Notes under the pieces: generated by a model | Database searches by the model: none | What the model was told of the DNA's origin: nothing | Seen by the model: only the letters and a program-made list of their open reading frames with translations | Source of the DNA: an uncultured Acidimicrobiia bacterium | GTDB lineage: Bacteria > Actinomycetota > Acidimicrobiia > Spongiisociales > ZC4RG35 | Reading direction: 5' to 3' | DNA length: 58,134 bases | Assembly: GCA_964195405.1 (NCBI GenBank) | Contig: CAXMPK010000048.1 | Location: forward strand, 1-58,134 | Shown: positions 1 to 58,134 of the stretch, piece after piece | Layout: the number at the start of each line of letters is the position of its first letter | Numbering within the stretch: position 1 is the first letter of the stretch | Made by a program: the position numbers and the translations under genes

Positions 1-1
1 C

Positions 2-1036
2 TACGCCGACGAGATCGGCGAACGCCTCAACGATCTAACGGCCCCAGGCATGGAGGTAATCGTCGGGACGAGTCACACCAGATTGACGACGGCCCAATTG
101 CGACGACACCTCAAGGCGATCTCGGCGGATGGCCGTATCCAGATAGCCTTCGACATAGTTGGCCTCCACGCCGAACTGGAGCGTGCAATCAACGGTCCGG
201 TTGGCCAATTCGACAAGCCGGTGATGGACATAGTTGACGGAGACATCGTCGTGGCAGAGGCTGGGGAGCCGGCGCCTTTCTGCTGCGATGCCAATTCGGT
301 TCGGGTTGCCGCTGAAGGCATCCTCGCGGGCGGTGTTGGCCCATGGTTCCTCGAATCGCGGGAGAGCAACGACGCAACGTTGGCCGCTTGGGCCGATGGG
401 TCGCTCATCGTTGACAAAGTCAGCGAGTTCACCACTTCGCACTCGTGCTGCCAACCAAGAGTCTCCAACATCCAACGCATGGCCGACTTGGTTCGAGGCA
501 TTTACCTCGTGCCCGGTGAATCGGTGTCATTGAATCGCAAGGTTTCCCGAACCCGAGCCAACGGTTTTGTGGCGGACGGAGCCATCCGGTTTGGGCGTCT
601 AACCGATGAAGTAGGTGGCGGCGTGTCTCAGTTTGCCACGACGATATTCAATGCGGCCTATTTCGCTGGTCTCGACTTCGACGAATACCGGAGTCATTCC
701 ATCTACTTCGAGCGATACCCATTTGGGAGGGAGGCGACCATCTCGAGTCCCAGCCCGGACCTCGTCCTCGCCAACACAACCGACTACCCCTTGCTGATCT
801 GGACGTCTTACGACGCACGCAATATCACGGTGACCATGTACTCAACCCAGAATGTCGATGTGGTCGAACTTGGTCAGCGGGTTTCTCGCAGGGGCAAATG
901 CACCTACGTTGAAACAGACCGGCAAAGGACACATCAAGACGGTCGCGTGACGGTTGACACCGTCACAGCCACCTACCGGCCGGCGGAAGGCCTCGACTGC
1001 AACGGCAACCCGGTTATTCCACCAGGGCAGGGCTAG
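2..1036 (+). CDS. VanW family protein, 5'-partial (reading frame is open to the window edge)
   Basis: There is no stop between nt 2 and the first Met at 50. The core GGGVSQFATTIFNAAYFAGLDFDEYRSHSIYFERYPFGREATIS...DLVLANTTDYPLLIW matches the VanW domain pattern. Confidence 0.75.
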   Translation, partial: YADEIGERLNDLTAPGMEVIVGTSHTRLTTAQLRRHLKAISADGRIQIAFDIVGLHAELERAINGPVGQFDKPVMDIVDGDIVVAEAGEPAPFCCDANSVRVAAEGILAGGVGPWFLESRESNDATLAAWADGSLIVDKVSEFTTSHSCCQPRVSNIQRMADLVRGIYLVPGESVSLNRKVSRTRANGFVADGAIRFGRLTDEVGGGVSQFATTIFNAAYFAGLDFDEYRSHSIYFERYPFGREATISSPSPDLVLANTTDYPLLIWTSYDARNITVTMYSTQNVDVVELGQRVSRRGKCTYVETDRQRTHQDGRVTVDTVTATYRPAEGLDCNGNPVIPPGQG

Positions 1037-1069
1037 CCGAATCTTGCGCTTGACCACCCTAGGTTGAGA

Positions 1070-2290
1070 TCAGCCGCGCCCTCCGGCCAATTGCGTTGCA
1101 TAGGCGCTGCGCTTGAGATGAATCATGGCAACGACGCCAAGCGCCGGCCCCAAGGCCAGCACCGGGAACGCCCATCGCCAGCCCAGATTTTCAGCCAGAG
1201 TCGGCACCAATCGAATCGTCACCAATGTCAGAAGAAAACCGACCGCAGTCTGCAAAGTGAGAGCAGTCCCTCTGACCGCGTCCCCAGCAGTCTCAGTGAC
1301 CATCGCTGAGAACTGTGCGCTGTCGGCGACGACAGTGAAACCCCACAGCAACATCAAAGGCATAACGACCCACACCGCGGAACCAAACACAAATGGCGTG
1401 AGAAGCGCGCACGTGCCTGAGATCGCCATCGCTCCCCCGGCGATCTTGGTCCTCCCGTGACGGTCTGCCAGCGAACCCGCCCACCATGATCCAAGACCCC
1501 CGACCGCAATCACAAAGAAGGTGTTAATCGGGATCGAGCCGTATCCAGAACCGGCTCTATCCGCCGAGGCGACGAGGAAAGCGGCAGTCCAGGTCCACAT
1601 TGCGTACAGCTCCCACATGTGACCCAGGTACCCATAGGTCGACAACCGCACTCCCCTGTCGCCGAAAACGCTTCCAACCTGATTCCAGCGAAACCGCTGT
1701 CCCAATGTCTCGTACGGACCGTCCCTCACTCTTGTCATCATGAGGGCCGCGATGACCGTCAGCACCGAGGCAGATATCACGACCCCCCGCCAGTCCAGGC
1801 CGACTCCTCGAACCAGATGTGGCGAAGCCGAACCGATGGTCAAGGCTCCGACCAACACGCCAAGCGCCATTCCCCTCCCCGCCTTGAACCAACCAGTCAT
1901 CACTTTTAAGCCGGAGGGGTAGACACCAGCGAGAAACACTCCGGTCATGAAACGGAGGCCCATACCGACGCTCACCGATGTCGCGGTGATGAGAAGTAGC
2001 CCAAGATTGGCCACCGCTCCGCCAATGGCGCCGATGAAGAACAGACGTCGACTGGGAACGATGTCGGCCACGTTGAGCACCGCTGAGAGTAGGGCCCCGA
2101 CCACAAAGCCGATCTGAACCATCAGGGTCAGACCGGCTACTTGTCCGGTGTCTAGCCCCCACTCGTCTCGAAGCTGAGGCGCTACGGCCGAAGCCGAGAA
2201 CCAAAGACTCAGGGCAAATAGTTGCCCGATGGCAACGAGCGCAAGGGCACGTTTTGGAAACCCGGGAGGATTTGGTTCAGCCAGGGTCAC
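1070..2290 (-). CDS. MFS transporter
   Basis: 406 aa with about 12 hydrophobic spans and typical MFS loop composition. Its GTG start overlaps the upstream stop (GTGA at 2287-2290). Confidence 0.85.
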   Translation of the reverse strand: MTLAEPNPPGFPKRALALVAIGQLFALSLWFSASAVAPQLRDEWGLDTGQVAGLTLMVQIGFVVGALLSAVLNVADIVPSRRLFFIGAIGGAVANLGLLLITATSVSVGMGLRFMTGVFLAGVYPSGLKVMTGWFKAGRGMALGVLVGALTIGSASPHLVRGVGLDWRGVVISASVLTVIAALMMTRVRDGPYETLGQRFRWNQVGSVFGDRGVRLSTYGYLGHMWELYAMWTWTAAFLVASADRAGSGYGSIPINTFFVIAVGGLGSWWAGSLADRHGRTKIAGGAMAISGTCALLTPFVFGSAVWVVMPLMLLWGFTVVADSAQFSAMVTETAGDAVRGTALTLQTAVGFLLTLVTIRLVPTLAENLGWRWAFPVLALGPALGVVAMIHLKRSAYATQLAGGRG

Positions 2291-3385
2291 AGACTGCGAA
2301 GAGTCGCGGCGGTGTCTCCAAGCACGGGATTGTCACCAAACCCGAGGGCCTGAAATACGATTAACCCGACGCCAAACAGCACGCCGGCGATGACCAGCCC
2401 CAGCAGCCATGCCGGCACCTGTCGTCTCGGCTGCGTCTTTTCACTCACCAGCCCAATGTTATTCATGCTGAGGCTCACGCAAGGCCAGCCCTCCCAATGT
2501 TTGGCGTCAGGCCAGAAAGTGCGAGCATCGGATTGGTACGAAGTAAACCCAGGAAGGGTGTCGAGAATCTCTCCTTTCAGAGGTCCGCTGAGAGCCCGGC
2601 CGTTGGCTGATCCCATATTGTGCCCGTCTCATTGTCGACGACGGCGCCATCGACGATTGTGAAGGTGAGAATATCAGCACCAACCCGACGATGGAACACA
2701 CTCCAACGATCTTCGGTGGTCGGGTCGAGAACGATGGCGACGGGCACCCCGGCGACAACATCGTTGGCCGGGCCCGGACTTGACAAAGTCCATAGGGGAT
2801 AGACACCAACTTCCACGGAGAAGTCGACAACTATTGACATATGCCGGAGATCAAACCGGGAGTTCCCTCCCCGAGCGTTCAAGGCCAGCGTTTCAGGATG
2901 GTCCTCCTGCCAGGTCTCCCATGAGGTGAGCTGCGACGCCACCAAGTCGAGACGTTGACCCTTACGAGGCCCGACGATTGCCTCACCAACCGGCTGACTC
3001 CATACCGTGCCTGTGTCGTGGTCCCACCATGTCATGGCGTTGCCCCAGAGTGCCCCTGATTGCCAAAGACCAAGACTTCTTCGTCCAAATCTCGGCGATG
3101 GACCATCGCCGTCCCACAAAGTGGTCACCAAGTCACCAGAACTGGTGAACCTCCGATCCAATCGATCACCATCTCACGACCATTGAGAAAGCTGACCGGG
3201 TAGGCCTTGGCCTCCCCGCCGAGTTCCAAGCCGATGACCATAGTTTCTGGCGACCAATCGGACTGTGCCGCGCTGCGAAACGTCGGGTTGTAAACAGGAA
3301 GAATGGCGTCCCGGGGCAGCACTTGGCGATATCCCGAGACTGTTTCCTTACCGGCGTGGACCGGGTCATAAGTACCTTCGGGCAC
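2287..3385 (-). pseudogene. DUF3179 domain protein, disrupted as assembled: in-frame TGA at 3125-3127 (candidate Sec codon) plus two frame breaks near 3053-3056 and 2605-2606
   Basis: Track ORFs 3125..3385, 2577..3161 and 2287..2616 together cover a DUF3179-like protein: AKAYPVSFLNGREMVIDWIGGSPVLVTW / [TGA]PLCGTAMVHRRDLDEEVLVFGNQ / ALWGNAMTWWDHDTGTVWSQ ... DNETGTIWDQ / NGRALSGPLKGEIL. A C-terminal TM helix follows. See findings. Confidence 0.7.
3093..3111 (-). promoter_or_regulatory. SECIS-like hairpin downstream of the DUF3179 TGA
   Basis: The minus strand reads CGGCGAU-GGUCC-AUCGCCG, a 7-bp stem starting 13 nt after the TGA. The loop occupies nt 21-25 after the TGA, and its GGUC-type sequence resembles the E. 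coli fdhF SECIS apex. Confidence 0.45.
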
Positions 3386-3476
3386 TCCTACCGGTCCGGC
3401 CTCCCCTCACGTGATGATGAACGCACCGGACGCCCTAGCTAGTCCAACAAGTCGGATATCTGGCTTTCACAACTGA

Positions 3477-3504
3477 GAAGGCCCCAGATCAGTCCGAGGC
3501 CTTC
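3477..3504 (-). terminator. Possible weak terminator hairpin after hsp20
   Basis: GAAGGCC-N14-GGCCTTC lies 24 nt past the hsp20 stop. The U-tract is poor. Confidence 0.25.
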
Positions 3505-3527
3505 AGCGTGTCAATGGGTTTGACTGA

Positions 3528-3917
3528 CTAGTTGGCCGCCGCGGTTTCGATGACGATTTTGCGAGGCTTGGCTTCCTCGATGACCGGGATGGCAAGCGTG
3601 AGAACACCATTGTCGAAGGAGGCCTCAACCTGATCGCCGGCGAGGGAGTCGCCGAGGAAAAACCGACGTCGGAAAGTACCGGTGGCACGGCCACGCACAA
3701 TGTCGGTGCGTTCCTCATCGGCGAGTTCCCGCCGCTCAACGGTGATAGTCAAATGCTGTTTCTCGAGCTCGAGATCAATGTCCTCGAGTTGTACACCCGG
3801 GGCATCGATCTCGACATAGAAGGTGTCACCAAGACGGTAGACATCAGCGTCGAGACTGGACCGACGGGCAATAGGCCGATAGGGATCGGCGAATGGGTCA
3901 AAACGATGCAACATCAT
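3528..3917 (-). CDS. hsp20: Hsp20/alpha-crystallin family small heat-shock protein
   Basis: 129 aa with an alpha-crystallin domain pattern: FYVEIDAPGV...LTITVER...GTFRRRFFLGD...ASFDNGVLTLAIP. An AGGAG RBS lies 10 nt upstream of the ATG. Confidence 0.9.
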   Translation of the reverse strand: MMLHRFDPFADPYRPIARRSSLDADVYRLGDTFYVEIDAPGVQLEDIDLELEKQHLTITVERRELADEERTDIVRGRATGTFRRRFFLGDSLAGDQVEASFDNGVLTLAIPVIEEAKPRKIVIETAAAN

Positions 3918-3964
3918 GGATGAACACTCCTGTTTCCTGTGAGGGTTTGATCATTTCTTGTTAG

Positions 3965-4000
3965 ATTATGGATGATGAAATCTGATATGTCAAATATCAG
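3965..4000 (-). promoter_or_regulatory. Putative hsp20 promoter (TTGACA-N17-CATAAT) with an overlapping palindromic operator (CTGATAT-N5-ATATCAG)
   Basis: Read on the minus strand, the -35 TTGACA is at 3993-3988 and the -10 CATAAT at 3970-3965, with a 17-nt spacer. The perfect 7-5-7 inverted repeat at 4000-3982 is centred on the -35 box. The site sits in the AT-rich 182-bp divergent region between hsp20 and rimK. Confidence 0.5.
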
Positions 4001-4099
4001 GTTTACTGAATGGAGACGCCCATATTCAAAAAACCCGTCGGGGAGCATCAGACGAGCCCCTCTTCTCACCCCCCGGAAAGACTGGCAGAATGACCGGCC

Positions 4100-4975
4100 G
4101 TGAAGATCGCCATCCTCTCCAGAAGCTCAGCCCTCTACTCAACGATGCGTCTTCGACAGGCTGCGTTGGAACGTGGTCATGATGTGGCCGTAGTCGACTA
4201 CCTCCGGTGTTACCTGGATATCACAGCGAGACGCCCCAAGATCCTATTTCGTGGCGAGGAGGTCAGACCCGAGGCCGTCATCCCCCGAATCGGGGCCACC
4301 TACACGTTTTATGGCGCTGCTGTGGTGAGACAGTTCGAGATGGCCGATGTTTACGCCTTGAACAACTCGGATGGGATCAGCAGATCGAGAGACAAACTGC
4401 GTTCGATGCAACTGTTATCGCGAGCAGGGGTCGGACTCCCAACCACGAGCTTCGCCCACGACTCCCAAGACATCAATGGAATCCTCGAGGTGGTTGGTGG
4501 TCCGCCGGTTGTGGTCAAGCTTCTCGAGGGAACCCAGGGTGTCGGTGTCGTCCTCGCCGAAACGCAGAAGGCTGCCGAGTCGGTGATCAGCGCCTTTCGA
4601 CAGCTCGACGCCAACTTTTTGGTCCAGCAATTCATCAAAGAGGCCGAGGGTGCGGATATTCGCGCTTTGGTGGTGGGTGACGAGGTCGTGGCCGCCATGC
4701 GTCGCCAGGGGCCTCCCGGCGAGTTTCGCTCCAACCTCCACCGAGGCGGGAAGGCGGAAGCGATCGAGCTGACCCCAAATCAACGAGCCACCGCACTCAG
4801 AGCGGCGAGCGCCATGGATCTGAGGGTCGCCGGCGTCGATCTGATCCAGTCCGACGATGGTCCGATGGTCCTAGAGATCAACTCCTCACCGGGACTGGAA
4901 GGAATCGAAGGCGCTAGCGGCGTCGATATCGCGGGGGCGATCATCACTCACATGGAAGACAACATCGATGCCTGA
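4100..4975 (+). CDS. rimK: RimK family alpha-L-glutamate ligase (ATP-grasp)
   Basis: 291 aa with a GTG start. MKIAILSR...[18 protein letters not shown]...[11 protein letters not shown]...[26 protein letters not shown] is the typical RimK ATP-grasp pattern. Confidence 0.9.
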
Positions 4976-5966
4976 TTCGAAACGAAATGAGGACATCACA
5001 ATCGGTGGGGTGACTGTAAAACCGGGACGAAAACGCCGCATCGAGCTGCCCTTCGCCAAAGTGGCCACCGGGTCGGACGAATCGATGCCGGTTGCAGTCA
5101 TCAACGGACGATCCTCAGGCCCCCATGTCTGGCTGTCTGCGGCGATCCATGGTGACGAGCTCAACGGAATTGAGATCGTCCGCAGGGTATTGAGCGAGTT
5201 GGACGCCAAGACCCTTCGCGGGGCGGTGATCGCCGCCCCCATCGTCAACCCTCTCGGATTTCTGATCGAGTCGAGGTACATGCCCGATCGCAGGGATCTC
5301 AATCGAGCGTTCCCCGGCTCAAAAAGAGGCTCGACAGCTTCGCGCCTTGCCCATCTTTTCATCACAGAAGTGGTCAATCAATGCTCGGTCGGGATCGACT
5401 TGCACACCGCTACGAACCATCGGATAAACATCGCGCAGATCCGCGCCGATGTCGACGACAAGGCGACCCTGCGGTTGGCAAGAGCATTTGGAGCACCTTT
5501 CACGATTCATGCCAGACAGAGACGTGGATCATTGCGACAGGCGGCAACCGAACTAGGCGCAACGGTTCTCGTGTACGAAGCGGGAGAGGCGCATCGGTTC
5601 AATGACCGCGCAATCAAGGCCGGGACAAACGGAGTGCTCCGGACCCTGCGCTCGATGAAAATGATCGACGCACGTTTGCCTCGGGCGAGGTCGACGCGAG
5701 TGGTCCGACGGACTCGATGGGTACGTGCTCGCCGAGGCGGTCTTGCGGAGATTCCCGTTCGGCTCGGCGATTACGTCGCAAAAGGCGACTTCGTGGCGTC
5801 GATCTCTGACGCTTTCGGGTCAAAACCAACACGGGTCAAGGCAACCGAAACCGGCTGGGTCATCGCCAGAACCTTGCGCCCGCTCGTCAACCCGGGAGAT
5901 GCGTTGGTACACATCGCTGCCGAAACAGGGCCGGATCAGGATGAGCCGGCCGAGCGAGACACGTAG
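4968..5966 (+). CDS. Succinylglutamate desuccinylase/aspartoacylase (AstE/AspA, M14-like) family protein
   Basis: 332 aa. [20 protein letters not shown] and DLNRAFPG are zinc-site motifs of this family. It overlaps the rimK stop by 8 nt. Confidence 0.85.
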
Positions 5967-5968
5967 GT

Positions 5969-6241
5969 CTAACTGGCCTTCTTGATTTCCTCTAGCCAAT
6001 GCCTTCGGATGCGTCTTCGCTCTTTGGCCGTCTGGCCGCCCCAGATGCCTTCGCTCTGATTGGACTCAATCGCCCAGCTGAGACACTCGTCGGCAACCGG
6101 GCAGGTGGCGCACACGGCCTTCGCCTTGGCTATTGCGAGAAAGTCTTCTCGATTCGGGAAGAAGTTGACCTGGTCCGTAACTTCAAGACAGGCCGCCGCT
6201 TCCCTCCACGGTGTAACTGTCAGATCTATCACTGATGTCAT
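5969..6241 (-). CDS. whiB: WhiB family transcriptional regulator
   Basis: 90 aa with four Cys in the WhiB arrangement (C...CATCPVADEC), followed by GIWGG and a basic tail. Confidence 0.9.
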   Translation of the reverse strand: MTSVIDLTVTPWREAAACLEVTDQVNFFPNREDFLAIAKAKAVCATCPVADECLSWAIESNQSEGIWGGQTAKERRRIRRHWLEEIKKAS

Positions 6242-6247
6242 GATGAG

Positions 6248-6973
6248 TTGAACCAGGTAAACGCAGAATCAAAGGGTTTCGTTCCCATGTCCTATTACCA
6301 ATCAGAACTTGCCCGAATTCACCATGAAGCATTCAGTGATTACGCCAGATCGGCAGCTCCAGGTGTTCTGGCGTCTTTGGGAGAACCCTGCGGAGTGGTC
6401 GAGCTGGGGTGTGGTGGTGGCGCATTGACAAGACCCCTCTTGGATGCCGGGCACCGGGTGATCGCCACGGACGCTTCGTCGGCAATGCTGGACTTGGCGA
6501 GACAAGCGGTGCCAGAAGCGGATATCCGATTCTTGAGGCTGCCCGACGATCCGATCCCGTCCACAGACGCAGTGGTAGCCGTTGGCACCGTCTTCAACTA
6601 TCTGGACTCGGAGGTGTATATCGATAGGGCACTGCTTGGTGCTGCAAGAGCGGGCCGAATTCTGATCACCGACCTATTGGACCTGAGCTATGGGGACACA
6701 CGCCGAGAACCGGTCAAGTACTTCCACGAAGGTGACGGCTGGAGATTGTGGACCGTCAACTCACTGGAAACTCCCGATCGAGTCGTCCGCCAGATGACCA
6801 TCGAAACTGCTGATGGAATCACCAACGAGGTTCACATCAACGTCCTCGTCGATGTGGCCGAGGTCGCTGACAAACTGAGGAGTGAGGGTCTGGCAGTGAG
6901 CACCTCATCTGGCTTCGGCTACGAGACACTGCCTCCGGGGTTTGTGGTTCTCGAGGCAAGACGTCCCGGCTGA
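6248..6973 (+). CDS. Class I SAM-dependent methyltransferase
   Basis: Contains SAM motif I, VVELGCGGGALT..., and IATDASSAMLDLA. The true start may be the ATG near 6287 (MSYYQSEL). Confidence 0.8.
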   Translation: MNQVNAESKGFVPMSYYQSELARIHHEAFSDYARSAAPGVLASLGEPCGVVELGCGGGALTRPLLDAGHRVIATDASSAMLDLARQAVPEADIRFLRLPDDPIPSTDAVVAVGTVFNYLDSEVYIDRALLGAARAGRILITDLLDLSYGDTRREPVKYFHEGDGWRLWTVNSLETPDRVVRQMTIETADGITNEVHINVLVDVAEVADKLRSEGLAVSTSSGFGYETLPPGFVVLEARRPG

Positions 6974-6987
6974 GTCGAGTGTGCACA

Positions 6988-7008
6988 ACGGTGCGAAAAC
7001 CGCACCGT
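6988..7008. terminator. Hairpin between convergent genes
   Basis: ACGGTGCG-AAAAC-CGCACCGT is an 8-bp stem lying between the methyltransferase and acyl-CoA dehydrogenase stops. The flanking T-tract is weak. Confidence 0.35.
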
Positions 7009-7037
7009 CTTGCTATAGCAACGAGAGAGAGACGTGG

Positions 7038-8264
7038 TCAGGAGTTGAACTCCGCGCCGGCCCCGAGACGTCCCAGCTCGGCACGGGCCACCGAACGACG
7101 ATGCACCTCGTCGGGACCGTCCGCCATGCGGAGCCAACGACCCATCGAGTAGAACGCCGCAAGCGGCCAGTCTTCGGTGAACCCGGCGGCACCAAATAGC
7201 TGAATGGCTCGGTCGGCGACATCTGTGAGAAGGTTGGGGGCCACGATCTTGATGGCCGCGATCTCGGTTCGAGCAGCCTTGGTCCCGACGTTGTCGATCA
7301 TCCATGCCGTCTTCAGAACCAGCAACCGAGCCTGCTCGATCTCGATCCGGGTGTCGGCAATCCACTCCCGAACCACTCCTTGGTCGGCCAGCGGCTTGCC
7401 AAACGCGACACGAGACTTCGACCTTCGGATCATGAGGTCAAGACAGCGTTCAGCCGCCCCAATCGCCCTCATGCAATGGTGGATTCGACCCGGCCCCAAT
7501 CGTGCCTGGGCAATCGCAAACCCTCCACCCTCCTCACCGAGAATGTTCGCTGCCGGAACCCGGGCCTCGTCAAAATAGATTTGGGGATGTCCGCCGCGAT
7601 CCTGATATCCAAACACCGTGGGCTCCCGCTCAATGCTCACTCCCGGTGTATCAAGGGGAACGATGATCATCGACTGCATACGGTGTGTATCGGCGTCGGG
7701 ATTGGTGACACCCATCACGATCGACATCTTGCATCGGGGAGATGCCGCCCCCGAGCTGAACCATTTGCGCCCGGTAATCAGATAGTCGGCGCCGTCACGT
7801 TTGATGCGTGTTCGGATGTTGGTGGCGTCCGAGCTAGCAACGTCGGGCTCGGTCATCGAGAAACAAGATCGGATCTCACCCTCCAGCAGCGGTTCCAACC
7901 ATTGCCCTTTCTGTTCAGGGGTGCCGAACATGTGGAGAATCTCCATGTTCCCGGTATCCGGCGCCGAGCAGTTGATCGCCTCCGGAGCCAACCAGGGAAT
8001 ACGACCGGTGATCTCGGCGAGGGGTGCGTATTCGAGAACACTGAGCCCGCCACCTTGTTCGTCGTCGGGAAGAAACAGGTTCCACAGTCCCTGACTCCGC
8101 GCCTCGCTCTTGAGGTCGTCGAGCACAGCCGGGTAGTGATGAGGGTCGCCGGCAGCCTCCATCTGGTCTCGATATACCGACTCAGCTGGGTAGACGTGAT
8201 CGTCGAGGAATGAGAGCAACTGGCCCCGCAGCCCTTCGACCCTTTTGCTGTATGCGAAGTCCAC
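7038..8264 (-). CDS. Acyl-CoA dehydrogenase family protein
   Basis: 408 aa with typical ACAD blocks: CFSMTEPDVASSD, GRKWFSSGA, and QLFGAAGFTEDWPLAAFY near the C-terminus. Confidence 0.9.
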   Translation of the reverse strand: MDFAYSKRVEGLRGQLLSFLDDHVYPAESVYRDQMEAAGDPHHYPAVLDDLKSEARSQGLWNLFLPDDEQGGGLSVLEYAPLAEITGRIPWLAPEAINCSAPDTGNMEILHMFGTPEQKGQWLEPLLEGEIRSCFSMTEPDVASSDATNIRTRIKRDGADYLITGRKWFSSGAASPRCKMSIVMGVTNPDADTHRMQSMIIVPLDTPGVSIEREPTVFGYQDRGGHPQIYFDEARVPAANILGEEGGGFAIAQARLGPGRIHHCMRAIGAAERCLDLMIRRSKSRVAFGKPLADQGVVREWIADTRIEIEQARLLVLKTAWMIDNVGTKAARTEIAAIKIVAPNLLTDVADRAIQLFGAAGFTEDWPLAAFYSMGRWLRMADGPDEVHRRSVARAELGRLGAGAEFNS

Positions 8265-8273
8265 GACCGGAAT

Positions 8274-8993
8274 CTACTGGTCTGGCTCTGGGTCCACGTC
8301 AATGATGTCCGCTTCTGGTTGGTCATAGGTCAGGGGCGGCAGCGGTGCTTGCGGCTGAGGAGTCCTCCCGAAATTGAACTCGGACAGCAGCAGCCAGCCA
8401 GCAAGTACCGCGATGAAGATCAGCCGAAACCTGATCGCAGCAATCAGGGCGGCGCCGGCCGTGAAGGTGAAGACGACTCGTGCGATCGTCTCGGCACGGT
8501 CCGGGGCGATCTTCTCGAGGAGGGCCTCGAGAAGATGCCCGCCATCGAGCGGTCTGACCGGCAGCCAGTTGAGCAAGCCCCAGAAAACGTTCACAAAGAT
8601 CAACCTGCTGATCACAAAGGCGGTGAGCCCCGAGTAAGGACCAAATTGGGCGGCAATCGCCCACACCATCCCGCCAAAGACCACACCGACTGCCGACCCG
8701 GAGAAGGCAACAAGCGCACGTCGACCGGGCCCAAATTGGGAGGCCGGAATGGACCATCGGGTCAGACCGCCGATCCCATTGAGCTCAATGGCCACCACGG
8801 CCCCAAGCGAACGCGCAGTAAAGGCGTGCCCGAACTCATGGATCAGAATGGAAACGAAGACAATCACAACCCAGGCAACGATGAACGCCGGGTCACGAAT
8901 CCCGCTGAAGCCAAGCAGGACGGCGATGATCAGGAACGAGCCCTTGACGGTGATTGGAATTCGAAACAGGTTGAACCTCAACACGGCCCCCAT
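8274..8993 (-). CDS. Site-2 protease (M50) family metalloprotease
   Basis: HEFGHAF (HExxH) lies within a TM helix, and NWLPVRPLDGG (NxxPxxxLDG) is present. The protein is polytopic. Confidence 0.85.
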   Translation of the reverse strand: MGAVLRFNLFRIPITVKGSFLIIAVLLGFSGIRDPAFIVAWVVIVFVSILIHEFGHAFTARSLGAVVAIELNGIGGLTRWSIPASQFGPGRRALVAFSGSAVGVVFGGMVWAIAAQFGPYSGLTAFVISRLIFVNVFWGLLNWLPVRPLDGGHLLEALLEKIAPDRAETIARVVFTFTAGAALIAAIRFRLIFIAVLAGWLLLSEFNFGRTPQPQAPLPPLTYDQPEADIIDVDPEPDQ

Positions 8994-9043
8994 ATTGGTG
9001 CATGCTCAAAAACACGCGTGTCAAAGACCGGTAATCTCACCAC

Positions 9044-10384
9044 ATGCATGAAGATCTCAAGACGGCTGTCTCGGCCGATATGTCCCGTCTGAAGGACTTG
9101 CTCGCCGATTTGGTGCAAATGGAATCAGTGAGCGCGAACGGGTATGACCCAGCCGGTGTTCGCGATGCGGGCGAAGCCATCGTCGCGCTGCTCATCGAAG
9201 CCGGATACCAGAATGCTCAGCTATTGGAGAGCTCGCACGGTCACCCGGCGGTGTTTGCCGAATTGCCCGCACCCGAAGGAGCGCCAACGATCCTTCTGTA
9301 CGCCCATTACGACGTGCAGCCCCCGGGACCGATCGAGGAATGGAAGACAGGGCCGTTTGAGCCCTTCGAAAAGGATGGACGCATCTACGGTCGTGGCGCA
9401 AGCGACGACAAATCAGGGGTGGTGATGCATGTCGGTGCCATCGCCGCCCACGGCGAAGACCTGCCCGTAGGTGTTCAGATCTTCTTTGAAGGCGAGGAAG
9501 AGGCGGGCTCGGAGGGACTTGGTGAGATACTCGAGAATTACTCCGATCTGCTCAAACCCGATGTGATTGTCATCGGCGACGGTGGCAACTGGGAAGTCGG
9601 CGTGCCCGGATTCTTGGAACGGCTTCGCGGGATGGCCGGGGTAAAGCTCGAAGTGAGGACCCTGAACTCGGCAGTTCATTCCGGTCAATACGGCGGGGTG
9701 GTGCCCGACGCATTGATGACCCTGTCACGACTACTGGCAACGCTGCATGACGATGAGGGAACTGTGGCTGTGCCGGGATTGGTGAGTGAGGAGTACGAGA
9801 ACGACCTCGATTTCTCCGAAGAAAGGGCACGTTCAGAATCTGGTGCCATCGAAGGGTTGGAACTGATCGGAAGAGGATCGATCAAATCTCGCTTGTGGTC
9901 GAGGCCCTCGATTTCGATTCTCGCCATTGACGCCCCGCCGGTGGCCGAGGCGATCAATCAACTGGTGCCAGTGGCCAGTGCCAAAGTAAGTATGCGGATA
10001 CCACCAGGTCAGGACACCGACGCTGCCCTCGAGGCCTTGAAAACTCACCTCCGAGCCAACCTGCCTTGGGGAGCGGAACTCAATTTCTTCTACGAAGAAA
10101 CCGGTGATGCCACCACACTCGACACCAACAACTTCGCGGTGGATGCCTGGAAAGAAGCTTTCAAAGAAGCATATGGGGTCGACGCGGTGGCGATGGGTGC
10201 CGGTGGATCGATACCCTTCATCTCCACCTTCCGCCAGTTGTACCCAGAGGCACCGATCCTGGTGATCGGCTGTGGCGACCCAACCAGCTCAATCCATGCA
10301 CCCAATGAGAGTCAGGACATCGGCGACCTGGAGAAGACCACTCTGAGCGAAGCAATAGCATTTCGGTTGCTGGGCGCCGGCTGA
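9044..10384 (+). CDS. M20 family dipeptidase/peptidase
   Basis: 446 aa with M20 metal-site blocks: LLYAHYDVQPPG...GRIYGRGASDDKSG...FFEGEEEAGS. Confidence 0.9.
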   Translation: MHEDLKTAVSADMSRLKDLLADLVQMESVSANGYDPAGVRDAGEAIVALLIEAGYQNAQLLESSHGHPAVFAELPAPEGAPTILLYAHYDVQPPGPIEEWKTGPFEPFEKDGRIYGRGASDDKSGVVMHVGAIAAHGEDLPVGVQIFFEGEEEAGSEGLGEILENYSDLLKPDVIVIGDGGNWEVGVPGFLERLRGMAGVKLEVRTLNSAVHSGQYGGVVPDALMTLSRLLATLHDDEGTVAVPGLVSEEYENDLDFSEERARSESGAIEGLELIGRGSIKSRLWSRPSISILAIDAPPVAEAINQLVPVASAKVSMRIPPGQDTDAALEALKTHLRANLPWGAELNFFYEETGDATTLDTNNFAVDAWKEAFKEAYGVDAVAMGAGGSIPFISTFRQLYPEAPILVIGCGDPTSSIHAPNESQDIGDLEKTTLSEAIAFRLLGAG

Positions 10385-10479
10385 CACGTCGTGGCAGTGG
10401 TACGCACCGAAAGACGCCAGCAACGGGTGCACGGGTTCAGCCTGTTTTCGGTGCAAAGACGTCGACTGCTCTCGACCTA

Positions 10480-10662
10480 TTGGAATTAGCGGAACTCGCC
10501 TGGCATGACGTCTATGGAGAGATCTCTCCAGGCGAAGAGATTGTGGACGACATCCTTGTCGTCAGCCGAGGGACTCTCGACGGGCTGATCGGAGCGACGC
10601 GATTGGCAGTGATCGACTGGCGTGATCTCAAGATTGCCGCCGATGAGATACTCGAGGGCTAG
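10480..10662 (+). CDS. Hypothetical small acidic protein (60 aa), uncertain
   Basis: It is the only ORF fitting the 341-bp gap between convergent genes. It has a TTG start and no recognisable motif, though the composition is protein-like. Confidence 0.25.
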   Translation: MELAELAWHDVYGEISPGEEIVDDILVVSRGTLDGLIGATRLAVIDWRDLKIAADEILEG

Positions 10663-10725
10663 TGGGTGTCTCGTCATCGGTCCCATCGCCGATATGGTCG
10701 AAACGGATGTGGCCTCCCGACCGAG

Positions 10726-12291
10726 CTATGCCGTCGCCTCCTCGCGGTCACGCAACACCCTTCGCAGGATTTTTCCGGAGAGGGACTTCGGGATCTCGTC
10801 GATGAATTCCACTGCCCGGATCTGTTTGTAAGTGGCCACATGACCTGAAACGAACTCCATGATCTCTTCGGCGCTGGCCTCCTGGTCAGGCCTGAGCACG
10901 ACGAAGGCTTTCGGGACCTCACCAGATTCGGTGTCTGGAATCGGGATCACCGCCGAGTCGGCAACAGCCGGATGGGTCAGGAGCAAAGCCTCCAATTCGG
11001 CCGGCGCAACCTGGAATCCCTTGTATTTGATCAGCTCCTTGAGCCGATCGGTGATGTACCAATAGCCGTCTTCGTCGACTCGTCCGATATCACCGGTATG
11101 AAGCCAGCCATCGTCATCAATGGTCGCGCGGGTCGCTTCCGGATTGTTCAGGTAGCCATGCATGACCTGGGGCCCTTTGATCCAAATCTCACCTTCATCT
11201 CCAACCCCGAGATCAGAGCCGGTCTCTGGATCGACAACCCGGGCCTCGGTATTGGAAATGACAAACCCGATCGAACCGGAACGACCCTTGCCGGGTTGGG
11301 TCGCATGTGTCACCGGACTGGTTTCCGTCAGCCCATAACCTTGCACGACCTCGGCACCGACTCGCTCAGCAGCCTCGGCCTCGATCTCCCCGCCCAACGG
11401 TGCCGCTCCCGAAAAGACCTGCTTGACGCTCGACAAGTCGTACTGATCGACCATTGGGTGCTTGGCCAGCGCCAGGATGACCGGCGGAACCAGATAGAGC
11501 CGAGTCACTTTGTAGTCCTCGACAATCTTCAGAAACTCTGCCAAGTCAAACCTCGGCATGGTCACCGTTGTCGCTCCATTGAAAAGCACACCGTTCATGA
11601 GAATCTGCATCCCATAGATGTGAAAGAAGGGGAGAACAGCGACAATTACCTCGTCTTCGTCGAGTGTGGTGAAGTACTCACCCTGGGCAAGATTGGCAAC
11701 CAAATTCGCATGAGTGAGCATCACTCCCTTAGGCAGACCAGTGGTGCCGGAGGAGTACGGGAGAACCACAACATCGGAATCAGGGTTGATATCGGATGTC
11801 CCTGCAAACGGCTCAGCTGCCAACAGATCCGAAAAAGGCGTGGCCCCATCCGCGTCGCCGAGGACGAACAACTCTTCGACACCGGTGCCGATTGCGGCCT
11901 CACGAGCCGTTTCAAGAAACATCGGGATCGTCAGCAACAGCTTGGCCCCCGAGTCCCCGAGCTGAAAGCGAACCTCCTCGGCCGTATACGTCGGATTGAT
12001 AGTGGTTACCGCGCCGCCGGCTGTCGCCGCCCCGTGGAATGCGATGGCGTACTCGGGCAGGTTGGGGGCGAGGATGCCAAGAACGTCACCCGATCCAAAG
12101 CCTCGTGCTGCCAAACCTCCGGCGACCCGGTTTGTGGCTTCGGTGAGCTGACCGTAGGTGTAGCTGCGACCGGACAACCCATCGATGATGGCCGGCTTGC
12201 CTGCCAACTTCTCCGCGTGCCGGAAGACCATTGGTGTGATGGCTGACGTGGGGATCTCTACATCGGGCAACGGGCTGGAGAAACTGGCCAC
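10726..12291 (-). CDS. AMP-dependent acyl-CoA synthetase/ligase (4-coumarate-CoA ligase-like)
   Basis: Contains the AMP-binding motifs LPYSSGTTGLPKGV, GYGLTE, WLHTGD and PKSLSGKILRR. The start is trimmed to the GTG at 12291, which has an AAGGA RBS about 6 nt upstream. The track's longer N-terminus overlaps trmL and looks non-coding. Confidence 0.9.
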   Translation of the reverse strand: MASFSSPLPDVEIPTSAITPMVFRHAEKLAGKPAIIDGLSGRSYTYGQLTEATNRVAGGLAARGFGSGDVLGILAPNLPEYAIAFHGAATAGGAVTTINPTYTAEEVRFQLGDSGAKLLLTIPMFLETAREAAIGTGVEELFVLGDADGATPFSDLLAAEPFAGTSDINPDSDVVVLPYSSGTTGLPKGVMLTHANLVANLAQGEYFTTLDEDEVIVAVLPFFHIYGMQILMNGVLFNGATTVTMPRFDLAEFLKIVEDYKVTRLYLVPPVILALAKHPMVDQYDLSSVKQVFSGAAPLGGEIEAEAAERVGAEVVQGYGLTETSPVTHATQPGKGRSGSIGFVISNTEARVVDPETGSDLGVGDEGEIWIKGPQVMHGYLNNPEATRATIDDDGWLHTGDIGRVDEDGYWYITDRLKELIKYKGFQVAPAELEALLLTHPAVADSAVIPIPDTESGEVPKAFVVLRPDQEASAEEIMEFVSGHVATYKQIRAVEFIDEIPKSLSGKILRRVLRDREEATA

Positions 12292-12347
12292 AAAACATCC
12301 TTTCGTTGTCGTGCAGAGCAAACCTACTGAACTTGGCCGCACCATCG

Positions 12348-12812
12348 CTATCGACTGCCGCCGAAACCGTTCTGTCGCCAGGCCTCGTAGAGCACAATTG
12401 CAGCCGAGTTGGACAGATTGAGCGAGCGAACATCGGGCACCATGGGCAACCGGAGACGGGCATCGATCCACGCCAGACCCTGTACCTCGACGGGCAACCC
12501 CACAGACTCGGGGCCAAACAAGAAGACGTCACCGGGCCGATAAGCGACTTCCGTGTACAGGTCGTCACCATCGATAGTGAAAGCAAACACCCGGTCTGGC
12601 TTCTCTGACGATCGCCACGTATCCAGGCTGGAGTGGACCATGAAGGTGGCTTTGTCTCGATAATCCATACCGGCCCGACGCAACTTGGAATCGTCGAGAT
12701 CGAATCCCAGAGGTTCGATCAAGTGGAGTAGACAACCTGTGACTGCACAGAGACGCATCGCATTGCCGGTGTTGGGTGGGATCTCCGGCTGGTAGAAGAC
12801 CAGATTGAACAT
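12348..12812 (-). CDS. trmL: tRNA (cytidine/uridine-2'-O-)-methyltransferase TrmL (SpoU family)
   Basis: 154 aa. MFNLVFYQPEIPPNTGNAMRLC...LFGPESVGLP...RSLNLSNSAAIVLYEA is the typical TrmL pattern. Confidence 0.9.
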   Translation of the reverse strand: MFNLVFYQPEIPPNTGNAMRLCAVTGCLLHLIEPLGFDLDDSKLRRAGMDYRDKATFMVHSSLDTWRSSEKPDRVFAFTIDGDDLYTEVAYRPGDVFLFGPESVGLPVEVQGLAWIDARLRLPMVPDVRSLNLSNSAAIVLYEAWRQNGFGGSR

Positions 12813-12814
12813 GG

Positions 12815-13483
12815 TCAGCGAATGTCGAAGAGACGCAGCTCGGTGTCTTCGACCTCCCGAAGACCTTCGTAGTCGACCTCAATCGATTCGATGCCCCGAG
12901 CCTCGGCGAGAACATTCGCCTGGGGTGCGATCGACTGCGCCGCAAATATGCCACGCACCGGGGCCAAGCGGGGGTCAAGGTTGAGACGCTCCAGATATCG
13001 CACCAATTGTTCAACCCCATCGATCTCGCCTTTTCGTTTGATCTCGACGGCGACAGTCCCCTTGTCGGCGTCAGCGCAGAGAAGATCCACCGGGCCAATA
13101 TCGGTTGGGTACTCACGGCGGATCAAAGTGAGACCCTCCTCGAGCACCCACGGGTTGGCTGCCAACAGCTCCTGGAGATGAGCTTCGACACCGTCCTTTT
13201 CCAATCCGGGATCCTCACCGAGGTCGTACGTGACATCCTCCAGGATCTCAGTGATCCAAATCGTCAGCTGCTCCCCCTTGTTGTTAGTCACCACCCAGCG
13301 ATCGTCCCGGATTTCCACCACGTTGGGGGCAACCATCCAATTCAAGGGCTTGGAAGCGTTTCCATCGGAATGGACCGCAAGGGTGCCATCAGCTTTGACC
13401 ATGATCAGGCGTGTGGCTTCTGGAAGATGGGCGTCGAGCCGACCGGAATAGTCGACGCTGCAACGGGCAATGACCAGTCTCAC
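12815..13483 (-). CDS. nucS: Endonuclease NucS (EndoMS)
   Basis: [32 protein letters not shown]...[21 protein letters not shown] matches NucS. The GTG start at 13483 overlaps the upstream MFS stop (GTGA). Confidence 0.9.
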
Positions 13484-14655
13484 GAATTTGAGACGGTAGC
13501 TCCGGCCGGAATCTTGCCGGCGATCAACACGCAAGCAATCAGGAGGACGGTCGTTGCCAGCCATCCCTTCTGATAGGAGCCGTAGAAGTCAACTGAGAGC
13601 CCCATGAGAGGAGCGCCCCCGGCAAGGCCAAGCAGGAATCCGAGAAGGACTGTCCCGGTGCCTTTGCCGATCATCCCCCGCGGTGATAGATCCATAACCG
13701 CCAACATCCCAACAGCATTCCAAGCAATCACCCCGGCCCCAAAGAGAACAGCTGCCGGAACGAGCACCCATGAGTCGAGGATGCCACCAGCCGCCATTGC
13801 GAGAAGCACAGGAGCGACGGCCGAGAGAGCCGCGACAATACGAAGGGTTCGACCGTGACCAAGCGATCTCTCGCTGTACCTGGGCCACAGAATTCGAGCG
13901 GGCACCCCGATCAGGCCGACAACCGCAACCAACGAGCCGGCAGCTCGGGGAGACCAAAGCTGGTCTTCCTCAGCAAACAAGGGGAGGAACCCAAATATGG
14001 CTGATGTCGCCAGACCCGACAGAAAACCGTAAATAGCGATCCATCGAACAGCCTTTGGGATGGATGCGTGGCCGTCCTCATAGCTAGCACGCTCACTCGA
14101 CTCACTGTGCCGGCGCCACATGCCTGCCAATCCAAGCAACGGAATGATCAAGAACCCGAGGACGGCGACCCGCCAGTTCCAAAGCACTGCCAGCGCAGGA
14201 ATCAGCAAACCTCCAAGGAAGGTCCCGACTTGCACTCCTGACTGCTTGACACCGGTGACGATGCCGCGGGCGCCGGCAGGAACATTGTCAGCGATCAGCG
14301 TATTGGTCGCCGGATTAGACCAACCGTTTGGAATCCCAGACAGCAACGCGGCCGACAAGAGCACCGGGTATGTCGGTGCCGAAGCAAGGGCAGTCAAGGT
14401 CACCATTCCGATGATCAGAACCGATCTCGTAGCCACGACAGCACCGATTCGATCGGTGAGCCTTCCGAGTGTCGGAGACACCAGCGCACCGACCAACGCC
14501 GTTGCGGTTACCAGCAAACCAAGCTGGGCTCGGGTGATCTCGAACTCACCTATCAGGTCGCCGGCTAGAACACTCAAAACGACAATCGGAAATGTGGCGA
14601 TGGCCATGGTGGCCGCGGCGACCGCGCCGATGACCGGTCGAGAGTAAGACCGCAT
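13480..14655 (-). CDS. MFS transporter
   Basis: 391 aa with about 12 TM helices and the MFS loop motif GRLTDRIG. Confidence 0.85.
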
Positions 14656-14691
14656 CGGTAGGAAGTTAACGAACGACTTGACGAACGGGAT

Positions 14692-15123
14692 TCAGACGAT
14701 GACGTCGGCCGCCCTGGTGGGACGGCTGAACACGAACCAGAAGGCATACCCACCAACTGCAACAAGGATCAGACGTATCACCGTCAGATCGGTGAGCAGA
14801 AAACCGGAAACGCCAAGCGACAAGGCGATTGCCACAACAGCAATCCACTTCATCCGCATGGTGAGTCCGTATTCGCGGTATCCCCGGATGATCTTGCCGA
14901 AATAGCGATGATTGAGCATCCAATCATGCATCCGGTCAGACGACATCGAGAAGAAAAAGGCTGCAAGAAGAACCAGATCGAACGTGGGGATACCAGGCAG
15001 ATAGCTGATCGGGATCAAGCCGAGACATACAAACCCGAGCACAAAGAAGAGACCTCGGAGAATCGGGTTCCGCTCCTTGGCCGATATCGTTCCGGGCGCG
15101 TGGGCTTTGGCCGGCTGTGCCAC
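14692..15123 (-). CDS. YbaN family (DUF454) inner membrane protein
   Basis: LPGIPTFDLVLLAAFFFSMSSDRMHDWMLNHRYFGKIIRGYRE is the DUF454 signature. Confidence 0.8.
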   Translation of the reverse strand: MAQPAKAHAPGTISAKERNPILRGLFFVLGFVCLGLIPISYLPGIPTFDLVLLAAFFFSMSSDRMHDWMLNHRYFGKIIRGYREYGLTMRMKWIAVVAIALSLGVSGFLLTDLTVIRLILVAVGGYAFWFVFSRPTRAADVIV

Positions 15124-15210
15124 GTCTTCAAGCTATCGAGGGGCGATGGCGACACCCAGTCGACAAAGCCGACTACCTTGCCCCAAACTCGCAGAATATG
15201 GAGACAACGG

Positions 15211-16242
15211 GTGCCCATCGCCACACCTGACAAGTACCGGGAGATGCTCGATTCGGCTCGGAGCAACGGCTTTGCGCTGCCTGCTATCAACGTCACCTCC
15301 TCAACGACGATGCTCGCCGCCTTCGAGGGCTTCAGTGAGGCCGAGTCCGACGGAATCGTCCAAGTGTCGTATGGAGGCGGCGAATTCGCCTCAGGACAAT
15401 CAAACAATGACATGGCCGTGGGTGCCCATGCCCTGGCCGAGTTCGCTGAAGTGGTGGCGCCCCAATATCCGGCGGTAATCGCTCTCCACACCGACCACTG
15501 CCCGGCGGGTCGGGTTGATGGCCTTATTCGCCCCCTCCTCGCTCTCAGCGCCGAACGTCGCCGTGCCGGTCAAGGTCCGGTGTTCCAGAGTCACATGCTC
15601 GATGCCTCATCGCTTCCGATGGAGGAAAACTTGGCCATCGCCGACGAGCTGCTCGATCTCTGTGCCGATCTCGACATCGTTCTCGAGTTGGAGATTGGGA
15701 TCGTTGGCGGTGTCGAAGATGCAACAGACAATGAAGACATCGATCGGTCCAAGCTGTACACATCTCCCGAAGACATGGTTCGAGTATCCGAAGTCTTGGG
15801 TACCTTTGACCGGGGCCGATATCTGCTGGCTGCCGTCTTTGGCAACGTCCACGGTGTCTACAAACCGGGGGCGGTTCAACTCGACCCGAAAATCCTCAGG
15901 GATGGCCAGGCCGCCGTTGCCGGGCGCTTTGGTGACGAGGCCCGGCACTTCCTCGTGTTCCACGGTGGCAGCGGATCGACACTCGAAGAGGTACATGAGG
16001 CCATCAGCTATGGGGTGATCAAGATGAACGTGGACACCGACACCCAATATGCCTACACACGCCCGATCGTCGACCACATGATGAATAACTACGATGGTGT
16101 CCTCAAGATCGATGGAGACGTCGGGAAGAAGAAGGCCTACGACCCACGGTCATACATGAGAAGTGCTGAAACCGGGATGGCTTCGAGGGTGGTCGAGGCA
16201 GCCGAAATGCTGATGTCAGCAGGAAAGACCGTCGGTGACTGA
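15211..16242 (+). CDS. fba: Class II fructose-bisphosphate aldolase
   Basis: PIATPDKYREMLDSARSNGFALPAINVTS...ALHTDHC...VFHGGSGS are class II FBA blocks. The GTG start at 15211 has a GGAGA RBS 6 nt upstream. The track's longer N-terminus overlaps the divergent gene. Confidence 0.9.
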   Translation: MPIATPDKYREMLDSARSNGFALPAINVTSSTTMLAAFEGFSEAESDGIVQVSYGGGEFASGQSNNDMAVGAHALAEFAEVVAPQYPAVIALHTDHCPAGRVDGLIRPLLALSAERRRAGQGPVFQSHMLDASSLPMEENLAIADELLDLCADLDIVLELEIGIVGGVEDATDNEDIDRSKLYTSPEDMVRVSEVLGTFDRGRYLLAAVFGNVHGVYKPGAVQLDPKILRDGQAAVAGRFGDEARHFLVFHGGSGSTLEEVHEAISYGVIKMNVDTDTQYAYTRPIVDHMMNNYDGVLKIDGDVGKKKAYDPRSYMRSAETGMASRVVEAAEMLMSAGKTVGD

Positions 16243-16248
16243 TCGCTG

Positions 16249-17598
16249 ATGGACCCGAGACACCAGACTTGGATCTCTTCTGATCGCTTTGTTCCAAAGA
16301 CGTTTGTCAGACCATTCGTCCGCTTCAGCCGGATTGAGGCCGCATCGGGGATCGTGCTGCTCATCGCAGCCGTCGCTGCGATCGTTTGGGCGAACAGCGC
16401 CTTCTCTGATACCTACTTCTCCATTCTCGAAGAGCGCGTCAGTATCGAGATTGCTGGATTTCATCTCAACGAATCGGTATTGGAGATCATCAATGACGGG
16501 CTGATGGCGATCTTTTTCTTCGTCGTCGGCCTGGAGATCAAACGCGAACTCGTACTTGGGGACCTTCGCGACCCCCGCGCCGCCGCATTGCCCGTGATGG
16601 GGGCACTGGGCGGAATGCTCCTCCCGGCCTTGATCTATATCTTCATCAATGTTGGCGAAGGCGGTGAAGCGATCAGAGGGTGGGGGATCCCGATGGCCAC
16701 TGATATCGCTTTCGCACTTGGAATTGTCGCCCTTCTCGGATCTAGGGTGCCCCCCGGCGCCAAATTGTTCCTGCTAGCGGTTGCGATCACCGACGACATT
16801 GGTGCCATCGCCGTAATTGCCATTTTCTACACCGAAGAGCTCAATACCGGTTACCTGGCCGCCGCCATCGTCGGGCTGATAGCAGTTTGGATTGCAAACA
16901 AGGTCGGGGTCCGATCATTGGTCTTCTACGTTCCGGTCGCCCTCGCTATCTGGTATTTCACCCTCGAATCGGGTGTCCACGCGACCCTCGCAGGTGTTGC
17001 CCTGGCCTTCCTTACTCCCGCCCGGCCTCACTATTCGCCGGATACCATGGACGAGAAGACGAGGGCGATAATCGATCAGTACCCGTCTGAGATCAATAAC
17101 CATCACGACCAGGAACATGCAGACCACGAAGCTCTCCTGCTGAGCGAAATCGCTCGTGAGTCGGTGTCCCCACTGAACCGGATGGAACTGAGCCTGGTCG
17201 CCTGGAGTTCTTTCCTAATCGTTCCCATATTCGCCCTGGCCAATGCCGGGGTGAACTTTCGGGAGATTGGCTTCACCGATGCGATGGGGTCGACTGTTGC
17301 CCTCGGTGTAACGGCTGGTCTCGTAGTGGGCAAACTCATCGGAATCACCGGATTCACCTGGGCGGCAGTCAGGCTGAACATCGGCAGGCTGCCACCAGGG
17401 ACGGGTTGGGGGCATATCGTCGGGCTCTCGGCAGTCGCTGGGATCGGTTTCACAGTCTCGCTGTTCGTGGCCGGACTCGCCTTCACCGACCCCCACCTAA
17501 CCGATCTCGCCAAGGTGGGAATATTCGCCGGATCTGTTGTGTCCGGTGTCGTCGGAACTGTGGTGCTGCTACTTGCCAAACCGCCGAGCGACCTATGA
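16249..17598 (+). CDS. nhaA: Na+/H+ antiporter NhaA
   Basis: 449 aa. INDGLMAIFFFVVGLEIKRE and PMATDIAFALG...LLAVAITDDIGAI are NhaA signatures. Confidence 0.9.
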   Translation: MDPRHQTWISSDRFVPKTFVRPFVRFSRIEAASGIVLLIAAVAAIVWANSAFSDTYFSILEERVSIEIAGFHLNESVLEIINDGLMAIFFFVVGLEIKRELVLGDLRDPRAAALPVMGALGGMLLPALIYIFINVGEGGEAIRGWGIPMATDIAFALGIVALLGSRVPPGAKLFLLAVAITDDIGAIAVIAIFYTEELNTGYLAAAIVGLIAVWIANKVGVRSLVFYVPVALAIWYFTLESGVHATLAGVALAFLTPARPHYSPDTMDEKTRAIIDQYPSEINNHHDQEHADHEALLLSEIARESVSPLNRMELSLVAWSSFLIVPIFALANAGVNFREIGFTDAMGSTVALGVTAGLVVGKLIGITGFTWAAVRLNIGRLPPGTGWGHIVGLSAVAGIGFTVSLFVAGLAFTDPHLTDLAKVGIFAGSVVSGVVGTVVLLLAKPPSDL

Positions 17599-17765
17599 AT
17601 CGACCCCCACCCACAATCAACTGTGTTGAGTGCGGGGGAACGGCTCATCTGCTCAGCTTCCTGCCCCCGGACGACGAGCCCGTCGAGGAAGGAACACCGA
17701 TCGCTTATCGTTGCGCTGACTGTCTGGATCGTTTCGACCTGGTCTGGGTAACCGACGAGGACTGA
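17595..17765 (+). CDS. Small zinc-ribbon-like protein (56 aa)
   Basis: The ATG overlaps the nhaA stop (ATGA at 17595-17598). It carries two CxxC pairs: CVECGG...CADCLD. Confidence 0.45.
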   Translation: MNRPPPTINCVECGGTAHLLSFLPPDDEPVEEGTPIAYRCADCLDRFDLVWVTDED

Positions 17766-17775
17766 CTCCAGACGG

Positions 17776-18648
17776 TCATTCAGCCCAGCGGTGCACCCTG
17801 ATCGCTCCGGCGTCAAAATGACGTTCGTCGCAAAAGGCGAGGAAGCGATCCTTCGGAACCCCTAGCCACTCGATGTCCGACAAGTCCTCCTCGAAGGGAA
17901 TGTCCAAACGTAGGGTGGTCAACTCCCTGTACAAGTACACCTCGTCTTGCATCTCATTGAAGGTCGCCGACAACTTGGCAGCACTTCTAACCGTGACCTC
18001 CCACTCGTCGACTGCCGGGGGGATCATCTCCAATCTCCCGTAACGAGCCAACAATGTCGAAGCCGACTTGGCACCCCAGCCCGGCAAACCGGGCACTCCG
18101 TCAGCGGTGTCACCGACCAGAGCGAGGTAGTCAGGAATCGACTCTGGATGGATGCCAAACTTGGCGACAACTCCCTCCTCGTCGACGATCCTCTCTTCCC
18201 GTCGGTTGTAGGTGACGATGCGTTGGCCGAGAACGACCTGACTCAGATCCTTGTCCGGCGTGGCGATGACCACCTGGTCCACATCCTCAACCCAACGTAT
18301 CGCGGCGGCCGCCAACAAATCGTCTGCCTCCACCTCTATACCCTGCCAAACCACCACGCCAATCGCTTCGAGGGCCTTCTCCGCATAAGGAAACTGGGCT
18401 AAAAGCTCCTCGTCCATCCCAATCGACGATTTGTAGCCAAGAAACATGTCGTTGCGGAACGACTCGATCACTGTGTCGAAACACGCTGCCAAGTGGGTTA
18501 CACCGGGTTCGCGGAGCAGCGCCAACGTCGACTCGAGAATCCCCAAGGTCGCCCTGATGTCGGTGCCGTCAGGTCCGGGGACCGTGTCCTTCCGGCCGAA
18601 GTGGGAACGGAAGAGTTCATAGGTACCATCGAGTAGGTGGAGACGCAC
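17776..18648 (-). CDS. 5'-3' exonuclease (FEN/Pol I N-terminal-like)
   Basis: MRLHLLDGTYELFR..., IATPDKDLSQ and H3TH-type GDTADGVPGLPGWGAKSA are present. Confidence 0.85.
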   Translation of the reverse strand: MRLHLLDGTYELFRSHFGRKDTVPGPDGTDIRATLGILESTLALLREPGVTHLAACFDTVIESFRNDMFLGYKSSIGMDEELLAQFPYAEKALEAIGVVVWQGIEVEADDLLAAAAIRWVEDVDQVVIATPDKDLSQVVLGQRIVTYNRREERIVDEEGVVAKFGIHPESIPDYLALVGDTADGVPGLPGWGAKSASTLLARYGRLEMIPPAVDEWEVTVRSAAKLSATFNEMQDEVYLYRELTTLRLDIPFEEDLSDIEWLGVPKDRFLAFCDERHFDAGAIRVHRWAE

Positions 18649-18975
18649 GATCCAGATCCTACGACCGAATCACCGAGCGACCCCTGGGATTCGGCGACAG
18701 CCGAGTTCAGTGGAATCGGACGCCGCATCAAGGAGACCTATCGAAAGGTCGCCGACGACCGCGGACCGTCTGAAGAGGAGATCAAGCAAGCCTTTTCCAC
18801 TCTGGCTGGTGCCTGGGATCAAGTGGCCGAGTCGGTCACTGCTGCTCTCAAGGATCCGGCCATCAGAGAGCAACTCAAGAATGCGGTTGGATCATTCGCC
18901 TCAGCCGTCGGATCTACAGTCACCGATCTCGGCTCGGAGTTGCGCAGAGACACCACTGTCACCGAGGAGGAGTGA
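18637..18975 (+). CDS. Hypothetical protein
   Basis: 112 aa with plausible helical, protein-like sequence. Its only in-frame start (GTG) overlaps the divergent exonuclease start by 12 nt. Confidence 0.45.
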   Translation: METHDPDPTTESPSDPWDSATAEFSGIGRRIKETYRKVADDRGPSEEEIKQAFSTLAGAWDQVAESVTAALKDPAIREQLKNAVGSFASAVGSTVTDLGSELRRDTTVTEEE

Positions 18976-18986
18976 GCTGGTGACTA

Positions 18987-19619
18987 CTAAGAACCATCCC
19001 ACTGGAATCGCGTCACCAAACCGTTGAGTAGAGCGGCGCCAGTCGCTGCGTCATCGACAGTCACTGCAAATCGGCGGTCATTTGTCATGTTGACCTGAAT
19101 CGCATCTCCCCGCCGTAGGACGACAGCCGACCCGCCGGGCACAACTCGGTATCCCCAGCCCGACCATTGCGAGGGCTCGAGATCGATGGCCTGGACGGTC
19201 TTGATCCGATCGAGCGGAATCCTCTTGACGGGCACACCTCCTCCCAGCCGAACTTGGAGGCCGTGGCTGTTGATCACCACGTACACCCACAGAAAGAGGA
19301 ACCCGAGCACGACGAAAGCCAATCCGAGCAATTTCCACCAGCCGGGCATCAGGAAGAAGACCAACGCCAACCCGCCTAACAAAACGAGTGGCCATTTCAC
19401 CGAACATCCGCCGATCCAAGAAACGGTTTCGCCATCACCAAGCTCGAGCTCCGGCCCGGCGACGCTTTCGGAAGTCTCAGGGCGCGGATACCGGCGGATA
19501 CCCAGCACGTATCCGATCCAGGCTCCCAGGGCACCGGTCGCCAGGACGGCGGCGAGTTGCCACCATGTGAATGCCCCGGCCTCCTGCCAGGGTGGGGGCA
19601 TCCCAGTTGAGATAGACAA
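18987..19619 (-). CDS. Membrane protein with a C-terminal bacterial PH-like domain; possibly the 3' part of a frameshifted DUF1648 gene
   Basis: TM helices are followed by VKRIPLDRIKTVQAIDLEP...GWGYRVVPGGSAVVLRRGDAIQVNMTNDRRFAVTVDD. It overlaps the upstream ORF by 143 nt in another frame. Confidence 0.6.
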   Translation of the reverse strand: MSISTGMPPPWQEAGAFTWWQLAAVLATGALGAWIGYVLGIRRYPRPETSESVAGPELELGDGETVSWIGGCSVKWPLVLLGGLALVFFLMPGWWKLLGLAFVVLGFLFLWVYVVINSHGLQVRLGGGVPVKRIPLDRIKTVQAIDLEPSQWSGWGYRVVPGGSAVVLRRGDAIQVNMTNDRRFAVTVDDAATGAALLNGLVTRFQWDGS

Positions 19620-19917
19620 CGCTGGCCATCAACGAGAACCCAAGACCACCCATCAGCCCAACCATGGCGAAGACCTCGGCAGTCGGCTTGCTCTCGATAC
19701 GAAACAGTGAAGTGGTGAAGAGACCGATGGCGACCATGCTGATCGGAAGGAGCGCAGCCGCATTCTTCGGCCATGCGTTGTCAGGTGAACCGCCAATCCC
19801 CCAATGGATCGCCAGAGGATCGGGGAGATTCGACCACCCGACGACAAGTGGCAGTAAACCCAATACGGCCATCAGACCGGCCCACGCGAGAAGACGCCCC
19901 CAGGTTCTCAATTCCAC
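19477..19917 (-). CDS. DUF1648 domain membrane protein; its last ~40 codons look out of frame
   Basis: LPDPLAIHWGIGGSPDNAWPK is the DUF1648 signature. The GTG start at 19917 overlaps the gntR end. The tail after ...VVYLNWD is Arg/Pro-rich junk. Confidence 0.6.
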   Translation of the reverse strand: MELRTWGRLLAWAGLMAVLGLLPLVVGWSNLPDPLAIHWGIGGSPDNAWPKNAAALLPISMVAIGLFTTSLFRIESKPTAEVFAMVGLMGGLGFSLMASVVYLNWDAPTLAGGRGIHMVATRRRPGDRCPGSLDRIRAGYPPVSAP

Positions 19918-20249
19918 GCCTCCTCGACCAAACGGGTCAATTCGCCCAATTCCAATCGCTGGCGGCGCGCCTGGCCAACGAGTCGCTTTGCCATGCCTTT
20001 GAGGTTGGCTCCAGAGGAAACGACGACTCCCCCGCGGCCTCTTCGCATTTCGGCCAGCCCCCACTCCTCTAATTGTGAGTATGCACGGAGGACCGTGTGC
20101 ATGTTGACGTCGAGCGCGTCTCCCAGGGACCGCGCCGAGGGCAGACGCTCACCTGGATCAATGGTTCCGTCCTCGATCGAGGTGGCAACCGCGTCTGAGA
20201 TCTGGCGGTAGATCGGTTTGTCTGACCGCGGATCGAGTCGTATTAGCAT
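19908..20249 (-). CDS. GntR family transcriptional regulator (short, YhcF-like)
   Basis: MLIRLDPRSDKPIYRQISDAVATSIEDGTIDPGERLPSARSLGDALDVNMHTVLRAY is a GntR winged-HTH. The start is trimmed to the ATG at 20249. Confidence 0.85.
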   Translation of the reverse strand: MLIRLDPRSDKPIYRQISDAVATSIEDGTIDPGERLPSARSLGDALDVNMHTVLRAYSQLEEWGLAEMRRGRGGVVVSSGANLKGMAKRLVGQARRQRLELGELTRLVEEAWN

Positions 20250-20268
20250 CTCACAGAGCCTACTCAAT

Positions 20269-20278
20269 GTTCTAGAAC
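20269..20278. promoter_or_regulatory. Palindrome GTTCTAGAAC, candidate GntR operator
   Basis: It is a perfect 10-bp palindrome of the GT..AC type, lying in the 67-bp divergent region between the GntR regulator gene and the rhodanese gene. Confidence 0.35.
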
Positions 20279-20316
20279 TAAACAAGGTGACGGGCTACTG
20301 GCCGACCTGTGGTGAA

Positions 20317-21123
20317 ATGGCGCCGATGCATCCGCTGATTTCGACCACCGAGTTGGCCCACCGTCTCGACGAGGTTGTGCTCAACGACATCCGTTGGGCA
20401 TTGACAGGCCCCGACCACGGACGTCAGGACTACGAGGCGGGACACATTCCAGGCGCAGTCTTTGTCGACCTGGACACCGATCTCTCCTCAGAGCCAGGCT
20501 CGGGACGTCACCCCTTGCCCGATCCGGGCGTGTTTGCCCAAACCTTGGGCCGGCTCGGTATCGGTCCGTCTGATGAGGTGGTGGTCTACGACGACATGAA
20601 GAACACCATCGCTGCACGATTGTGGTGGATGCTCAAGTCGATAGGTCACGACCGTGTCCGCGTCCTCGACGGTGGCTATCAACGATGGGTCGAAGAGGCC
20701 CGGCTCGTCGAGCGGGGTGACACCACCAGGGATCGCACCACCCATCCACAAGGGGACTTTGCCGGGGTGGCAACTCGTCATGACCTGGCCGGTCGACCGC
20801 ACGTTGATGCACGACCTGCCGATCGATATCGAGGTGAGGTTGAGCCGGTTGATCCGAAGGCCGGACACATACCTGGTGCGATCAACCTCCCGGCTACGGA
20901 TAACACCGGCGACGACGGTCGGTTCCTGGCCGCAGACGATCTCTTACAGCGCTTCGACCAGGTAGGCGATGGTGCGGTGGTCTCGTGCGGCAGCGGAGTA
21001 ATCGCGTGCCACAACGCACTGGCAATGGTCGTAGCCGGCCGGAAAATGCCCCACGTATACGTGGGGTCATTCTCGGAATGGTCCAACCTCGACCTCCCAG
21101 TCAACGTTGGTGACGACCCGTGA
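20317..21123 (+). CDS. Tandem-rhodanese sulfurtransferase (thiosulfate/3-mercaptopyruvate type)
   Basis: YEAGHIPGAVFVD... is followed by a second domain with the active-site loop VVSCGSGVIACH. The start is trimmed to the ATG at 20317. Confidence 0.85.
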   Translation: MAPMHPLISTTELAHRLDEVVLNDIRWALTGPDHGRQDYEAGHIPGAVFVDLDTDLSSEPGSGRHPLPDPGVFAQTLGRLGIGPSDEVVVYDDMKNTIAARLWWMLKSIGHDRVRVLDGGYQRWVEEARLVERGDTTRDRTTHPQGDFAGVATRHDLAGRPHVDARPADRYRGEVEPVDPKAGHIPGAINLPATDNTGDDGRFLAADDLLQRFDQVGDGAVVSCGSGVIACHNALAMVVAGRKMPHVYVGSFSEWSNLDLPVNVGDDP

Positions 21124-22082
21124 TCACCCAACGAGCGATCGACGCCATCGAGGTGTCCGATTTGGACGAACTTCTCCGGGTCGTCGACGGCTTCTGCGAA
21201 AGTGCCGGATGGGACGAGTTGGTCGAATTGCGAGCGAGATGTCAGGAAGCCGTGACCAGAGGCAAGCAGCTTTGGGGTGTCGACGAGCACATCAGATACC
21301 GTCTGGCACTCGAAGCGCCACCCTCCTTTGCCGGACCAGTTCTGAGTGAAGGCGCGGCGCGATTCGCCTTGGGCCCACTGCCCGAGGTTGCCTCGTCAAC
21401 CAAAACCTGGAGCGATCTCGAGCCCTACATCGAGCATGGGCCCGAACGGGCGACCTTCGCTGCCGAGCGAGCAGTACGTGGCGAGTTCGATGTCGATGAC
21501 ATCGCCGACCTGCCGACTCGCCTACAGGAGTGGGAGCCCTCATATGAGTTGGCCACCTACAAGTCCGACAAGGTCGACGCGCCGTCTCCCAAACCTCTCG
21601 CAACCAAGCCGATCGACCTGGGAGATAAACCGACCGTCGTCGCTGACGCCGACTCCGAAGGGGCCCTTGCTGACCTGGTCCAAGCATGGACAACCGAGTC
21701 CAACGGCCGCTGCGAGACAATCACCGTCGAAGGCTCGGCAGCCGATGCGGTGAGAGCTCTCGGGCTCAGCAAGGCAAACATGGCACGACTGCGGACTGAT
21801 GAGGCCTTCGCCTGGATGGCCTGGGCAGGCGCCTCCGGTGGCGCCCACGGACGACGTCGAGGCGCTGCCGCCGGGCGCTATGGGGCATGGTGGGCTGTGG
21901 CCATGCTCTGCGACCTCGATTGGCCGCCGGACCTTTCGGTGTTCGCAGATTCGGTCAACCGTCTCCGCTTCTATTGGTTCGACGACGGAGCGCCCGGCAC
22001 GGGTTGGCAGCTGAGACTTGCCATAGAAGATCCCGACACAGGTCTTGCCTGGTCGGTGTCAGCTGTTGACTCCGCCGACTAG
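21120..22082 (+). CDS. Conserved-looking hypothetical protein
   Basis: 320 aa. Its start overlaps the rhodanese stop (GTGA). No motif recognised. Confidence 0.65.
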   Translation: MITQRAIDAIEVSDLDELLRVVDGFCESAGWDELVELRARCQEAVTRGKQLWGVDEHIRYRLALEAPPSFAGPVLSEGAARFALGPLPEVASSTKTWSDLEPYIEHGPERATFAAERAVRGEFDVDDIADLPTRLQEWEPSYELATYKSDKVDAPSPKPLATKPIDLGDKPTVVADADSEGALADLVQAWTTESNGRCETITVEGSAADAVRALGLSKANMARLRTDEAFAWMAWAGASGGAHGRRRGAAAGRYGAWWAVAMLCDLDWPPDLSVFADSVNRLRFYWFDDGAPGTGWQLRLAIEDPDTGLAWSVSAVDSAD

Positions 22083-22091
22083 CCGGGCCGA

Positions 22092-23645
22092 CTAAGCCTC
22101 TGCGACGAGCACGGGCTGGGTGTGCCACCCAGTGGCGCCATTGGGGGCAGGTGGGCGTTCCATCTCATCCTGAAGGATCCCATCACCATCGGAGGCTCGA
22201 CACCTGATCACGTTCCGGCCCAACACAGACGGGGTCCATGGGATCTGCCACTGAACCCAACTGTTGACCGAGAGAGGTTCTGACAACTCGGCCTCCAGCC
22301 AAGACTGACCTTCGCCCAATTGCACCTCCACCTTGGAGATCCCCCTGGGAGGTGCCCAGGCAACCCCGGCCACAATGCGAGGTTCGGTGGTGATCGGCTC
22401 AGCGTCAGAAGGCGTGTCGATCCGGCTCTGTGTTTTGATCGGTGCCTCTTTGGACCAGCCTCGAGGAATCCAGTAGGCATCAAAATCGTCCCAGCCGGTC
22501 AGCTCGATCTCTGTCAGCCACTTTGTCGCGGACACATACCCATAGAGCCCCGCAACGACGAGACGGGCCGGAAAACCATGTTCAAACGGAAGAGGCTCGC
22601 CATTCATCCCAACAGCTACCAGTGCCTCACGACCGTCAAATGCGGCTTCTACCGGAAACCCAACCGTGAAATCGTCGGTAGAACGCCCCACTAGCTGCTC
22701 GGCGTCATCCCTCACACCGGCTCGATCGAGAATCTCGCTGAGGGGAACACCCTGCCACCGGGCATTGCCCACCAGACCGCCACCGACCCTGTTGGAAACA
22801 CATGAGAGCGTCACATCCCGTTCGACCATGCGCATGTCGAGAAGATCGGCGTAGGTGATCGTGTATGGCCGGTCAACCCGCCCTTTCACCGTGAGAGCCC
22901 AATCCTGGAGGACAATGGTTGGCACGGCGAAGGCGGTGTCGATCCGATAGAAATCGTCGTTGGGCACGATGATTGGGGTCAGCCCGTCGACTTGGAGATC
23001 GGCTGCCGGCGTCACCGACGGGAGAGCCTCCGCTGGGCTCGGCAGCACCACCTCGTTGCGACCGGCAACTGCCCTCTTTGCCGAATCCAGCAGCCATCTG
23101 CCGGTCGCTGCCGACACCGCGGCAAGACCAAAAACGGCACCGGTACCAATGAGAAATGTTCGACGCGACCAGCCCAGCTCAGATTCGCTGGCAGTCTCGG
23201 TCGACTGGGTCGCAGACATCCCCAGGCCATAGAGCCACTGGAGAACGCCGAGTCCGGTGATGGCCGCGGCGCCTGCCGGGATGATCGCCAAAGCCATTGA
23301 GATCTGAGGGTCGCGAGCGGCTGCAAACGCCGAAGCCACCGCGAAGCCAATGAAGGCAACAACGGCGAGAACGAACCGTTTCCGCGCAAATACCCCGACC
23401 ACTGCACCCAGCAGAATGGTGACGACACCGATCGAAATGAGAAGCACCAGCTTGTCGCTGGTCCCAAACACTTCGATGGCAAAATCCTTCAGAGGCTTTG
23501 GAGACACATCAATGACCCAATTGCCCAGGCCTTGGATCAGGGAAGGGAGACCCCTGACGAGGCCGGCGATCAGTTCAGAGACGCCAAGAGCCAGGCCGGC
23601 AGCCGCCGCACCAGAGAGGGCGTCGCGAGATCGTGTGGACTTCAC
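22092..23645 (-). CDS. Molybdopterin-dependent oxidoreductase (sulfite-oxidase fold) with an N-terminal polytopic membrane domain
   Basis: After about 5 N-terminal TM helices come LSCVSNRVGGGLVGNARWQGVPL and FPARLVVAGLYGYVSATKWL, which are SO-family Moco-domain blocks. Confidence 0.85.
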   Translation of the reverse strand: MKSTRSRDALSGAAAAGLALGVSELIAGLVRGLPSLIQGLGNWVIDVSPKPLKDFAIEVFGTSDKLVLLISIGVVTILLGAVVGVFARKRFVLAVVAFIGFAVASAFAAARDPQISMALAIIPAGAAAITGLGVLQWLYGLGMSATQSTETASESELGWSRRTFLIGTGAVFGLAAVSAATGRWLLDSAKRAVAGRNEVVLPSPAEALPSVTPAADLQVDGLTPIIVPNDDFYRIDTAFAVPTIVLQDWALTVKGRVDRPYTITYADLLDMRMVERDVTLSCVSNRVGGGLVGNARWQGVPLSEILDRAGVRDDAEQLVGRSTDDFTVGFPVEAAFDGREALVAVGMNGEPLPFEHGFPARLVVAGLYGYVSATKWLTEIELTGWDDFDAYWIPRGWSKEAPIKTQSRIDTPSDAEPITTEPRIVAGVAWAPPRGISKVEVQLGEGQSWLEAELSEPLSVNSWVQWQIPWTPSVLGRNVIRCRASDGDGILQDEMERPPAPNGATGWHTQPVLVAEA

Positions 23646-23718
23646 AAACGATCACAATATGAGCCCGGCCGCTAACACTGTGTAAACCCTCCACGTCCGC
23701 CATGCAAGACTCACCAAA

Positions 23719-24318
23719 ATGGATTTGATCACCGACGAAGACGGTGTCACCCGGTGCTGGTGGGGCTCCGAACCTGAGATCTACCGCAGCTATCACGACG
23801 ACGAGTGGGGTCACCCCGTTACTGACGACCATCGCCTCTTCGAAAAGATATGCCTGGAAGGGTTCCAGGCGGGGTTGTCCTGGCTCACCATCCTGCGCAA
23901 ACGCGACAACTTCAGACAAGGCTTCGCTCAATTCGATCCTGCGGTCGTGGTCGGCTTCGCGGAGGGCGACGTCGAGCGACTACTTGGCGATTCCAGCATC
24001 GTCCGGCATCAGGGCAAGATCCGCTCCACCATCAACAACGCCGAGAGAGCGCTCGACCTCATCGACGAATGCGGATCTCTGTCGTCTTACTTCTGGTCCT
24101 GGGCCGGACCTGAGGAACAACCACCGACCGAGATTTCCGCGACCACCTTGACCTCAACCGCGCTATCCAAAGACCTGAAAACGCGGGGGTGGTCGTTTGT
24201 CGGCCCGACCACTGTGTATGCCTTCATGCAGGCGATGGGTCTGGTCAATGATCATCTCGACGGGTGCCATGTCCGCGAGGAATGTGCCCGACAGCGACGA
24301 GCTCAGATGAGTAACTAG
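23719..24318 (+). CDS. tag: DNA-3-methyladenine glycosylase I
   Basis: RCWWG...YHDDEWGHPVTDDHRLFEKICLEGFQAGLSWLTILRKRDNFR is the Tag signature. Confidence 0.9.
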   Translation: MDLITDEDGVTRCWWGSEPEIYRSYHDDEWGHPVTDDHRLFEKICLEGFQAGLSWLTILRKRDNFRQGFAQFDPAVVVGFAEGDVERLLGDSSIVRHQGKIRSTINNAERALDLIDECGSLSSYFWSWAGPEEQPPTEISATTLTSTALSKDLKTRGWSFVGPTTVYAFMQAMGLVNDHLDGCHVREECARQRRAQMSN

Positions 24319-24326
24319 GTTGCGAG

Positions 24327-25466
24327 ATGATGGAACGTCCCGCCTTCACCGTAGGAATCGAAGAGGAGTATCTCGTCGTCGATCGCGAGACCCGAGATCT
24401 GATCAAGAGCCCGCCTCCGGATATGTGGAAAGCGATCAATGAGGTAGTTGGGGAAGCCGCCACCCATGAGTTCCTCAAGGCCCAGATCGAGATCAGAACC
24501 GGTGTGTGCACCAAGGTCTCAGAAGCCAGAGACGAGGTGGCACAACTTCGAAGCAGTCTCTCGAGAATCGTGAGTGATTACGGCGGGGCGATCATCGCTG
24601 CTTCGACACACCCCTTCGCCAACTGGGCAAACCAGGAGACGACCGAAGACGAACGCTATTTGCGTCTTGCAGAAGACTTTCAGCAGGTCGCCCGGCAGCT
24701 GGTCGTTTGTGGGATGCATGTGCACGTGGGGATCGATGACCCAGACCTGAGAATCGACCTGATGAATCAGGTGAAGTACATGTTGCCGCATCTACTGGCG
24801 TTGAGCACCTCTTCACCATTCTGGGATGGAAGCCCCACTGGTCTCCATGCCTATCGCCTGGTCATCTTCCAGAATATGCCACGAACAGGTATCCCCGAGG
24901 AGTTCGATTCATGGGGTGAATACGAGCGCTATGTCAACATACTGGTCGAAGCCGGACTCGTCGAGGACGCCACCAAACTGTGGTGGGATATTCGACCGTC
25001 GCATCGCTTTCCGACCCTGGAGATGCGCGTGAGCGACGTGTGCACGCGGCTCGACGACGCCATGACCATCGCCGCCCTCTACCAATGTCTTCTTGGCTAC
25101 CTCTACCGGCTCCGCCGCAACAATCAGAAGTGGCGCGTCTACTCGCCGGGGATGATCGAGGAGAACATCTGGCGTGCCCAACGCTACGGCACCGACGGGT
25201 CATTAGTGGACTTTGGGAAAGGCAAGCTTGTCCCCATGACCGAACTGATTGAAGAGTTCATCGAGGTCCTGGCCCAGGACGCCGTCGATTTCGACGCCAG
25301 AGAGGAGATCAGACACGCCAGGGAAATCGTTCAGAACGGGACGTCTGCGCATCGTCAACTCGCCACATACCGGGCCAGTCTCGAAGAAGGGGCTTCGGAG
25401 CCTGAGGCTCTGAAAGCAGTGGTTGATGAGCTCATTGTGGATTCGATGCATGGAATCGACATCTAA
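24327..25466 (+). CDS. Carboxylate-amine ligase, YbdK/GCS2 family
   Basis: FTVGIEEEYLVVD...CGMHVHVG...WWDIRPSHRFPTLEMRVSD are typical GCS2 blocks. Confidence 0.9.
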   Translation: MMERPAFTVGIEEEYLVVDRETRDLIKSPPPDMWKAINEVVGEAATHEFLKAQIEIRTGVCTKVSEARDEVAQLRSSLSRIVSDYGGAIIAASTHPFANWANQETTEDERYLRLAEDFQQVARQLVVCGMHVHVGIDDPDLRIDLMNQVKYMLPHLLALSTSSPFWDGSPTGLHAYRLVIFQNMPRTGIPEEFDSWGEYERYVNILVEAGLVEDATKLWWDIRPSHRFPTLEMRVSDVCTRLDDAMTIAALYQCLLGYLYRLRRNNQKWRVYSPGMIEENIWRAQRYGTDGSLVDFGKGKLVPMTELIEEFIEVLAQDAVDFDAREEIRHAREIVQNGTSAHRQLATYRASLEEGASEPEALKAVVDELIVDSMHGIDI

Positions 25467-25497
25467 GGTTCGGCCGCCCAACTGAGCCAGGAGCCCC

Positions 25498-26280
25498 ATG
25501 ACACATCCCGTCCGCATCGGTGTTGGCCTGCCGCAACAACACGCCAGCTACACCGATATCAGGGCCGCAGTCGTCAGCGCCGAAGAGATGGGGGTCGACG
25601 CCATCTTCAACTGGGATCATTTCTTCCCGCTCTTTGGTGACCCTGACGGAAAGCACTTCGAGTGCTGGACCATGCTCGGGTCTTGGGCCGAGATCACCGA
25701 ACGGGTCGAAATCGGCGCCCTGGTCACCTGCAACTCCTACCGAAATCCTGAACTCCTGGCCGACATGGCACGCACAGTTGATCACGCTTCGGACGGAAGA
25801 CTAATTCTCGGTATCGGGGCCGGATGGTTCGAAAAGGACTACGACGAATACGGCTACGACTTCGGGACACCCGGATCACGGCTCGCCGACCTCCGTCAGG
25901 CCCTTCCCCGAATCACCGAACGTTGGTCGAAGCTGAATCCTGCGCCCACACGTAACATTCCGATCCTCATCGGAGGTGGTGGTGAGAAGAAGACGCTTCG
26001 CTACACCGCCGAGTACGCCTCCATCTGGCATGGCTTCGGCGAGGTAGATCTGATCCGGCACAAGAATCAGGTGTTGGACAGCCATTGCACCGACATCGGA
26101 CGTGACCCAGGAGAGATTGAACGCTCTGCCGGAGCCACGCCGGAGAAACCGGAGTCTGCCGACGATCTGTACGAGGCGGGGGCCACATTCATCACCTTGG
26201 GAATGGATGGCGTGACCGGCTACGACCTTGCGCCTGTTGCCGAGTGGCTTGCCTGGCGCGACGAAAAAAACGCTTCCTAG
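25498..26280 (+). CDS. LLM-class (luciferase-like) F420-dependent oxidoreductase
   Basis: The luciferase-like pattern is GVDAIFNWDHFFP...CWTMLGSWAEITERVEIGALVTCNSYRNPELLA...GRLILGIGAGW. Confidence 0.85.
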   Translation: MTHPVRIGVGLPQQHASYTDIRAAVVSAEEMGVDAIFNWDHFFPLFGDPDGKHFECWTMLGSWAEITERVEIGALVTCNSYRNPELLADMARTVDHASDGRLILGIGAGWFEKDYDEYGYDFGTPGSRLADLRQALPRITERWSKLNPAPTRNIPILIGGGGEKKTLRYTAEYASIWHGFGEVDLIRHKNQVLDSHCTDIGRDPGEIERSAGATPEKPESADDLYEAGATFITLGMDGVTGYDLAPVAEWLAWRDEKNAS

Positions 26281-26292
26281 CTGAACCGGACA

Positions 26293-27216
26293 CTAGGCGG
26301 AGGCGGATTCGAGGACGGCACCTCTGAGGGTGTCCTCATCAACGCTGACAATCGGCTGTTTGCGTCCCATCACCCAAACAGCCACCAACCCACCAATACC
26401 GGCAACTAGACCACTGATTTGGTTCCAAGTGAAACTTCCGATCTCGGCATCGCCCATGCCAAACCGCAGGAAGTCGAGGACAAACCTCTGGAGCCCATAC
26501 CAAGCGACCCAGAGAAAGAAAAGCTGCCCATAGTGGAGGCGGAAACGGCTGCGAACCAGGTAGAGGACGCCAAGCAAGATGATCGCCCCGATCATGTCAT
26601 ATGCCGCCACATGGTGATAGACACCGGCCACTCCAACTTCTCCCGGATATGGACAGAATCCGTCGACGAGATTGACCGTGTCGGCGCACTGAAGACTGGT
26701 GTGTTGCGGCGCCAGGACGTAACCCGGTTTGATTCCATAACCCCATGCAACGTCGGTCACTCGCCCGAGGTGCTCGACGATGGCGAGATCACCGATGCGA
26801 CCGACGATGGTGCCAAGAGCAAGACCAAACGACGACATGTCCAAGGTCGGCCAGATCGAGAGTCCAACTTGTTTCATCCGCCAGGTTCCGGCAACGATGC
26901 CACCCAGGAACCCGCCGAGGATGGAGAAGTTGCCCGAGATGGGGTTGAGAGTTGCCAGAATCGAGGTCCCCTCATCGATCGCCGTCATGATCGCGGCCGG
27001 AGCCGTTAGGTAACGAGCACCGAGCAGGGCACCCACCAGGCCCCAGGTCAAGGCAGACTGATACTTGACGACGTCATATCCCCGTTTCCTCAACTCTCGA
27101 CTCGCCAGGAGAGCGCCGGCGAGAAAACCGAGGGCCGCGAACAGGCCATGCAGCGAAAAGGCGATTGGCCCGATATCCCAGATGGGGATGGGTGGATAGC
27201 TGATGGCCCCGAACAT
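26293..27216 (-). CDS. lgt: Prolipoprotein diacylglyceryl transferase
   Basis: IPIWDIGPIAFSLHGLFAALGFLAG... and GRIGDLAIVEH correspond to Lgt motifs. The start is trimmed to the ATG at 27216. Confidence 0.85.
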   Translation of the reverse strand: MFGAISYPPIPIWDIGPIAFSLHGLFAALGFLAGALLASRELRKRGYDVVKYQSALTWGLVGALLGARYLTAPAAIMTAIDEGTSILATLNPISGNFSILGGFLGGIVAGTWRMKQVGLSIWPTLDMSSFGLALGTIVGRIGDLAIVEHLGRVTDVAWGYGIKPGYVLAPQHTSLQCADTVNLVDGFCPYPGEVGVAGVYHHVAAYDMIGAIILLGVLYLVRSRFRLHYGQLFFLWVAWYGLQRFVLDFLRFGMGDAEIGSFTWNQISGLVAGIGGLVAVWVMGRKQPIVSVDEDTLRGAVLESASA

Positions 27217-27263
27217 GCGACGCAAGGCTAACGGTGACCACGAGTTGAGTGGATTCGGCACCC

Positions 27264-28490
27264 ATGGCGCAACCACCGGTGTTGTATGTATGCGCTGGTG
27301 GATATGCACCTCTAAAGTGCCGCATCGTGAGCGATATCCTCGATGCTGCCGCCGCCGCTCTTGGCACGCCGGCCGACCTGGTTCAGCGGTCAGCGGCTGC
27401 TCGAGCCGCCGAATCTGGAGCGACGGTGGATGAGATCCTTTCCGCCTGGGCTGGTGGCGCTCCTATTGCCCCCTCCACACCGGCCCCACCTGCCACCACC
27501 GCCGAGCCGGTAGCCGAAGCGGTAGCCGAAGCGCCGGCTGCCCCGGTAGCCGTCATGGAACCACCGGTCATAGAAGTGCCGATCGTCGAAGAAACCCAAT
27601 ACGTGCCACAGCCCGAAGAACAGCTCGAACCGGTCTCCGTTGGCAGGCGAGTCAAGACTGCGGTGAGAGTGGGCGCATGGACTGGAGCCGGCCTCGGATT
27701 GATCGCGTTCTTCTTCGCCTCCGCGTTCTGGGCCGACACAGCTGCCGTTCTCCCAGATGAAGGCCCGATTGTTCAGGTCAACTCCAGCGGAGTCATCATC
27801 GGCATCGCGCTGGTGAGCATCTTGTTCGGGGCCATCGTGGCTGGCTTCTCCAGAGCCGCAGCGGCCTGGACGAACCCTGCCATGCAACTGGCAGGGTCAA
27901 AGTCTTCAACAGCATGGATTGGAGCGATCCTCGGTTTGATTCTCGGTGTTGTCGCCGGGGTCGTCCTGACAGGCCTGGGCACCCAAATCGAAGGAAGCGA
28001 GGGACTGATCCAGCTCCCCGTTTTGCCCACCGTCGCGATCATGCTGATCGGGGGAGCCGTCCTCGGCGCGATCAGCTCGGCTGTCCCCCAAATCTTGGGG
28101 ACACCGGTCGCTGTCGACGACCGCGACTTGGAAGAGGTCGAAAGGGTGCGCGGGCGGCTCAGCAACGCAATAGGGATACCGATGATGGCATTGACCCTGC
28201 TCATCCTGTTGGTCGTACCCTTCGGCTACACCTTGATCCAATCCAGTCATCTGACCAGCGGAGGAGCCTCAATCGTTGGCATCCTGACCGCCGCCGGGAT
28301 TCTGGGATTCGCCGCTCTCGCTGGGAGCAAGCCTGAGATGAGGATCTCATTTGGAGACCTTCTCTGGGCGATTGTCGGACTCGGGACCGTGCTTGTCGTC
28401 ATCCTTGCCGTCCTGTTCTACAGCGGGGCCGACGAACACGCCGAGGAGGGCGAATCAGAAGGGCACGCGGCAGTCGTTCAACTGTTGTGA
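27264..28490 (+). CDS. Hypothetical membrane protein (soluble N-terminal domain, Ala/Pro linker, about 8 TM helices)
   Basis: It is a long ORF with coherent TM topology and no recognised family. The start is taken as the ATG at 27264. Confidence 0.65.
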   Translation: MAQPPVLYVCAGGYAPLKCRIVSDILDAAAAALGTPADLVQRSAAARAAESGATVDEILSAWAGGAPIAPSTPAPPATTAEPVAEAVAEAPAAPVAVMEPPVIEVPIVEETQYVPQPEEQLEPVSVGRRVKTAVRVGAWTGAGLGLIAFFFASAFWADTAAVLPDEGPIVQVNSSGVIIGIALVSILFGAIVAGFSRAAAAWTNPAMQLAGSKSSTAWIGAILGLILGVVAGVVLTGLGTQIEGSEGLIQLPVLPTVAIMLIGGAVLGAISSAVPQILGTPVAVDDRDLEEVERVRGRLSNAIGIPMMALTLLILLVVPFGYTLIQSSHLTSGGASIVGILTAAGILGFAALAGSKPEMRISFGDLLWAIVGLGTVLVVILAVLFYSGADEHAEEGESEGHAAVVQLL

Positions 28491-28502
28491 ACCAAAAACC
28501 AC

Positions 28503-28553
28503 CCTTCTGTGAAGATTTTCCCGCGCTATATCCGCAATAATCTTCACAGAAGG
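28503..28553 (-). terminator. Perfect 15-bp inverted repeat with a 21-nt loop; probable terminator of the cta-ser operon
   Basis: CCTTCTGTGAAGATT-N21-AATCTTCACAGAAGG. On the minus strand it is followed by GTGGTTTTTGGTT. Confidence 0.45.
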
Positions 28554-28565
28554 AAAAAATGGGCC

Positions 28566-29528
28566 TCAGTGAAGCTGAGCCCCGTTGACCGCCCCGCTGA
28601 CATCACCGTCGCAGAGACGGCGGACGACGTGTGCTGCCACTTCCCGGGCCACCTCGACCTGCGCCTCGGCTGTCGAGCCGCCCAGATGGGGAGTCAGAAT
28701 CAGGTTGGGAGCATCGCGAAGCGGGCTGTCAACAGGTAACGGCTCACGCTCGTAGACGTCGAGGGCGGCGCCAGCGATCTTGCCGGCTTCCAAGGCCCTG
28801 CCAAGAGCGAGCTCATCGATCACACCACCACGTGAGGCGTTGATCACAAGGGCTCCTCTCCTCATGCGTGAGAGCGTCTCGTCATTGATCAGACCACGTG
28901 TTTCATCGGTGAGAGGGACGTGGATCGAGATCACGTCGGCGTTGTCCAAGACTTCGCCGAGTTCGACAAGACGAGCATTGAGCGCCTCTGCCCGATCCTC
29001 CGTCAGATAAGGGTCGTAGACGATGCAGTCCATCCCAAAGGCTTGACATCTCTTCGCCACCTCCCCGCCGATGCGTCCGGCACCAATGAGACCCAACGTG
29101 CGCCCCTTCAGCTCGTTGCCCTTGAAAGCAGCACGATCCCATCGACCGTCCCTTACCGATCGCTCCGCCGCCGGAATCTTGCGAAGCAAGGAAAGCATTA
29201 GGGCCATGGTCATCTCTGCGGCGGCAGTGGTGTTACCCCCCGGTGCGTTGTAGACGGCGATGCCGTTGGCAGATGCGGCATCCACATCCACGTTGTCGAT
29301 ACCCACGCCTGCTCGCCCGATGACCTTCAACTCGGGCGCCCGCTGAATCAGGCTGGCGCCGACGTCGGTGGCGCTTCTAATAACCAACGCATCGGCAGAG
29401 CCCAGTGACTGAAAAAAGATCTCACTCGAGGAATCATCGATGTGAGTCACCTCGAAACGGTCATCCTCGTGAAGTAGGGACAGCCCTTCGCCAGAGACCT
29501 TGTCGGTTGCCAAGACCTTGAAGGTCAT
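28566..29528 (-). CDS. D-isomer-specific 2-hydroxyacid dehydrogenase (short phosphoglycerate dehydrogenase-like)
   Basis: Contains the NAD motif GLIGAGRIGGEV, plus RGGVIDE and the catalytic-His region TPHLGGST. Confidence 0.85.
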   Translation of the reverse strand: MTFKVLATDKVSGEGLSLLHEDDRFEVTHIDDSSSEIFFQSLGSADALVIRSATDVGASLIQRAPELKVIGRAGVGIDNVDVDAASANGIAVYNAPGGNTTAAAEMTMALMLSLLRKIPAAERSVRDGRWDRAAFKGNELKGRTLGLIGAGRIGGEVAKRCQAFGMDCIVYDPYLTEDRAEALNARLVELGEVLDNADVISIHVPLTDETRGLINDETLSRMRRGALVINASRGGVIDELALGRALEAGKIAGAALDVYEREPLPVDSPLRDAPNLILTPHLGGSTAEAQVEVAREVAAHVVRRLCDGDVSGAVNGAQLH

Positions 29529-30619
29529 CCGATTACGTCTCCGAGTTCGTTTAGAAGGGCATCTAGTTCACTGACGGTGTGGTCACCCATATGTCCGATG
29601 CGAATGGTTGACTCTGTGAGCTTGCCGTAGCCACCACCAATGACCCAGCCTCTATTGGCGAGTTCTGCAACGACATCCGAGGCGCCTTCACCACCAGGCA
29701 TCGCAATACACGTAACCGTGGGCGAACGGTGGCCGTCGGCCGCGAACACATCGATACCGGCACCCGCCGCGCTCATCTCATCAACCCATTCGAAGGTCCT
29801 CTGTTGCATGTCGAGATGACGTTGCCAGCGTGCTTGCATGCCTTCGTTGGCGATTCGCTTCAACTGCAAGTCGAGGGCGTACAGAAGAGAAAGGGCTGGC
29901 GTTGCCGGGGTCTGATTCCCTTCGAGCTCATCCGCCAAGCGATCGAGGGCGAAGTACCACCCGCGACCCTCTGCTTGGCGAGATCGCTCCATCATCTTGT
30001 CTGAAGCAAGGCCAAAGGCAAGACCCGGTGGAAGCGCCAATGCCTTTTGGGACCCGGTGAGGATGAAGTCGATCTCCCAATCGTCGGGTCTGGTCTCGAC
30101 ACCACCGATGCCGGTGACGGAGTCGACCAACAGCAGCGTGTTGTCGTGCTCAGCAACAACTTGCGCAACAGATTCCAAGTCATGGAGCGAACCGGTGGAG
30201 GTTTCCGAATGGGACAATGTGACAGCGTCATAGCTTGTCGTTGCGAGACGTCCAGCCAATTCGTCCGGTGACTGGACCTCACCCCAGGCGACCTCCCACA
30301 CATCGACATCAAGACCACACGACCGTCCGATCTCGGCGAATCGACCCGAGAAAGCACCGGTGACCAGGCTGAGCACTTTCCCGTCGAGCACGCCGTTGCG
30401 CACCGCCGCCTCCATCATGCCCGTAGCCGATGAGGTCGACACGATCACAGGCCGATTGGTGACGAACACCGGTTTGAGACCGGCCTCGATGCTCGCCATC
30501 AACTCCTTGATAGCAGACCCCCGATGTCCGATCATCTGAGCGTTCTGTGCCGCCAGCACGTCTGGGTGCACCTCGGTGGGGCCCGGCAGGAAAAACCGAC
30601 CCGGCTTGTGGCTCATCAA
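29525..30619 (-). CDS. Class V aminotransferase (serine-pyruvate/alanine-glyoxylate or phosphoserine aminotransferase-like)
   Basis: 364 aa. The PLP-lysine motif is LTGSQKALALPPG. It overlaps the downstream start by 4 nt. Confidence 0.85.
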   Translation of the reverse strand: MMSHKPGRFFLPGPTEVHPDVLAAQNAQMIGHRGSAIKELMASIEAGLKPVFVTNRPVIVSTSSATGMMEAAVRNGVLDGKVLSLVTGAFSGRFAEIGRSCGLDVDVWEVAWGEVQSPDELAGRLATTSYDAVTLSHSETSTGSLHDLESVAQVVAEHDNTLLLVDSVTGIGGVETRPDDWEIDFILTGSQKALALPPGLAFGLASDKMMERSRQAEGRGWYFALDRLADELEGNQTPATPALSLLYALDLQLKRIANEGMQARWQRHLDMQQRTFEWVDEMSAAGAGIDVFAADGHRSPTVTCIAMPGGEGASDVVAELANRGWVIGGGYGKLTESTIRIGHMGDHTVSELDALLNELGDVIG

Positions 30620-31422
30620 GGCACCCGCGCTGGTGAGTCGATCTGTTCCCAGTCACGCTCTTCGGAAGTCCAGCGAAACCAGATCACGGCAATTGTGGCC
30701 CAGATCAAGAACCCTCCGCCCAGCTTCATCATGACACCCGCGATTGTCTGATCGGAGACAGCGGTGAGTCCAAACGCCTCCGCAGCGTCGCCGTAAACCG
30801 GGTACAAGGCAACGGTCGAAAACGTGAGGAACGATGCCGGGATGGTGGGCAGCAGTGACTGGAGAAAGAGGTAGAGCATCTGCGTCGGACGGCTCAGCTT
30901 TGGAATCGCCAGCGTGGGAGACAAGACCGGCATCCACATCAGAAATGCAGATACGAAAAGCAGTGTGTGCATGCCGAAATGGACCAATTCGCTGGTCAAC
31001 ATCCACTCCACCATTTCAGGCCAGTGGATCAAGATGAAGGTGGTGTTGAAGATGACGAAAGCCGGCACGGCTTTGGAAAGCGGCCGGAGCCATCTGGCCA
31101 CTTTGGGATGACCCAGCGTGACGTCGGCCAACCACCTTGGTGTCCCCATTAGTAGAAGCGCGGGGGCAGCCAGGGCCAAAATCATGTGTTCAAACATGTG
31201 AACGGTGAAGAGTGATTGCTCACCGATGTCGTGGACAGGCCAGCCAGACACCAACCAGATAAAACCGAGCCCGAGATACCACTGCCACCACTGCCGCCGG
31301 GTTGGACCTGGGGCTCCCGGAGCAAGGTGCGGGCGTATCCGGACATTGGCATACCAGTAGCCAACACCCAGGATGAATATCAGGGCCCAAAGGTCGTAGT
31401 GAGGGTGCCAGTCGGGAATCAT
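30616..31422 (-). CDS. ctaG: Cytochrome c oxidase assembly factor CtaG (Bacillus type)
   Basis: A polytopic protein with HMFEHMILALAAPALLLMG. The start is trimmed to the ATG at 31422. Confidence 0.8.
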   Translation of the reverse strand: MIPDWHPHYDLWALIFILGVGYWYANVRIRPHLAPGAPGPTRRQWWQWYLGLGFIWLVSGWPVHDIGEQSLFTVHMFEHMILALAAPALLLMGTPRWLADVTLGHPKVARWLRPLSKAVPAFVIFNTTFILIHWPEMVEWMLTSELVHFGMHTLLFVSAFLMWMPVLSPTLAIPKLSRPTQMLYLFLQSLLPTIPASFLTFSTVALYPVYGDAAEAFGLTAVSDQTIAGVMMKLGGGFLIWATIAVIWFRWTSEERDWEQIDSPARVP

Positions 31423-31435
31423 GAGAGGCTCATCC

Positions 31436-31756
31436 CTAGCCACCCCGAACCGCGACAACCCCCAACGCAGAGAGCAAGACCAGGTAGAGGGCGGTCGCAA
31501 GCACAAAGCCTGCGGTGAAGAAACGGGTCAACATCGGCTTCTCAAAACGGAGATGCATGAACCAACCCACAACGATTATGAATTTCAGCGTCGACAACCC
31601 GATCAGCGCAACCGCATTGAAGATCTCGAGATCGAGCTCCCGGTCGATGTAGAACAACGACACCTCGATCGCCGTGAGCACGGCAAGCAGGGCGGCAATC
31701 TTCCAATACTGAGCCGGCGTGGGGTGCGCCTCGTGGTTCTGCTGCTCAGCTGTCAT
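31436..31756 (-). CDS. ctaF: Cytochrome c oxidase subunit IV (CtaF, small 3-TM type)
   Basis: AHPTPAQYWKIAALLAVLTAIEVSLFY is present. The ATG at 31756 overlaps the ctaE stop (ATGA). Confidence 0.75.
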   Translation of the reverse strand: MTAEQQNHEAHPTPAQYWKIAALLAVLTAIEVSLFYIDRELDLEIFNAVALIGLSTLKFIIVVGWFMHLRFEKPMLTRFFTAGFVLATALYLVLLSALGVVAVRGG

Positions 31757-32403
31757 TGTGGAACCGAAAGCAGGTAGACAACGGTGAATATGACAATCCA
31801 AATGATGTCAACAAAGTGCCAATAGAGCCCAACCAGTTCGAGGTTCAAACCGTGCTTCTCGGATAACCCGCCTTGCTTCCGTGAGATGCCCCATAACGAA
31901 AGCAACATGATCACACCCACCGCAACGTGAGTGCCGTGGAAACCGGTGAGCAAATAGAACGCCGAGGCGGCCGGATTAGTCGAGAGAGTCATGTCATTTT
32001 GAACGATGAACTCGGTGAACTCGAACACCTGACCACCTAGGAACACTGCGCCCAAGGCGGCCGTTGCGAAAAGCCAGGTACGGGTGCCGTTTTGGTCGCC
32101 GGTGCTCAGAGCGTTGTGTGCCAGCACCATCGTCAGCGAGCTCATCAGAAGGACAAATGAGCTGACGGAGGTGAAGGGGATGTCGTACACATCGGCCGGA
32201 TAGGTGCCGGCGAAACCCGAGCGATTCGAATAGAGCAGATAGTTGGAGATCAGGGCACCGAAGAGAAGAAACTCGGAGCTCAGGAACAGCCACATTCCCA
32301 GTTTGCGGTTGTCAATCCCAGTCGACTCGTGCTCTTCGTGGTGCTCGACAGCTATGTCTTGGGAAACGTCAGACACTGGCGCCCTCCGGATCGACGATCC
32401 CAT
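31753..32403 (-). CDS. ctaE: Cytochrome c oxidase subunit III
   Basis: KLGMWLFLSSEFLLFGALI...FYLLTGFHGTHVAVG...GLYWHFVDIIW are the subunit III blocks. The start may instead be the GTG at 32376. Confidence 0.9.
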   Translation of the reverse strand: MGSSIRRAPVSDVSQDIAVEHHEEHESTGIDNRKLGMWLFLSSEFLLFGALISNYLLYSNRSGFAGTYPADVYDIPFTSVSSFVLLMSSLTMVLAHNALSTGDQNGTRTWLFATAALGAVFLGGQVFEFTEFIVQNDMTLSTNPAASAFYLLTGFHGTHVAVGVIMLLSLWGISRKQGGLSEKHGLNLELVGLYWHFVDIIWIVIFTVVYLLSVPQ

Positions 32404-34393
32404 CGTTGTGATCCTCGAGCGGTTCCTCGACCGGCTCCAGACTCCAACCGATCAAAGACGACATCATCACCAGAACGCCGATGACTATCAGAGCTTTACC
32501 CCATGCGGTGGTGTGATAGATCACCCCGTAGAAAACCAGGGGCAGGCCAATCGCCATCACGAAGGGGAAGTAGGACGGGGCCGGGAGATGTATCGGTGTT
32601 GACGGATTGTTCCCGTCATGCGCGAGTTCGATGAGCATCTCGTCGGCCTCGGGCTTACGAACTGCACGACCCTCCTCATCCTCGCCATATTTCATGTGCC
32701 AGAACTCGTCGAGCCGTGTGATCACAGGCGGCGTTGCATAGTTGTACTCGGGGGTGGGGTTTGGAATCGACCACTCGATGGTTCGGGCGTCCCAGGGGTC
32801 AAGACCAGAGTCTTCACCCTTGCGACGACTGTGCCACCAGTTGTACATGAAGATCAGAAATCCAAACGCAATGATGAAAGCGCCGATCGTGATTGCGATG
32901 TTCCACGGCTCGAAACCGTTATCCGGTGCGTACTTCCAGGTTCGACGAACCATCCCCTGGAGACCAAGCCAGTGCATCGGGGCAAAGGTCAGATTGAACC
33001 CGATGAACATGAGCCAGAAGTGAATCTTGCCCAGACGGGGGTTCATCACTTTCCCAGTCAGCTTGGGGAACCAGTAGTAGAGCCCGGCAAAAAGACCAAA
33101 GACCGAACCGCCAAACAACACATAGTGGAAGTGGGCAACGATGTAGTAGGTGTCGGTCTGTTGCCAGTCCGAGGGGACGACCGCATGGGTGACTCCGGAT
33201 AGACCGCCGATTGTGAACATCGCCAAGAACCCGAGCGCAAACAACATCGGGGTTGTGAGACGTAATCGGCCTCCCCAAAGAGTGCCCATCCAGTTGAAGA
33301 TCTTGATTCCGGTTGGGATGGCGATTGTCATCGTTGCCAGCCCAAACGCAGCCTGGGCCACCGGTGTGATCCCAGAAGCGAACATGTGATGGGCCCAAAC
33401 TCCGAAACCGAGGAAAGCAATCGCAGCGCCGGCGAAAACGATGGCGGAGTACCCAAAGAGAGGTTTGCGGGAGAACACCGGAAGCACCTCGGAGACAATC
33501 CCCATTGCAGGCAAGATCAGGATGTAGACCTCGGGGTGGCCAAACAACCAGAACAGGTGTTGCCACAGGATCGGATCCCCGCCGCCGGTCGGCGCGAAAA
33601 ACAGAGTGCCAAATTGTCGATCAAAGCCCACCATGAAGAGCGCGACAGCAATGATCGGAAGTGAGAACAGAAGTAAGAAGGCGACCACCGTCGACATCCA
33701 CACAAAGACCGGCATCCGCAGAAGCCGCATTCCCTTTGCCCTCATGTTGAAAACGGTGACTATGAAATTGACCGCCGAGATCAGCGAGGCGAGACCGAGG
33801 ATCTGGAGCCCAAACGCCCAATAGTCCATGGCGGTCCCCGGCGAATAGAGCGGTCCCGCGTTTGGCTGATAACCAAACCAGCCACCATCCGGTGAATCTG
33901 CCAAGAAGTTGAAACTGCCGGGACCGCCACCCAGGGGAATGTTGCCGGTAACCCCCTCCGGGCTGACAGGTGGTAGCGAGGTGCCAAAGATGAAGGTGCT
34001 GTAGAGGAAGATCCCGCCGAAGAAGAAAATCCAAAAAGACAAGGCGTTGAGTCTGGGAAAGGCGACGTCTCTCGCACCGATCATCAGCGGGATCAGATAG
34101 TTCATGAACGCCGCCGACGCTGGCATGATGAACAAGAAAATCATTGTCGTCGCGTGCATTGTGAACAATGCGTTGTACGCCCCGGCAGTGAGGAACTCGG
34201 AGTTGGCCTGGGCGAGCTGAACCCTGAGGAGCAAGGCCTCGACACCGCCAATCAGGAAGAACGTGAATGCGGCGTAGCCATACATAATGCCGATCTTCTT
34301 GTGGTCGACAGTGGTGACCCAGCCCCAAAGTCCGGTGGGCGACGCCGGTCGTCTGAAGACCGTGCTTTGTGAGCGCTCAGCTGTTGCTGTCAT
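32369..34393 (-). CDS. ctaD: Cytochrome c oxidase subunit I, with a C-terminal two-helix extension
   Basis: WVTTVDHKKIGIMYG...WFFGHPEVYILILP...HHMF... are subunit I blocks. The ATG at 34393 overlaps the ctaC stop (ATGA). The 90-aa N-terminal extension in the track is Arg/Cys-rich and non-coding-like. Confidence 0.92.
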   Translation of the reverse strand: MTATAERSQSTVFRRPASPTGLWGWVTTVDHKKIGIMYGYAAFTFFLIGGVEALLLRVQLAQANSEFLTAGAYNALFTMHATTMIFLFIMPASAAFMNYLIPLMIGARDVAFPRLNALSFWIFFFGGIFLYSTFIFGTSLPPVSPEGVTGNIPLGGGPGSFNFLADSPDGGWFGYQPNAGPLYSPGTAMDYWAFGLQILGLASLISAVNFIVTVFNMRAKGMRLLRMPVFVWMSTVVAFLLLFSLPIIAVALFMVGFDRQFGTLFFAPTGGGDPILWQHLFWLFGHPEVYILILPAMGIVSEVLPVFSRKPLFGYSAIVFAGAAIAFLGFGVWAHHMFASGITPVAQAAFGLATMTIAIPTGIKIFNWMGTLWGGRLRLTTPMLFALGFLAMFTIGGLSGVTHAVVPSDWQQTDTYYIVAHFHYVLFGGSVFGLFAGLYYWFPKLTGKVMNPRLGKIHFWLMFIGFNLTFAPMHWLGLQGMVRRTWKYAPDNGFEPWNIAITIGAFIIAFGFLIFMYNWWHSRRKGEDSGLDPWDARTIEWSIPNPTPEYNYATPPVITRLDEFWHMKYGEDEEGRAVRKPEADEMLIELAHDGNNPSTPIHLPAPSYFPFVMAIGLPLVFYGVIYHTTAWGKALIVIGVLVMMSSLIGWSLEPVEEPLEDHNDGIVDPEGASV

Positions 34394-35490
34394 TTGTTGC
34401 CCTCCAGCCAAATGATCAATGCATCGATCTCCTGTGACGTCAAAGCCAGATTGGGCATGAAACTCCCCGGCTTCACGTTCGGAGGATCGGCCAGCCATTC
34501 GGTGAGTGCTGCATCGTAAGGCTGACCCTCTCCAGGCAGAGTCGCCCCGGCAAACACATTCCTCGAAGCAAAGTGAGTCAGATCGGGACCGTTGAAGGCG
34601 TCCCTTGCGATGATGTTCGAAGCGTCGGGATCGTCGAATCGTACGGTGTGGCATTGCACACACCCTTTATTGACAAATACCTGATAACCGTCATATCCGG
34701 GGTCGCCCTCCACCGGAAGAGTCGCAGGCTCCTGCTGATTGGCTACCCATGTGTCGAACTGACTCTGGTCGACGACCTGGACACGAGCGCGCATCAACGA
34801 ATGAGACAGACCACAGAATTCGGCGCAGTGGCCCCAGAACTCACCGGTTTCGTCGGCATGCATCCTGAGCAGGGTGATCTGGCCGGGCACGAGATAGCGC
34901 TTACCCATCAGCGACGGGATCCAAAAGTTGTGCAGCACGTCATCTGACGTCATCTCCAAACAGGTCTCCTTGTCGACGGGAATGACGAGGACGTTGGCGG
35001 TGTCGATATCCTGATCTGGGTAGTGGTATTCAAACCACCACTGGTGACCAGTGACCTCAACACGCATCGAATCGGGGTCACAGCCGGTGAGGTCGAACAC
35101 TCCGACCGTCGTCGGCACTGAGATCGCTGCCAGGATCACCGCCGGAATCACTGTCCAGATAACTTCCAGCTTGGCGTTTCCATGAGTTTGTTTTGGTTCC
35201 TTGGTTGATTCCCTGTCCCGGTCTCTGAAAACGAAGATGATCACTACCAGTGCACCCATGACCAGGACAAAGACGATGGTGGCGATCCAGAACACCATCC
35301 AGAAGAGCCCATCGATCCGATCGGCGTTGGGACCGGCCGGATCGAACGTGGTGAGGGGCGAATCGACCTCGATCAGTGAACATGACGTAAACAACAGGGC
35401 AACGCCAACAAGGGCGACAAATCGCGATAAACGGTGACGAAGCCGGGCCATCGGATCGGCATCATACGGAGATTGAGAACCTCCAACCAA
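34390..35490 (-). CDS. ctaC: Cytochrome c oxidase subunit II with a fused C-terminal cytochrome c domain (caa3 type)
   Basis: The CuA site is HCAEFCGLSHSLM and the heme c site is CVQCH. A lipobox-like LFTSC is present. The start is uncertain (TTG at 35490 or ATG at 35451). Confidence 0.9.
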   Translation of the reverse strand: MVGGSQSPYDADPMARLRHRLSRFVALVGVALLFTSCSLIEVDSPLTTFDPAGPNADRIDGLFWMVFWIATIVFVLVMGALVVIIFVFRDRDRESTKEPKQTHGNAKLEVIWTVIPAVILAAISVPTTVGVFDLTGCDPDSMRVEVTGHQWWFEYHYPDQDIDTANVLVIPVDKETCLEMTSDDVLHNFWIPSLMGKRYLVPGQITLLRMHADETGEFWGHCAEFCGLSHSLMRARVQVVDQSQFDTWVANQQEPATLPVEGDPGYDGYQVFVNKGCVQCHTVRFDDPDASNIIARDAFNGPDLTHFASRNVFAGATLPGEGQPYDAALTEWLADPPNVKPGSFMPNLALTSQEIDALIIWLEGNK

Positions 35491-35511
35491 CTTCGACCAA
35501 CACCCGACAGA

Positions 35512-36342
35512 TCAGGGCGAAACGGCCTCAAACGCCTTGGTTAACTCATCATCGCTAGCGACGCCTTCAAAGCTTGCTGTCACGATGCCGTTTGAGTCAG
35601 TGACAAACACCCAGGGCTCGGCGGGCAGTCCCCAATCGACCACCGACGGAACAAGGGTCAATTCCTCAAACGAGCTGACGTGGATGTCCTCATAGACCTC
35701 CACGTGGACGTAGTTGAGATCGCGGTACTCAGTCGACAACGCCTTCACCTGGTCGAGGAGGGGGCCACATGCTTGTGAGGTGCACCAGGCCGGTGTCCCG
35801 AAAACGATGACTGTCGGCCCGCTAGCCACCGCGTCGGCGACACTCAGCTCGTAAAAACTCGGATCAGGGTTCGGATCGGATGTGATGTCGCTGATGGCGT
35901 GGTCGGCAGTGGTCCGGGTCTCCGACCGGGGAGCATCATTTCCCACGACGACCACACCGGGATCCTCAACAGTGACCAACCCGACTGGCCCGGCATCATT
36001 GAATGCTTCGCTCTTAACCGTGACCTGAAACGTTCCCGGCCCCGGAATGTCCATGTGGAAGGCATAGAGGCCGCGCACATCGGGAACGATCCAAATGAAA
36101 TCGCCTTGGTACTCATCGATCGGTGATCCAATGCGATCCCTGAGGGTCGCAGTTGCCGAAACATCAGGAGCGCCAAGAAACTGGTCCGTCTTGGGGTCGA
36201 CGATGGCAATGAGAACACGTTGTTCGCCAAGACCCACATTGCCATTGGCAGAAGCGATCTGGGCAAAACCGTCGACCTTGCCACTTCCGCATGAGGCGAA
36301 TATCAGTGCGGCAAAAACCGCCATCCCGATGAGCCGCTTCAA
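35512..36342 (-). CDS. Thioredoxin-fold lipoprotein (TlpA/Sco-like) with an N-terminal beta-rich domain
   Basis: The TTG start at 36342 overlaps the ctaB stop (TTGA). The signal peptide is (M)KRLIGMAVFAALIFASCGSG, with a lipobox. The Trx-like block is TVIVFGTPAWCTSQACGPLLDQV. Confidence 0.75.
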   Translation of the reverse strand: MKRLIGMAVFAALIFASCGSGKVDGFAQIASANGNVGLGEQRVLIAIVDPKTDQFLGAPDVSATATLRDRIGSPIDEYQGDFIWIVPDVRGLYAFHMDIPGPGTFQVTVKSEAFNDAGPVGLVTVEDPGVVVVGNDAPRSETRTTADHAISDITSDPNPDPSFYELSVADAVASGPTVIVFGTPAWCTSQACGPLLDQVKALSTEYRDLNYVHVEVYEDIHVSSFEELTLVPSVVDWGLPAEPWVFVTDSNGIVTASFEGVASDDELTKAFEAVSP

Positions 36343-37232
36343 AGCAACACATCCAGCATCACGGCGGCGAACAGTGCCGAGAGGTAGACCGTCGACGTGG
36401 TGAACAATTTCATCGCCCGATCGGGCTCCCGATAGACCCGCCAAGTGTCCCAAAGGAACCAGGCACCGAGACCAAGCGCAGCGACCAGGTAGATCCACGA
36501 CATTCCACCAAGCGGGACGAGCATCAGGGACACGCCGACCATCAAGCCGGTGTAGAGAAGCATGCGTCGGGTAGTGGCCTCGATACCAGCGACCGCTGGA
36601 AGCATCGGTATGCCGGCACTCTGGTAGTCGTCTTTGTACCGGACCGCTAGAGCCCAGAAATGAGGTGGCGTCCAGTAGAAGACGATGAAGAAGAGAACCC
36701 ACGCTGGCCCAGCCACGGACCCAGTGACGGCTGCCCATCCGACCAACGTGGGTGCAGCCCCGGCCGCGCCTCCGATGACAATGTTCTGAACTGTGGTGCG
36801 CTTCAGGGCCATCGTGTAGACGAACACGTAGAACAGCAGAGCCCCTGTCGAAAGGGAGGCGGCAACCAGGTTGGTTGTCACCCAAAGCCAGGCGAAGCCG
36901 GCCAACCCCAAGACGACACCAAAAACCAAGGCATTCTTAGCGGCCAACTCATGCTGGGCGAGCGGTCGCTGCCGGGTTCGCTTCATGATCTCATCTATGT
37001 CCCGATCGACATAGCTGTTGAGAGCGTTGGCTCCTCCTGCCGACAGGGTCCCGCCGATCAGCGTGGTCAGGACAAGCCAGGTGCCGGGCCATCCGTTCGC
37101 GGCCAGGACCATGGACGGAATGGTTGTGATTAGGAGGAGTTCGACAATCCGTGGCTTTGTCAGCGCAACATAGGCGCCGAGACGGCTGCGCTTGCCGACG
37201 GTTTCGAGGGAAACTCCGTCATCACTCGACAT
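36339..37232 (-). CDS. ctaB: Protoheme IX farnesyltransferase (heme O synthase)
   Basis: YVALTKPRIVELLLITT...NSYVDRDIDEIMKRTRQRPL are UbiA-family motifs. The start is trimmed to the ATG at 37232. Confidence 0.9.
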   Translation of the reverse strand: MSSDDGVSLETVGKRSRLGAYVALTKPRIVELLLITTIPSMVLAANGWPGTWLVLTTLIGGTLSAGGANALNSYVDRDIDEIMKRTRQRPLAQHELAAKNALVFGVVLGLAGFAWLWVTTNLVAASLSTGALLFYVFVYTMALKRTTVQNIVIGGAAGAAPTLVGWAAVTGSVAGPAWVLFFIVFYWTPPHFWALAVRYKDDYQSAGIPMLPAVAGIEATTRRMLLYTGLMVGVSLMLVPLGGMSWIYLVAALGLGAWFLWDTWRVYREPDRAMKLFTTSTVYLSALFAAVMLDVLL

Positions 37233-37373
37233 GAATTGTCTCTCTGTCTTCATCCTCATCCCTCTTGGCTCTCGCCTTCTCCTCTGCCCAACGAAGCGCC
37301 ACGATGGCATGCATCGCCGGTGTCACGAAGGCGCCGACTTCGTCGATCCCCCAATAGTGGGCGAAGACCTCCA

Positions 37374-38717
37374 TCAACCGGCGAGGATCGTCAGACCGAG
37401 AGCGGTGAGTGCAACCATCATCAGAAGCATCGCGTACCGGGGGCGAGTGGCGTCATCGCCGAAATCAGCGAGCGCCCGATCGTGTGCAAGTGCGACTCCA
37501 AGCACAGTTCCACCAACGATAGAAGCGAGCTGGAAATACCAGATCGGCTCACCGGTGGCGATGAAGAACTCAACACGACGGTCAGCTGTGCCAAACAGGT
37601 CCCATCCGAGACCGAACGGATCGGAGATGGCGGCAACGAGCTGCTGGCCCTCAAAGATGATCAACGTGAAGTAATGGGCAACGGCATAGGCGAGGGCAAT
37701 CGGGACCAGCGTGTGTGCGAACCGTTGTGCCACATGGATAGCGGTGACACCGGTGTCGGTGAGCTTGGCAACGACGAGCGAGATGAGCCAGTAGCCCAGG
37801 CCCACCACGACAACCGCCAGGATCAAGAGAACGGTTTGCCCACCGGTGCTTCGAACCAGACCGAAGGTGATGTCGTCGAACCAGTTGGTGTCCGAGGCTC
37901 CGTCGTACGAGATGGTCCCGATCATGGCGACAACAAAGACCCATAAACCCGACCATTCGGGGATCACCGTCAACGACCGAAGCCACCCACGCCAGATGAG
38001 TCTGCCTTCCCCGTTGCGGCCGACCGGAGAGATGGCAGAAAAGAGCCGGTTGTATGACGTGAACGCGTCGAAAGAAAGACCGGTTTCTCTACCGAACAGG
38101 ACCATCACCACCAGGAGAAACGTCGTGTAGACGAGTGCGGCAACACCGAGCGTTGTGGGGTCGCCAGAGTTGGGGCTAACCAATTCGAACCAGGTGAAGG
38201 CAATGAAGATGATCGCTGCCGGCCAGACGCCAAAACGTTTGAGGATTTGCGACTTGTCGGTCTGACTCCGGCCGGCGACCGTTCGCCAGGGGTTGATATC
38301 GGTGTACCAGCTTCCGATCAGCGAGGAAGCGAACGGCACCACCAGCCAAAACACCACCCAAACCATGACCGGAGCGATCGTCGGACGTGTCGAGTCACGC
38401 TCCAGGCCGAGGATGTCAGGGACGATTTGTCCGATGACGAGAAGCAGAGAGGAGACCCCGAGGATTGGAAGAATTGGGCGAGCAGAGACTCTGCGACCCG
38501 GCCCTTCGTACCGGGGCCCGTCCTGCAGCCGTGGCTCCGGCCAAAGCAGGCCAAGAGCCACCCAGGAGGCAACCACAATCAATACGGCGCCAAACACGAA
38601 GTAGCGAATAGAAAAGGGAAGATCGAGACCGCCTCCGATGCCATGTGCCAGAACTCTGGTTGGCGCCGCCACGACAAACATCAAGGTGGCCACCAGACCC
38701 AGTGCCATCTTGTACAT
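37374..38717 (-). CDS. Hypothetical polytopic membrane protein (447 aa)
   Basis: It has a signal-like N-terminus ending VLA/HGIGGG and about 12 TM helices. It is not CtaA-like, and I do not recognise the family. Confidence 0.7.
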   Translation of the reverse strand: MYKMALGLVATLMFVVAAPTRVLAHGIGGGLDLPFSIRYFVFGAVLIVVASWVALGLLWPEPRLQDGPRYEGPGRRVSARPILPILGVSSLLLVIGQIVPDILGLERDSTRPTIAPVMVWVVFWLVVPFASSLIGSWYTDINPWRTVAGRSQTDKSQILKRFGVWPAAIIFIAFTWFELVSPNSGDPTTLGVAALVYTTFLLVVMVLFGRETGLSFDAFTSYNRLFSAISPVGRNGEGRLIWRGWLRSLTVIPEWSGLWVFVVAMIGTISYDGASDTNWFDDITFGLVRSTGGQTVLLILAVVVVGLGYWLISLVVAKLTDTGVTAIHVAQRFAHTLVPIALAYAVAHYFTLIIFEGQQLVAAISDPFGLGWDLFGTADRRVEFFIATGEPIWYFQLASIVGGTVLGVALAHDRALADFGDDATRPRYAMLLMMVALTALGLTILAG

Positions 38718-38762
38718 CGCGCGACGGTAAAAGAACCCCGAGCGTGTGCACCCACACGCTCG

Positions 38763-39665
38763 TCAGTCGAAGAAGGAGCCGAGTTTGTCGAGAACCAGAT
38801 CGGGGTGGGTCCAAACAACCTCGTGACGGGCGCCGACCACCTCGACCACTTGCACGTCGGGGATCAACGATGCCAGCTGGTACTGCCAGGCCGGTGGGAC
38901 CAGCAGGTCCTCGGTGGGGATGATCACCATTGTCGGTAAGCCAAGCCGGCCGATCCAGGGACGCGAGTCAAACCTGAGCAAAGCGAAGGTTGCCTGTGCC
39001 CCAGCGTCGGGGTCGCGACGATGAGTCTCCTCCCATAGCCACCTGGCGTGCTGCTTTTTGACGGCACCCATCCCTAACAAGTAACCGGTACGCGCCTCGG
39101 GAACGCCCAGACCGGTCATGCGCTCCCACCCCCGAGTCAGGAGAGTTCCGGCACGGCGCAGCCACTTCATGTTGTCCGGGTGGAAAGCGAACGTGGCGAT
39201 GAGGACAAGTCGGGCGACCCGACCGGGATGACGATGGGCCAGGGCCTGAGCGATGGTCCCACCCATCGAATACCCGACCACGTCGACCGCACCCACACCG
39301 AGCTCATCAAGGACTCCTGCCAGGTCGTCCGCAACGTCTTCGACCTCAAAACGTCCTGTTACCACCGGGGACAACCCGTGGCTGCGTTGGTCGATCATGA
39401 TGACACGGCGGTCTGTTGCTAGTTTCTGGCCGATCAGATACCACTCGCCGAGCGACGACCCGGCGAGACCGTGAATGAGCAGGATCGGTCGTCCATCTTT
39501 GGGTCCCGCTTGGCGAACCAGAAACTCTTCGTCACCTACAAATATGGTTTCCGCTCCGAGTCGCCATGGGTGAGTCTGTGGCGGCTTGAACGCTGGGCGG
39601 ATAGTCGGGGAGAAGAATCGCCACCCAAGGAATCCCCAAACTGCCACACGCAGCATCCTGATCAT
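38763..39665 (-). CDS. Alpha/beta hydrolase
   Basis: ILLIHGLAGSS and the nucleophile elbow GYSMGG are present. The ATG at 39665 overlaps the upstream stop (ATGA). Confidence 0.85.
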   Translation of the reverse strand: MIRMLRVAVWGFLGWRFFSPTIRPAFKPPQTHPWRLGAETIFVGDEEFLVRQAGPKDGRPILLIHGLAGSSLGEWYLIGQKLATDRRVIMIDQRSHGLSPVVTGRFEVEDVADDLAGVLDELGVGAVDVVGYSMGGTIAQALAHRHPGRVARLVLIATFAFHPDNMKWLRRAGTLLTRGWERMTGLGVPEARTGYLLGMGAVKKQHARWLWEETHRRDPDAGAQATFALLRFDSRPWIGRLGLPTMVIIPTEDLLVPPAWQYQLASLIPDVQVVEVVGARHEVVWTHPDLVLDKLGSFFD

Positions 39666-40084
39666 GTGAGATCCCCAACGGCGAAGCGGAGATCCTCGAC
39701 TGGTTCCCCACCGATGAGATGCTGGTCTATCACCTTGTCGAGCTTTTCGATATCGAGGCGGGCGTACCAGGTGCCCTCTGGGTAGACGACGGCAATGGCC
39801 CCTTGCTCGCAGATCCGCAAACAATCGACCTTCGAGCGGAGCACCGATCCGCTGCCCATCTCGTTCAGATTGGGATCAGAGTCGATGTTCCCCTGCCACT
39901 TAGGCGGCGCCGACGTGACCCCGGCTTCTTTCAGCCTGGTCTTTAAGTGTCGCCACAAAACGTTGGTTGCCTCACGTGATGCACATTTGGGATTGGTCTG
40001 ATCGGCGCAAAGCAATATGTGTCTGCGCGCAACCGGGATCGAGAGAGCGTCGGCGATGTTTTGGAGGCGCTGATCGGAATTCAC
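39662..40084 (-). CDS. Thioredoxin-like [2Fe-2S] ferredoxin family protein
   Basis: The four-Cys pattern is HILLCADQTNPKC ... DCLRICEQGAIAVVYPEGTWY. The GTG start lies 8 nt after the selD stop. Confidence 0.7.
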   Translation of the reverse strand: MNSDQRLQNIADALSIPVARRHILLCADQTNPKCASREATNVLWRHLKTRLKEAGVTSAPPKWQGNIDSDPNLNEMGSGSVLRSKVDCLRICEQGAIAVVYPEGTWYARLDIEKLDKVIDQHLIGGEPVEDLRFAVGDLT

Positions 40085-40092
40085 CCGATCAT

Positions 40093-41115
40093 TTAAACCA
40101 CTTCGAGCGACTTCTCAGAAGTGAGTGAACCGATGACCACAGCATCTTCAACGAGTTCCATGTACTGATCGACGTCACCCGGCGACAGCGCCACCAGCAA
40201 TCCCCCACTCGTCTGGGCGTCCGCCAGGATCTTGATCTCCTCTTCTGCCCGCTTGCTCACAACGTGATTTGACACAGCTGAGAGATTGCGACCTGAACCT
40301 CCGGGCCACATCCCCTCGGCGAGCAATTCCGATACACCGTCGAGAACGGGCACCCGGTCGAATTCGATCTCGGCTCCAAGCCCGGATGCCTCACACATCT
40401 CACGAAGATGGCCAAGCAACCCAAATCCAGTCACGTCGGTGACGGCACTTGCCCCAACACTGCTGGCAGCGGTGCCGGCGTCACGATTCAAACGACTCAT
40501 CCAGCCAATGGCTTCGACTTCCAATTCGGGGGGGCAGCGATCTCGTTTGATAGCGGTGGCGATGATCCCCATACCCAGGGGTTTCGTCAGCGCAAGCACG
40601 TCTTCCGGCTGACCGGCACTGTTGGTGAGAACATCGCCGACAGGAGCCAGTCCGGTCAAGGCAAACCCGTAGTGGGGTTCGGGACCGTCGATGGAGTGTC
40701 CGCCGACAACGGTGCATCCGGCGTCGGCCATGACATCCATGCCACCGAGAATCACCTCTGACGCCAGTTCGAACGGCAGCTCGTCTCGAGGCCACGCAAG
40801 GTATTGGAGAGCAGTGAGCGGTTCGGCCCCCATCGCATAGATGTCGCTGAGCGCATTGGCGGCAGCGATCCGACCCCAGTCCCGGGCAGAGTCGACCACG
40901 GGAGCGAACACGTCGATTGTTTGAATCAGGGCGCGTCCGTCTCTCAGCGAAAAAACGCCGGCGTCATCACCCGTCCCGATTCCGACCAGGAGATCAGGGT
41001 GGGTGGTGGAAGGATGTGATTGAACGGGGCTCAGAACCTGAGCCAGCTCGGCTGGGCCGAGTTTGCAGCCTCAACCAGCCCCGTGGCTGTATCCGGTGAG
41101 TCGAATTTCGTTCAC
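40093..41115 (-). CDS. selD: Selenide, water dikinase SelD, with in-frame TGA (Sec) at 41071-41073
   Basis: The track ORF (40093..40911) is N-terminally truncated. Extending the same frame gives (M)NEIRLTGYSHGAG[TGA]GCKLGPAELAQVL...DLLVGIGTGDDAGVF..., which is collinear with E. coli SelD ([17 protein letters not shown]). It is the only in-frame stop between 41115 and 40911. Confidence 0.9.
41029..41061 (-). promoter_or_regulatory. Candidate SECIS hairpins downstream of the selD TGA
   Basis: On the minus strand, CUCGGC-CCA-GCCGAG lies at 41061-41047 and GCUCA-GGUUC-UGAGC at 41043-41029. The second loop occupies nt 33-37 after the TGA. Confidence 0.4.
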
Positions 41116-41179
41116 GGCAGCCAGGTTAAGCAATGCTGACTGTTGCACACGCTCCCGTCGTAATTACCCTGCTCCGCTC

Positions 41180-41656
41180 ATGTCAGACCAGACGACGTTT
41201 CTCACCGCTGTCGCATTAAAGAAGATTCAGGACGAGCTGGAGAAACTCAAGACCGAAGGCCGCCGCGAAATCGAAGACCGCATCGCTGAAGCTCGCTCGC
41301 ACGGCGACCTTCGCGAGAACGCCGACTACGACGCCGCCAAGAACGATCAGGGTCTGATGGAGGCTCGGATCCGCAAACTGGAACACCTCGTCAACACTGC
41401 TGAGGTTCGCGAAGTGAAAGACACCGGCAAGGTCGAAGTAGGCAGCGTTGTGACTGTCATCGACTCTGACGGCGACGAGTTGGAATACTTCTTGGCACCG
41501 CAGGAAAACAAGGTCGCCGGTCTGCTTCTCGCCTCGCCAACCAGCCCTCTTGGATCTGCCCTACTCGGCGCCGACATCGACGACGAAGTGGCATACCAGG
41601 CACCCGCTGGGACCTTCAAGGTGAAAGTGGTGTCGGTGCGTCCCTACGACGGCTGA
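41180..41656 (+). CDS. greA: Transcription elongation factor GreA
   Basis: LEKLKTEGRREIEDRIAEARSHGDLRENADYDAAKNDQG is the GreA signature. The start is trimmed to the ATG at 41180. Confidence 0.9.
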   Translation: MSDQTTFLTAVALKKIQDELEKLKTEGRREIEDRIAEARSHGDLRENADYDAAKNDQGLMEARIRKLEHLVNTAEVREVKDTGKVEVGSVVTVIDSDGDELEYFLAPQENKVAGLLLASPTSPLGSALLGADIDDEVAYQAPAGTFKVKVVSVRPYDG

Positions 41657-41705
41657 TCCCCCGCTGTAACCTGGCGAGGACCGATCGACCCACCCGGGGG
41701 CACCT

Positions 41706-43106
41706 GTGAGACTGCGACTCAGAAGCCCGCGCCAACTTGCCAAAACACTCCTCGCCGCCGCGCGTCGCGATCAAAGCGAGGTCGCCGAGTATCTCGAGGC
41801 CAAGCCTGAAGAGTGGGGAGCGCTCGCCGACGCAACACCGGGCGACGCCGCTGACATCCTCGAACAGCTCGCTGAAGAGAAAGCAGCCGAGTTACTTGCC
41901 GATCTCGGACCGCTCGAAGCCGCCGAGGTCTTAGAAGAAATCGCCCCCGAACTCGCTGCGGAGCTGATTGACGAGGTTCCCCTCACCAACCTGGCCGCAG
42001 CACTCAACGAGATGCCGGCGGAAGCGGCGGCCGACCTGGTCGGTGAGTTCGACACTGACCTGGTTGAGGACGTCCTGGCAGCCATGACCGACCATGCCGA
42101 GCAGGAGGTCCGCGAGCTGTTGGTCTACCCCGCCGACAGCGCCGGCGGCCTGATGATCACCGAGATCGCTTCCCTCCCCCTCGGATTGACCACCGGTGAA
42201 GCCATCGAGCGGATCCGTCAACTGAGCGACGAGTACGAAGACCTCTCATACGTCTACGTCATCGACGATGAGCACAAGCTGCAAGGTGTTCTCTCATTCC
42301 GGGACCTCGTCTTCAAACGTCCCGGGTCTCCTCTCGCCGACGTCATGGTGGCCCCCATTGCGGTGACAGCGTTGACCGATCGCGAAGAAGTGGCAGAGCT
42401 CTGTCAGCGTTATCACCTCTTTGGGATACCTGTTACCGATCGCCACGGGGTGCTCCTGGGAATGGTGACCACCGACGCTGTCATCGAAGCAGTCCAAGAC
42501 GAGGCCTCCGAAGACTTCGCCGCCGCTGTCGGTGCCGGAGTTGGGGAGACCGTCTATACCGATGTCGGAAAGTCGTTCCGGATGCGTGCGCCCTGGCTCC
42601 TGGTGAACCTCTTCCTCGCCTTGATTGTTGCTTGGGTGATCGAGCAACAGACCGGGCTCATCAGCCGGGAGCCGGTGCTCGCCGCCCTCATGCCGGTGAT
42701 TGCCCTGCTTGGCGGCAACGGTGGCAACCAGAGTCTGGCGGTCATGATCCGGTCGCTGGCAACCGACGATGTTCCCGGTACCCAGGTCCCGGCAATTCTG
42801 GCGAGACAGGCCGGCGTCGGTCTTCTGAATGGGCTGCTGCTCGCGGTCGCCGCCGGCACATTGACCTATATCTTGCTCACGGCCGAAGTCTTCACAAGCG
42901 GGTCGGATCCGATTTTGGTCGCCATCGCCGTGGGCATCGCAACCTTGGCCAACCTGGTCATCGCAACAGTTGCCGGTGCAGGCATTCCCTTGATTCTGCG
43001 TCGCCTCGGTCTCGACCCGGCCCTGGCTTCATCTATATTCGTGACCCTGATCACTGATGTTGTTGGGTTTGGCGGCTTTCTCTTGGTGGCGAACCTGCTG
43101 CTCTAA
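41706..43106 (+). CDS. mgtE: Magnesium transporter MgtE
   Basis: The acidic N-domain is followed by a CBS pair and the TM domain with ALLGGNGGNQS and ITDVVGFGGFL. Confidence 0.9.
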   Translation: MRLRLRSPRQLAKTLLAAARRDQSEVAEYLEAKPEEWGALADATPGDAADILEQLAEEKAAELLADLGPLEAAEVLEEIAPELAAELIDEVPLTNLAAALNEMPAEAAADLVGEFDTDLVEDVLAAMTDHAEQEVRELLVYPADSAGGLMITEIASLPLGLTTGEAIERIRQLSDEYEDLSYVYVIDDEHKLQGVLSFRDLVFKRPGSPLADVMVAPIAVTALTDREEVAELCQRYHLFGIPVTDRHGVLLGMVTTDAVIEAVQDEASEDFAAAVGAGVGETVYTDVGKSFRMRAPWLLVNLFLALIVAWVIEQQTGLISREPVLAALMPVIALLGGNGGNQSLAVMIRSLATDDVPGTQVPAILARQAGVGLLNGLLLAVAAGTLTYILLTAEVFTSGSDPILVAIAVGIATLANLVIATVAGAGIPLILRRLGLDPALASSIFVTLITDVVGFGGFLLVANLLL

Positions 43107-43118
43107 CGTGGCACCGAT

Positions 43119-43676
43119 ATGACCCCTCATATACATGCGGTCTGGCACTGTGAGCCCAACGAGAGCGTGGAACACTTCGTGCTAGCTAGGACCAGCACCG
43201 GATGGCTGTTGCGAGGAATCGTCATGCTCACCATTGACGACGAGCCGTCCGAGATTCGATACGAGGTCGCTGCCGATGACCGCTGGCGAACTCGAGAGGC
43301 GACGATTCGGCTAGGGGATGAGACTATCGACGTTGCTGTCAACGACGGTCGATGGCGGATCAACGATGTCATCAATGACGACCTCATGGGCTGCATTGAT
43401 ATCGACCTCGGGTGGACACCTGCCACCAACACGCTTCCGATCAGACGTCTCGGGCTCGATGTCGGGGAAAGTGCCAAGATCCACACGGCCTGGCTCCGAT
43501 ACCCTGAGATGAGCTTCGTTTCGGCCACACAAAACTACAGCCGAGTTTCGGACAGGATCTGGCGCTACCAATCGGGTCAAGCGGACTACGAGCTGGAGGT
43601 GACGGAAGGTGTGGTGTGCCGCTACGGCGATTTGTGGTGGGGCGGTGTTCAGGCGGCTAAGCCCGGTACTCGCTGA
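43119..43676 (+). CDS. Putative glycolipid-binding domain protein (DUF1089-like)
   Basis: GWLLRGIVM...IRYEVAADDRWRTREATI...DIDLGWTPATNTLPIRRL matches my recollection of this family. Confidence 0.7.
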   Translation: MTPHIHAVWHCEPNESVEHFVLARTSTGWLLRGIVMLTIDDEPSEIRYEVAADDRWRTREATIRLGDETIDVAVNDGRWRINDVINDDLMGCIDIDLGWTPATNTLPIRRLGLDVGESAKIHTAWLRYPEMSFVSATQNYSRVSDRIWRYQSGQADYELEVTEGVVCRYGDLWWGGVQAAKPGTR

Positions 43677-44061
43677 TCTCGAACAAAGTCCCGTCAGGAT
43701 CGCGAAAGAAACAACGAATTTCTGAGCCCCAGTCATAGGGGGGTGTCAGGAACTCGGCCCCGCGGCCCTCGAGAGTCTCATATGCATCTTGACAGTCCTC
43801 GACTCTGATCGTGAATGAGTGAGTCACCTTGCTGAGGTCATCCGGAGGAACAAACGAAACCCCGGGTTTGTCTTCGGAAGGGCCACCCGAAGTGACGATC
43901 AACAGCCAGACCCCGTTGAAATCGAACACGGCCGACGTGCCCCCGTACTCTCGATGAAAGGTGGCGCCGAGTACATCCCGATACCACTGCAAGGACTTCT
44001 TGAAGTCGTTTACCACCAGAATGTGAGTGAGTTCCGTCCCTGGTTGTGGAAAGTCAGCCAT
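43657..44061 (-). CDS. VOC (glyoxalase/bleomycin-resistance) family protein
   Basis: THILVVNDFKKSLQWYRDVLG...FTIRVEDCQDAYETLEGRGAEFL...FFRDPDGTLFEI. The start is trimmed to the ATG at 44061. Confidence 0.8.
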   Translation of the reverse strand: MADFPQPGTELTHILVVNDFKKSLQWYRDVLGATFHREYGGTSAVFDFNGVWLLIVTSGGPSEDKPGVSFVPPDDLSKVTHSFTIRVEDCQDAYETLEGRGAEFLTPPYDWGSEIRCFFRDPDGTLFEISEYRA

Positions 44062-44080
44062 CGCGCCGACCCTATCGGTT

Positions 44081-44602
44081 CTAGGAGCCGATGATTGCTT
44101 CGCCGAATTCCGAGAAGGGACCCTGGAAACGGATGGTGTCGCCATCTACGAGACTGACAAAATGGTGGTCGTCGACGAGCACTTGCTGCTCAGCAGTACG
44201 CTGGTCCTCCGGAATCACAAAGGCCGGAATCGCATCTTCATCATCGAAGACTTCGGCGCCCCATAGTTCCGGATCAGCCACCTTGAGATCACCGATGAAG
44301 TTCTCCAGATCGATCTCGGTGTAGGCCCCGGGGGGTATGACAATGTGGAGTGTCTCCCCATTGTCGCCCGAGATTCGCACCATGATCTCAAAGGCCCCGA
44401 CGGTCTCCCCGACAAGTGTCACCTCGGTCTGGTCACCGTTGTCCTCACCAGGCGACGTGGTTGTAGACCCGTCCTGATCTGGTGTCTCGGTGGTTTCCGT
44501 AACCAGAGACGAGGTGGTGGATAACTCAACAGTGCCGTCGTCACAAGCACCAACGACCAAACCGAAAGCGAGAAGAGCAGCAGCGATATTTCGAGACTTC
44601 AT
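44081..44602 (-). CDS. Hypothetical lipoprotein
   Basis: The signal peptide with lipobox is MKSRNIAAALLAFGLVVGAC, followed by a Thr/Ser/Asp-rich linker. Confidence 0.65.
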   Translation of the reverse strand: MKSRNIAAALLAFGLVVGACDDGTVELSTTSSLVTETTETPDQDGSTTTSPGEDNGDQTEVTLVGETVGAFEIMVRISGDNGETLHIVIPPGAYTEIDLENFIGDLKVADPELWGAEVFDDEDAIPAFVIPEDQRTAEQQVLVDDHHFVSLVDGDTIRFQGPFSEFGEAIIGS

Positions 44603-44666
44603 GTCACCTCAACGTACCGGTGCTCGGCTCAGGTTCCCGGTTTTGAGTCAATGGTGAAACACACCA

Positions 44667-45473
44667 CTAACTAACGATGTGACGGAAAGCGGTGGCAAGT
44701 CTCGATGTCACAGTCCCGGCTTCAAAAGCGAGTGCTCCTATTGCCGAAATCGCCTGAACCTCTCGAACCGTTGAAAGAGCCATCACTTCCGAAGCCTCCG
44801 CCAGCCGATCGAGACTCCAAGAACCTTCAACCACCTCCAACCCCATCCGCTCGGCTTCTTCGAGAACGACACGTCGGGTAATCGAATCGAGTATCCAAAG
44901 ATCCAGGGTCGGTGTCTCCAGGACTCCCTCGACTACCCACGCAACCGAAAATGTTGGGCCTTCCAGGACCACACCTTCGATGGATGCGAGCAAAGCGTCG
45001 TCGAACCCTTCGTTCCTTGCCCGCCGACTTGCAGCTTGGTTGGGTGCGTAGGACAAGATCTTGGCACCGGCGAGATCCCAGTCCACACCTGCCGCGTGCC
45101 ACGGAGCCTCCACCGGGAAGAGCCTGACAGAGGGGGCGATAACCGGCCCTGGGTGTCCAAAGACGATGACATTCGACGGTTCTTCCACTCCTGGAACACT
45201 CGAGCCCCTGGTAACTATCACTCTGACGAGACCGTCGCCATGTTGGATGGCTGCGGACTCGATCCAGGAGCGCACGTCGTCCCGTGCCGGCAACTCGATC
45301 CCGAGGGCCGCCGCGCTCTGCTGTAGTCGGTCGAGGTGCTCCTCCAACCCAAATGGCCGACCTCCATACAGCTTCATCACTTCGAAACAGCCATCGCCTC
45401 GCACCACCGCGGAGTCGGTCACCGGAATGGTTCCCGGGGACAACTCACCGTTGATCAGAACGTCGCCGATCAT
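44667..45473 (-). CDS. Class IV aminotransferase (BCAT/ADC-lyase-like)
   Basis: VVRGDGCFEVMKLYGGRPFGLEEHLDRL...AKILSYAPN are fold-type IV blocks. It overlaps the nadE stop by 4 nt. Confidence 0.85.
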   Translation of the reverse strand: MIGDVLINGELSPGTIPVTDSAVVRGDGCFEVMKLYGGRPFGLEEHLDRLQQSAAALGIELPARDDVRSWIESAAIQHGDGLVRVIVTRGSSVPGVEEPSNVIVFGHPGPVIAPSVRLFPVEAPWHAAGVDWDLAGAKILSYAPNQAASRRARNEGFDDALLASIEGVVLEGPTFSVAWVVEGVLETPTLDLWILDSITRRVVLEEAERMGLEVVEGSWSLDRLAEASEVMALSTVREVQAISAIGALAFEAGTVTSRLATAFRHIVS

Positions 45474-47131
45474 GGTTCGACCGAAAGGTAGGCGTTGGTG
45501 ATCGGGAGACGACGATCCTTGCCAAACGCCTTGGTCGTGATTTTCACACCCGGTGCCGCCTGTCGTCGCTTGTATTCGTTGCGGTCGACCATCCGGGCAA
45601 CCCGCGCCACCAAACGCGAGTCGTAGCCGGATTCGACGATGGCCTCGACCCCCATGTCGTCTTCGACATATCGCTCGAGAACTGCGTCGAGGATCTCATA
45701 TGGAGGCAAGGAGTCAGAGTCCTTCTGATCAGGTTTCAACTCTGCCGACGGCGGCTTGTCAATCGAGTTCTGAGGAATCACTTCGTCGTCCTTGTTGCGC
45801 CATCTGGCCAATTCGTAAACGAGGGTTTTGAAGACGTCCTTGAGCACAGAATATCCGCCGACCATATCCCCATAGAGAGTGGCGTAACCGGCAGCCATCT
45901 CGGACTTGTTGCCTGTTGCTATCACCATGGGCCCGAACTTGTTGGAGATCGCCATCAATGTCGCACCCCGCGATCGGGCCTGAAGGTTCTCTTCGGCGAC
46001 CCCAAACTCGGTCCCGTCGAAAAGGGCGGCCAGTGAGTCGAGATGGGCCTCATAGACATCGTCGATCGGGATCAGATCAAAACGGATCCCCAGATTCTTG
46101 GCGAGAGCACTCGCATCGTCTATCGAATGCTGGGAGGAGAAACGCGACGGCATCGCCACACCCCACACCGATTCTGATCCCACCGCGTCCACGGCGACTG
46201 CCGCGGTCAATGCCGAGTCGATGCCACCCGACAAACCGATGAGAACCTGACTGAATCCATTCTTGACCACATAGTCACGAAGTCCCGTGGTGATCGCTCG
46301 ATACACCTCCTCAGTCGCGTCGAGAAGTGGCGCCAGGTTCTCTGATGGGGTCCCCGATTCGGTTCCCGTCGGCACATCGACCACAAAGAAGTCCTCTTCG
46401 AACTGTGGGGAGCGATGTAAGACCGAACCATGAGCGTCGATGACCACCGATGCGCCATCGAACACCAGCTCGTCCTGCCCACCTATCAGGTTTAGATAGA
46501 CAACCGGAGCGCCTGCCGAGCGGGCCCTTTCGCTAAGCATCGCCTCCCGCTCCAGAGCCTTGCCACGATGAAACGGCGATGCGTTGATGTTGACCAGGAG
46601 CCGGGCGCCGGCTGCAGCTTGAGATGCAGGGGGTCCATCGGGAAGCCATATGTCCTCACACACCGACACACCGACGGTCTCCCCGGCGATATCCCACACC
46701 ATCCCCGGATTCTCTCCGACCGCAAAGTAGCGGTCCTCGTCGAACACCCCATAGTTGGGGAGTAACACTTTGTGATAGATACCGAGGACCTTGCCATCGC
46801 CGAGTATTGCCGCGGCGTTGGCCACATCGCGTGGCTCCGAGTCGGCGGCACCCCTCGGCCGCCCTCGAGCCCGGTCCACAAAACCCACAATGACGGCTGC
46901 TTTTGTTGTCAGTGCGGCGAGGCGGTCGAGTGCGGCAAGGTTGGCATCGACGAAATCGGATCGATGGACTAGGTCCTCAGGCGGGTAGCCGGTCAACGCG
47001 AGCTCGGGCACCAACAACACATCAGCCTCAGCCTTGTCGGCTCTTGCTATTGCATTGGCGACGATCGCCTCGTTGCCTTGAATGTCGCCGACAACCAGAT
47101 TGACCTGCGCACCGGCAACGCGGATTCCCAT
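45470..47131 (-). CDS. nadE: Glutamine-dependent NAD+ synthetase
   Basis: An N-terminal nitrilase (CN hydrolase) domain is followed by the NAD synthetase P-loop GLSGGIDSALTA. Confidence 0.92.
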   Translation of the reverse strand: MGIRVAGAQVNLVVGDIQGNEAIVANAIARADKAEADVLLVPELALTGYPPEDLVHRSDFVDANLAALDRLAALTTKAAVIVGFVDRARGRPRGAADSEPRDVANAAAILGDGKVLGIYHKVLLPNYGVFDEDRYFAVGENPGMVWDIAGETVGVSVCEDIWLPDGPPASQAAAGARLLVNINASPFHRGKALEREAMLSERARSAGAPVVYLNLIGGQDELVFDGASVVIDAHGSVLHRSPQFEEDFFVVDVPTGTESGTPSENLAPLLDATEEVYRAITTGLRDYVVKNGFSQVLIGLSGGIDSALTAAVAVDAVGSESVWGVAMPSRFSSQHSIDDASALAKNLGIRFDLIPIDDVYEAHLDSLAALFDGTEFGVAEENLQARSRGATLMAISNKFGPMVIATGNKSEMAAGYATLYGDMVGGYSVLKDVFKTLVYELARWRNKDDEVIPQNSIDKPPSAELKPDQKDSDSLPPYEILDAVLERYVEDDMGVEAIVESGYDSRLVARVARMVDRNEYKRRQAAPGVKITTKAFGKDRRLPITNAYLSVEP

Positions 47132-47185
47132 ACGGACACGTTATCCGGTGGTCGACGTCACGAGGACCGTCATAGCCTGTCCGTC

Positions 47186-49783
47186 GTGAACCAAGACGCC
47201 ACTCACAGCGAGACCGCCGCGGCGATAGCGGCCTCGAGTCGTGCACTTGCCGGCGCCCTGGAACGAAATCCTTCACTCCTTTCCGATCCTCAGGGGTTGG
47301 AGTCACTCCCCGATCGTCTCAGAGCAGCGCTGATCGCGATCGCCGGAGACGACCTCACCGGGCGAATCGAGATGGAGCAGGCGACCATCCGTTACTCGGA
47401 CGCGATCGACCAGTTGGTCGAGGATGCCCTCGCAATGGCAGTCCAGTCGGTTGCCGAGAAACATCCATTGGCTCCCACCGTTCCGTTCGCCGTGATCGCG
47501 ATGGGCAAGTGGGGGGCCAGGGAACTCAATTACTACTCAGACATCGACCTCGTATTCGTTCACGAGCCCATCGCTGACCAACAGGACGGGAGCCGCGCTG
47601 CCGCCCTGGCGATTGCAGTCAAGCTGATCGCCATCCTTTCATCGCCAACGCCCGACGGAGCAATGCTCCAGGTCGACACCGACCTTCGGCCCGAGGGGCC
47701 GATGGGACCCCTTACCCGCAGCCTCGATAGCTACTCGACCTACTACGGAACGTGGGCTGAAGCCTGGGAGCTACAGGCGTTGCTCAAGGCTCGGCCCGCG
47801 GCCGGCGACACCGGCGTTGGGGAGAGGTTTCGTGAACTCGCCGACCGCATGGTCTGGGAGGTCGGCTTCGATGTCGATGCGCTGAGGAGCATCCGCCAAA
47901 TAAAAACACAGACCGAAGAAGGAGCCGACCGTGATGACATCAAGAGGTCGCCAGGTGGTATCCGTGATATCGAGTTCACCATCCAGCTGCTCCAACTCGT
48001 GCACGGTCGCTTTGATCCCGACCTGAGGGTGACGGCGACCATGCCGGCAATCAGAGAACTGGGCAGTCACGGATACATCGAAGAGAGCGAAGCCAAGCGC
48101 CTCCTCGATTCGTACACATTCCTCCGCGACGTTGAACATCGGATCCAGTTGTGGGATTTGCAACAAACCCACCGTCTACCCGAGTCCGCCGAAGCCAGGG
48201 AGCGCATCGGGCGTAGTCTCGGCTTCACCGTAGACCCGGAGCGAGAGCTCCTCGAGCGACTCAGTGAAGTCAGAAGCGACGTACGGCATCTTCATGAGCG
48301 GCTCTATTTCAGACCCATCCTCGACTCGCTTGTGGGACTGCGGGCAGCACAACTCGACCGCAAGGAGGCCGCTCTTCGTCTCGAGGCTCTGGGGTTTCGA
48401 GATGTGACCGCTGCCTCGAACGCCGTGGAAAACATGACTGCCGGGCTCAGTCGCAGATCACGCGTGATGCAGCAGGTGTTGCCGCTCATGCTCGACTGGC
48501 TCTCACAATCACCCGACCCCGACCTTGGGCTCGACCAGCTTCGCATTCTGCTCGCTCACACATCCGACCACAGTGAGTTGGTCCGGTTGCTCCAGAGCAA
48601 CCCTCTCGCAGGCCAGCGTCTCTGTCTTCTACTGGGAACAGGCCGGCTGCTGGGTGAACTCATGGATCGCATCCCTGAATTCATCCCACGTCTGGCCGAT
48701 GATGACCGTATCCGCCAGATCCGCACCGGCGAAGACGTCGCGGTTCGCCTCACGGCGCTCCTCAACTCACGACCCGAGGAGGACTCTCAGATAGGGACTA
48801 TCCGTCGATTTGTCCGTCGTCGCAAGTTGCGAATCGCCGCACGCGATGTTCTCGGAGAAGGCTCCACCAAGGCCACCCTGCTGGGTCTCACCGACACCGC
48901 CGACGCTGCCGTCGGCGGTGGACTTCACGCACTCATGGGTGATGGAACCCCGGGTTTTGCTGTTGTCGCCATGGGGAAGTGGGGCGGTCAAGAGCTTTCA
49001 TATGGTTCAGACCTCGACGTGATGTACGTGTTTGACGACACCTTGGCGAGGAAAGACGCACTGAACATCACCAGCGAGCTGGACCGGGTGCTCAGCCAAC
49101 CCAGTCGTCATGGACCAGCGTATGAGCTGGATGCCGAGTTGAGACCGGAAGGCCGAAAAGGGCCGATGGCGCGCTCGCTCAAGAGCTTCGAGCGGTACTA
49201 CTCGGATTGGGCCGAACCCTGGGAGCTTCTCGCATTGATAAAGGCGCGGCCGGCTTCCGGCGACGCCGAGCTGCGCTCAAAGTTCGCGGAGTTGATGAAT
49301 TCGACACTTTGGGGACGGCCGATGCCCGACTCGATGGCCCACGAAATCCGGAGAATCAAAGCGAGGGTCGAGTCAGAGCGACTTCCAGCGGGAGAGGATC
49401 CCGACTTCCACCTCAAACTTGGTCCGGGCGGGCTCTCCGACGTTGAGTTCCTCACCCAGATGCTCCAAATGAAGCACGGCCGTGAGGCCCCGACACTGCG
49501 AGTCACCGGTACTTTCCACGGTCTCGAAGAGCTCAGAGCCGCTGAACTGCTAACAGCCACCGAATACAACGCTCTACACGACTCCTACTTGTTCTGCACC
49601 CGTGTGCGTCTCCGTCTCCACCTCCAAAGCGGTCGGATCACGAATTCCCTCCCCACCGACCCGGACTCAACCGCGCGTCTTGCAGCCTCATTGGGATTCG
49701 ACCGCACCGCGGAGTTGCGGGATCAATACCGCAGATACACCAGAAGGGCCCGAAGCACCTTCGAACGGCTCTTCTACGAGTAA
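47186..49783 (+). CDS. glnE: Bifunctional glutamine synthetase adenylyltransferase/adenylyl-removing enzyme
   Basis: The nucleotidyltransferase block is duplicated (GKWGARELNYYSDIDLVFV and GKWGGQELSYGSDLDVMYV), each followed by DLRPEG. The start is uncertain. The GTG at 47186 was chosen because the track start overlaps nadE. Confidence 0.85.
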   Translation: MNQDATHSETAAAIAASSRALAGALERNPSLLSDPQGLESLPDRLRAALIAIAGDDLTGRIEMEQATIRYSDAIDQLVEDALAMAVQSVAEKHPLAPTVPFAVIAMGKWGARELNYYSDIDLVFVHEPIADQQDGSRAAALAIAVKLIAILSSPTPDGAMLQVDTDLRPEGPMGPLTRSLDSYSTYYGTWAEAWELQALLKARPAAGDTGVGERFRELADRMVWEVGFDVDALRSIRQIKTQTEEGADRDDIKRSPGGIRDIEFTIQLLQLVHGRFDPDLRVTATMPAIRELGSHGYIEESEAKRLLDSYTFLRDVEHRIQLWDLQQTHRLPESAEARERIGRSLGFTVDPERELLERLSEVRSDVRHLHERLYFRPILDSLVGLRAAQLDRKEAALRLEALGFRDVTAASNAVENMTAGLSRRSRVMQQVLPLMLDWLSQSPDPDLGLDQLRILLAHTSDHSELVRLLQSNPLAGQRLCLLLGTGRLLGELMDRIPEFIPRLADDDRIRQIRTGEDVAVRLTALLNSRPEEDSQIGTIRRFVRRRKLRIAARDVLGEGSTKATLLGLTDTADAAVGGGLHALMGDGTPGFAVVAMGKWGGQELSYGSDLDVMYVFDDTLARKDALNITSELDRVLSQPSRHGPAYELDAELRPEGRKGPMARSLKSFERYYSDWAEPWELLALIKARPASGDAELRSKFAELMNSTLWGRPMPDSMAHEIRRIKARVESERLPAGEDPDFHLKLGPGGLSDVEFLTQMLQMKHGREAPTLRVTGTFHGLEELRAAELLTATEYNALHDSYLFCTRVRLRLHLQSGRITNSLPTDPDSTARLAASLGFDRTAELRDQYRRYTRRARSTFERLFYE

Positions 49784-49827
49784 TTGGACGGCGTCGGCCC
49801 CGCCGCCAGCCGGTACTATCCCAAAGG

Positions 49828-50550
49828 ATGGCATTGGAAAAGGCCGAAGCACCGATCTACACACCTCACATCGGGGAATCGCGCCAGTACTGGCGTGACA
49901 TCATCCTCGGTGTCAACGATGGGCTTGTGTCCACGTACCTTCTGGTTGTGGGAGTAGTAGGCGGTGGGTTTGTCATTGGCGATGTATTTCTCACTGGAGT
50001 CGCCGGGGCCCTGGCCGGTGCGGTTTCGATGGCTGCGGGTGAGTACCTGGCGACCAAGTCTCAAGACCAGATCCTTGCAGCCGAGCTCACTCTGGAAAGG
50101 GAACATCTGAGGGATCACCGGGGCCAAGAAGTCGACCAGCTCCGCGGGTTCTTCCTCGACATGGGGGTGTCTGACGAAGATATAGACGGTGTGGTGGCCG
50201 CATTCGATCGGTCAGACGACGCAATGCTCAATGCCATGGCCGCCCTCGAGTTTGGCGTCGTCGAATCGGAACGGCGTTCGCCCTATCTGGCCATGGTGGC
50301 TTCAGGTGGCCTGTTTCTCGTTGGCGCCATGCCATCGGTCGTGCCATTTGCCATCTTCGACACCACCGGGACCGCATTGATCTGGGCCTCTGCGCTCGCC
50401 TTTGGCAGTCTGTTTGTGGTCGGAGTCATCAAAGCTTCGGTCGCTAAGACCGGGAAAATCAAATCAGGTTTGGAAAACTTGGCAATCGCAGGCGTTGGCG
50501 GAGTGGTTGCCTGGGCAATTGGCACAGCTGTGGGCGCAACCCTCGCCTGA
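49828..50550 (+). CDS. VIT1/CCC1 family iron/manganese transporter
   Basis: RDIILGVNDGLVSTYLLVVGV...MAAGEYLATKSQ is the VIT-family signature. Confidence 0.85.
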   Translation: MALEKAEAPIYTPHIGESRQYWRDIILGVNDGLVSTYLLVVGVVGGGFVIGDVFLTGVAGALAGAVSMAAGEYLATKSQDQILAAELTLEREHLRDHRGQEVDQLRGFFLDMGVSDEDIDGVVAAFDRSDDAMLNAMAALEFGVVESERRSPYLAMVASGGLFLVGAMPSVVPFAIFDTTGTALIWASALAFGSLFVVGVIKASVAKTGKIKSGLENLAIAGVGGVVAWAIGTAVGATLA

Positions 50551-50571
50551 TCGACCCAGCTAGCAGTGTGC

Positions 50572-50606
50572 TTGCAATAGTTAGCACGCTTGCTGTATGC
50601 TAACTA
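50572..50606 (+). promoter_or_regulatory. Putative promoter (TTGCAA-N18-TATGCT) with the inverted repeat TAGTTAGCA-N11-TGCTAACTA overlapping the -10 box
   Basis: The perfect 9-bp inverted repeat is at 50578-50586 and 50598-50606. The -10 box ends 8 nt before the GTG start at 50610, implying a leaderless mRNA. Confidence 0.45.
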
Positions 50607-50609
50607 CAA

Positions 50610-50978
50610 GTGAACGAGAGCAAGCATAGTGATCTCGGAGTGTTCATCCGCCAGCAAAGGGAACGAGCGAATCTTTCGCTGCGGCGCCTGGCTGAAAATG
50701 CGGGGATTTCGAACCCCTACTTGAGTCAAATCGAGAGGGGAATTCGAAAACCGTCCGCGGAGATCCTCAAGAGTCTGTCACGGGCCCTCGAGATCAGCGC
50801 CAACAGTCTTTATACGAAGGCCGGGCTGATCGACGAGGAGCTACCTCACCGAACGGTGTTCGAAGCAATCGATGCCGATGACAAGCTTGATGGTGATCAA
50901 AAGAGAGTGCTTCTCGATATGTACAAGGCCCTGGTCCGATCAAACGGATCTGTGGCCCCGAAGAAACAGGAGAAATAG
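50610..50978 (+). CDS. XRE family helix-turn-helix transcriptional regulator
   Basis: The HTH_3 pattern is FIRQQRERANLSLRRLAENAGISNPYLSQIERGIRKPSAEIL. Confidence 0.85.
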   Translation: MNESKHSDLGVFIRQQRERANLSLRRLAENAGISNPYLSQIERGIRKPSAEILKSLSRALEISANSLYTKAGLIDEELPHRTVFEAIDADDKLDGDQKRVLLDMYKALVRSNGSVAPKKQEK

Positions 50979-50980
50979 AG

Positions 50981-51487
50981 ATGCAGACAAAGAGTGTTTT
51001 GTATGCCGCTGTTGGTGCCCCTGTCGTCGTCGCCCGCAAATTCAGCGGTGTGATGAACGATCAGGTCAGCACCCTCAAGACCAAGGTCGGCGAAGAGAAG
51101 GCCAACTACACCAAGGTTGCCGAGAAAGCCATCGAAGGCTGGGCCGTCGAAGGTGAGAAGATCATTTCCCAGGTCAGTGAGAAAAAGGTTGTCGAGGACA
51201 TCTCCTCGAAAGTCGACTTCGACCAGGCCAAGGAGCAGGTCAGCAAGCTTCGTGACCAACTAGAAGACATGCTCGCCACCTGGAAAACCTCCTTCCGTCC
51301 CGAGAAAAGCGGCGGCAAGGTGGAGGTGAAGGATTCGGCCGCCAAGGATTCGACCGCCAAGACTTCGGCCGCCAAGACTTCGGCCACCAAGACTTCGACC
51401 GAGAAGACTTCGACCGAGAAGACTTCGGCCGCCAAGACTTCGGCCGCCAAGACTTCGGCCAAAAAGCCCGTCGCCAAGACTTCCTGA
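50981..51487 (+). CDS. HbhA-like coiled-coil protein with a Lys-rich pentapeptide-repeat tail
   Basis: It has a hydrophobic N-terminal segment, a charged helical middle and a (K[TD]S[AT][AE])n tail. Its position after an XRE gene mirrors the mycobacterial Rv0474-hbhA arrangement as I recall it. Confidence 0.6.
   Translation: MQTKSVLYAAVGAPVVVARKFSGVMNDQVSTLKTKVGEEKANYTKVAEKAIEGWAVEGEKIISQVSEKKVVEDISSKVDFDQAKEQVSKLRDQLEDMLATWKTSFRPEKSGGKVEVKDSAAKDSTAKTSAAKTSATKTSTEKTSTEKTSAAKTSAAKTSAKKPVAKTS
51329..51463 (+). repeat. Tandem repeat, 15 nt x 9 (consensus AAGACTTCGGCCGCC)
   Basis: Nine head-to-tail 15-nt units can be read directly, followed by a degenerate tenth unit up to the stop. They lie in frame within the HbhA-like CDS. 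Confidence 0.9.
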
Positions 51488-51505
51488 AGTCACTCCACCT
51501 CACGT

Positions 51506-51532
51506 GAAAAGGGGCCCGCAGGGCCCCTTTTC
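51506..51532. terminator. Bidirectional rho-independent terminator
   Basis: GAAAAGGGGCCC-GCA-GGGCCCCTTTTC is a perfect 12-bp stem between convergent genes, with A/T tracts on both sides. Confidence 0.8.
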
Positions 51533-51556
51533 ATGTTGAGTGACCGTCAGTATCGA

Positions 51557-51970
51557 TCACGCCGACATGGAAGGCTCCAGGTCGGCTGCTGCCGAGATCC
51601 AATTCTCCACCATTGCCTCGGTGGGGAGTCGACTCACCACACGCTCCGACCCATTTAGCCCGATGATCTTTGCCAGCAGGGCGGTCGGGTTTCGTCGCCG
51701 CAGATCACGAAGCGTGTCCACTCCAGCCGCAACGAGAAGGTCAGCGTATTCGGCGCCAACTCCACGCACCCTGAGTAGATCGGCATGATGAACCCAAAGT
51801 TGCAGATCCTTGGGGCTGGCCCCAGTGAACTTCGACAACTCCGTGCGACCACGGCGGGTCGAGGCTTCCTCGATTAGACCTCTGCTGGTGCGCACGCCCA
51901 CCTTGCGAAGCTTCGTCGCTGTTTTCTGTCCAACACCCGCAACCTGATCGATTCGAGCCATCAACCCCAT
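51557..51970 (-). CDS. DUF4332 (helix-hairpin-helix) domain protein
   Basis: IDQVAGVGQKTATKLRKVGVRT and LLRVRGVGAEYADLLVAAGVDTLRDL are HhH repeats typical of DUF4332. Confidence 0.8.
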   Translation of the reverse strand: MGLMARIDQVAGVGQKTATKLRKVGVRTSRGLIEEASTRRGRTELSKFTGASPKDLQLWVHHADLLRVRGVGAEYADLLVAAGVDTLRDLRRRNPTALLAKIIGLNGSERVVSRLPTEAMVENWISAAADLEPSMSA

Positions 51971-52027
51971 CTCCGCTCGTCTATCCCCACCAATTCCTCG
52001 ATCCTATACATCGCAACACACGTCTGA

Positions 52028-52624
52028 TCAGACGCTGTGTCTGGGTTGCAGGTCGATCACGTCGGTCTGAGTGTCCACATCCCGGGGTGGCGCCTCCGGG
52101 AACCAAACCTCGTTCAGCCACTCTGGATGGGTCTTCCAGAGTTTCATGGCGCCCTCATCACCCGCGAGCGACATGACCCTTGGCCACAAAGACCTGTCCA
52201 CCACAACAGGGTTACCCAGGGTGTAGCGGTACTTCGGCACCGTGACCGGTTTTCCGGCCGTTGCGTGAGAGGCCAGGAGGGTTTCGACCAACTCGGTAGG
52301 TGTGTCGGGCTGATCCCCAACCATGATCAGTACCCGATCACATTCCGACGACCGGGTCAGAGCATCCAAACCCACTCTGATCGAGGAGGCGATGCCCTCC
52401 TCCCACTCCGGATTCTCGATGACACCGGCGTCGCCCAAATCCGTCTCTTTGATGACAAGTTCGGATTGGTGCCCGAGCACGACCCACACTTCCTCCACAG
52501 GGTAGGCCTCGACACGTTTCAGAACGTGACCCAAGAGATTGGTGGCGCCCCAGGGTTCGAGTTGTTTCATGCGGCCCAAACGGCGTGAGGCCCCGGCGGC
52601 GAGAACAAGAACAGCTGTGGACAT
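52028..52624 (-). CDS. MobA/MocA-like nucleotidyltransferase family protein
   Basis: VLVLAAGASRRLGRMKQL is the NTP-transferase glycine-rich loop. 198 aa. Confidence 0.8.
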   Translation of the reverse strand: MSTAVLVLAAGASRRLGRMKQLEPWGATNLLGHVLKRVEAYPVEEVWVVLGHQSELVIKETDLGDAGVIENPEWEEGIASSIRVGLDALTRSSECDRVLIMVGDQPDTPTELVETLLASHATAGKPVTVPKYRYTLGNPVVVDRSLWPRVMSLAGDEGAMKLWKTHPEWLNEVWFPEAPPRDVDTQTDVIDLQPRHSV

Positions 52625-52656
52625 CGGCGGTCGAATCTAGTGCATCACCACTGGTA

Positions 52657-53784
52657 TCAGGCGAGGACCGGGAAGCGAGTGAGAGCCCCGATCCCACCGC
52701 TGTCGAGCGGTGAAGCAACATTGATCTGAAATACGTTGCCTCCCGAGGCCACTGTCGCATCCATCACAGCCCCCACGATGTCGTCGACGGGGAACATCGC
52801 TGAGTTGCAGACAACACATGGGCTCTGGTCTCTACTCAGGTGCCCGCACTCATTGCACATGGCGCCACCTCGGATGAACGGCCCCGCCACTACGAGAGTT
52901 TCTACGGCTTGCGCGTTCACAGCGTCCAAGGTCGCGCCAAGTCCAACCACGCCATTGCCGCCACTCCATGCCGTGTCGCACACCCTCCCCGCCAGAGCCT
53001 CCTGGCGCTCCTCTCGCACCTCGACATCAAGAAGTGCCATTTCGGCGCGAAGGGCCCGTGGCTGGATGCCAACGGGGCTGGCGACAAATGAGGTACGTTG
53101 GAGCCGGGAGATACTCGGGTGAAGTGAGCGGGCAATATCTTCAACCGTCTCGTCGTGACTGCCGATGGCGAGATAGTCAAACGCCTTTCTCTGGTGTAAA
53201 TCGAGAAGCCGTAAGCCAGCCTCTTTCCAGATCCGATGCGACGCCCCGTCGGCACGGCCCCTCGCCGTGTGTTCGTCGTAGCCGGAGAACCCGGCGTAGT
53301 TCGTCTTGCGAATCTCGACAGTCAGCGACGAGCCCAGCTCATCGATGATTCCGGCGAAACTCACGTACATCCGAGCTACAGCCCTATCAGCCACGATGAT
53401 CCCTGCTCGCATGCCACGGGGGGCCGCCCTCAGTGGCCGCAGGTAGGGGCGGGGCCCCAGTGTGGACACGTTGCGCGTCGAGTAGGCAAGCGGTTCGAGG
53501 ATGAAGACATCGTCAAGATCCGAAGCAAAGATGGCATATGCCGGAGCCGCCTCGATCTCGAGACGATCGGCCAGGCGGTAAATTCGATCGGCGTCTGTGC
53601 GCACACTCTTCTGAACATTTCGCCCGAGGTTTTCCGATCGCTCTCGAATCGGTCTGACTAGATCGGAGAGCAGCGCGCCAAAGCCCCCGGGGCTGGGACG
53701 ATCGATGAAGACAGAAATGAGGGAACCTGAAGGGCTCCTCAGCTCCGCAATTGGGTCACCCGACACTCCTCGCAAGCTACACAT
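52657..53784 (-). CDS. eRF1-like (bacterial archaeo-eukaryotic release factor family, Rv2629-like) protein with an inserted zinc ribbon
   Basis: 375 aa from the ATG at 53784. The C-terminal region GGNGVVGLGATLDAVNAQAVETLVV...CNECGHLS...CVVCNS...VASGGNVFQI resembles eRF1/Pelota domain 3 with a Zn ribbon. The assignment is from memory. Confidence 0.6.
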   Translation of the reverse strand: MCSLRGVSGDPIAELRSPSGSLISVFIDRPSPGGFGALLSDLVRPIRERSENLGRNVQKSVRTDADRIYRLADRLEIEAAPAYAIFASDLDDVFILEPLAYSTRNVSTLGPRPYLRPLRAAPRGMRAGIIVADRAVARMYVSFAGIIDELGSSLTVEIRKTNYAGFSGYDEHTARGRADGASHRIWKEAGLRLLDLHQRKAFDYLAIGSHDETVEDIARSLHPSISRLQRTSFVASPVGIQPRALRAEMALLDVEVREERQEALAGRVCDTAWSGGNGVVGLGATLDAVNAQAVETLVVAGPFIRGGAMCNECGHLSRDQSPCVVCNSAMFPVDDIVGAVMDATVASGGNVFQINVASPLDSGGIGALTRFPVLA

Positions 53785-53809
53785 CGCGACGATCTCGCGT
53801 GTCGCAGGA

Positions 53810-54262
53810 TCAGAGCGAGCGTGACAGCTCCAAAGTGAGCTCCTCTTGGACCCATCCCAAATAGTCGAGAACCTGGCGGGAATCATCGGGCAGCTTGTCG
53901 TGGTCATCCTCGACCTCGAGCCCCACTCGTGCTGCGAGGACGATGCGGGCTTCGTTTAGCACCCTGAGAACGGCGTTGGCATCCTCATCGTTGAGAGGCT
54001 CTGCGTCACCGGAGATGGTGCGCAAAAACACAGAGCGGTCGGAGAGACGGGCGGTATGGAGGTCATCGCCCATCAATCGCCACCACTCGTCACTGGCGTC
54101 CCGATCATCGAGGTACACGGGGACATTGAGCCGGGTAGCCGCCGGGTCGTCTCCGGTCTCCCCGACACCCGCCAGCAGCGGCAGGACGTCAGCGAGAAAC
54201 GACCTCTCCTCCGGGCTGAAAACAACAACAATCCCCTTACGTGTGGTCTTGAAGTGGCTCAC
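53810..54262 (-). CDS. DUF2017 domain protein (ClpS-associated)
   Basis: The GTG at 54262 overlaps the clpS stop (GTGA). [16 protein letters not shown]...[11 protein letters not shown]...[13 protein letters not shown] matches the DUF2017 pattern. Confidence 0.75.
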
Positions 54263-54543
54263 TTCTCGATGGTGGCCCACAAGCCATGATTGTGAAGTCG
54301 AAAACAGTCGATTTCGGCCTTCTCGCGATGTCCGTCGGAGACGATCGAGCGCCCTTCGTGATGAACCTGAAGCATCAACTCGGTGGCTTTTGTCTCGTTG
54401 TATCCGAATAGTTTGCGAAAGACATAGACAACGTACGACATCGTGTTGACCGGGTCGTTCCAAACAACCACTTGCCAAGGCTTGTCAATGTCAACCTCAT
54501 CATCAGTGTCCGGAACGATCACCGGGGTCGGCAGGGCCATCAT
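54259..54543 (-). CDS. clpS: ATP-dependent Clp protease adaptor ClpS
   Basis: [43 protein letters not shown] is the ClpS signature. Confidence 0.92.
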
Positions 54544-54571
54544 CAGAGATCATCGTAAATGTTGTGACGCA

Positions 54572-55120
54572 TCAACTGTCCAGAGCCGAGAGACGGCTCC
54601 GACACTCATCGATGGCGGCTTCCAGGTCGGGATCGGAGAAGGGGATCTCGGCAACCGGGTAGGGGCCGCCGATGCCGGTGAATCCCGGTAGGGGATCGGG
54701 AAATTTGGGCACACCGCGGGAGCGCACACAATCACTGAACTCGGTCAAGGTCCTGTTGACACCACCACCAATCAAAGGCGAGTTCGACAAATCGAGGGCA
54801 CCGTTCGATAGATGTTCTGAACAACCAGCGACGACCGCTGCCGAATCGGGGTTGGCGAGGTCGACGCCAATCATCACGAGATCGAGCCTCGGCCTCCCCT
54901 GAGCGTCCAGAGGGATCGGCTCAATATCGATGCCGTTGTCCCCAAGGCACTCATGGAAAGCCTCAATCGCATCTGTTGAGATCGACGTGGTGGTTGTCGT
55001 GTCTGCGATCGTCGTGGAGGGTGTTGTCGGGTCTGTTGGTGACGGGGCCACGCCGCCCTCTGAGCACGCAGTGAGGATCACTAGCGCGACCAGGACAGGA
55101 GTAAAGAGTCTTGGAATCAA
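54572..55120 (-). CDS. Hypothetical Cys-containing lipoprotein
   Basis: The signal peptide with lipobox is MIPRLFTPVLVALVILTAC, followed by a Thr/Pro-rich linker. It overlaps the upstream stop by 4 nt. Confidence 0.65.
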   Translation of the reverse strand: MIPRLFTPVLVALVILTACSEGGVAPSPTDPTTPSTTIADTTTTTSISTDAIEAFHECLGDNGIDIEPIPLDAQGRPRLDLVMIGVDLANPDSAAVVAGCSEHLSNGALDLSNSPLIGGGVNRTLTEFSDCVRSRGVPKFPDPLPGFTGIGGPYPVAEIPFSDPDLEAAIDECRSRLSALDS

Positions 55121-57315
55121 ACCGATTCTGGCGGGTCCGGAATCCCGTCGGCCAGGATCATCGCGATATCGCGAACAGGCACATCATCACGACCCAGTTC
55201 TTTGACACCGTCGTCGAGCATCACGAGGCAGAACGGACAGGCGACTGCGATCTCGTCAGCATCGGTGGCCAGCGCTTCGGAGGCCCGCTCGATATTGACC
55301 TTTTTCCCGGTGTCCTCCTCCATCCAGAATCGAGCACCACCGGCCCCACAACAAAAAGAGCGGGTGCCGTGACGATCCATTTCGATCACCTCGTTGCCAG
55401 ACCCGGCAACGACTTCGCGGGGGGCCAAATAGATGTCATTGTGCCGACCCAGGTAACACGGGTCGTGATAGGCAATCTTCTTTGGCTCACCGTTGTCCTT
55501 CGTCGGTTGATCCACCCTCCCCTGGCGAAGAAGCTCAGCCAAAAGCTGACTGTGGTGGACAACGTCGTATTCGCCACCAAACTGGCGGTATTCGTTGCCA
55601 AGAGTGTTGAAGCAATGAGCACACTGGGTGATGATCTTGGTGACCCCGAGCTCCTCAAAGGTCTCGATGTTCTGGAGAGCCAACTGCTGAAAGACGAACT
55701 CGTTGCCTGAGCGGCGAGCCGGATCACCGCTGCACAATTCGGAACTACCCAAGATGGCGAAGTCGATCTCTGCCCTATGAAGAAGTCGCGCCAAGGAGAC
55801 CGAGACTGCCGTGTTGCGATCGTCGAAAGATCCCGCACAGCCGACAAACCAGAGATACTCGGCGGTGTCCTTCCCATCCTTTCCGAGTATGGGCACCTCG
55901 AAGTCGAGTTCAGAGGTCCAATCTGCCCTGGCCTGCTGGCTCAGACCCCAGGGGTTGGACTGGTTCTCCATGGCAACGAAGGCCTTTCCAAGTTCCGTGG
56001 GGAACTCTGACTCCATCAGGGTCAGATAACGTCGCATATCGAGAATTCGGTCCAGGATTTCGATGTCCACAGGACAGATCTCGTCACAGGCGCGACAAGT
56101 GGTGCATGCGAAAACCTCGTCGGGATGGATCCTGTCAAAGAGGGTGCCGGCACCCTCGATCATTGCTGAGGTTGAAACAGGTGGCGATATTCCAGCCGCG
56201 GCGGCGGCCACTTCACCTGTTTTGAGAACCATCTCTCTGGGGTCGAGCGGCTTGCCGGTGAGGTTGGCAGGACAAACCGATGTGCATCGACCGCACATGG
56301 TGCAGGCGTCGGTGTCGAAGATCTGCTTCCAAGTGAGATCGGTGACAACGCTGGCCCCGATCGTGTCAATGTCTTCAGCCTCTAGAAGGTTTGGCATTTC
56401 TCGCATCGCACCCTTGGGACGATTTCTTGGTGAGAGAAGGAGATTGGTTGGCGACGTGACCATGTGACGCAGCTTGGTAACAGGCAGGATCACCAAGAAC
56501 GCCACGAAGGCAACTGCGTGAGCTACCCAGAAGAAGCGGTGCCAACCGGACGCTGAGCCCTGCTCAAACAGGTTGGAAAGCGGATACCCGACAAACGACC
56601 AAACCTCATGGGCCGGTTGGCCCGCTAGTGAGATGCGGGCTGCCTCCGTCAACAATCCGGTCAAGCCGATAAACGCCAGGACACCGAGAATGACGGAGTC
56701 CTCGGGCTTGCTCTTTGATCGGATTCGCCATTCCGGAATCAGGTATCGACCGACAAATGCGAGGGCGAGGCCACCAAGGAAGACCAGCGCTGCCAGGTCG
56801 AGAATCGCGGAGTAGCCGAGATATACCGAGCCGTGGAGAAACTTCAGACCTGCCGGCATCAGGTGGTCTATTTCAAGAGTTACAGTTCCCAAGAACAGGA
56901 CGAGGAACCCGTAGTAGATGAGCGAGTGCATCACCCCGGCCCTTCGATCACGCATGACCGTCTTCATGGCGAGGCCTTCGCTCAGCCTCTTCAGCCTCTC
57001 ACCCCACAGACCGGTCCGGTCGTCGCTCCGGCCCTGCTGCCAGCTCGCAGCTCGTTGGGCGAAAAGGTGGAACGTCAGCCACAGAAACGCCGCGAGACCG
57101 AAGTAAAACATGACAACAAGTGGCGCCGGAATGTCACCGAAGACCTCGCGACCTACCTCGAAAGGGGGATGCTCGGGAATGGTTCCAAGGAAACCCAGGG
57201 CCAGAGTCCCTACCGCAGCGAGAACGCCGGTGGCCTCGAGGACCTGATCTACAGACGGCCTGGCTGCATGGCTCTCTTCTTGTTCTGTCTCCATCGTCAC
57301 CGACATCGGCGGCAA
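55117..57315 (-). CDS. Membrane-anchored (Fe-S)-binding reductase: N-terminal polytopic domain, two 4Fe-4S motifs and HdrD-like CCG domains
   Basis: About 6 N-terminal TM helices are followed by CTMCGRCTSVCP and CTTCRACDEICP. Cys-rich CCG-type blocks follow (FVGCAGSF..., FCCGAGG). Confidence 0.85.
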   Translation of the reverse strand: MPPMSVTMETEQEESHAARPSVDQVLEATGVLAAVGTLALGFLGTIPEHPPFEVGREVFGDIPAPLVVMFYFGLAAFLWLTFHLFAQRAASWQQGRSDDRTGLWGERLKRLSEGLAMKTVMRDRRAGVMHSLIYYGFLVLFLGTVTLEIDHLMPAGLKFLHGSVYLGYSAILDLAALVFLGGLALAFVGRYLIPEWRIRSKSKPEDSVILGVLAFIGLTGLLTEAARISLAGQPAHEVWSFVGYPLSNLFEQGSASGWHRFFWVAHAVAFVAFLVILPVTKLRHMVTSPTNLLLSPRNRPKGAMREMPNLLEAEDIDTIGASVVTDLTWKQIFDTDACTMCGRCTSVCPANLTGKPLDPREMVLKTGEVAAAAAGISPPVSTSAMIEGAGTLFDRIHPDEVFACTTCRACDEICPVDIEILDRILDMRRYLTLMESEFPTELGKAFVAMENQSNPWGLSQQARADWTSELDFEVPILGKDGKDTAEYLWFVGCAGSFDDRNTAVSVSLARLLHRAEIDFAILGSSELCSGDPARRSGNEFVFQQLALQNIETFEELGVTKIITQCAHCFNTLGNEYRQFGGEYDVVHHSQLLAELLRQGRVDQPTKDNGEPKKIAYHDPCYLGRHNDIYLAPREVVAGSGNEVIEMDRHGTRSFCCGAGGARFWMEEDTGKKVNIERASEALATDADEIAVACPFCLVMLDDGVKELGRDDVPVRDIAMILADGIPDPPESV

Positions 57316-57357
57316 GTTTAGGACTCCCAGCTTCGAGCCAGCCCTCTTATGCAGCCG

Positions 57358-57753
57358 CTACCGAATCTGGCGCCACCGCATGACACCGGCGACCAGTAGC
57401 AGGACCCCAAGGATGGAGAGAGACGGGATGTCCAACCCGGGACTTCCCCCATCGTTGAAACTCAGCAGATGGGAGACCACATGGAGCGATGCCCCAGCTC
57501 CAACTCCGATCAGCCCAGCAACGAGAGCATCGGATGTCACCAATGCGGCCAGCACCAGTGTCAGGCCTAGACCGATCTGAAAGGCTCCAAGATCTTGAAT
57601 GAAATGGGCGTTGTAAGGCTCAAAAAGGGCAATCAAATCGAAGAAAGAAGAAGGACTGATCATCGCCCACACACCCACCGCGAGAAAAAACATTCCCCCG
57701 ATGCCCGCCATCGTCTTGGGAAACCAACCGATTTCTTGGCGTCTTGACTTCAC
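57358..57753 (-). CDS. Hypothetical 4-TM membrane protein
   Basis: 131 aa with coherent TM helices. It overlaps the upstream stop by 4 nt. Confidence 0.6.
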   Translation of the reverse strand: MKSRRQEIGWFPKTMAGIGGMFFLAVGVWAMISPSSFFDLIALFEPYNAHFIQDLGAFQIGLGLTLVLAALVTSDALVAGLIGVGAGASLHVVSHLLSFNDGGSPGLDIPSLSILGVLLLVAGVMRWRQIR

Positions 57754-58112
57754 GCTGGTAGATGGATCTCGATCATCGGAGCCGTCTCGACCAGGTGCTC
57801 GAGTTGGGCCTGAGTCGAATACCAGCGAGTCTGGTGCTGTGTGAAGACTTCCCGACGGAAAACCGGATCAGTCACCACCGATGCGACGGCGTCAATGTCT
57901 GAATCCTTGGTGTGAATGACGATCCGAGGGTCGTTGGCGACGTTTGCCAACCAATCCCGTCGACCTGGAGTGCCGGTGATGACGAACCGATCTCCGACCC
58001 TGAACCACCAGATCTCGATGCGCCGCGCCGAACCCGACTTTCTCCCATAGGTCGTGATGTCGATCGTCTGCTGAGACGCCAACTTGTCAAGCACATCAGG
58101 GCCGAGAACCAT
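57750..58112 (-). CDS. Nitroreductase/deazaflavin-dependent oxidoreductase (DUF385) family protein
   Basis: ITTYGRKSGSARRIEIWWFRVGDRFVITGTPGRRDWLANV is the DUF385/DDN-like signature. Confidence 0.8.
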   Translation of the reverse strand: MVLGPDVLDKLASQQTIDITTYGRKSGSARRIEIWWFRVGDRFVITGTPGRRDWLANVANDPRIVIHTKDSDIDAVASVVTDPVFRREVFTQHQTRWYSTQAQLEHLVETAPMIEIHLPA

Positions 58113-58134
58113 CCCATCAATCTATGACTTCAAC

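Follow-up and report, generated by a model that had tools for sequence, protein, structure and literature searches.

DUF3179 is catalogued as a selenoprotein family of the UxxC/T type in two reviews (PMC9312934, PMC13188914), and the 2022 review credits its reference 63 for the family, i.e. Zhang & Gladyshev, Nucleic Acids Res 2007 (PMC1976440). Members carry the NCBI product name 'DUF3179 domain-containing (seleno)protein'; as NCBIfam contains no DUF3179 model, the '(seleno)protein' name was taken only from database product names. An initial annotation of the DNA analysed here knew of no established selenoprotein status for DUF3179, but both reviews and the product names show that it has one. 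The selenoprotein status of DUF3179 is already known, and the copy in our window (the whole stretch of 58,134 nt that was analysed) is a known feature in a broken form. Little new biology follows from it: catalogues of selenoproteins have included DUF3179 UxxC/T since 2007, and the NCBI names agree with this. The locus shares with the known family the Pfam domain, the Sec position as the first residue of U-P-L-C, a SECIS-type hairpin directly downstream, the existence of Cys-form homologues and a probably Sec-decoding host of the Acidimicrobiia type among the actinobacteria. What sets the window copy apart is that it is a relic: its start and anchor are missing, its frame shifts twice and its stop codon is gone. 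We conclude that the region is very probably the remnant of a membrane-anchored DUF3179 selenoprotein gene, dead as a gene, in which the Sec codon and the hairpin were inherited intact.

The pseudogene occupies positions 2485..3410 of the minus strand; its ancestral start codon, a GTG, lies at 3410-3408 and its former stop codon at 2487-2485. The gene belongs to DUF3179: its frame-repaired translation matched Pfam PF11376 with E=2.7e-51 and 175 bits (cut-off 27). When an intact homologue was used as the tblastn query, the window was matched as three pieces in three frames. The N-terminal part survives as a remnant ORF (3125..3385, minus strand), which begins at GTG 3385, comprises 86 codons and ends at the Sec codon. 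It runs to ...GGSPVLVTW-TGA, and past the TGA the frame continues PLCGTAMVHRRDLDEEVLVFGNQG. The same 86-aa fragment was called by gene callers in five other contigs.

The TGA in question lies at 3125..3127 (minus strand), where the window reads VTW-TGA-PLCGT and Cys-form homologues read LVTW-C-PLCGTAMVH in the same column. Because the Cys forms (P0003, P0004, P0011, P0015, P0025 and P0052) have W-C-P-L-C-G there, the TGA takes the first Cys position of the CxxC motif; the placement proposed in the initial annotation was therefore borne out by this alignment, together with the PF11376 match. We compared the codon in 83 related genes, mostly from Acidimicrobiia MAGs (80 loci came from GTDB species-representative genomes), with best-segment identities as low as 53%. 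Several of the related MAGs contain two DUF3179 genes. It was TGA in 81 of the 83 and TGC in the other two, namely L068 and a second gene in L007. All 81 TGA genes had open frames on both sides of this codon, running for no fewer than 92 codons before it and for 210-240 codons after it. Among the 120 database homologues listed, about three fifths were fragments of ~207 aa, and every such fragment whose sequence was fetched begins at the Met directly after the TGA.

The competing explanation put forward earlier was that the TGA is a Cys-to-stop nonsense mutation gained during decay. In its favour, decay of the gene is evident and one step is enough to turn TGC or TGT into TGA; against it, the TGA is also present in L001 and L002, the closest intact relatives, and all of the TGA genes combine open frames with a conserved downstream hairpin. 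Since intact relatives carry the TGA with open frames and the hairpin, the TGA is older than the decay, and the likelihood of a nonsense origin is close to nil. Judging from the sequence comparison, what stands at the U of UxxC is a real selenocysteine codon that was inherited. Of the two alternatives that had been offered, a Sec codon or a nonsense mutation in a decaying gene, the ancestral Sec codon and the decay are thus both real, and what fails is the choice between them.

The hairpin, CGGCGAUG-GUC-CAUCGCCG (3093..3111, minus strand), begins 13 nt after the UGA. Its coordinates had been given correctly, although RNAfold lengthened the stem from 7 bp to 8 bp (C3111..G3093), leaving a GUC loop and an energy of -11.7 kcal/mol for the hairpin alone. 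Published values for bacterial SECIS elements (PMC13188914) are an apical loop of 3-9 nt, an upper stem of 4-16 bp, a G in the first two loop positions, a UGA-to-loop distance of 16-37 nt and a minimum free energy of -7.5 kcal/mol or lower. The hairpin falls within all of these ranges, with its loop of GUC (or GGUCC), stem of 8 (or 7) bp, UGA-to-loop distance of 21 (or 20) nt, G in first place and energy of -11.7 kcal/mol. Compared with bacterial SECIS elements (bSECIS model; E. coli fdhF type), it is alike in having a small apical loop with G first and then U, and differs in having no bulged U.

Taken alone, the local fold was unremarkable (z = -1.45 against shuffles), and the significance of the hairpin comes from the comparative data and not from the isolated fold. 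Across 82 sequences the hairpin was almost invariant; 99.5% of cells were paired, and four variants were of the G-U type. Synonymous sites in the stem were frozen (ACG in 81/81, GCG in 80/81, CAT in 81/81 and CGC in 76/81), and the third-codon-position entropy of these codons was 0-0.28 bits, as against 1.3-1.9 bits for most flanking degenerate codons. In both synonymous sites and pairing, conservation of the hairpin structure exceeded what the protein sequence requires. No compensatory covariation was found across the 82 sequences because the stem hardly varies; this makes the covariation test uninformative, so the RNA-level argument rests on the frozen synonymous sites. The Cys form L068 lacks the hairpin. 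We regard the conserved hairpin as a putative SECIS, as had been proposed, and decoding through it would be SelB-dependent. Across the Acidimicrobiia species sampled, the element is almost nucleotide-invariant.

The window also encodes a Sec-type selenophosphate synthetase, SelD (40093..41115, minus strand; TIGR00476, 380 bits), with an in-frame TGA at 41073-41071 in the context SHGAG-[TGA]-GCKLGP and its own hairpin, GGCUCAG-GUU-CUGAGCC. The initial annotation had recognised this gene correctly and had noted the similarity of the two hairpins. As SelD is itself a selenoprotein gene, its presence suggests that UGA is decoded as selenocysteine in this organism. A search for selA, selB and tRNA-Sec within the 58-kb window returned 0 tRNAs and no Rfam match, and no SelA- or SelB-like ORF was seen by eye among its large ORFs. 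In a crude scan of the window for further genes with an in-frame TGA, which is noisy at 59% GC, nothing stood out. Within the strain cluster the selenoprotein gene is decaying stepwise with the Sec-type SelD still intact.

The state of the gene was assessed by DNA alignment to its closest intact orthologues, L001 (JGI 3300006468) and L002 (Logan SRR27456852), the former having 95-98% nucleotide identity to the window across gene regions (~97%). The orthologues share with the window the gene order HSP20 - DUF3179 - small ORF - MFS, the TGA and an identical hairpin. They differ in having a hydrophobic N-terminal anchor of ~30 residues and a frame that is unbroken both before and after the Sec TGA, with a TGA stop after ...HWEG. 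The window copy does not have a frame that is uninterrupted apart from the Sec codon, and four lesions were found on its minus strand. The first is an 89-nt deletion (junction 3404..3405), which takes out codons 3-32, i.e. the anchor (...KVLYGLLAIGLFAFVIVWIVGS... in L001), and leaves the ancestral GTG only 14 sense codons before a stop. The second is the loss of one G from a G-run (G5 to G4, 3053..3056), whose frameshift leads to a stop 31 codons past the Sec codon, compared with 210-240 open codons in the intact relatives. The third, a further 1-nt deletion (CC to C, 2609..2610), also shifts the frame, and the fourth changes the former stop codon (2485..2487) from the TGA of the relatives to TGG. 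The DUF3179 copy in the window is a pseudogene with four inactivating lesions, and the idea that it is a live selenoprotein gene is not supported. The two frame breaks reported earlier are both real, but as an account of the damage they were incomplete, the 89-nt deletion and the stop loss having been overlooked.

Programmed frameshifting was also considered for the two breaks and was rejected: at each of the two sites the intact relatives have one more base and their frame simply continues, and an allele without one of the breaks exists (L085). Substitutions polarised with L002 gave nonsynonymous to synonymous ratios of 12:3 in the window lineage and 5:7 in the L001 lineage, a borderline excess (Fisher p = 0.057, rising to 0.105 when the stop-loss change is left out). 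For the MFS gene the ratio in the window lineage was 8:8.

We looked for the same lesions in other contigs. The junction of the 89-nt deletion was also present in the independent assemblies L083, L084, L085, L086 and L091, and the G-run deletion was common to all five (L083-L086 and L091). The CC to C deletion occurred in L083, L084 and L086, but not in L085, which also keeps the TGA stop. Contigs ERZ27250328, ERZ27250394 and SRR8436516 have all four lesions, a short SRR8436501 contig has both of those within its reach, and one of the contigs that are 100% identical may be the window's own source. In the ERZ27250139 contig just two lesions are present, the 89-nt deletion and the loss of the G, and it thus represents an intermediate stage of decay. 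Exact-pattern scans of a collection of metagenome contigs for the 89-nt-deletion junction and for the TGA-hairpin segment matched nothing; these negatives are uninformative, as the second pattern ought to have hit the JGI contig of L001 itself.

These data bear on whether the gene could be a live selenoprotein gene whose frame breaks are sequencing or assembly errors. Each 1-nt lesion shortens a homopolymer run (G5 to G4 in one case, CC to C in the other), and deletions of this kind are typical errors; homopolymer error does not account for the 89-nt deletion or for the change of the stop from TGA to TGG. Moreover, in near-identical contigs from four further samples each lesion within the covered sequence is present, and a fifth contig has the intermediate allele. 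Over the 3.1 kb of the window aligned to L001, the only indels are the three in DUF3179; the flanking genes, about 2 kb that include the small ORF, MFS and VanW, are free of them, and five neighbouring genes (RimK, AstE, WhiB, acyl-CoA dehydrogenase and MFS) are equal in length to their L002 orthologues. We therefore consider errors of this kind highly improbable.

A further reading is that a shortened product is still made, initiating at GTG 3385, inserting Sec at the UGA and stopping 31 codons on, to give a soluble U-P-L-C fragment of ~117 residues with some residual role. GTG 3385 is directly preceded by an AGGA, and in the pseudogene-bearing strains the remnant ORF, the UGA and the hairpin have escaped damage and show 100% conservation. 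However, with no gap between the AGGA and the GTG the spacing is poor for a ribosome-binding site, and the fragment would be missing its anchor together with roughly two thirds of the domain, invariant residues among them. In addition, lesions are still accumulating (compare L085 with the window), and the segment is entirely missing from L090. A shortened product with a residual role is, in our estimation, very unlikely, and we retain the reading of a dead gene. At this locus the annotation should be a selenoprotein pseudogene, neither several 'hypothetical' DUF3179 fragments nor a live selenoprotein.

In the intact relatives, a ribosome meeting the UGA would find the 8-bp hairpin 13 nt downstream acting as a bacterial SECIS; the hairpin would recruit SelB with Sec-tRNA(Sec), leading to insertion of selenocysteine. 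The intact product is predicted to combine a hydrophobic N-terminal anchor with an all-beta domain that probably faces outward, and its U-P-L-C centre probably either acts in redox chemistry as a selenenylsulfide or binds a metal. In the window copy, the 89-nt deletion drops the anchor and throws the ancestral start out of frame, the two 1-nt deletions shift the frame twice and the stop has become TGG, such that any product would be anchorless and have at most 117 residues.

A PDB sequence search with the family profile gave no match. A Foldseek search of the PDB with the AlphaFold model of a Cys-form homologue gave only weak local matches to Rieske/NirD-like structures (Foldseek probability ~1.0, target-normalised TM 0.5-0.6, sequence identity about 10-14%), none of them at E <= 0.001 (best E 0.013). 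Part of the model resembles the beta-sandwich of the Rieske-type ferredoxin / NirD small-subunit fold, but DUF3179 is without the CxH...CxxH ligand pattern of the Rieske fold, and we treat the likeness as a lead and not as a claim of membership. By eye, in the secondary structure of the model, the C/U-P-L-C-G motif sits in a hairpin loop, which is reminiscent of the Rieske C-P-x-H-G loop. His134, Asp160 and His161 (P0003 numbering) are invariant or nearly so among the homologues. An arrangement in which the U/C-P-L-C loop sits on a Rieske-like beta-domain beside these three residues is unlikely. If it were true, the intact family would be surface-exposed proteins with a metal or cluster ligated via selenium, and not simple thiol-type oxidoreductases; the inactivation in the strain cluster, repeated and stepwise, would point to a recent shift in how available or how necessary that metal or substrate is, and the nearby MFS transporter might handle the same substrate.

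That transporter is intact (1070..2290, minus strand; 406 aa, Pfam MFS_1) and is a syntenic neighbour; a homologous MFS gene was found by tblastn in 27 subjects, window included, and is nearby at roughly a third of loci. Between it and the pseudogene lies a separate and conserved small ORF of 59 aa with one predicted transmembrane helix (2287..2466, minus strand), which is annotated as its own gene of 59-63 aa in both L001 and L002 and was found by tblastn in 13 subjects, window included. Translational coupling of the DUF3179 gene to the MFS gene had been proposed from the GTGA at 2290-2287, but this overlap joins the stop of the small ORF to the MFS start. The small ORF (2466-2287) therefore deserves its own entry in the annotation.

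The remnant DUF3179 ORF runs on the minus strand from a GTG at 3385 to the TGA at 3127-3125, ending ...IGGSPVLVTW, and in-frame reading past this TGA gives PLCGTAMVHRRDLDEEVLVFGNQG. As the initial annotation had anticipated, the frame-repaired translation matched the PF11376 (DUF3179) profile (E=2.7e-51, 175 bits; Pfam cut-off 27). Full-length Cys homologues read ...LVTW-C-PLCGTAMVH at the TGA column and therefore the TGA takes the place of the first Cys of the CxxC motif, where it had originally been put. A protein search returned hundreds of homologues; of the 120 that were listed, about three fifths were fragments of ~207 aa (roughly 56-93% identity), and all those whose sequence was fetched start at the Met right after the TGA (MVHRRDL...), which is the gene-caller output expected for a selenoprotein gene.

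We compared 83 DUF3179 genes, drawn from 80 loci of GTDB species-representative genomes (nearly all labelled Acidimicrobiia/Acidimicrobiales MAGs) and from two closer contigs, L001 (JGI 3300006468) and L002 (Logan SRR27456852), which carry the closest intact syntenic orthologues. The codon at the Sec position was TGA in 81 and TGC in two, the frame of all 81 TGA-form genes extended without a stop for 92 codons or more before this codon and for 210-240 after it, and best-segment identity to the query was as low as 53%. The TGA at 3127-3125 is therefore an ancient codon that has been maintained. The competing explanation, i.e. that a Cys codon had mutated to a stop in a decaying gene, is refuted by the 81 related genes that have TGA, with the frame open on both sides, against two with TGC.

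RNAfold predicted a hairpin at 3111-3093 (minus strand), CGGCGAUG-GUC-CAUCGCCG, with an energy of -11.7 kcal/mol; the position first assigned to it stands, and RNAfold closes one pair more than had been described. The local fold is not unusual by itself (z = -1.45 vs shuffles). The hairpin is conserved in the relatives, with a stem that across 82 sequences has 99.5% of cells paired and departs from invariance only by three single mismatches and four G-U variants, and because it is nearly invariant no compensatory covariation could be counted. The informative signal, as read from the aligned codons, is synonymous-site conservation: the stem codons are frozen (ACG 81/81, GCG 80/81, CAT 81/81 and CGC 76/81, with CGT in 4), and their third-position entropy is 0-0.28 bits, compared with 1.3-1.9 bits in most flanking Gly/Ala/Pro/Leu codons. 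Published criteria for bacterial SECIS elements call for a loop of 3-9 nt with a G within its first two positions, a stem of 4-16 bp, a UGA-to-loop distance of 16-37 nt and an MFE of -7.5 kcal/mol or below (PMC13188914); the DUF3179 hairpin lies within all of these ranges, with loop GUC, 8 bp, 21 nt from UGA to loop and -11.7 kcal/mol. We infer SelB binding and actual Sec insertion at this hairpin.

Several Acidimicrobiia MAGs have two DUF3179 genes each (L007:2106 and L007:3258; locus pairs L012/L016, L020/L074 and L029/L076). In L007 a Cys-form (TGC) gene lies directly upstream of the Sec-form gene and retains the hairpin with one G-U pair, and may be a recent Sec-to-Cys conversion. At the hairpin positions another Cys-form gene, L068, reads GTG-CAC-GAC, and it lacks the hairpin.

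The window also encodes SelD, the selenophosphate synthetase and itself a selenoprotein, at 40093-41115 on the minus strand (TIGR00476, 380 bits), with an in-frame TGA at 41073-41071 (SHGAG-U-GCKLGP) and a hairpin, GGCUCAG-GUU-CUGAGCC, at ~41044-41028 (7 bp, loop GUU, 33 nt from UGA to loop). This gene appears intact, and no selA, selB or tRNA-Sec was found beside it. The initial annotation had thus described the window's TGA, hairpin and Sec-type SelD correctly, and the Sec codon and SECIS hairpin that it located are both real. Its suggestion that DUF3179 was not an established selenoprotein family does not hold: the family is already established, with a UxxC/T motif, in two reviews (PMC9312934 and PMC13188914), the 2022 one crediting it (ref 63) to Zhang & Gladyshev, Nucleic Acids Res 2007 (PMC1976440), and the NCBI product name 'DUF3179 domain-containing (seleno)protein' is already on Acidimicrobiia MAG members.

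The copy in the window is a pseudogene. The intact gene order in L001 and L002 is HSP20, DUF3179 (split only at the TGA), an ORF of 59-63 aa and MFS, and L001 has 95-98% nucleotide identity to the window over gene regions. Comparison with these two contigs revealed four lesions, all on the minus strand. An 89-nt deletion at 3405/3404 has removed codons 3-32, which in L001 specify a hydrophobic anchor at the N-terminus (MRVKVLYGLLAIGLFAFVIVWIVGS...), and has put the ancestral GTG (3410-3408) out of frame, so that reading from it ends after 14 sense codons. The two frame breaks already noted are single-nt deletions: one G lost from a run at 3056-3053, giving a stop 31 codons past the Sec codon, and one C lost at 2610/2609, as aligned to L001/L002. 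The former stop at 2487-2485 has changed from TGA to TGG, and the broken frame therefore continues into the next gene. Over 3.1 kb aligned to L001 the sole indels were the three in DUF3179, with none in the small ORF, MFS (1221 nt) or VanW (606 nt), and the lengths of RimK, AstE, WhiB, acyl-CoA dehydrogenase and MFS were identical to those of the L002 orthologues, so errors are not a general feature of the assembly. When DUF3179 substitutions were polarised with L002 as outgroup, the nonsynonymous:synonymous ratio was 12:3 in the window lineage vs 5:7 in the L001 lineage (Fisher p = 0.057), an apparent nonsynonymous excess that is suggestive only.

An exact look-up with the window's HSP20 protein gave nine contigs from other samples. 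All four lesions were present in L083 (ERZ27250328) and L084 (ERZ27250394), both 100% identical to the window, and in L086 (SRR8436516; 99.94%), and L091 (SRR8436501; 100%) has the 89-nt and G deletions and ends short of the other two sites. L085:4400-5440 (ERZ27250139; ~99%) has only the 89-nt and G deletions, with the CC and the TGA stop intact, and is an intermediate decay stage. L090:780-1207 (ERZ23877837; ~98%) has a different deletion of ~378 nt, which joins window position 3477 to 3098 so that the start, N-terminal half and Sec codon are lost; its first frameshift site still shows five Gs, and a TAA occurs in frame. L090 is a short contig, and its low coverage (2.7x) calls for caution. 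The lesions are real and common to several samples, though one 100%-identical contig may be the window's source, and the gene in this strain cluster is a pseudogene in stepwise decay. L085 and L090 are two alternative alleles of the pseudogene in near-identical strains. An exact pattern expected in the JGI contig L001 gave 0 matches in metagenome_contigs, a collection evidently without all the JGI samples reached by protein look-up.

The N-terminus of intact relatives is basic and followed by a hydrophobic helix of ~20 residues, which suggests that intact DUF3179 is a membrane-anchored, outward-facing domain; a cytoplasmic-membrane location has been predicted for an Idiomarina DUF3179 protein (PMC9230427). 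The AlphaFold model of P0003, a Cys-form homologue (m1e8d7e0006d7), consists mostly of beta structure at high confidence (pLDDT 91.6), and its secondary structure would place C-P-L-C where a hairpin loop joins two strands. In a Foldseek comparison with the PDB the model resembled Rieske ferredoxins and the small subunit NirD only weakly and locally (best E 0.013; target-normalised TM 0.5-0.6), and a DUF3179 profile search of PDB sequences gave no match. In an alignment of 42 homologues Cys125, Cys128, Asp160 and His161 were invariant and His134 nearly so (P0003 numbering). The chemistry of the intact protein is most likely that of a putative selenenylsulfide (U-x-x-C) redox centre, the alternative being a putative Sec/Cys/His metal site.

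Between DUF3179 and MFS sits a small conserved ORF of 59 aa with one hydrophobic helix, from 2466 (ATG) to 2287 on the minus strand, which is a separate gene call in L001 and L002, was found by tblastn in 13 subjects including the window and had no Pfam or NCBIfam match. It seems fused to DUF3179 in the window only because the DUF3179 stop has been lost. The GTGA at 2290-2287, first taken as translational coupling of DUF3179 to MFS, is the stop of this ORF overlapping the MFS start. A homologous MFS gene was found by tblastn in 27 subjects including the window, often on the opposite strand; the DUF3179-MFS association is recurrent, not universal. The window (GC 59%) belongs to an Acidimicrobiia-type actinobacterium, as judged from a WhiB-family gene at 5969-6241 (minus strand) and from synteny with Acidimicrobiia MAGs over RimK, AstE, acyl-CoA dehydrogenase and the M50 and M20 peptidases.
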